Assembly (NCBI GenBank): GCA_903845155.1 | Contig: CAIMWN010000287.1 | Span: 1 to 17,311, forward strand | DNA from: Oligoflexia bacterium | Lineage (GTDB): Bacteria; Bdellovibrionota; UBA1018; CAIMNF01 | DNA length: 17,311 nt | Direction of reading: 5' to 3' | Shown here: positions 1 to 17,311 of the stretch, one piece after another | Layout of the letters: each line of letters starts with the position of its first letter | How positions within the stretch are numbered: position 1 is the first letter of the stretch | The notes under the pieces: model-generated | Seen by the model: the letters and a program-made list of their open reading frames with translations, nothing else | Database searches by the model: none | What the model was told of the DNA's origin: nothing | Made by a program: the position numbers and the translations under genes

Positions 1-2285
1 TCCTTGCCCGTTACAAACGCGCTAAAGGTTTTAATGTTCTCCATCCTATGGGATGGGACGCATTTGGATTGCCGGCCGAGCAATTTGCAATCAAGACCGG
101 GGTTCATCCGGCAAAGACTACCAACGCCGCCATTGAAAACTTTAGAAGGCAGCTTCAAACTCTGGGGTTCAGTTATGACTGGTCCCGAGAAGTGGCAACT
201 TGTGACCCCAAATACTACCATTGGACACAGTGGATTTTTCTGAAACTTTTAGACAAAGGTCTTGCTTACCAAACTGAAGTGGCGGTGAACTGGTGCCCGG
301 AATTAAAAACCGTTCTTGCAAACGAAGAAGTAGTGGATGGAAAATCTGAACGTGGTGGTCACCCGGTTTACCGAGTGCCAATGCGTCAGTGGATGCTTCG
401 AATAACAGAGTATGCAGAAAAATTACTTCAGGGCTTAGATCAATTGGATTGGCCCGAAGGCACTAAAGAGCTTCAGCGCAACTGGATTGGAAAAAGTGTC
501 GGCCTACAAATGAAATTTAAAGTAGACGGCGCAGAAGATTCGTTTGAAATCTTTACGACTCGTCCGGATACTCTCTGGGGAGTTTCATATATGGCCCTAG
601 CACCTGAGCATCCATTAGTGAATAAAATCACTACTGTTGCACAAAGTGCGGCGGTTAAAACATACCAATTAGAAGCTTCACAGAAATCGGAAATCGCAAG
701 ACAAGACGCTTCGAAAGAGAAAACGGGCTGTTTTACGGGCGCATTTGCAATTAATCCCGTAAACGGTGAGAAAATTCAAGTTTGGATTTCTGATTATGTG
801 CTGATGACCTACGGTACTGGAGCAGTGATGGCGGTCCCCGCTCATGACGAGCGTGATTATGAGTTCGCCAAAACATTTAACCTTTCGATTAAAACTGTGG
901 TGTCTGAAGATTTAAAGCCAGGCGCAAAGGCTAGCGTTCTAGACGGTGCATGTTTCTCTGGTGAAGGACTATCGGTAAACTCAGGTTTCATCACCGGCTT
1001 AAAAACAGAGGCGGCGACTGCAAAAGTGATCGAATGGGCAGAAAAAGAAAAAATTGGTTCACGCACGATAAAATATAAACTGCGCGACTGGCTTTTTTCT
1101 CGACAACGCTATTGGGGTGAACCTTTTCCACTCATTAAAGACGCAAGTGGAAAAATTGTTCCGCTAAAAGACCAAGACTTGCCTGTTGTTTTACCTGATG
1201 TCACTAGTTATGAACCGACCGGCACGGGCGAAAGTCCACTCGCGAGTTCAGCGCCCGAAATTAAACAGTGGCGTCAAGTGAAAGATGCGAAAACAGGTGA
1301 GACGTATTTACGTGAGACGGACACCATGCCTGGTAGTGCAGGATCATCTTGGTACTTCCTTCGTTATTGTGATCCGCACAATGACAAAGAAGCGTGGAGT
1401 AAGGATGCTGAGAAATATTGGATGCCAGTTGATTTGTATCTGGGTGGCGACGAGCATGCTGTTGGGCATTTACTCTATTCAAGGTTTTGGACTAAGGTTC
1501 TCTTCGACTGCGGCTTAGTTACGCACGATGAACCTTTTAAGAAACTCATTCATCAGGGAATGATTCTGGGTGAGGACGGCGAAAAGATGTCTAAATCACG
1601 GGGAAATGTGATTAATCCCGACGACGTAGTTAAAGAGTATGGAGCCGACACTTTAAGACTCTATGAAATGTTTATGGGTCCACTCGAAAAGGATAAGCCT
1701 TGGTCGACCACCGCGATTGAAGGTTCGTTCCGGTTTTTAAATCGGGCATACCGACTTTTCTTCAATGATGGTCGGGATGGAGCAACAGACACTTTAAAGG
1801 TCGCGGACGTGCCGATGACCAGCGATGACGAAAAGATGCTTCATCAAACCATTAAGAAAGTCACAGAAGACATTGAAGGACTCAGGTTCAATACCGGAAT
1901 TTCTCAAATGATGGTTTTCGTAAATCATTTTACAAGCAAGGAACAGCCGCCGAGAGCCGCAATGAAACCATTTATTCAATTGCTTGCACCCTATGCTCCG
2001 CACTTTTGCGAAGAAATGTGGCATGCACTGGGGGAAAAGGATTCTCTATCTTATTCACCATGGCCTGGTTTTAACCCTGAACTGGTAAAGTCAGATGTGG
2101 TGACGATCGCCGTGCAAGTATTGGGTAAACTACGCGGAACACTTGAGGTTGAACCGGGGCTCGCGCAGGCGGTATTGGAAACACAAGCTCGTAAAATTGA
2201 AAGCGTGGCCAAATTTATTGAAGGTAAAGAAGTAGTGAAGATCATTTATGTTCAAAATAAGATTTTGAATTTTGTTGTGAAATAA
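1..2285 (+). CDS. leuS: Leucine--tRNA ligase (LeuRS), 5'-truncated by the window edge
   Basis: Frame 3 is open from nt 3 (LARYKRAKGFNVLHPMGWDAFGLPAE...), so the Met at 48 in the ORF track is internal. Has the class-I aaRS KMSKS motif (GEKMSKSRGN), a LeuRS-typical editing-domain stretch (TTRPDTLWGVSY, GTGAVMAVPAHDERD) and a C-terminal anticodon-binding region. Stop TAA at 2283-2285. Confidence 0.95.
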   Translation, partial: LARYKRAKGFNVLHPMGWDAFGLPAEQFAIKTGVHPAKTTNAAIENFRRQLQTLGFSYDWSREVATCDPKYYHWTQWIFLKLLDKGLAYQTEVAVNWCPELKTVLANEEVVDGKSERGGHPVYRVPMRQWMLRITEYAEKLLQGLDQLDWPEGTKELQRNWIGKSVGLQMKFKVDGAEDSFEIFTTRPDTLWGVSYMALAPEHPLVNKITTVAQSAAVKTYQLEASQKSEIARQDASKEKTGCFTGAFAINPVNGEKIQVWISDYVLMTYGTGAVMAVPAHDERDYEFAKTFNLSIKTVVSEDLKPGAKASVLDGACFSGEGLSVNSGFITGLKTEAATAKVIEWAEKEKIGSRTIKYKLRDWLFSRQRYWGEPFPLIKDASGKIVPLKDQDLPVVLPDVTSYEPTGTGESPLASSAPEIKQWRQVKDAKTGETYLRETDTMPGSAGSSWYFLRYCDPHNDKEAWSKDAEKYWMPVDLYLGGDEHAVGHLLYSRFWTKVLFDCGLVTHDEPFKKLIHQGMILGEDGEKMSKSRGNVINPDDVVKEYGADTLRLYEMFMGPLEKDKPWSTTAIEGSFRFLNRAYRLFFNDGRDGATDTLKVADVPMTSDDEKMLHQTIKKVTEDIEGLRFNTGISQMMVFVNHFTSKEQPPRAAMKPFIQLLAPYAPHFCEEMWHALGEKDSLSYSPWPGFNPELVKSDVVTIAVQVLGKLRGTLEVEPGLAQAVLETQARKIESVAKFIEGKEVVKIIYVQNKILNFVVK

Positions 2286-2303
2286 GAACCCAAAGGAGAA
2301 TTC

Positions 2304-2891
2304 ATGATTTTAAGTGACGTTGAAATTCGCAAGGAAATGGAAAAAGGAACGATCAAAGTCGAACCGTTTCATGAACAATGCCTGGGTACCAATAGTTATG
2401 ATGTTCACTTGGGTAAGATACTTGCTGTTTATGTGGACGACGAGCTAGACGCGAAAAAGCACAATACGATTAGAAAATTTGAGATTCCGCCCGAAGGCTT
2501 TTTATTGCAACCGGATGTTTTTTATTTGGGCGTGACGCTCGAATATACAGAGACTCATGCACATGTTCCGTTTTTAGAGGGAAAATCAAGCACAGGGCGT
2601 CTCGGCATTGATATTCATGCAACTGCCGGAAAGGGTGATGTTGGATTCTGTAATTTCTGGACACTCGAAATTTCTGTACGTAAACCCGTCCGCGTTTACG
2701 CGGGTATGCCCATTGGCCAATTAATTTACTTTGTAGTGAACGGTACTGTAGAGACCCTTTACAACAAAAAACCAAATGCTAAGTACAACCAACGAGCTCC
2801 CGAGCCAGTTGAATCCATGATGTGGAAGAATTTAAATTCCCCGTCCGGTAAAGTTTGGCTCGAGACAGAAATGAATCGGAAGGATAAATAA
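2304..2891 (+). CDS. dcd: dCTP deaminase (Dcd/dUTPase superfamily; possibly the bifunctional dCTP deaminase-dUTPase type)
   Basis: 195 aa, the typical Dcd size. N-terminus MILSDVEIRKEME..I.V.P; motifs SYDVHLG, EGKSSTGRLGI and WTLEI; C-terminal ..AKYN... Strong SD AAGGAG at 2293-2298, 5 nt before the ATG. Confidence 0.85.
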   Translation: MILSDVEIRKEMEKGTIKVEPFHEQCLGTNSYDVHLGKILAVYVDDELDAKKHNTIRKFEIPPEGFLLQPDVFYLGVTLEYTETHAHVPFLEGKSSTGRLGIDIHATAGKGDVGFCNFWTLEISVRKPVRVYAGMPIGQLIYFVVNGTVETLYNKKPNAKYNQRAPEPVESMMWKNLNSPSGKVWLETEMNRKDK

Positions 2892-2892
2892 T

Positions 2893-3612
2893 ATGAAGAA
2901 CTGTATCATCGTTTTCTTATTGATTGCCTCAATACATACCGCTTATGCAGATGATTCTGCGGCCACGCTTAAAAATGAATCGGAAGCAGGAGTAGTGGTC
3001 ACCGGCGGAAACACGCAAACCGATACCATTTCACTGAAGGAAAAAACGGCGTACGAATGGAATAAGAATATTGTAAAGTTTGGTGCAAACTTCTTAACAA
3101 CTTCCAATGCCGGAAATCAACAGGCCTACCAGTGGGGCCTTGGCCTTCGTTATGAACGCGAGTTATCAGATCAAATTGGTATCTTCCTTGGTCAAGCCGT
3201 GGAAAGTAATAAGTATCAAGGTATCCTTCAGCGCTACAATTCAGACTTAGGTGGCAGATATACTTTTGTAAAAACAGAACAGTTTAAGTGGGCCTCGGAG
3301 TTAGGTTATCGTTTTACTCGTGAGAATTACACCTTGGATGGCTTCAAAAATATAAACTTTTTGCGACTTTATAACGAGCTGGAGAGAATGTTTACGAAAA
3401 CATTTACGATCAAGTGGTGGATTGAGTTTCTACCTAATATTACCACTTCTGAGGCCTATCAGCTCAACACAGAGCTTTCGGGTAGTGCTGCTATATCAGA
3501 AATGTTTTCGATGAAGGCGGGTTATTTGATTAAGTACAACAATCAACCACCTGTTGGGGCTATTTACAAAACAGATTCCATGTTTACCACTGCCCTCGTC
3601 GCTAAGTTCTAG
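2893..3612 (+). CDS. DUF481/YdiY-like outer-membrane beta-barrel protein
   Basis: Signal peptide MKNCIIVFLLIASIHTAYA|DD. Alternating beta-strand patterns. YdiY-like motifs (TGGNTQT..., GQA..SNKYQGI..RY, L.IKYNN.PP......D...T.AL). C-terminal aromatic ...VAKF. The ATG lies 1 nt after the dcd stop, suggesting translational coupling. Confidence 0.7.
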   Translation: MKNCIIVFLLIASIHTAYADDSAATLKNESEAGVVVTGGNTQTDTISLKEKTAYEWNKNIVKFGANFLTTSNAGNQQAYQWGLGLRYERELSDQIGIFLGQAVESNKYQGILQRYNSDLGGRYTFVKTEQFKWASELGYRFTRENYTLDGFKNINFLRLYNELERMFTKTFTIKWWIEFLPNITTSEAYQLNTELSGSAAISEMFSMKAGYLIKYNNQPPVGAIYKTDSMFTTALVAKF

Positions 3613-4589
3613 AAACAATGCCCTAAACTCACTAAGCCATTGGTTCCATCAAGTCCCTCATAATTCGCGGTCCCGCATCCGGTGAATACGAGCGTCTCTG
3701 TCGTTCCATTCATTTTTGCCCCTAGTGTGCTCGGGGTTACTCCACTGATTGTTGAAAAAGTGGTCGTAATGGTACCAGAGGTTGGAGTACAGCACCCAGC
3801 CTTGAATGCAACATTAGTGAAGCTAGATGATGCTTTGAGATGTGCCAAATTATGAAATGTGATGACCGTTCCCGAAGTAATTGTATTACCGTTTGAAATC
3901 ACGAGAGGCGATCCACCTGCATTAGTGGTCACTGTGTGTCTGAATCGGGTACTATTTAAATTTAATCCAGCGATCGCAATCTGTGTCCTGAGGCCTCCTG
4001 AAAAACTCACCGTTGTTCCTCCGCTATACACATTTCCATCTGCAGCCGTGGCGGCGCCGGTGGTATCAATGATTACGCCTACACCTGCTGCTGATGTACG
4101 CGAAGTGCCTAAGGAAAAAGTTCGAGTAACACTAGACATGGCACTCGGGAATGCGCTTCCACAAACGGGAGTCGCGCCCGTAAATGCCACAAACTGTGTT
4201 CCGTTCCAAACGGCAGCTGAAGATGAATAACTACAATTCGAATAAGTGAGGGTTGCAGTGTTTGCAGATACAGAGCAGTTAGCAACGGTACCACTCGCAA
4301 TCGTCGGACACGTAGTTCCGGCTTCTGCGTTTTTAAGCGGCAAAAATGCATCTAAGAATGAGCACATTTTTGATTCAGATTTCTGATCGATCCAAAAGTT
4401 TGCCAATGTGCCACCTGAGGAGCCATTAGCTGCACCACCCACTGCTGCGGCAACGGTCCCCGAAGTAGATGCATCATCCGTAGATGCTGCGGTCGTGGCT
4501 TTGCCACAAGCAGATGTGAATCCAATGAGGATGGTTAAAGATAGAAAAGATAGAATAGTCTGAAAATTCGTAATAAAATACATGCGCAC
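3609..4589 (-). CDS. Ser/Thr/Gly/Ala-rich, multi-cysteine lipoprotein of unknown function
   Basis: 326-aa ORF. Signal peptide plus lipobox (..LTILIGFTSAC|GK). The mature part is about 60% S/T/G/A/N with 10 further Cys (e.g. KMCSF, TTCPT, ANCSV, SNCSY, PVCGS, AGCCTP, TGCGT, GHCF). SD-like GAGAGG upstream. I recognise no family. Confidence 0.7.
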   Translation of the reverse strand: MRMYFITNFQTILSFLSLTILIGFTSACGKATTAASTDDASTSGTVAAAVGGAANGSSGGTLANFWIDQKSESKMCSFLDAFLPLKNAEAGTTCPTIASGTVANCSVSANTATLTYSNCSYSSSAAVWNGTQFVAFTGATPVCGSAFPSAMSSVTRTFSLGTSRTSAAGVGVIIDTTGAATAADGNVYSGGTTVSFSGGLRTQIAIAGLNLNSTRFRHTVTTNAGGSPLVISNGNTITSGTVITFHNLAHLKASSSFTNVAFKAGCCTPTSGTITTTFSTISGVTPSTLGAKMNGTTETLVFTGCGTANYEGLDGTNGLVSLGHCF

Positions 4590-4695
4590 CTCTCATTCTA
4601 GAATACCTATTTAGAAAGAAGTGGGCAATAGATCAAAGTTGCCGAGTAAGTGTGCGAATACTCAATGGTACTTCAAATACAACACATTTAGTTCA

Positions 4696-5559
4696 TTAAA
4701 GATCTGGTGCGACATCGGGGGTAACTGCCGCAGGCGCTGGAACCGCTTTAGTAGCGGAGGCTGGTGCTCTACTTGGATCCTCAGTTGGTACAGCTTCTGC
4801 GGTTGCAGGCGCTGTGACTGGAGTGGTTACAGCTGGGTCCTGTGTGGTTTCAGGATTCTGCGTAATATTACTATTGAGGGGATTTACTTGTCCGGAGCCC
4901 GCGATCGTAGGCGCAAGCGAAATTCCGTATTTTGAAAAAACAGAAGTAGTGGTGACTTGGCCGTTCGTTTTTTGAACTTGAACCCATGGTTCTAAATCTG
5001 AACGCGAATTCTGAACAAAATTGAGGGTACTATCAGGCGTTGGATTCACCTTTTTGAAAAACACCCATTCAGATATTTTTGAATAATAGAGTGCTGCCCA
5101 ACGGAGGTATCTTGAATCTTTATAAACATCAACGTAGGCATTCGCGATGGGGCCCAAAAATCCAAAAGTATCCAAAACCTTTTTCTGACGAGTATTCCAG
5201 GTGGTGTCTCCTTGAATGGTGTCTTGTAGTTTTGAAATTTTAGCATAAAAACACCAGTGCATGCGCTCTGGGTCTTGAGTCACTAACTCTACTGCGCCTT
5301 TTCTAATGTCATCTTTCGATGTGGTGAGTTGACTAAGTTTCTTAAACTCATCGTCACAAGTATCGCCGAATTCCCCAAGCACACCCTTGGGCGCTAAAGG
5401 GCTGAAAAAAATGGCTTTGAGGTCAGCTAGTTCAAATCCCGCTGGATGTGGCACTTTTACATACTCGGGCACCTCAGGCAGCGGAATCTTTTCAGATACC
5501 GTTACTGTGCTTGAGCACCCTGCCAAAAGCATCAAACTAAAAATGCCGTATAGTCTCAT
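4696..5559 (-). CDS. Lipoprotein of unknown function with a Pro/Ala/Thr-rich C-terminal tail
   Basis: The ORF track extends to 5706. However, the Met at 5559 (MRLYGIFSLMLLAGC|SS) gives a canonical lipoprotein signal and has GAGGA 8 nt upstream. The Met at 5577 (MARINF...) is the alternative start. The longer version would overlap the divergent gene. The tail ...DPAVTTPVTAPATAEAVPTEDPSRAPASATKAVPAPAAVTPDVAPDL looks disordered. Confidence 0.65.
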   Translation of the reverse strand: MRLYGIFSLMLLAGCSSTVTVSEKIPLPEVPEYVKVPHPAGFELADLKAIFFSPLAPKGVLGEFGDTCDDEFKKLSQLTTSKDDIRKGAVELVTQDPERMHWCFYAKISKLQDTIQGDTTWNTRQKKVLDTFGFLGPIANAYVDVYKDSRYLRWAALYYSKISEWVFFKKVNPTPDSTLNFVQNSRSDLEPWVQVQKTNGQVTTTSVFSKYGISLAPTIAGSGQVNPLNSNITQNPETTQDPAVTTPVTAPATAEAVPTEDPSRAPASATKAVPAPAAVTPDVAPDL

Positions 5560-5692
5560 AAAATTGATCCTCGCCATTATCCTTATCGTCAAAATATTGA
5601 ATAACGTTAATTTTTTGTCGGATCTTTTTACTAAGTTAATAAGTTTCAAGGATTTAGCCAGTGTGTCCGAAAGGCTCTTTGTGAAGAACTCT
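5560..5692. promoter_or_regulatory. AT-rich divergent intergenic region, presumed to hold promoters for the minus-strand lipoprotein gene and the plus-strand five-gene operon
   Basis: 133 bp between two divergent signal-peptide-supported starts. It is visibly AT-rich (aaaatattgaataacgttaattttttgtcggatctttttactaagttaataagttt). I could not place convincing -35/-10 hexamers by eye. Confidence 0.35.
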
Positions 5693-6829
5693 ATGAAGAC
5701 AATCAATAGTAGCAGTACAAAGTTGGCAGGCGCAGTATTGTTGTTATTTTTAAGCTCAATTCCTAGTGTTTTTGCACAAAAAACGCAAGGTGAGGAGCAG
5801 CCACCTACCCCCAGTTCCAGTGCAAGTGGTGCAAGAAACTTCTATCAAGTGCTGGATGAAGTCCTTTCTGATTTTGAATACGATCTGAAAGCAGGCCAAG
5901 TGATTGGGCTAAAAGATCTCTCTATCAGAAATGTCGTCATGAGTGAAAATATCCCTCCTTCATTTAAATCACATCTAGAACTTTTGGTCTCCGAGCGCAT
6001 TTTAAAAACGACTAAAACGAGAATTGTACACTGTCTCGCCTGTAAGTCTAAAAAGGCAACACTCAATGGAGACAATATGGTGATTTCATCACCAGAATCA
6101 AATTCTTCCGAGCTCCAAAGAATTGCCAAAATGAATGGCATTCAAAACTTTATGGATATCGCTTTCGCCTATCAACCCACGGGCGTGCTTTTATCTTTTA
6201 CCATCTCAGATACAGAAACAGGCACCATGCTTTGGTCTCACAGTTATAATTCTGAGGGCACCCGCGCAGCAGCCCAGCGCCGTGGAGTTGATTTTCAAGA
6301 GCTAGAAGAAGCTAAGGCAAAAATGGAATATCAACCCACCATTCAAATGAAGCCAACGCTCTATACGGTGTTCGCTCCTAAAGCTAACTCTGGTTATGCA
6401 ACGGCTCTTGGATTCGGATTTAGAATGATGGAACGATATGACAATAGGAAAAAAGAAGTTGGATTTGAAATGAATTACTACAAGGACATTCCGTCACTGG
6501 TCGGAGAACCCGGTGCCTCTGCTGATAAAAATAATATTTATACTGGGTTAAACCTCACTTTCCTGTTTATGCATGGATGGGGCTTGTTTGGGGCAGAAGA
6601 GAATTACAATAAAGCGCGTGGAGTTGTTTATGGCGGTATCGGTGGCACGTACGCTTCAGGCTTTCTGGGTGGCCTCATTCGTGGTGCCTATGAGTGGCGC
6701 TTGGCGAAACATTGGGCGGTAACCACCTTTCTTGGTTATCGACCTCAGGCTACTTTGGTTATTTCTTCATCATCAACTGCACCCCTTACGGGTGTAGAAG
6801 GAGGACTCGGTGTTGGATTCCTATTCTAA
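5693..6829 (+). CDS. Two-domain outer-membrane protein: N-terminal periplasmic alpha/beta domain plus C-terminal small beta-barrel
   Basis: The start is reassigned to the internal Met at 5693, which gives a signal peptide (MKTINSSSTKLAGAVLLLFLSSIPSVFA|QK). The 5387 start would overlap the opposite-strand gene. The C-terminal ~170 aa show amphipathic strands (ALGFGFRM, VGFEMNYY, GLNLTFLF, GAYEWRL, WAVTTFLGY) and end in GLGVGFLF, a terminal Phe as in OMP sorting signals. The N-terminal domain loosely resembles FlgO/CsgG/LpoB-type folds (unverified). Confidence 0.65.
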   Translation: MKTINSSSTKLAGAVLLLFLSSIPSVFAQKTQGEEQPPTPSSSASGARNFYQVLDEVLSDFEYDLKAGQVIGLKDLSIRNVVMSENIPPSFKSHLELLVSERILKTTKTRIVHCLACKSKKATLNGDNMVISSPESNSSELQRIAKMNGIQNFMDIAFAYQPTGVLLSFTISDTETGTMLWSHSYNSEGTRAAAQRRGVDFQELEEAKAKMEYQPTIQMKPTLYTVFAPKANSGYATALGFGFRMMERYDNRKKEVGFEMNYYKDIPSLVGEPGASADKNNIYTGLNLTFLFMHGWGLFGAEENYNKARGVVYGGIGGTYASGFLGGLIRGAYEWRLAKHWAVTTFLGYRPQATLVISSSSTAPLTGVEGGLGVGFLF

Positions 6830-7532
6830 ATTTTATAGCGCTCTCATTGCATTGCTGATCGTATCAGCATGTTCAACCGCACAAAGTGTGCAGGAAAAAG
6901 AACAATCACGTATTGAAAATCCCTTTGGAAACTACAATCAAGAAACCAACGACCCAAGTCGCAATATTACTTTTAGAAGTAAAAAAGGTGATCAGGCATT
7001 GGAACTCGAGTTCCCCGAAAAAGGCAACTCCGACATGGTGATTCCGATGAATTCAAAATATCAAAACAACGAACGCACCTCTATCGCTGGAACGGACGAA
7101 GTAGATTATCAATACAAAGACCGCAAGCCTAGCATGGCTGACCGTGAAATTGCCTCCACATTTGGTGGTTCGAAAAATCTTGAAGATGAGTCCAAAAGGC
7201 ATGAGATTGAACAAAATTTAGGATTACAGCCAAGCGACGAAGCTCCCAATATGGATGAAAGCTATCTTGCAAAACTCGACGTAGTAAAACAACTTTTTAG
7301 AACGAAACGTTATGAAGCAGCCATGATTGAGATAGACCAATTGGTTAAGTCTTATCCGACCAATAGCCGTCTCTACGAAATGCGGGGAACACTTTTAGAT
7401 CGCATGGGTTATCAAGACCTTGCGTTACGCTCGTGGAAACAAGCGATAGAGCTTGATCCAACGCGAGTGACATTAAAGAAGACTATCGAAAAACGTGAGC
7501 AACAAAGAAGTGTTGCGTCTGAGAGGAAGTAA
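6810..7532 (+). CDS. TPR-repeat lipoprotein
   Basis: GTG start at 6810 is preceded by a strong SD (AAGGAGGA, 6798-6805) and overlaps the upstream stop by 20 nt. Lipobox ALLIVSAC|S. The central region looks disordered and acidic or polar. The C-terminus carries about 2 TPR units (RYEAAMIEIDQLVKSYPTNSRLYEMRGTLLDRMGYQDLALRSWKQAIELDP). Confidence 0.7.
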   Translation: MLDSYSKFYSALIALLIVSACSTAQSVQEKEQSRIENPFGNYNQETNDPSRNITFRSKKGDQALELEFPEKGNSDMVIPMNSKYQNNERTSIAGTDEVDYQYKDRKPSMADREIASTFGGSKNLEDESKRHEIEQNLGLQPSDEAPNMDESYLAKLDVVKQLFRTKRYEAAMIEIDQLVKSYPTNSRLYEMRGTLLDRMGYQDLALRSWKQAIELDPTRVTLKKTIEKREQQRSVASERK

Positions 7533-9911
7533 ATGATGAAAACCATAATTGCAATTATAGGAATGATGCAAGTAGTGGCCTTTGCCGGACCCTCAACGCT
7601 CGACGTGAAGAAACGGGGTGAGCAAGAAATCAAGCAAATTGTTCAACCGATCCTCACTCAGTACTGTCATGAACAATGCGAAATCATTGGTGCGAGCACT
7701 GAAGTGGATGTTGCCGTTCAAGACGAAGCTACTCCCGGTTTTGAAGACAATGTAGGAAAGGCAACCTTGACTCCGGTTTCAGGTAAAGTGCAAATCCTCG
7801 TGGACAAATTTCTATCAGATACCAAAAGAAAACAAGTAACCGATCTCATCGCTGAACACTTAAAGCAACTCGACTATAGAGTTGAAATTGAAAGCACGAT
7901 TAAGGAATTTCCTCAGCCTGCGGCTTCCGGATATCGCGTAGCTGAACTCCGTGAAAAGGTGACCAGAGACATCAAGGCATCTATGCAAAGTCTGATCAAT
8001 CAATTTTGTGCAGATTCATGTATTTTAGGACAGTTTGATGTGCAAACTGAAGTAGTGAATGCCGATGAAGTCAATTACGGTTCAAGCCAGGATTATTTTC
8101 AAGATGGTCCAGCAGCGATTCGGGTCCGAAATGTGAAGGCGACCGTGATGGTGGATCAATCTCTTCCAAAAGAAGAAGCAGCCGGAATTGTGGAGATGGC
8201 GAAAGTTAAATTAAGCCAATACAAAAATGCCCAGGTGACGAGTGAAGTGATGAATTTTCCGAAAACTTCAAGCATGCTCGCAAAAAATGGAATTTACGGC
8301 AATGGCCGCTATCCAGCGGGCGTTGACGGAAAAAATAGTGAAACCAGTGAATCTAAAGATTCAAAATTAGACGCTAAGAGTGACTCAAAATATGATTCTA
8401 AAACTGATTCGAAGTACGATGCCAAAACTGATTCAAAATACCAATCGTTAACAGACGCTAAAGAACAAACTACGCGCTCTGATGCTCGTTCTGAATCCTT
8501 GAAAAAGAATGAAACGAATAGCAATAGCAATAGCAATAATAATACTGAAAATAAATCTGAGAAATTTGAACGCTTTGAGAAAATTGAGCGCGTTGAAAAT
8601 GGAGATGCCGTTCAACAAGTGCTTGAAAAATTCCGCGTATACGGAATTATTCTTTCTGCGATCATGCTTGCTTTATTATTTAGTTTAGTTGCCATATCAT
8701 TTCGAAGAAACAATTGGGGTGGCGCGAAGGCAACTGATCAGGCGCATTCGCCAAAAGCTGAACAGGGTTCAAAAGGCGCGCCAAGTGCCGAGTCTGGTGT
8801 TCTTACTAGTGACGAGAAATCGGCGCTCATCGGAAAGAGGATTGAAGCCGATCGTCTCTTTAATGACCTTACTCAAATTTTTTCCGAACAGCCTAAAGTT
8901 GCGAAATATGTATTCACTCATGTTTTGACCGAAGAAGGCGTAGAGACTGCCGCCCAGTATTTGGAGATTTTTGGTGAAACCGTAATTATGGATCTGCTTC
9001 GCGATCCCGGTCTTCAGTCTGACTTGTCAGAACTGATGGATTTTTACGCTAAAAATACTTTTGATATTAATGATGATGAGACGTTAATGCTATTGAAGAA
9101 GCTCCATCATCGAACCGTCACCGCCAAAATGCAAGTTCATGGCAGCCGCTCCGCCGTGTTGTTCGATTTCTTGGCAGATATGGATACTCCACAGATTTTT
9201 GAAATGATCAAAAATGAATCGAATACAGTGAAGGCCATTGTCCTCACTCAGTGTGATCAGAAGAAACGTCAGGCTATTTTTGCATCTTATGATGACCATA
9301 ATCGTCTGAAACTGATGACCGAACTTTCTCGCATTGATCATTTACCAAAAAATTATATTTTCAACGTGGCCTCAGCGCTTCGTCGTAAGAAAGCTGAGAA
9401 TCCAAAACTCAATACTGAAGCGCTTCCGGGCACCGATGTGTTGGTCAGTTTCCTTGAAAAGGCGAGTGTGGATACCCAACGCACCATCATTCATCAACTC
9501 ATGTCTTCGGCTGGGGGCGATGTGCTCAATAACTTGAAAGCGAAGCTCGCCAGTGTGGAGACCTTGAGATTTGTGAAGGACGCCCAACTGACTGAAGTAA
9601 TTACCCATGTAAAACATGATGAACTTCTTCAGTTTCTACAGGGCTGTAGTAAGGATGTGCGAGAATCGGTGCTGTCTAAAGCACCGCAAGATCTTGCAGC
9701 TGATCTGAGTGATGGTCTGCAACTTTCTGAGCCGGTCAATCGTGATACCTACATCGCCGTTGAACGTAAGATCATCAATAGAATTAAGGTCCTTGCGAAC
9801 CAAGGGCAGATCAGTCTTACAGAAGTGAATGAACGGATGTTTGCAGAAGAGTTTGGATTTAATCATTCAAACCCTGACGTAACTGAAGTTGGATACGGGA
9901 AGGTAGGTTAA
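7533..9911 (+). CDS. Bitopic membrane protein with periplasmic tandem RBM-like repeats (FliF/SctJ-like topology), one TM helix and a cytoplasmic full-length FliG-like module
   Basis: The ATG directly abuts the upstream TAA (7530-7532); SD GAGAGGAAG. Signal peptide MMKTIIAIIGMMQVVAFA|GP. Two about 100-aa repeats (aa ~31-128 and ~145-244). Low-complexity linker. TM helix aa 369-390 (VYGIILSAIMLALLFSLVAISF) followed by RRNN (positive-inside). By hand, aa ~424-765 align with FliG N/M/C: LTSDEKSALI.. vs FliG LSG.EKAAILL; DTPQIFEMIKNESNTVKAIVLTQCDQKKRQAIFASYDDHNRLKLMTELSR vs ..LIRDEHPQIIATILVHL...AADIL..F.E.LR.DVM.RIA; DAQLTEVITHVKHDELLQFLQGCSKDVRESVLSKAPQDLAADL....EPV......VERKIINRIKVLANQGQISL vs DRSIQRLLQEVDSESLLIALKGA...LREKFL.NMSQRAA..LRDDL...GPVR...VE..QK.IL.IVRRLAE.GE.V. 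Confidence 0.7.
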   Translation: MMKTIIAIIGMMQVVAFAGPSTLDVKKRGEQEIKQIVQPILTQYCHEQCEIIGASTEVDVAVQDEATPGFEDNVGKATLTPVSGKVQILVDKFLSDTKRKQVTDLIAEHLKQLDYRVEIESTIKEFPQPAASGYRVAELREKVTRDIKASMQSLINQFCADSCILGQFDVQTEVVNADEVNYGSSQDYFQDGPAAIRVRNVKATVMVDQSLPKEEAAGIVEMAKVKLSQYKNAQVTSEVMNFPKTSSMLAKNGIYGNGRYPAGVDGKNSETSESKDSKLDAKSDSKYDSKTDSKYDAKTDSKYQSLTDAKEQTTRSDARSESLKKNETNSNSNSNNNTENKSEKFERFEKIERVENGDAVQQVLEKFRVYGIILSAIMLALLFSLVAISFRRNNWGGAKATDQAHSPKAEQGSKGAPSAESGVLTSDEKSALIGKRIEADRLFNDLTQIFSEQPKVAKYVFTHVLTEEGVETAAQYLEIFGETVIMDLLRDPGLQSDLSELMDFYAKNTFDINDDETLMLLKKLHHRTVTAKMQVHGSRSAVLFDFLADMDTPQIFEMIKNESNTVKAIVLTQCDQKKRQAIFASYDDHNRLKLMTELSRIDHLPKNYIFNVASALRRKKAENPKLNTEALPGTDVLVSFLEKASVDTQRTIIHQLMSSAGGDVLNNLKAKLASVETLRFVKDAQLTEVITHVKHDELLQFLQGCSKDVRESVLSKAPQDLAADLSDGLQLSEPVNRDTYIAVERKIINRIKVLANQGQISLTEVNERMFAEEFGFNHSNPDVTEVGYGKVG
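8355..8463 (+). repeat. In-frame imperfect 24-nt (8-aa) tandem repeat encoding [ST]DSKYD[AS]K units
   Basis: Translation is KDSKLDAK-SDSKYDSK-TDSKYDAK-TDSKYQSL-TDAK. The nucleotide units (gattctaaaactgattcgaagtac / gatgccaaaactgattcaaaatac) are visibly related. The repeat lies in the periplasmic juxtamembrane linker of the 792-aa protein. Confidence 0.8.
8517..8543 (+). repeat. Hexanucleotide microsatellite (AATAGC)x3 followed by AATAATAAT, encoding NSNSNSNNN
   Basis: Direct reading: aatagc aatagc aatagc aataat aat. The unit length is a multiple of 3, so slippage would keep the frame. Confidence 0.85.
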
Positions 9912-9915
9912 TACT

Positions 9916-10701
9916 ATGAATATTTCATCATTAGTGGGCATTTTTATTGGCATGGCAGTAGTAGGGGCCTCCTTATCTGAGACGGGGATGGATGTTAAAT
10001 TCTTCCTGAACTTTCACGGTTTGGTCATTGTTTGCGGAGGAACGCTGGCGGCAGCGGCCATTAGCTTTCCGCTATCGAAGATTTTTATGCTCGCAAAAGT
10101 ATTTTTCCTGCGACTCGTAGGTAAAAATAAAGTGGATTATCAGGGAACGATTGAGCAAATGTTGGAGTTGAATAAGAAACTTTCATTGGGTTTGGTCGGT
10201 TCACATGAAGCCATTGCGGGAATTAACAATGAATTTTTAAAAGAAGCTGTGACTTTGGTAGCAGATGGAGTGTTGAGTGAAAAAGAGATTAGATGTGTTC
10301 TAGACCAGAGACTGAGAACGATTGAACATCATTATATGCATGAAGCAAATATGTTTAAGGTGATTGGGAAGTATCCGCCTGCATTTGGACTATTAGCAAC
10401 TACACTTGGAATGATCGCACTTCTTCAAAAAATTGGCCAACCCGGTGCCGAAAAACTGATTGGTCCAGCGATGGCAATTGGACTTGTGGGTACTCTCTAC
10501 GGGATTGGTCTTGCCAATTTGCTTTTTTTACCGATATCGGAAGCTCTTGTTGAAAAAACAGAAGAGGAAATTACACTTCGCAAAATGATTATTGAAGGTT
10601 CAGTCCTCTTGAAGCAAAGAGTGAGCCCCGTTTATATGCGTGAGAGCTTAAATTCATTTCTTCTTCCCCGTGATCGCGTGGTTCGTAGAAAGGCAGCGTA
10701 A
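9916..10701 (+). CDS. motA: Flagellar-type stator A subunit (MotA/PomA subfamily of the MotA/TolQ/ExbB family)
   Basis: 261 aa in a four-TM layout: two N-terminal TMs, a ~100-aa cytoplasmic loop, then two C-terminal TMs. Conserved channel motifs YPPAFGLLATTLGMI and IGPAMAIGLVGTLYGIGLANLLFLPISE (compare PomA [30 protein letters not shown]). The ATG lies 4 nt after the upstream stop. Confidence 0.85.
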   Translation: MNISSLVGIFIGMAVVGASLSETGMDVKFFLNFHGLVIVCGGTLAAAAISFPLSKIFMLAKVFFLRLVGKNKVDYQGTIEQMLELNKKLSLGLVGSHEAIAGINNEFLKEAVTLVADGVLSEKEIRCVLDQRLRTIEHHYMHEANMFKVIGKYPPAFGLLATTLGMIALLQKIGQPGAEKLIGPAMAIGLVGTLYGIGLANLLFLPISEALVEKTEEEITLRKMIIEGSVLLKQRVSPVYMRESLNSFLLPRDRVVRRKAA

Positions 10702-10707
10702 TTTTTT

Positions 10708-11556
10708 ATGGCAGTCATACGTAAGCTTGATCCAAATACTGAAGAGTCAAATGAAGGGCCACCGCCGCCCAAGAAATATGATCGCTTTAATCAAGGCCAC
10801 GACGATTCAAATTGGTTAATTAGTTATGCTGATATGATGACCCTGCTTTGCGTTTTTTACATCATGATGTTCAGTATGGCGAAAATGAATACTGCAGAAT
10901 TTGAAAAGGTGAAGAAAGAGGTCGCACAAAACTTGGGAACCAAGTATGAGTCACCTACCGAGAATCTCGGTAAATATGTCACCAATATTTTAACTGAAAC
11001 GGGTGTAGCAAAAGACGCGACCATGGTGAGCGACGGTGTGAGTGTGAGTATCGCGTTTCACTCGACCCTCTTTTTTGATACAATGAGTGCCGAGATTTCA
11101 CCGCAAGGCCGAGAGATTCTAGAAAAAGTCATTGCTGGGCTGGATGAACATCAAAAGCTAAATAAGAAACATTATAAGATAGTGGTAGAAGGGCATACCG
11201 ATAGCCAAGCGATTGTAGGTGGGCCGTTTCCATCCAATTGGGAATTATCGAGTTCGCGTGCGACTCGTGTGATTAGGTTGTTTTTGGATCGTGGATTTCA
11301 GGCTTCCAATCTTCTGGCGATTGGTTATGCCGATACGCAGCCCGTGGCCGACAGTAGGAATCCTGACGGTACATGGAATGCTGAGAACTTAGGTAAAAAT
11401 AGGCGTGTGGTATTAAGAGTGATGCTCCCTGATGTGGATTCGATACCTTGGAAAGTAGCCCCGTCGGGAGTCAAGAATACTGCTACAACAGCAACTCCAG
11501 TCACGGTGGTTGCGCCCGTTTCTGTTGCCCCGGCCCCTGCGGCTCCGGTCAAATAG
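10708..11556 (+). CDS. motB: Flagellar-type stator B subunit (MotB/PomB) with OmpA-like peptidoglycan-binding domain and a Pro/Ala/Val/Thr-rich C-terminal tail
   Basis: NWLISYADMMTLLCVFYIMMF is the single TM carrying the conserved ion-binding Asp (YAD). The OmpA-like core is VEGHTDSQ...SNWELSSSRATRVIRLF...GYADTQPV...NRRVVLRV. The ATG lies 6 nt after the motA stop. The tail is TATTATPVTVVAPVSVAPAPAAPVK. Confidence 0.85.
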   Translation: MAVIRKLDPNTEESNEGPPPPKKYDRFNQGHDDSNWLISYADMMTLLCVFYIMMFSMAKMNTAEFEKVKKEVAQNLGTKYESPTENLGKYVTNILTETGVAKDATMVSDGVSVSIAFHSTLFFDTMSAEISPQGREILEKVIAGLDEHQKLNKKHYKIVVEGHTDSQAIVGGPFPSNWELSSSRATRVIRLFLDRGFQASNLLAIGYADTQPVADSRNPDGTWNAENLGKNRRVVLRVMLPDVDSIPWKVAPSGVKNTATTATPVTVVAPVSVAPAPAAPVK

Positions 11557-11689
11557 TTGTCCCTGTTTACCCAGTTGATTTATTAAACTAGGCAAATCAT
11601 TCCCATGGCAGCCCTTGTTTAATAATGAGATTCTGATTCAAGAGTCAGTGGAGATTCCAATTAAACTAAAAAGCAGGGAGCAATACAGG

Positions 11690-11845
11690 ATGTCTACTCC
11701 AAAGGTTAAAACCATACGTACCAGTTCGATCGAGGTGATTGCACTTATCGCATCCCTGTTTTTTCTCGTGGCCGGCATGACTTTGATTTCGAATGGAAAA
11801 AAGATTTATGCAAATCAGCTCAAATTATCCGAGCGAATTAGATAA
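11690..11845 (+). CDS. Possible 51-aa single-TM small membrane protein (hypothetical)
   Basis: Internal Met of the 11615 ORF: MSTPKVKTIRTSSIEVIALIASLFFLVAGMTLISNGKKIYANQLKLSERIR. It has a basic N-terminus and one hydrophobic helix. A purine-rich AGGGAG lies ~13 nt upstream. There is no homology evidence, so it could be non-coding. Confidence 0.3.
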   Translation: MSTPKVKTIRTSSIEVIALIASLFFLVAGMTLISNGKKIYANQLKLSERIR

Positions 11846-11852
11846 AAAGTGC

Positions 11853-11894
11853 AAAAAAAACCCCAGTCTCGAATGTTGATACACAAGACTGGGG
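11853..11894 (-). terminator. Rho-independent terminator downstream of tRNA-Asn (minus strand); may also stop plus-strand read-through
   Basis: The minus strand reads ccccagtct-(16 nt)-agactgggg-tttttttt, a perfect 9-bp GC-rich stem followed by T8. On the plus strand the same stem is preceded by A8 and followed only by tt. Confidence 0.75.
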
Positions 11895-11970
11895 TTCCCT
11901 AGGTTGGGTGACTTCTCTAAAGTTGTATTTACGGCCAACACTAAATTTCCAACCAAGTGGTTGGCAAATA

Positions 11971-12045
11971 TGGCTCAGGAGGAGGGATTCGAACCCCCGA
12001 CCAATCGGTTAACAGCCGATTGCTCTACCACTGAGCTACTCCTGA
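11971..12045 (-). tRNA. tRNA-Asn (anticodon GUU), CCA-encoded
   Basis: The minus strand folds as a 75-nt cloverleaf: TCAGGAG TA GCTC AGTGGTA GAGC A ATCGG CTGTTAA CCGAT TGGTC GGGGG TTCGAAT CCCTC CTCCTGA G CCA. It has a 7-bp fully paired acceptor stem, the GTTCGAAT T-loop and a CT-GTT-AA anticodon loop. A TAAAAT -10-like hexamer (12059-12054, minus strand) sits ~8 nt upstream of the mature 5' end. Confidence 0.93.
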
Positions 12046-12097
12046 ATAGTAATATTTTAAGTAACCAAAAATCGATTCGTTGTCTATACTAAATTTA

Positions 12098-13909
12098 ATG
12101 CACCACAGACGCAATACTCTTCTTATAAATTTACTTTTTTTATTTATATTCGTGGAGAGTCCCATTTTCATTACGCCAGTTCATGCAAAACCTGAGAACT
12201 TAAGCGCACTGCTCCAGAGATGGACGCCACCCGAAGTGAAGAAATCCGTAAAAAAATCACCTAAAAAGAAGGCGGCTCAAGTCGCTTTAGGGGTAGAGGC
12301 CCTTCCTCTGGAGTACTGGATATACTTTGAAGCGAAGGCTGCTTTAGAAAAGAAGTTAGATCTTAAATCAATTGAATCGCTTGAGAAAAGAATTTTAGAA
12401 GTTCGCTTGAATGCAGATACACGTGCGCTCGAAAAGGAATTTGATGAGCTTTTTTATGCGCTCGAAATTAAGCGTGCGGAGAGGCAGGTCAGGCTAAAAT
12501 CGTGGCGCCTAGCCACTCGCTCTTTTACTCACGCCATGAATGCGCTTCATACCTTTAAGTGGATTTATTATTGGAGAGCTGAAACTTCCGATGCTCTGGT
12601 TGCACTCTGCACGCGAAAAGCTAAGGTGAAAGACGATGCCTGTCCGGTCCTTGCAAAAAGGGTAGTTGATGCCTTTCCGAAAAGCGCAACGGAAACTAAG
12701 GTACTAAGGGATTTGCCCGCCATTGAAGCATCCCCCCTGGTTGATGTGGCGACGGCCGACCGCCTTTCTCAGCCTTATCCTGAAAAGACCGAACAAGATG
12801 AAGAGGCTTTTGCAGATGTCCTCGATGATTATCTCAATGGGAAAGATCACGAATTGTTTGAGCACGCGAAACTGTTCATGAACGATTTTCCAAAATCAAT
12901 CTTACGCTTTAGGGCGTTGTTCTTAATGGCCGAGTTTGATTTCAAGTTCAATAGAAAAAAAGACGCCAAAGAAAAATACGATCAAATTATTAGCCAAATC
13001 CCGCTCAGTTATTATGCAGTAGTGGCAGCAGAGCGCAACGGCGTTCAACTCAGGGACCAAGTGAAGAAGGATATGATCAAAGTAGATCTCGATCAACTAA
13101 ACCTTCAGTACCCTGAAAAACAGGCTTTAGTTCGGGCTGAAAGTCTTTATGTGAAGAAACATTATGAAGAAGTCGCATTGGAGCTTGAAACCTTAACGAG
13201 AGTGCGCGCCTACAATCTCGACACCATTTTATATGTGATGGGTCTTGCTCATCAATCCAATCAAGACCTGACTGCATTTAGAATTGCGAACGAATTGATT
13301 CAGCGGAAGTATGATGGTTTACTTGCGAATGAATTCTTGGAAATGATTTTTCCGGATCGGTATTCTGAAGACATTGAACTTTATTCAAAATTAAATAAAA
13401 TCGATCCGCTTTGGGTTATGTCTTTGATGAAGCAAGAGTCGGGTTTTAAGGCACCCATCCTCTCTTCCTCTGGTGCGATGGGACTCATGCAATTGATGCC
13501 TTTTACCGCGCTCGACGTTCAAAAAGATGTGCTCCTTTCATCATTAAAGCAACCATCCAATAATATTTCGATTGGCACTAAATACATTGCTTCGCTTGCG
13601 GAGAAATACAATGGCAACATGGTCTTCGCGCTTGCAGCCTATAATGCAGGCCCAAATCGCGTTGCAAAATGGAAGAAAGACGCGAAACCAAATTGGGGAA
13701 TGACCGAGTTTATAGAATCCATTCCGTATAAGGAAACTCGTGACTATGTGATGTCGATCTTCAGAAATCATTATTGGTATCAGTATCGAAAGGGTCAATC
13801 AGCACAAAGCGTCTTTGATCCCAATTTCGATTTAAAAAGACCAATCGATACCAAAACCGATTCTAAAACTGATGCCAGAGTAGATGTGAAGCTCGAAGCG
13901 AAGAAATAG
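12098..13909 (+). CDS. slt: Soluble lytic murein transglycosylase (Slt70-like: N-terminal helical repeat domain plus C-terminal SLT/GEWL domain)
   Basis: I prefer the ATG at 12098 (MHHRRNTLLINLLFLFIFVESPIFITPVHA|KPE, a signal peptide) over the TTG at 12080. SLT catalytic motifs are present: MSLMKQESGFK (catalytic Glu), GAMGLMQLMP and AAYNAGPNRV. The long helical N-terminal region is as in Slt70. Confidence 0.85.
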   Translation: MHHRRNTLLINLLFLFIFVESPIFITPVHAKPENLSALLQRWTPPEVKKSVKKSPKKKAAQVALGVEALPLEYWIYFEAKAALEKKLDLKSIESLEKRILEVRLNADTRALEKEFDELFYALEIKRAERQVRLKSWRLATRSFTHAMNALHTFKWIYYWRAETSDALVALCTRKAKVKDDACPVLAKRVVDAFPKSATETKVLRDLPAIEASPLVDVATADRLSQPYPEKTEQDEEAFADVLDDYLNGKDHELFEHAKLFMNDFPKSILRFRALFLMAEFDFKFNRKKDAKEKYDQIISQIPLSYYAVVAAERNGVQLRDQVKKDMIKVDLDQLNLQYPEKQALVRAESLYVKKHYEEVALELETLTRVRAYNLDTILYVMGLAHQSNQDLTAFRIANELIQRKYDGLLANEFLEMIFPDRYSEDIELYSKLNKIDPLWVMSLMKQESGFKAPILSSSGAMGLMQLMPFTALDVQKDVLLSSLKQPSNNISIGTKYIASLAEKYNGNMVFALAAYNAGPNRVAKWKKDAKPNWGMTEFIESIPYKETRDYVMSIFRNHYWYQYRKGQSAQSVFDPNFDLKRPIDTKTDSKTDARVDVKLEAKK

Positions 13910-14020
13910 TCGCAGGGGGGAGTGTTATTTGAGGGAAAGGCATTCAATTCTGTCCCCATCAACGCTTATAATGGCTTTGAAAAGCAGCTGAAAACTTAGC
14001 GTTTCTTGCCCCTTTTAACA

Positions 14021-14050
14021 TTGACGATCAAGGCGCGAGTTGGGTAGATT
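14021..14050 (+). promoter_or_regulatory. Candidate sigma70-type promoter for prs (TTGACG-17/18 nt-TAGATT)
   Basis: TTGACG at 14021-14026 and (g)TAGATT at 14044/14045-14050. The -10 element ends 6 nt before the prs ATG (14057). There is no SD in between. Confidence 0.35.
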
Positions 14051-14056
14051 TTCAGC

Positions 14057-15013
14057 ATGCAACGAAAACGCGACTGGGTCTTGTTATCGGGGAGTTATAA
14101 TCCTGCTCTATCACAAAAAATTAGTGACAGACTAGAGCGCCCACTGGGAAAAATTGAAGTGAGACGCTTCAGTGATGGCGAAATCTTCGTTGAGATAAAA
14201 GAAAATGTAAGAGGTCGCGCAGTCTACGTCATTCAAAGTACTTGCGCTCCTGTGAATGACTCGCTGATGGAATTACTCATCATGATTGATGCTCTGAAAC
14301 GCGCAAGTGCGAAGGAAATTAATGTTGTCATTCCTTACTATGGGTACGCAAGACAAGACCGAAAAGTTTCTCCACGCACTCCTATCAGTGCAAAATTAAC
14401 TGCCGATATTCTTACTACTGCTGGTGCAACCCGAGTCGTTTCTGTCGATCTTCATGCCGGACAAATCCAAGGTTTTTTCAATATTCCATTTGATAACTTG
14501 TATGCAATGCCTGTGATTCAAAAATACTTAGAACAAAAAGTAGTTCCCACTGCAGGCGAAATTGTAGTGGTGAGTCCAGATGCAGGTGGCGTGGAGCGTG
14601 CGCGCGCACTCGCAAAGAGATTGAATGCAACCGTAGCCATCATTGATAAAAGAAGGATCGGTCCGAACGTCGCGAAAGCGATGAATATCATCGGGGAAGT
14701 AAAGGGTGCGACTGCGATTATTCTGGATGACATGATTGATACGGCCGGAACCTTAACGGAGGCTGCAAATGCAGTGATGGATCATGGTGCGAAGCGGATT
14801 ATTGCAGCTGCCACGCATGGTGTATTTTCTGGTCCAGCCATTCAACGCATTAATGATTCTAAAATTGAAAAAGTAATTGTGACCGATACTATTCCTCTTT
14901 CACAGATGGCTCAGTCTTCTACAAAAATTGAGCAGCTTTCGGTGGCCCCTCTTTTAGCTGAAGCCATTTATCGAATTCATCACTATGATTCAGTGAGTAG
15001 CCTTTTTACGTGA
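14057..15013 (+). CDS. prs: Ribose-phosphate pyrophosphokinase (PRPP synthetase)
   Basis: 318 aa. [34 protein letters not shown] (flexible-loop region) and the PRPP-binding loop [11 protein letters not shown] are all hallmark Prs motifs. Confidence 0.95.
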
Positions 15014-15035
15014 TTCGAAACAGGGCGGGCTCAGT

Positions 15036-15635
15036 ATGAAGATAGTGGTGGGCTTGGGAAATCCTGGTCAGAAATACGAGACCACTCGCCATAATATTGG
15101 TTTTCTTTGCATCGATTATTTGGTGGACGCATGGAAAGCAAACGGTCCATTTACTAAACATCAGGGTGAGTATTGGCAAACGTCGATCCAAGGCGAACCA
15201 GTAATCTTACTGAAACCGCAGACCTTCATGAATCTTTCAGGACGTTCCCTTGCTCCCTTCTTCCAATTTTATAAATGTAAACCCGAAGACGTCATCGTAC
15301 TCCATGACGAACTAGATTTTGAGCCCAACGAGATTCGGTTCAAAACGGGTGGAAGTCATGGAGGGCACAATGGGCTTCGCTCCATCGACGAATGTCTAGG
15401 ATCCGAGAATACGGCTTACCATCGGGTAAGGCTTGGAATTGGCCATCCGCGAAATTTTAACCTTAAGATGGACGTAGCTGACTATGTGCTAGGGAAAATC
15501 CCCGACCAAGAATGGGCGGAGCTTGAAGATCTATTTAAGAAGGCCCGTGAGGGCATAGAGCTCATATTTTCAGGTAAAATCAAGGAAGCCATGAATAAAT
15601 TCCATGGACGACCGAAGCCCCCTCAAGATAAATAA
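15036..15635 (+). CDS. pth: Peptidyl-tRNA hydrolase
   Basis: MKIVVGLGNPGQKYETTRHNIGF, HDELD and GGHNGLRS are canonical bacterial Pth motifs (catalytic His in TRHN). The gene starts 22 nt after prs. Confidence 0.95.
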   Translation: MKIVVGLGNPGQKYETTRHNIGFLCIDYLVDAWKANGPFTKHQGEYWQTSIQGEPVILLKPQTFMNLSGRSLAPFFQFYKCKPEDVIVLHDELDFEPNEIRFKTGGSHGGHNGLRSIDECLGSENTAYHRVRLGIGHPRNFNLKMDVADYVLGKIPDQEWAELEDLFKKAREGIELIFSGKIKEAMNKFHGRPKPPQDK

Positions 15636-15642
15636 CTAAGCT

Positions 15643-16743
15643 ATGAGTTTACAGTGTGGAATTGTGGGATTACCCAACGTTGGGAAAAGTACGATCTTTA
15701 ACGCGCTTACAAGCGCCAAGGCTGAAGCGGCAAATTACCCTTTTTGCACGATTGAACCCAATACGGGGATCGTGAAGGTTCCTGATCCACGCCTCGAGAA
15801 CATTAGTAAATATATTCCACCCCAAAAGTTGATTCCAGCGGTGATGACCTTTGTCGACATCGCGGGTCTCGTTCGCGGTGCTTCGAAGGGCGAGGGACTC
15901 GGAAATCAATTTTTAGGTCACATCCGTGAGACTGACGCCATCGCTCACGTGGTACGTTGTTTTAACGATTCAAATATTATTCACGTCGAAGGAAGTGTCG
16001 ATCCGCTTCGCGACATCGAAACGATCGATACTGAGCTGGTTCTTTGTGATCTCGAAGCGGTGCTAAAGAAATTACCGAACTCAATTAAGCAAGGTAAACA
16101 GGGCGATAAAAAAGCCGCCGCCCTTGCAGGTGTATTAGAAAGAATTAAACCACTCCTCGATCAAGGTAAAACCGTTCGTGCGTGTGGCCTGACCGACGAA
16201 GAAAAAGAAATTGTATATGAGATGCATTTCTTAACCATTAAGCCGGTCATGTATGTTGCCAACGTAGATGAGGCGACCATCGCGAATCCTTTCGAAAATG
16301 AGTATGTGAAGAAAGTGGTCGAACACGCAAAAATTGAAGGTGCACCAGTCGTACCCATTTGCGGAAAGATTGAATCAGAAATTTCTGAACTTGATCCCGC
16401 TGAGAAAAAAGAATTCTTAAGTGAAATGGGAATGGATGAAGCTGGCCTCAATAAAGTAATTCGCGCAGGTTACGGACTCCTTGGGCTTCAAACTTATTTC
16501 ACAGCAGGTGAAGTGGAAGTGCGCGCTTGGACCTTTCATAAGGGTTGGAAAGCGCCCGCTTGTGCTGGCGTGATTCACAGTGATTTCGAGCGTGGATTCA
16601 TTCGCGCCGAAGTGTACCACTACGAAGACCTCATGAAGCATCAGTCAGAAGCGAAGATTAAAGACGCGGGTCTCATGCGTGTAGAGGGCAAAGAGTACGT
16701 GGTTCAAGATGGCGATATTATGCACTTCCGTTTTAACGTGTAG
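15643..16743 (+). CDS. ychF: Ribosome-binding ATPase YchF (Obg-like GTPase superfamily)
   Basis: 366 aa. [18 protein letters not shown] (P-loop), DIAGLV.GAS.GEGLGN.FL, and a C-terminal TGS domain ending DGD(I)MHFRFNV. The gene starts 7 nt after pth. Confidence 0.95.
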
Positions 16744-16759
16744 TGCGCTTTAAATTATT

Positions 16760-17311
16760 TTAATCGTTAGTTGCTTTTAAGGTCGATTGAATCACACCTG
16801 TTGACGTGGACGTATTGGTCTTGGTTTCATTCATATAATAAGTGACAGCGTTATCGGGGCCGAAGGCCTGGCAAAACAGAGCGAGTTCATTGGCTTTGTT
16901 TTCACACACCAAATTCTCAGAACCGGTATTTCCGAGGCTTAATTCCAAATTCTTCGCTTTCGCTTTTGCCACTTCGGTCGCAAGCGCATCTTGGTAATGG
17001 GTGAGTTTCTTTTGTTGAGAGAGGTAGTAAAGTTTTTTGCAGACTGAAAGATCAAACCTGAGTAAATCATGGGGCTCGCTTTTTGCCACATGGTCTTCAT
17101 GATAAATCGCACGATTCATTACACAATGAAAAGCAGGATCATCATAAGTGTAATCATACTCCATGCTCTCGGTTAAATAGCAGGAACTCAAGCGAGAGTC
17201 CTTACAGAGCACTCCGCGTTCTTTTTTGAATTTCTGAATGGCGGTGGGGTCAAAGTTTTCCTTAAATGAAACAACTCTGTGTTGCTCATCAAAGGTAATG
17301 ACGTAGGTCAA
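16760..17311 (-). CDS. Hypothetical protein; the N-terminus probably lies outside the window
   Basis: The ORF is open to the window edge, and the 'M' in the track is a TTG at the last codon, so the true start is unknown. It has six Cys spaced through the sequence and a Thr/Ser-rich C-terminus. I recognise no family. It is convergent with ychF with a 16-nt gap. Confidence 0.45.
   Translation of the reverse strand: MTYVITFDEQHRVVSFKENFDPTAIQKFKKERGVLCKDSRLSSCYLTESMEYDYTYDDPAFHCVMNRAIYHEDHVAKSEPHDLLRFDLSVCKKLYYLSQQKKLTHYQDALATEVAKAKAKNLELSLGNTGSENLVCENKANELALFCQAFGPDNAVTYYMNETKTNTSTSTGVIQSTLKATND

What the first reader, a model, noticed from the sequence alone, without database searches (positions are those of the whole stretch)
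5693..11556. Translationally coupled five-gene operon pairing a flagellar-type MotA/MotB stator with a membrane-anchored FliG-like protein, a TPR lipoprotein and an OM beta-barrel, outside any flagellar locus
Seen directly: the five co-directional genes have essentially no intergenic space. GTG 6810 overlaps the upstream stop by 20 nt, TAA and ATG abut at 7532/7533, and the remaining gaps are 4 nt and 6 nt. Each start has an SD-like purine run. Predicted locations span the whole envelope: an OM barrel ending ...GFLF, a lipoprotein with TPRs, a bitopic inner-membrane protein with large periplasmic and cytoplasmic parts, a 4-TM MotA/PomA, and a MotB with the YAD aspartate and an OmpA-like PG anchor. 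Established: MotA5B2-type stators turn against FliG in flagella, and related 5:2 motors power non-flagellar processes (Tol-Pal, ExbBD-TonB, GldLM, AglRQS, ZorAB). Here the stator is clearly the flagellar subtype, because the B subunit has an OmpA domain. Its apparent partner is encoded in cis, yet no fliM/fliN/fliH/flh/flg genes occur in 17 kb, and the flanks are leuS/dcd and tRNA/slt/prs. Inference: this could be a self-contained ion-driven rotor-stator device that couples to the outer membrane, with possible roles in surface motility, envelope remodelling or secretion. I do not know of a described system with this gene set.
Basis: partly seen in the sequence, partly recalled or inferred. Interest (0 to 1): 0.88.

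Follow-up and report, generated by a model that had tools for sequence, protein, structure and literature searches.

The report
Flagellar-type motor module without a flagellum
A tightly packed five-gene operon, conserved across uncultured predatory bacteria (Bdellovibrionota), pairs a flagellar-type MotA/MotB ion motor with a single protein that looks like the two flagellar rotor proteins FliF and FliG fused together, plus two outer-envelope proteins. It appears to be an undescribed envelope-spanning machine built from flagellar parts.

Summary
Five co-directional genes (5693-11556) overlap, abut, or lie 4-6 nt apart.

- **Domains.** Profile searches confirm MotA, MotB (plug, YAD aspartate, OmpA-like domain), TPR repeats, and FliG_M plus FliG_C in the 792-aa protein.
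- **Rotor protein.** Its periplasmic half is two ring-building-motif (alpha-beta-beta-alpha-beta) domains that hit the FliF MS-ring. Its cytoplasmic half aligns to full-length FliG. It therefore resembles a natural FliF-FliG fusion. It lacks a third ring-building domain, the FliM-binding EHPQR motif and the MFxF switch hinge.
- **Gene 1.** It models as a TolB-N/LpoB-like domain plus an 8-stranded outer-membrane barrel.
- **Conservation.** All five genes occur in the same order in 53 of 53 species-level genomes with enough flank.
- **Wider family.** A distant one-RBM subfamily keeps G1-like, TPR, MotA, MotB and FliG-like genes in a different order.
- **Literature.** I found no published description.

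The best reading is a dedicated rotor-stator, or Tol-Pal-like force-transducing, module separate from the flagellar basal body. Its output is unknown. Independence from the flagellum is not shown: relatives carry flagellin genes 3-6 kb away, two homologues lack adjacent MotAB, and the source genome could not be searched for canonical fliF/fliG.

The parts
4696..5559 (-). Divergently transcribed lipoprotein (287 aa, lipobox LLAGC, no Pfam family). It is a conserved neighbour of the operon.
   Evidence: Homologues lie in the same divergent position in 59 related loci. The gene call on the identical ENA contig agrees. Pfam finds nothing significant.
5560..5692 (.). 133-nt AT-rich divergent intergenic region, presumably holding the promoters of both transcription units.
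   Evidence: Sequence read directly. The consensus promoter scan is no better than shuffled sequence, and Rfam finds nothing. Promoter function is inferred, not shown.
5693..6829 (+). G1 (378 aa). It has a signal peptide, a periplasmic TolB-N/LpoB-like alpha/beta domain (aa ~50-190, with an invariant CxxC at C114/C117), and an 8-stranded outer-membrane beta-barrel (aa 216-376) ending GFLF.
   Evidence: The AF2 model has pLDDT 82. Foldseek hits TolB at 2.3e-7, OmpW at 1.3e-4, LpoB at 2.5e-4, and also OmpX, OmpA and NspA. No Pfam or NCBIfam family matches. Homologues are 53-83% identical.
6810..7532 (+). g2 (240 aa). A lipoprotein (lipobox IVSAC) with C-terminal TPR repeats (aa ~155-225).
   Evidence: Eight TPR-type Pfam hits, best TPR_2 at 2.8e-5, all below the curated cut-offs. 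NCBIfam gives weak PilW, MamA and NlpI matches. The gene is conserved in 75 loci. A strong AGGAGG lies 7 nt before the GTG start.
7533..9911 (+). g3 (792 aa). A bitopic inner-membrane protein resembling a FliF-FliG fusion.
   Evidence: AF2 model. Foldseek hits both FliG and FliF. Pfam finds FliG_M and FliG_C. More than 145 full-length homologues of 740-840 aa exist.
7596..7904 (+). g3 RBM-like domain 1 (aa 22-124; alpha-beta-beta-alpha-beta; invariant C45-x3-C49 and FPQP).
   Evidence: pLDDT above 90 with the RBM topology. Foldseek hits FliF MS-ring 7bk0_B at 4.5e-5 and 6scn_A at 6.2e-4.
7920..8252 (+). g3 RBM-like domain 2 (aa 130-240; same fold; invariant C159-x3-C163 and FP).
   Evidence: The one-RBM subfamily aligns to this repeat.
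8286..8558 (+). g3 disordered Ser/Asn/Thr/Lys-rich periplasmic spacer.
   Evidence: pLDDT below 50. Its length is 34-98 aa across the family. The type-2 subfamily has a 32% proline spacer here instead.
8559..8615 (+). g3 invariant pre-membrane motif E-x-F-E-R-F-EKIERVENGDAVQ.
   Evidence: E349, E352, R353, V354, E355, G357, D358 and A359 are invariant in 66 sequences. Its function is unknown.
8634..8702 (+). g3 transmembrane helix (aa ~368-390), followed by RR on the cytoplasmic side.
   Evidence: A single long helix spans 356-391 in the AF2 model. The hydrophobic stretch and positive-inside residues are read directly from the sequence.
8808..9851 (+). g3 cytoplasmic FliG-like region (aa 426-773) covering FliG N, M and C domains.
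   Evidence: Foldseek aligns 320 columns to the 328-residue Salmonella FliG 8umx_B at 1.4e-8, and also hits 3hjl. phmmer gives 3hjl at 7.5e-9 and 1lkv at 4.4e-8. NCBIfam fliG scores 62 bits against a cut-off of 226.7.
9678..9743 (+). g3 'torque helix' equivalent (aa 716-737). It is conserved and highly acidic.
   Evidence: From the alignment to T. maritima and A. aeolicus FliG and family conservation. The position of E. coli R281 is D/E720. D288 is E/D727. D289 is E728 in the family but G in the window. R297 is S/N736, followed by R737.
9916..10701 (+). g4 (261 aa). A four-TM MotA/PomA-type stator A subunit.
   Evidence: Pfam MotA_ExbB 1.2e-18. The best NCBIfam hits are MotA, MotP and PomA at ~136 bits, far under their cut-offs of 340-394. 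PDB MotA 9lu9 hits at 3.7e-32 and PomA at 2e-24. The equivalents of E. coli P173 (YPPAFG) and P222 (FLPIS) are present. The orthologue group is tight at 62-100% identity.
10708..11556 (+). g5 (282 aa). MotB-type B subunit with a TM helix carrying the YAD aspartate, a plug, and an OmpA-like peptidoglycan-binding domain.
   Evidence: Pfam MotB_plug 2.2e-14 and OmpA 9.4e-16. NCBIfam MotD and MotS hits fall below their cut-offs.

Best explanation
The operon most likely encodes a dedicated, envelope-spanning motor module built from flagellar-type parts but separate from the flagellar basal body.

**Shown**
- g4 and g5 are a MotA/MotB-type ion-driven stator with a plug and a peptidoglycan anchor.
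- g3 has two periplasmic ring-building-motif domains, a flexible periplasmic spacer, one TM helix, and a complete FliG-like cytoplasmic region with a conserved charged 'torque helix'.
- G1 is an outer-membrane barrel with a TolB-N/LpoB-like periplasmic domain.
- g2 is a TPR lipoprotein.
- The five genes are inherited as a unit.

**Inferred**
- MotA5B2 units, fixed to the wall by MotB, engage the FliG-like domain of g3.
- g3 oligomerises through its RBM domains, and possibly through FliG-type ARM stacking.
- Ion flow turns or pulls the g3 assembly. The movement passes through the periplasmic spacer and RBM ring to the G1/g2 complex at the outer membrane.

**Why it probably runs without the CheY-controlled switch**
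- g3 lacks the FliM-binding EHPQR motif and the MFxF hinge.
- No FliM/FliN, export gate or rod genes accompany it.

**Regulation.** In most lineages, but not in the window's clade, a small cNMP-binding protein sits between g3 and MotA. This suggests cyclic-nucleotide gating.

**Output.** The output is unknown. Part for part, the set mirrors Tol-Pal:
- TolQ/R correspond to MotA/B.
- TolA corresponds to g3.
- The TolB N-domain corresponds to the G1 N-domain.
- CpoB corresponds to the TPR protein g2.
- The Pal OmpA domain corresponds to the MotB C-terminus.

It also mirrors Agl-Glt. I therefore favour energising an outer-membrane or surface process, such as envelope tethering or remodelling, surface motility, or prey contact, over propeller rotation.
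For: - **Domains and folds:**
- **g3 hits both rotor proteins:** FliG (8umx_B, 1.4e-8, 320 of 328 residues) and the FliF MS-ring (7bk0_B, 4.5e-5).
- **Operon conservation:** all five genes in the same order in 53 of 53 species-level genomes.
- **Second subfamily:** a one-RBM form homologous over its whole length (hhalign prob 99.9, E 1.6e-32). It is again encoded with G1-like, TPR, MotA and MotB genes, but in the order G1-TPR-MotA-MotB-FliG-like. The pairing has therefore survived rearrangement.
- **Distinct stator:** this MotA forms a tight orthologue group (62-100% identity). It is only 17-25% identical to other MotAs, including a second MotA in the same locus L005. It scores below every curated flagellar-stator equivalog cut-off.
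- **Remodelled interface on both partners:** the FliG position equivalent to E. coli R281 is acidic. MotA lacks R90/E98 in register and instead conserves K87, K88 and E/D98.
- **Switch motifs absent:** EHPQR and MFxF.
- **Flagellated relatives:** flagellin genes occur in 21 loci, and FG-1/FG-2 cells carry one polar flagellum (PMC13200544). The module is therefore an addition to a flagellum, not a substitute for one.
- **Not Zorya:** no ZorA hit.
Against: - No experiment or structure shows that g3 forms a ring, binds MotA, or rotates.
- A 34-98-residue disordered spacer is a poor torque shaft. This favours tension transduction over rigid rotation.
- Two 2xRBM homologues (L088, L090) have no MotAB nearby. 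The FliG-like protein may therefore be able to use stators encoded elsewhere, possibly flagellar ones.
- Flagellin genes lie 3-6 kb upstream in 21 relatives, although housekeeping genes separate them from the operon.
- The canonical R90/E98 to R281/D289 charge pairs are not conserved, so stator engagement is inferred from homology only.
- I could not confirm canonical fliF/fliG in the source genome.
- The RBM assignment rests on fold only. A profile of the RBM pair finds nothing among PDB sequences.
Confidence: 0.55

Rival explanations
1. The module is a lineage-specific accessory of the flagellar motor. G1, the TPR lipoprotein and the g3 ring would form a periplasmic and inner-membrane scaffold around the basal body. 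This scaffold would recruit or position an extra MotAB stator set. Known parallels are PflA/PflB (TPR) and FlgP/FlgQ in Campylobacter, and FlgO/FlgP/FlgT in Vibrio.
For: - Carriers are flagellated with a thick polar flagellum.
- Flagellin genes lie within 8 kb in 21 loci.
- TPR proteins and outer-membrane-associated lipoprotein-like folds are typical of high-torque motor scaffolds (established knowledge).
- The stator is of flagellar type.
- Orphan g3 homologues lack their own MotAB.
- B. bacteriovorus is reported to use three MotAB pairs on one flagellum (Morehouse 2011, cited in PMC11323537).
Against: - A second FliG-like torque surface outside the C-ring would oppose stator rotation rather than help it.
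- No known scaffold protein carries FliG domains.
- The operon is never embedded among fli/flg/flh genes in 79 loci. An HMM of the FliG region finds no canonical FliG in the flanks.
- The flagellin linkage is part of a broader housekeeping synteny that includes MeaB, an M48 peptidase and XerC.
- MotA and the FliG-like helix have both diverged at the canonical charge positions.
Confidence: 0.25
2. g3 is a stator-binding regulator or sensor rather than a rotor. A membrane-tethered FliG decoy would park, sequester or load-sense MotAB units. In most lineages this would be under cyclic-nucleotide control. Envelope state would be signalled through the periplasmic domains.
For: - A cNMP-binding protein is inserted between g3 and MotA in most loci.
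- The FliM-binding and switch motifs are lost.
- The flexible spacers are ill-suited to transmit torque.
Against: - It does not explain the strictly co-inherited outer-membrane barrel and TPR lipoprotein.
- It does not explain the two well-folded ring-building domains.
- It does not explain why a dedicated, highly conserved MotAB pair would be kept only to be sequestered.
Confidence: 0.12
3. It is simply the organism's own flagellar MS-ring and C-ring in naturally fused form, together with its stator.
For: - Engineered FliF-FliG fusions assemble rings and can function (PMC6079021, PMC11481574).
- g3 hits both FliF and FliG.
Against: - g3 has only two RBMs and no RBM3/beta-collar region, which forms the S-ring and houses the export gate.
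- The EHPQR motif is absent.
- No export-gate, rod, hook or switch genes lie nearby.
- B. bacteriovorus, from the same phylum, has ordinary adjacent fliF and fliG.
- A long disordered spacer separates the RBMs from the membrane.
Confidence: 0.04

Closest known systems
Bacterial flagellar rotor-stator core (FliF MS-ring, FliG, MotA5B2 / PomAB)
   Same: - MotA has four TM helices and the conserved TM3/TM4 prolines.
- MotB has the channel aspartate, a plug and an OmpA-like peptidoglycan anchor.
- The g3 cytoplasmic region aligns to full-length FliG (N, M and C domains) with a conserved charged helix at the torque-helix position.
- The g3 periplasmic region has FliF-like RBM folds.
   Different: - FliF-like and FliG-like parts sit in one polypeptide.
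- There are only two RBMs and no RBM3/beta-collar.
- A 34-98-aa disordered spacer lies between the RBMs and the membrane.
- EHPQR and MFxF are absent.
- The R281 equivalent is acidic, and MotA R90/E98 are not in register.
- No FliM/N, export gate, rod or hook genes accompany it. Instead it comes with an outer-membrane barrel and a TPR lipoprotein.
Tol-Pal system (TolQ-TolR-TolA-TolB-Pal-CpoB)
   Same: - A 5:2-type motor is encoded with an inner-membrane-anchored, periplasm-spanning protein.
- A protein with a TolB-N-like domain is present (G1; best Foldseek hit TolB at 2.3e-7).
- A TPR protein and an OmpA-like peptidoglycan-binding domain are present.
- All are encoded in one operon.
   Different: - The motor is MotAB-type, not TolQR.
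- The periplasm-spanning protein couples through a cytoplasmic FliG-like domain, not through a TM helix inside the TolQ pentamer.
- The TolB-like domain is fused to an outer-membrane barrel and has no beta-propeller.
- The OmpA domain is on the B subunit, not on a lipoprotein.
- The resemblance is by parts list only. No homology was shown for TolA or CpoB.
Agl-Glt gliding machinery and Nfs of Myxococcus; GldLM/PorLM of Bacteroidota
   Same: These are non-flagellar, envelope-spanning machines powered by a MotAB/TolQR-family motor. They include outer-membrane beta-barrels, TPR proteins and inner-membrane adaptors with extended periplasmic regions. They occur in related predatory lineages.
   Different: - Those motors are TolQR/ExbBD-like or GldLM, with no plug or OmpA-like domain.
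- None uses a FliG-like adaptor or RBM domains.
- No sequence similarity to Glt or Gld proteins was detected by Pfam or NCBIfam.
Engineered FliF-FliG fusion proteins (Salmonella, Vibrio)
   Same: A single chain carries MS-ring and FliG parts. Such fusions assemble rings in membranes (PMC6079021, PMC11481574, PDB 8z4d).
   Different: Those fusions are laboratory constructs of full-length FliF, with three RBMs and two TM helices, joined to FliG. They work inside a complete flagellum. g3 is a natural, reduced, diverged protein in a non-flagellar operon.
Zorya ZorAB anti-phage system
   Same: The B subunit has a MotB-like TM helix and an OmpA-like domain. PADLOC ZorB models hit g5 at 1e-21.
   Different: - No ZorA model hits g4.
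- g4 is 261 aa and has no long cytoplasmic tail.
- There are no ZorC, ZorD or ZorE genes.
- The locus is a conserved chromosomal operon with vertical synteny, not a defence island.

Membership tests
Flagellar stator MotAB/PomAB (the 'FIT' group of PMC12505986) | The A subunit has four TM helices and conserved prolines in TM3 and TM4. | tested here: met
   Full-length alignment to PDB MotA and PomA (9lu9 at 3.7e-32, 8bri at 2e-24). YPPAFG and FLPIS are present.
Flagellar stator MotAB/PomAB (the 'FIT' group of PMC12505986) | The B subunit has a channel Asp, a plug helix and an OmpA-like peptidoglycan-binding domain. | tested here: met
   YAD lies in the TM helix. Pfam MotB_plug 2.2e-14 and OmpA 9.4e-16.
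Flagellar stator MotAB/PomAB (the 'FIT' group of PMC12505986) | The protein scores above a curated equivalog cut-off (MotA, MotP, PomA, MotC or similar). | tested here: not met
   The best NCBIfam score is 136 bits against cut-offs of 237-394. MotB-type models score 132 bits against 283.
Flagellar stator MotAB/PomAB (the 'FIT' group of PMC12505986) | The cytoplasmic-loop charged pair equivalent to E. coli MotA R90/E98 is conserved. | tested here: inconclusive
   The pair is not in register: there is a one-residue gap at R90, and N/H/K sits at the E98 position. The neighbouring residues K87, K88 and E/D98 are conserved family-wide.
Flagellar stator MotAB/PomAB (the 'FIT' group of PMC12505986) | The stator drives rotation of a flagellum. 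| not testable with these tools
   This needs genetics or motility assays in a carrier organism.
FliG (flagellar rotor/switch protein) | An all-helical ARM-repeat fold with N, M and C domains. | tested here: met
   Foldseek aligns 320 columns to the 328-residue 8umx_B at 1.4e-8. Pfam finds FliG_M and FliG_C above cut-off.
FliG (flagellar rotor/switch protein) | The EHPQR motif that binds FliM. | tested here: not met
   The aligned residues are E562-S-N/L-T565. Only the Glu is conserved, and the Arg position is H/Y.
FliG (flagellar rotor/switch protein) | The MFxF hinge and the torque-helix charges (E. coli K264, R281, D288, D289, R297). | tested here: not met
   - MFxF is L-A/V-S-x.
- R281 is D/E720.
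- D288 and D289 are kept as E/D727 and E728 in the family; position 728 is G in the window.
- K264 is kept as K703 in the family but is Q in the window.
- R297 is S/N736.
FliG (flagellar rotor/switch protein) | A soluble ~330-aa protein that scores above the TIGR00207 cut-off. | tested here: not met
   The protein is 792 aa and membrane-anchored. It scores 62 bits against a cut-off of 226.7.
FliF / SctJ ring-building-motif inner-membrane ring proteins | Periplasmic alpha-beta-beta-alpha-beta RBM domains next to a TM anchor. | tested here: met
   Two RBM-topology domains have pLDDT above 90. Foldseek hits FliF 7bk0_B at 4.5e-5 and 6scn_A at 6.2e-4, and weakly the T3SS inner-membrane ring 8axn.
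FliF / SctJ ring-building-motif inner-membrane ring proteins | Sequence membership (Pfam YscJ_FliF) and, for FliF, RBM3 with a beta-collar. | tested here: not met
   There is no YscJ_FliF hit. The RBM-pair profile finds nothing among PDB sequences. Only two RBMs appear in the model.
FliF / SctJ ring-building-motif inner-membrane ring proteins | Assembly into a homo-oligomeric ring. | not testable with these tools
   This needs a multimer prediction, or purification followed by EM.
Tol-Pal / ExbBD-TonB | A three-TM TolQ/ExbB subunit, and a TolR/ExbD B subunit without a plug or OmpA domain. | tested here: not met
   g4 aligns end to end with four-TM MotA. g5 has a plug and an OmpA domain. No TolQ, TolR or ExbD family appears among the significant NCBIfam hits.
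Zorya | ZorA with a long cytoplasmic tail, plus ZorC/D/E effectors. | tested here: not met
   No PADLOC hit for g1-g4; only generic ZorB models hit g5.

The most novel reading that the evidence does not exclude
The operon encodes an autonomous, non-flagellar machine. A minimal FliF/FliG-fusion rotor is driven by its own MotAB stator, with no type III export apparatus, rod or switch. It transmits ion-motive energy across the periplasm to an outer-membrane barrel and TPR lipoprotein complex. This would be a previously unrecognised class of flagellar-type motor. It could be a reduced offshoot of the flagellar motor or a relative of its pre-secretory ancestor. It would exist in at least two operon architectures across uncultured Bdellovibrionota-like bacteria.
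Probability: 0.45. Interest if true: 0.9.

Novelty: new variant of a known kind. Interest (0 to 1): 0.8.

Why it matters
FliG-MotA torque generation has so far been known only inside flagella. Every described non-flagellar 5:2 motor (Tol, Ton, Gld, Agl, Zor) couples to its partner in a different way.

A conserved module that pairs a flagellar-type stator with a stripped-down FliF/FliG-like protein would have two consequences. First, it would show that the rotor-stator interface can be used outside the flagellum. Second, it would offer a natural minimal system for two questions. One is what a FliF/FliG ring plus stator can do without secretion. The other is how the flagellar motor could have arisen or been reused.

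The module is also a candidate envelope or predation-related machine in a phylum of bacterial predators that is almost entirely uncultured. The parts are small and well defined enough for direct structural and genetic tests.

Tried and rejected
- **Promoter and terminator scan of 4500-12200.** The counts were no better than for shuffled sequence, so this is uninformative.
- **Rfam on the whole window.** Only the tRNA was found; there is no riboswitch before the operon.
- **RBM-pair profile against PDB sequences.** There was no FliF or SctJ hit, so the FliF link is by fold only.
- **PADLOC.** Only generic ZorB hits appeared, so Zorya is rejected.
- **Canonical FliG in 86 locus flanks, using an HMM of the g3 FliG region.** None was found. 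This neither proves nor disproves its presence elsewhere in those genomes.
- **The 578-aa protein after the extra MotAB pair in L005.** It is not detectably related to g3 or to the one-RBM subfamily.
- **The L086 OMP_b-brl protein against G1.** They are unrelated.
- **MAFFT alignment of MotAs with E. coli MotA.** The cytoplasmic loop was mis-registered, so I used the HMMER alignments to PDB MotAs instead.
- **Organism names for distant homologues.** The cluster look-ups gave almost none.
- **Morehouse 2011 (three MotAB pairs in Bdellovibrio).** The paper is not held, so I could not relate g4/g5 to MotAB1-3.
- **Literature searches.** None found a description of the system.

Full report
**1. 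Observation**

| Gene | Coordinates | Note |
|---|---|---|
| g1 | 5693-6829 | the ORF formally runs back to TTG 5387, overlapping the divergent gene |
| g2 | 6810-7532 | GTG start |
| g3 | 7533-9911 | |
| g4 | 9916-10701 | |
| g5 | 10708-11556 | |

g1 and g2 overlap by 20 nt. The g2 TAA abuts the g3 ATG. The last two gaps are 4 nt and 6 nt. SD-like purine runs precede g2-g5, with AGGAGG lying 7 nt before the GTG of g2. The run before g1 is weak. Gene calls on identical public contigs give the same five products. The consensus promoter and terminator scan is uninformative. Rfam finds only tRNA-Asn at 11971-12045.

**2. What the five products are**

*g4.* It matches MotA_ExbB (1.2e-18). It aligns end to end with solved flagellar MotA and PomA (9lu9 at 3.7e-32, 8bri at 2e-24). 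The TM3 and TM4 prolines are present.

*g5.* It has the YAD aspartate, MotB_plug (2.2e-14) and OmpA (9.4e-16). Both g4 and g5 fall far below every curated NCBIfam stator cut-off. They are therefore flagellar-type by architecture but members of no curated equivalog. PADLOC finds only generic ZorB similarity and no ZorA hit.

*g2.* It has a lipobox and sub-threshold TPR hits.

*g1.* It has no Pfam or NCBIfam family. Its AF2 model (pLDDT 82) is a TolB-N/LpoB-like domain followed by an eight-stranded barrel. Foldseek hits TolB, OmpW, LpoB, OmpX, OmpA and NspA.

*g3.* It has FliG_M and FliG_C above the Pfam cut-offs. Its AF2 model (built on 66 sequences, pLDDT 78) has this layout:

| Residues | Feature |
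|---|---|
| 22-124 | RBM-like alpha-beta-beta-alpha-beta domain, high confidence |
| 130-240 | second RBM-like domain, high confidence |
| 252-354 | disordered spacer |
| 356-391 | one long helix that includes the TM segment |
| 393-422 | second disordered stretch |
| 426-773 | all-helical region |

Foldseek returns two kinds of hit. Full-length FliG aligns over 320 of 328 residues (8umx_B, 1.4e-8). The FliF MS-ring also hits (7bk0_B at 4.5e-5; 6scn_A at 6.2e-4), and the T3SS inner-membrane ring hits weakly. g3 therefore resembles a natural FliF-FliG fusion.

The FliF link is by fold only. There is no YscJ_FliF Pfam hit, and the RBM-pair profile finds nothing among PDB sequences.

**3. Where g3 departs from FliG and g4 from MotA**

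I aligned g3 to T. maritima and A. aeolicus FliG and read conservation from 66 family members. I read MotA conservation from 117 homologues.

| Canonical feature | In g3 or g4 |
|---|---|
| EHPQR (FliM binding) | E-S-N/L-T; only the Glu is kept |
| MFxF hinge | L-A/V-S-x |
| E. coli FliG R281 | D/E720 (charge inverted) |
| E. coli FliG D288, D289 | E/D727 and E728 kept in the family; position 728 is G in the window |
| E. coli FliG K264 | K703 in the family; Q in the window |
| E. coli MotA R90 | one-residue gap; neighbouring K87 and K88 conserved |
| E. coli MotA E98 | N/H/K; neighbouring E/D98 conserved |

Both sides of the presumed interface are conserved within the family but differ from the flagellar pattern. 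This fits a dedicated pair but does not prove contact.

g3 also carries several invariant features of unknown role:
- a CxxxC in each RBM;
- FPQP after each RBM;
- an EKIERVENGDAVQ motif just outside the membrane.

**4. Conservation and distribution**

g3 has more than 145 full-length homologues of 740-840 aa in MAGs labelled Bdellovibrionales, Bacteriovoracia and Oligoflexia. A motif-seeded scan of one genome per GTDB species returned 79 loci. All are from uncultured Bdellovibrionota-type genomes, including the magnetotactic FG-1 and FG-2. By tblastn, all five genes are present in the same order and strand in 53 of 53 loci with enough flank.

Gene-cluster analysis adds three neighbours:
- a conserved divergent lipoprotein (window 4696-5559, minus strand; 59 loci);
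- in most lineages, a ~170-aa cNMP-binding protein between g3 and MotA;
- in most lineages, a Zn-ribbon/TM/SH3 protein after MotB.

The last two are absent from the window's clade.

MotA of this operon is a tight group: the top 120 hits are 62-100% identical. It is only 17-25% identical to other MotAs.

**5. A wider superfamily**

I searched an RBM-pair profile exhaustively against 1.84 billion representative proteins. It found only 155 proteins. Besides the 2xRBM forms of 720-990 aa, there is a group of ~540-625 aa that matches a single RBM.

- These proteins are homologous to g3 over their whole length (hhalign probability 99.9, E 1.6e-32).
- 24 of 29 carry FliG_C.
- Their periplasmic spacer is 32% proline, which resembles TonB.

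Their loci, together with a 986-aa 2xRBM variant (L087), again hold G1-like, TPR, MotA and MotB genes. The order differs from the window: G1-TPR-MotA-MotB-FliG-like.

| Locus | Layout |
|---|---|
| L087 (986-aa 2xRBM variant) | G1 homologue at hhalign 1e-26 |
| L089 (one-RBM, 585 aa) | G1 homologue at hhalign 9e-15 |
| L086 (one-RBM, 611 aa) | 7.5-Mb contig, 67% GC; OMP barrels, a TPR protein, MotA, MotB, then the FliG-like protein |

Two 2xRBM homologues are orphans with no MotAB nearby (L088, L090).

**6. Relation to the flagellum**

The window has no flagellar gene. In 21 related loci, however, one or two flagellin genes lie 3-6 kb upstream, separated from the operon by MeaB and M48-peptidase genes. 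FG-1 and FG-2 cells bear one thick polar flagellum (PMC13200544).

Carriers are therefore flagellated. g3 lacks an RBM3/beta-collar and is not accompanied by export-gate genes. A separate canonical FliF/FliG is thus expected, but I could not verify this for the source genome. No canonical FliG lies within the fetched flanks. The flagellin linkage and the orphan homologues keep a flagellum-associated role alive as the main rival.

**7. Mechanism**

The best-supported reading is as follows. The steps are inferred from homology and co-inheritance, not shown directly.
- Wall-anchored MotA5B2 units engage the FliG-like domain of an oligomeric g3 assembly.
- Ion flow turns or pulls that assembly.
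- The periplasmic spacer and RBM ring couple the movement to G1 and g2 at the outer membrane.

The flexible or proline-rich spacer and the parts list resemble Tol-Pal more than a rigid axle:

| Tol-Pal component | Counterpart here |
|---|---|
| TolQ / TolR | MotA / MotB |
| TolA | g3 |
| TolB N-domain | G1 N-domain |
| CpoB | TPR protein g2 |
| Pal OmpA domain | MotB C-terminus |

The set also resembles Agl-Glt. I therefore favour an envelope or surface output over propeller rotation.

**8. Literature**

Full-text searches found no description of this gene set. The 2025 MotAB survey (PMC12505986) treats plug plus OmpA-type stators as flagellar.

There is one lead. In the B. bacteriovorus Tn-seq study (PMC6561027, Data Set S4), Bd0878 is a 'hypothetical' protein with a 99% Phyre match to FliG. 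It shows a strong predation defect in all four conditions. Its relation to g3 is untested.

**9. Verdict**

- Independence from the flagellum and the output function remain unproven.
- I rate it a new variant of a known kind (a flagellar-type rotor-stator pair in a non-flagellar, envelope-spanning context) and of high interest.

Noticed in passing
L005 1689-6097 (same contig as L016): A second set of genes is inserted between the divergent lipoprotein and G1: TPR(197)-MotA(243)-MotB(262, plug+OmpA)-578 aa-199 aa. This genome therefore carries two MotAB operons back to back. The 578-aa protein sits where the FliG-like gene would be, but it shows no detectable similarity to g3 or to the one-RBM subfamily.
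   Followed up: partly
L086 8385-11836; L087 4585-10961; L089 1-4903: These are 'type-2' operons with the order (G1-like)-TPR-MotA-MotB-FliG-like. L086 and L089 carry the ~600-aa one-RBM form, and L087 carries a 986-aa 2xRBM form. The one-RBM subfamily has a proline-rich, TonB-like periplasmic spacer. L086 lies on a 7.5-Mb, 67% GC contig and also has two OMP_b-brl proteins and a 180-aa protein with a weak TonB_C hit.
   Followed up: partly
L088 8001-10244; L090 10001-12322: These are orphan 2xRBM FliG-like homologues with no MotAB, G1 or TPR gene nearby. In L090 the gene upstream encodes a DsbA-like thioredoxin. This may relate to the invariant periplasmic cysteine pairs.
   Followed up: no
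21 related loci, e.g. L006 1766-3886: One or two flagellin genes lie 3-6 kb upstream of the operon. MeaB and M48-peptidase genes separate them, and their orientation varies. This is conserved synteny and does not indicate a shared operon.
   Followed up: partly
Literature: PMC6561027, Data Set S4: B. bacteriovorus Bd0878 (EP01_RS14260) is listed as a 'hypothetical protein' with a 99% Phyre match to FliG and no signal sequence. It has mini-Tn-seq fitness of 0.005-0.02 on V. cholerae and E. coli prey. That means a FliG-like gene outside the flagellar locus is needed for predation. Whether it is related to g3 could not be checked.
   Followed up: partly
window 7665-7679, 8007-8021 (g3 C45/C49, C159/C163) and 6032-6043 (G1 C114/C117): There are invariant periplasmic cysteine pairs: a CxxxC at the start of the first strand of each RBM, and a CxxC in the G1 TolB-N-like domain. 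Whether they form disulfides or bind metal is unknown.
   Followed up: no
related loci, between g3 and MotA (e.g. L003 10391-10897) and after MotB (e.g. L006 12505-13434): Most lineages carry two extra genes. One is a ~170-aa cNMP-binding protein. The other is a Zn-ribbon/TM/SH3_3 protein. Both are missing in the window's clade, where SLT-prs-pth-ychF follow instead.
   Followed up: partly
window 3609-4589 (-) and 2893-3612 (+): The first is a 326-aa Ser/Thr/Gly/Ala-rich putative lipoprotein with several cysteines and no Pfam family. It is conserved only in the closest relatives. Next to it is a DUF481 outer-membrane protein.
   Followed up: no
window 11615-11845 (+) and 11971-12045 (-): A small 76-aa ORF lies just after MotB. 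It is conserved in four close loci and is called as 51 aa on the ENA contig. It has no family. tRNA-Asn(GTT) lies on the opposite strand.
   Followed up: no
window 5387-5692: The g1 reading frame stays open 306 nt upstream of ATG 5693, back to TTG 5387, and overlaps the divergent lipoprotein gene. The long form is an ORF-caller artefact. Public gene calls and the signal peptide support ATG 5693.
   Followed up: yes

Follow-up and report, generated by a model that had tools for sequence, protein, structure and literature searches.

A natural fusion of RBM-type periplasmic domains to a FliG homolog, within a five-gene module of Bdellovibrionota that looks like an undescribed envelope-spanning motor

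A single gene in the window, by which is meant the whole 17,311-nucleotide stretch that was analysed, encodes a 792-aa membrane protein in which periplasmic domains, one transmembrane (TM) helix and a genuine, though very divergent and apparently full-length, homolog of the flagellar protein FliG are joined in one polypeptide. It is one of a core of five genes, which encode a putative outer-membrane (OM) beta-barrel protein (unkC), a TPR lipoprotein, the fusion itself, MotA and MotB, and the module looks like an undescribed envelope-spanning motor that is assembled from flagellar-type parts but lies outside a flagellar gene cluster; no paper describing it was found in the literature. The fusion protein is tentatively regarded, with somewhat less than even confidence, as the subunit that turns or takes up force in an autonomous, ion-driven and non-flagellar machine spanning the envelope, either as a rotor or as a force receiver; there it would most likely be organised as a ring. 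The features of the locus are collected in Table 1.

Table 1. The module in the window; a slash marks the cleavage point of a signal peptide
Feature	Position	Strand	Description
unkB	4696..5559	-	287 aa lipoprotein, lipobox LLAGC/S, divergently transcribed
unkC	5693..6829	+	378 aa, signal peptide ..SVFA/Q, core component (gene call)
TPR lipoprotein	6810..7532	+	240 aa, lipobox IVSAC/S, TPR repeats at aa ~155-220, core component
Fusion gene	7533..9911	+	792 aa, ATG start (ORF list)
Fusion aa 1-19	7533..7589	+	Predicted Sec signal peptide, AFA/G cleavage site
Fusion aa 21-129	7593..7919	+	Periplasmic repeat 1, AF2 pLDDT ~90
Fusion aa 130-245	7920..8267	+	Periplasmic repeat 2, duplicate of repeat 1 (AF2 and hhalign)
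Fusion aa 246-342	8268..8558	+	Disordered low-complexity periplasmic linker, K/D/S/N/T-rich, pLDDT 30-40
Fusion aa 343-392	8559..8708	+	Juxtamembrane periplasmic helix (EKFERFEKIERVENGDAVQ) running into the TM helix
Fusion aa 425-775	8805..9857	+	Cytoplasmic FliG-like region, apparently full-length (N, M and C domains), all-helical, ARM-like
MotA-like stator A subunit	9916..10701	+	261 aa, flagellar type, Pfam MotA_ExbB 67.5 bits, above cut-off
MotB-like stator B subunit	10708..11556	+	282 aa, MotB_plug 53.2 bits and OmpA 58.4 bits, both above cut-off

Layout and distribution of the fusion protein

The translated reading frame agrees with the peptides quoted in the first-pass annotation, and the layout described there, with a signal peptide followed by two periplasmic domains, one TM helix and about 400 cytoplasmic residues, is borne out. 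The N-terminus reads MMKTIIAIIGMMQVVAFA/GP, from which cleavage after the AFA motif may be inferred. Hydropathy places the single internal TM segment at aa 366-392, with RRNN directly after it, and AF2 gives one continuous helix (354-394) across the juxtamembrane and TM segments. The juxtamembrane helix is nearly invariant, with E349, E352, R353, V354, E355, G357, D358 and A359 invariant. An N-out/C-in topology is supported by features of the sequence, as the annotation had proposed in assigning the C-terminal half to the cytoplasm: Sec-type, signal-peptide-like N-termini are present in 57 of 60 homologs, the net charge around the TM changes in a positive-inside test from -1.0 in the 15 residues before it to +2.4 after it, and the periplasmic domains of all 60 members hold exactly four invariant cysteines as two CxxxC pairs. 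As a Sec signal peptide directs its export, the two duplicated RBM-fold domains are periplasmic.

The fusion is found in 77 GTDB species genomes. Its full-length homologs, 740-840 aa long, number more than 120 and share 40-71% identity, and it is kept as a single ORF in more than 150 cluster representatives. An assembly artefact was considered and is ruled out by these homologs and genomes together with the presence of the identical 792-aa protein on three contigs. About 70 Bdellovibrionota genomes show the five-gene core in synteny, with the individual genes syntenic in 67-75 of 79 loci. The same five genes reappear, reordered and across 44-67% GC, in two more divergent architectural variants, one with a 969-aa fusion (locus L085) and the other with a short, one-repeat form (L086 and L088). 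These short forms, of about 580 aa, have repeat 1 alone and a proline-rich linker; this version occurs in other lineages, and a partial protein from the MAG of a Persicimonas (Bradymonadales) belongs to it. The genes that flank the module vary between clades, and the module therefore moves as a unit. It is chromosomal and vertically conserved, with a base composition that resembles its flanks.

Relatives of E. coli FliE, FliF or FliH are absent from 86 loci. In the window and in L085, L086 and L088, the operon and its surroundings have no genes for flagellar structure, export or switching, and Pfam recognises no further flagellar families in the operons. Likewise, there are no export or rod genes near the fusion gene, nor any T3SS genes among the gene calls of the window.

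A FliG homolog joined to ring-type periplasmic domains

The cytoplasmic half was expected from the first-pass annotation to be a whole FliG homolog, and this has held for the M and C domains and probably for the N domain. Pfam identifies FliG_M (PF14841) at aa 554-623 (36.5 bits, cut-off 25) and FliG_C (PF01706) at aa 664-762 (49.9 bits, cut-off 23.3). There is no Pfam FliG_N match in the fusion; a MAFFT alignment is colinear from about residue 5 of E. coli FliG, and a phmmer search of the PDB aligns the protein to 3hjl_A (E=1.5e-8) as far as 3hjl residue 52. The profile of the fusion family matches FliG in the PDB with E=5e-13, and Foldseek aligns the region to full-length FliG chains of 310-331 residues over 317-322 columns (8umx_B, E=8e-9; 3hjl, E=5e-8). 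The torque-helix region is included, and 1qc7_A aligns to the C-domain with a TM-score of 0.73 and an rmsd of 1.6 over 83 columns. The divergence is nonetheless considerable, with an identity to solved FliGs of about 17-19%, and the TIGR00207 fliG equivalog reaches 62 bits against a cut-off of 226.7, covering profile positions 109-329 and no more.

Flagellar FliG is a soluble protein of about 330 aa, encoded among fliF, fliH, fliM and fliN, which binds the C-terminus of FliF through its N-terminal domain and docks FliM through its EHPQR motif. The fusion, in contrast, is a 792-aa membrane protein whose operon has no flagellar genes besides the stator pair. Furthermore, the EHPQ tetrad aligns with ESNT or ESLT and R160 with an invariant E597, such that the FliM-docking motif is lost. 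Because of this, and because the operon has no export, rod or switch genes, the fusion is seen as part of a separate five-gene module, and the proposal that it is a compacted flagellar rotor is not borne out. Where E. coli FliG has the acidic pair D288/D289, the family consensus has EE and the protein of the window DG.

What, then, is the periplasmic half? AF2 models it as two alpha-beta-beta-alpha-beta units, and hhalign matches repeat 1 to repeat 2 with a probability of 97.5% (E=4.9e-12), so that the two RBM-like repeats that had been proposed are confirmed. Repeat 1 carries a long beta-hairpin, the invariant C45/C49 and PGF68-70, and ends with FPQP; repeat 2 carries the invariant C159/C163 and ends with FP. 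Of the structures in the PDB, the FliF ring of Salmonella matches it best (Foldseek; 7bk0_B, E=4.7e-7; 6scn_A, E=3.8e-6; probability 1.00), and the Shigella inner-membrane-ring structures 8axn and 6rwx are also among the matches (E~4e-3 to 6e-3). TM-scores of the domain pair against FliF are low, at 0.26-0.28; against single RBM3 chains they are 0.39-0.50. At the level of sequence there is no such relationship: Pfam YscJ_FliF (PF01514) has no match in the window protein at E<=0.1, nor in 24 members of the family even at E<=10, hhalign against E. coli FliF gives a probability of 0.6%, and profile searches of the PDB do not find FliF. In PDB entry 8z4d, itself a FliF-FliG fusion, the FliG part alone aligns. 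The periplasmic part is a new sequence family, and the description of it as FliF-like, which holds for fold and architecture, fails for sequence homology; it is limited to the former in view of the missing sequence match and the low TM-scores of the domain pair.

The order of periplasmic domains, TM and FliG parallels that of FliF followed by FliG, yet in the flagellar rotor-stator core (FliF, FliG and MotA5B2) these are two polypeptides rather than one. The two TM helices of FliF flank its periplasmic region, where the fusion has a cleavable-type signal peptide in place of TM1 and a single TM. It also has two repeats rather than RBM1-3 and a long linker ahead of the TM, which across 60 homologs is 35-99 aa in length (median 79) and not conserved in sequence. 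Such a disordered linker, in which the fusion differs from FliF, would make a poor torque shaft and suits a tether better. FliF, for its part, builds a ring of about 34 subunits that houses the export gate and rod.

The layout of signal peptide, two RBM-type domains and one TM is closer to that of SctJ (PrgK/YscJ/MxiJ), the inner-membrane ring lipoprotein of injectisomes, than to that of FliF. SctJ shares the N-terminal export signal, the two alpha-beta-beta-alpha-beta ring-building domains and the C-terminal TM; however, the fusion has no lipobox (there is no Cys after the signal peptide), no sequence similarity to SctJ, no YscJ_FliF signature and no T3SS genes, and it carries FliG where SctJ has a short cytoplasmic tail. 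With regard to the joining itself, engineered and spontaneous FliF-FliG fusions in Salmonella indicate that a 1:1 covalent link is compatible with ring assembly and rotation. A Vibrio FliF-FliG fusion forms rings in membranes (PMC10941966). In these laboratory constructs, canonical FliF is joined to canonical FliG within a full flagellum, whereas the 792-aa family is natural, ancient and divergent, and resides in a non-flagellar operon.

Stators and other components of the module

The MotA/MotB pair lies directly downstream of the fusion gene, and had not been used in the argument of the first-pass annotation. MotA best matches the NCBIfam models MotA/MotP/PomA over its full length, at about 136 bits against an equivalog cut-off of 340, and for MotB the highest score within its family is 132 bits (cut-off 283). 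The equivalents of MotA P173 and P222 are each Pro in 70 of 70 sequences, and that of MotB D32 is Asp in 45 of 45. The pair retains the residues required by a working stator and, with its plug and peptidoglycan-binding domain, is like the stator of the flagellar core, as are the torque-helix region and, apparently, the three domains of the FliG-like part. Charge complementarity is partly kept, in that the MotA R90 equivalent is K/R in 57/70 and the consensus at FliG D288/D289 is EE. The motA and motB genes are syntenic in 75 and 71 of the 79 loci, respectively.

Unlike the flagellar core, the operon has no FliM/N, export apparatus, rod or hook genes, and has OM-barrel and TPR-lipoprotein partners of its own. 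The N-terminal periplasmic domain of UnkC is conserved and contains a CxxC, and its C-terminal half, which ends in GVGFLF, is rich in Gly and aromatic residues; these features, together with weak matches to DUF3575 (10 of 31 members) and OMP_b-brl (one member), make it a putative OM beta-barrel protein. It gave no match in a PDB search, is syntenic in 67/79 loci and has homologs in L085, L086 and L088. The TPR lipoprotein matches Pfam TPR_2, TPR_8 and TPR_14, each below cut-off; its gene is syntenic in 72/79 loci, with homologs in L085 and L088, and in L086 (6226-8295) a TPR homolog is fused to the unkC homolog. The operon genes in the window are coupled, with gaps of 4-20 nt or overlaps, and the TPR stop codon abuts the ATG of the fusion in a TAAATG junction (gaggaagTAAATG).

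Other genes are associated less uniformly with the core. In 61 of 71 loci the gene for a small cNMP-binding protein separates the fusion gene from motA; this protein probably regulates the module in most lineages, and its gene has been lost from the clade of the window. A Zn-ribbon/TM/SH3-like gene follows motB in about 45 loci. UnkB, which has no significant Pfam or NCBIfam match, is syntenic in 57-59 related loci and is a possible accessory component.

Candidate mechanism and competing explanations

In the mechanism proposed for the module, ion flow through MotA5B2, with MotB anchoring to peptidoglycan, would turn the MotA pentamer, the basic cytoplasmic loop of which would push against the FliG-like C-domain at its acidic torque helix. 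As the FliG-like part is covalently anchored to the membrane, this force would shift the fusion protein within the membrane plane. Most likely the subunits would form a ring through their RBM-like domains and FliG-FliG stacking, giving a rotor that operates without a secretion system, rod or switch. The motion would be relayed from the TM helix to the invariant juxtamembrane helix, the long flexible linker and the periplasmic domains, which would dock on the OM-barrel/TPR-lipoprotein pair such that work would be done at the outer membrane. Surface motility or prey contact would be plausible outputs in the predatory host lineages. That the whole amounts to a free-standing rotary motor, with SctJ/FliF-like-FliG rings, dedicated flagellar-type stators and outer-membrane coupling but no secretion system, rod or switch, is a possibility, if a doubtful one.

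The same five genes could also work with a ringless fusion acting as a force transducer in the manner of TonB, TolA or GltJ, one or a few copies of which would be gripped by the rotating MotA pentamer via the FliG-like domain, with the long linker pulled or wound and the tension reaching periplasmic domains bound to the OM-barrel/TPR complex. The systems of TonB-ExbBD, TolA-TolQR and Myxococcus Agl-Glt (GltG/GltJ) similarly combine an inner-membrane ion motor of the 5:2 type with a single-pass, long-linker protein that has a periplasmic globular domain, and they share OM beta-barrel, TPR and lipoprotein partners and predatory or gliding hosts. The flexible, non-conserved linker would suit this role, as would the proline-rich, TonB-like linker of the short form, the globular domain that AF2 places at the far end of the tether, and the conserved OM-barrel and TPR-lipoprotein partners. 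There are also weak hints of extra TonB-like partners, in the Zn-ribbon/TM/SH3-like gene and in a TonB_C match (E=0.008, below cut-off) in the neighbouring gene L086:12823-13365; beyond this sub-threshold match, sequence homology of the module to TonB, TolA or Glt proteins is not established. Force transduction of this type nevertheless seems unlikely. A handle for MotA needs FliG_C alone, yet all three FliG domains appear to be kept and highly conserved, including the M-C linker, which in flagella serves ring stacking, and the closest structural matches of the periplasmic domains are to FliF, which forms rings, and to proteins of the T3SS inner-membrane ring rather than to TonB_C. Compared with the TonB, TolA and Glt systems, motor coupling would use a cytoplasmic FliG-MotA interface rather than contact between TM helices, and, in contrast to ExbBD and TolQR, the stator is of the MotAB type with a plug and the orientation of the fusion is reversed (N-out).

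Could the module instead serve the canonical flagellar motor, adding extra stators and a scaffold or docking ring (fusion, TPR and OM protein) comparable to PflA/PflB/FlgP or FlgY/MotE? The stators are of flagellar type, and the hosts are taken to be flagellated because flagellin genes lie 3-7 kb upstream of the module in 19/45 loci of its larger clade. An SLT lytic transglycosylase downstream in the clade of the window has its best match in the Borrelia flagellar-assembly enzyme family, below cut-off (170.7 against 234 bits). There is also a precedent in the flagellar E-ring, where the ARM-like (MgtE_N/FliG-like) proteins FlgY, FlbB and MotE pair with the TPR partners PflA, MotC, MotK and FlcB and are tied functionally to stators (PMC13023049). 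E-ring proteins, however, are small flagellar-motor parts with periplasmic ARM domains, whereas the fusion carries a full cytoplasmic FliG outside any flagellar cluster, and a second, membrane-tethered FliG would rival the motor's own FliG for MotA. The flagellins are confined to one clade, occur in either orientation and have unrelated genes (MeaB, M48 peptidase) between them and the module; synteny of the SLT gene is limited to 12 of 79 loci. With the operon and its neighbours in L085, L086, L088 and the window also devoid of flagellar structural, export and switch genes, an accessory role is judged quite unlikely. An ordinary flagellar FliG, or a fliF-fliG pair merged by frameshift or assembly error, is refuted and has next to no probability: JGI labels homologs as 'flagellar motor switch protein FliG' and two FliG domains are recognised by Pfam, but the single ORF recurs throughout the family, the equivalog score, identity and FliM-docking motif all depart from FliG, and the N-terminal half has neither sequence similarity to FliF nor a flagellar operon around it. 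Zorya anti-phage systems likewise use a MotAB-like pair, and MotB matches the PADLOC ZorB models (best E=1.3e-21); as NCBIfam scores MotD/MotS/MotB far above ZorB1, this match reflects generic MotB homology. MotA has no ZorA match, PADLOC finds no ZorC or ZorD and no match for the fusion, unkC, TPR lipoprotein or unkB, and the vertical conservation and flank-like base composition of this chromosomal module also speak against defence, leaving a Zorya-like function disfavoured to the point of being very improbable.

If the module is indeed a free-standing motor, it would represent a relic-like kin of the pre-flagellar rotor-stator pair. Alternatively, it would be a case in which the rotor-stator pair has been re-used wholesale and given a new role in the envelope, for instance in gliding or prey attack.

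The fusion protein and its two halves

The fusion gene is real and conserved: a homolog search recovered the identical protein from three metagenome contigs, along with over 120 full-length homologs of 740-840 aa (40-71% identity), nearly all of them from Bdellovibrionota MAGs, and when each GTDB species was represented by a single genome the fusion was located at 77 loci. The retention of the open reading frame in 77 genomes rules out a frameshift or assembly artefact, and base composition is even over this region of the window. The first-pass annotation had described a single 792-aa polypeptide, and the translation agrees with every peptide that it quoted. Homologs are annotated as 'FliG', 'FliG C-terminal domain-containing protein' or 'hypothetical'.

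In the hydropathy profile the N-terminus is hydrophobic, and only one strong transmembrane (TM) segment lies further inside the protein, at aa 366-392, followed by RRNN. A signal-peptide-like N-terminus with small-x-small sites is found in 57 of 60 homologs, across which the net charge is -1.0 in the 15 residues before the TM segment and +2.4 in the 15 residues after it, and the periplasmic domains hold exactly four cysteines in all 60 members. The signal peptides, the flanking charges and the four periplasmic cysteines therefore support the topology first proposed, with the N-terminal half in the periplasm and the FliG-like half in the cytoplasm. The positive-inside rule, together with the signal peptide and the cysteine distribution, likewise rules out a periplasmic FliG-like domain of the E-ring type. 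In this respect the fusion differs from the E-ring proteins FlgY, FlbB and MotE, whose ARM-like domains are periplasmic (PMC13023049).

Within the periplasmic half, AlphaFold2 models of both aa 20-262 (pLDDT 81) and the full-length protein show a tandem pair of alpha-beta-beta-alpha-beta units with long beta-hairpins. These repeats are duplicates of one another (hhalign probability 97.5%, E=4.9e-12), each with an invariant CxxxC and an FP at its end. The top rank in a Foldseek search of the PDB is taken by the Salmonella FliF MS-ring (7bk0_B, E=4.7e-7; 6scn_A, E=3.8e-6; probability 1.00), with FliF RBM3/collar chains and Shigella injectisome inner-membrane-ring chains further down the list. 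The two-domain unit has low TM-scores (0.26-0.28); against single RBM3 chains they are moderate (0.39-0.50). At the level of sequence, the domain has no link to FliF or to any known family in Pfam and NCBIfam. No FliF link emerged from Pfam at E<=10 with 24 family members or from PDB searches with the periplasmic and full-family profiles, and hhalign against E. coli FliF returned a probability of 0.6%. The periplasmic half is thus a new sequence family with the ring-building-motif (RBM) fold and, because every sequence method was negative, the term 'FliF-like' is justified for fold and architecture only. Of the original FliF-like assignment, the RBM-like repeats are supported; homology to FliF in sequence is not. 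The nearest layout to that of the fusion is found in SctJ, with its signal peptide, two RBM-type domains and one TM segment.

A disordered, unconserved linker rich in S, N, T and K, 35-99 aa long (median 79), extends from the second repeat toward the membrane. It is followed by a juxtamembrane helix, EKFERFEKIERVENGDAVQ, which represents the best-conserved stretch of the whole fusion protein. Conservation of this segment exceeds that of the FliG-like torque helix.

The cytoplasmic half is a true, very divergent and apparently full-length FliG. Both FliG_M (36.5 bits, cut-off 25) and FliG_C (49.9 bits, cut-off 23.3) are above their Pfam thresholds, and in a single-sequence search aa 489-762 match the full-length FliG of Aquifex (3hjl) at E=1.5e-8. 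A 60-member family profile retrieves FliG chains from the PDB at E=5e-13 to 4e-11, the other matches being designed ARM proteins only. The AlphaFold2 full-length model built from the family alignment has a mean pLDDT of 77, rising above 90 in most folded blocks, and its Foldseek alignments with full-length FliG chains (310-331 residues) span 317-322 columns (for instance 8umx_B, E=8e-9, and 3hjl, E=5e-8; probability 1.00, identity 16-18%). All three FliG domains therefore appear to be represented, as had been suggested from hand alignment. The score against the TIGR00207 equivalog is 62 bits, set against a cut-off of 226.7. In the family alignment the EHPQ of E. coli FliG is replaced by ESNT or ESLT and R160 by an invariant Glu. 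The FliM-docking motif is thus lost, and its absence together with the TIGR00207 score rules out an ordinary FliG. At the acidic pair of the torque helix (D288/D289 in E. coli), the family consensus has EE and the window protein DG. The M-C linker region is invariant (ELSRIDxLP, ALRRKKxENPKLNTEALPG).

The module in the window and in related loci

In the window the five genes from unkC to MotB are tightly packed and operon-like, with the lipoprotein gene unkB divergently transcribed. For unkC, a putative outer membrane (OM) beta-barrel protein, the mechanical ORF list gives a 480-aa TTG ORF (5387-6829) that overlaps unkB by about 170 nt. Both the gene call and the alignment of homologs point to the ATG at 5693 as the true start (378 aa, signal peptide first), which would leave a 133-bp AT-rich divergent intergenic region (5560-5692). 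Promoter and terminator scans performed no better than on shuffled sequence. The unkC family profile has no match in the PDB, and Pfam gives weak beta-barrel hints only.

The MotA_ExbB, MotB_plug and OmpA domains of MotA and MotB are all above Pfam cut-offs, and the best NCBIfam matches, over the full length, are MotA/MotP/PomA and MotD/MotS/MotB, with scores below the equivalog cut-offs. By these matches the two proteins are of the flagellar type. They also keep the residues needed by a working stator, the equivalent of E. coli MotB D32 being Asp in 45/45 family members, those of MotA P173 and P222 each being Pro in 70/70, and that of MotA R90 being Lys or Arg in 57/70.

Synteny of the core genes over the 79 related loci is very strong. 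Beyond the core, the outer flanks (leuS, dcd, SLT, prs, pth) are common to close relatives only. Synteny of the SLT gene with the module is confined to 12/79 loci, every one from the window's clade; in NCBIfam its product comes closest to the Borrelia BB0259 'flagellar assembly lytic transglycosylase' (170.7 bits, cut-off 234). A 76-aa ORF, conserved in 9 close loci at 39-48% identity, is probably a real small membrane protein, judging from that conservation; the gene caller chose a different, 51-aa ORF there. The 326-aa lipoprotein is found only in identical contigs (2 loci) and is for that reason not a module member.

Features of the module and of related loci (L0xx handles denote related loci compared with the window; synteny is counted over 79 related loci)
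Feature	Coordinates	Strand	Remarks
unkB	 	-	divergently transcribed lipoprotein; syntenic in 57/79
unkC	5693-6829	+	operon member, gene call; syntenic in 67/79
TPR lipoprotein	6810-7532	+	operon member; stop codon abuts fusion ATG; syntenic in 72/79
Fusion ORF	7533-9911	+	792 codons, ATG start, ORF listing
Periplasmic juxtamembrane segment	8559-8627 (aa 343-365)	 	E(K/R)FExxEKIERVENGDAVQ; eight invariant residues, 60 sequences
MotA	9916-10701	+	operon member; syntenic in 75/79
MotB	10708-11556	+	operon member; syntenic in 71/79
76-aa ORF	11615-11845	+	one strong TM segment; between motB and SLT gene
SLT-domain lytic transglycosylase	12080-13909	+	609 aa; superhelical/TPR-like N-terminal part
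326-aa lipoprotein	3609-4589	-	Thr/Ser/Gly/Ala-rich; lipobox FTSAC/G (cleavage at the slash); several Cys; no family match
969-986 aa variants (P0180)	L085:6961-9870	 	~170-residue Asn/Glu/Phe-rich low-complexity N-terminal extension before two repeats
Short-form operons	L086:1120-13365; L088:1126-13205	 	~11 co-directional genes
Fused unkC-like/TPR-like protein	L086:6226-8295	 	689 aa; 7.5-Mb, 67% GC genome
cNMP-binding-domain protein	L022:10316-10822; L089:12391-12897; L090:12355-12867	 	168-170 aa; between fusion gene and motA; Pfam cNMP_binding E=1.2e-19
309-aa gene	L089:14725-15654 and ~45 other loci	 	directly after motB, 40-760 bp past it
Flagellin gene pairs	L089:1-1547; L090:3766-5886; 22 other loci	 	Flagellin_N + Flagellin_C, ~275 aa

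Searched exhaustively with a profile of just the periplasmic domain, the family widens to 152 cluster representatives, which vary in domain number and gene order. Variants of 900-990 aa have an added N-terminal extension, and the operon of the 969-aa variant (locus L085) runs unkC-like, TPR-like, MotA, MotB, fusion; there, a prepilin peptidase gene (A24) lies about 600 bp downstream on the same strand, beyond a convergent smpB. Some 35 short forms of 540-625 aa consist of one repeat, a proline-rich linker, a TM segment and the FliG-like C-terminus, with MotB directly upstream of the fusion; one partial example comes from a Persicimonas (Bradymonadales) MAG. Matches of about 580 aa, FliF-like by length, were ruled out as FliF, all being one-repeat fusions with a FliG-like C-terminus.

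Two long short-form contigs (L086 and L088) carry an operon of about 11 genes that includes OM beta-barrel proteins, unkC and TPR homologs, MotA, MotB and the fusion. Their extra genes, which are common to both and have no counterpart in the window, encode two proteins with weak OMP_b-brl matches, several proteins of 500-700 aa without a family, a lipoprotein after the fusion gene and, as the last gene, a 180-aa protein with a sub-threshold TonB_C match (E=0.008, 17 bits against 24.6). In L088 the unkC-like (479 aa) and TPR-like (266 aa) proteins are separate. Their homologs are fused in L086, a Rosetta-stone arrangement that suggests that unkC and the TPR lipoprotein interact physically. The five-gene core thus survives changed gene order, changed domain number and a range of 44-67% GC, and this persistence is strong evidence that it is a functional unit.

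Two further genes accompany the core in many relatives. A cNMP-binding gene occupies the fusion-motA junction in 61 of 71 loci. The other 10, which make up the window's clade, are without it and their fusion-motA gap is only 8-55 bp. The encoded protein probably regulates the module, and in the window's clade its gene has been lost or relocated. The 309-aa protein has an N-terminal Zn-ribbon, a Pro-rich stretch, one TM segment, an Ala/Pro-rich linker and a weak SH3_3-like C-terminus, a layout that we take to be like that of the TonB-like GltJ of Myxococcus. Its gene is absent from the window, whose clade has lost it.

Proposed mechanism and competing readings

How might such a set of proteins work together? 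Upon parts, a topology, a conservation and a linkage that are established for the module, a mechanism can be placed that is drawn from established flagellar and 5:2-motor knowledge. MotB would tether the stator to the peptidoglycan and ion flow would turn the MotA pentamer, whose basic cytoplasmic loop would push the acidic torque helix of the FliG-like C-domain. As the FliG-like part is covalently joined to the TM helix, the fusion protein would be driven in the plane of the membrane. The juxtamembrane helix and the linker would then hand the motion on to the periplasmic domains, and at the outer membrane these would engage unkC and the TPR lipoprotein.

The favoured reading, which is held tentatively, is that the fusion acts as a ring rotor. 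It is preferred because the periplasmic domains best match ring-forming proteins, because a SctJ-like layout points to a ring builder, and because the protein keeps all three FliG domains and the invariant M-C linker, although FliG_C by itself could serve as a handle. The long flexible or proline-rich tether speaks, on the other hand, for a force transducer akin to TonB, TolA or GltJ that forms no ring, a reading given less weight than the ring rotor.

Less probable again is that the module serves as an accessory of the flagellar motor. Among the 45 loci whose upstream flank is long enough, 19 have flagellin genes at a distance of 3-7 kb on that side of the module; the hosts are thus flagellated, and this role stays alive as a rival. 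A MeaB and an M48 peptidase gene intervene, the flagellins occur in both orientations, and none were found around the window, L085, L086 or L088; the proximity is read as clade-level synteny and not as operon membership. Relatives of E. coli FliE, FliF and FliH are absent from 86 loci, and the operons hold no flagellar Pfam family beyond FliG, MotA and MotB. Zorya was ruled out, as PADLOC detects generic ZorB-MotB similarity only, with no ZorA, ZorC or ZorD.

Significance of a FliG-MotAB module

The torque of the bacterial flagellum is generated by FliG and MotAB, the pair that defines it, and to our knowledge no use of FliG in any other setting has been described. Full-text literature searches turned up neither a natural fusion of a FliF/SctJ-like protein with FliG nor a FliG-MotAB module lying away from flagellar gene clusters, and no such neighbourhood is reported in the available part of the MotAB phylogeny paper. 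Engineered FliF-FliG fusions are known (PMC10941966), and one preprint merely raises an alternative function for rotor proteins in non-motile species (10.1101/2024.12.05.626484). The module is rated as a flagellar rotor-stator pair redeployed as a putative different, simpler machine, a redeployment that would surprise the specialist.

The current database label 'FliG' is a mislabel for the fusion family and will distort genome-based motility predictions. The 5:2 ion-motor systems comprise the flagellum, Ton, Tol, Gld, Agl and Zorya, to which an operon with a flagellar-type stator, a membrane-anchored FliG and OM partners would add a new member. The module would give a much simpler system for studies of the stator-FliG interface, and would open to direct testing the long-standing question of how rotor and stator could cooperate before, or without, the flagellar type III secretion core.
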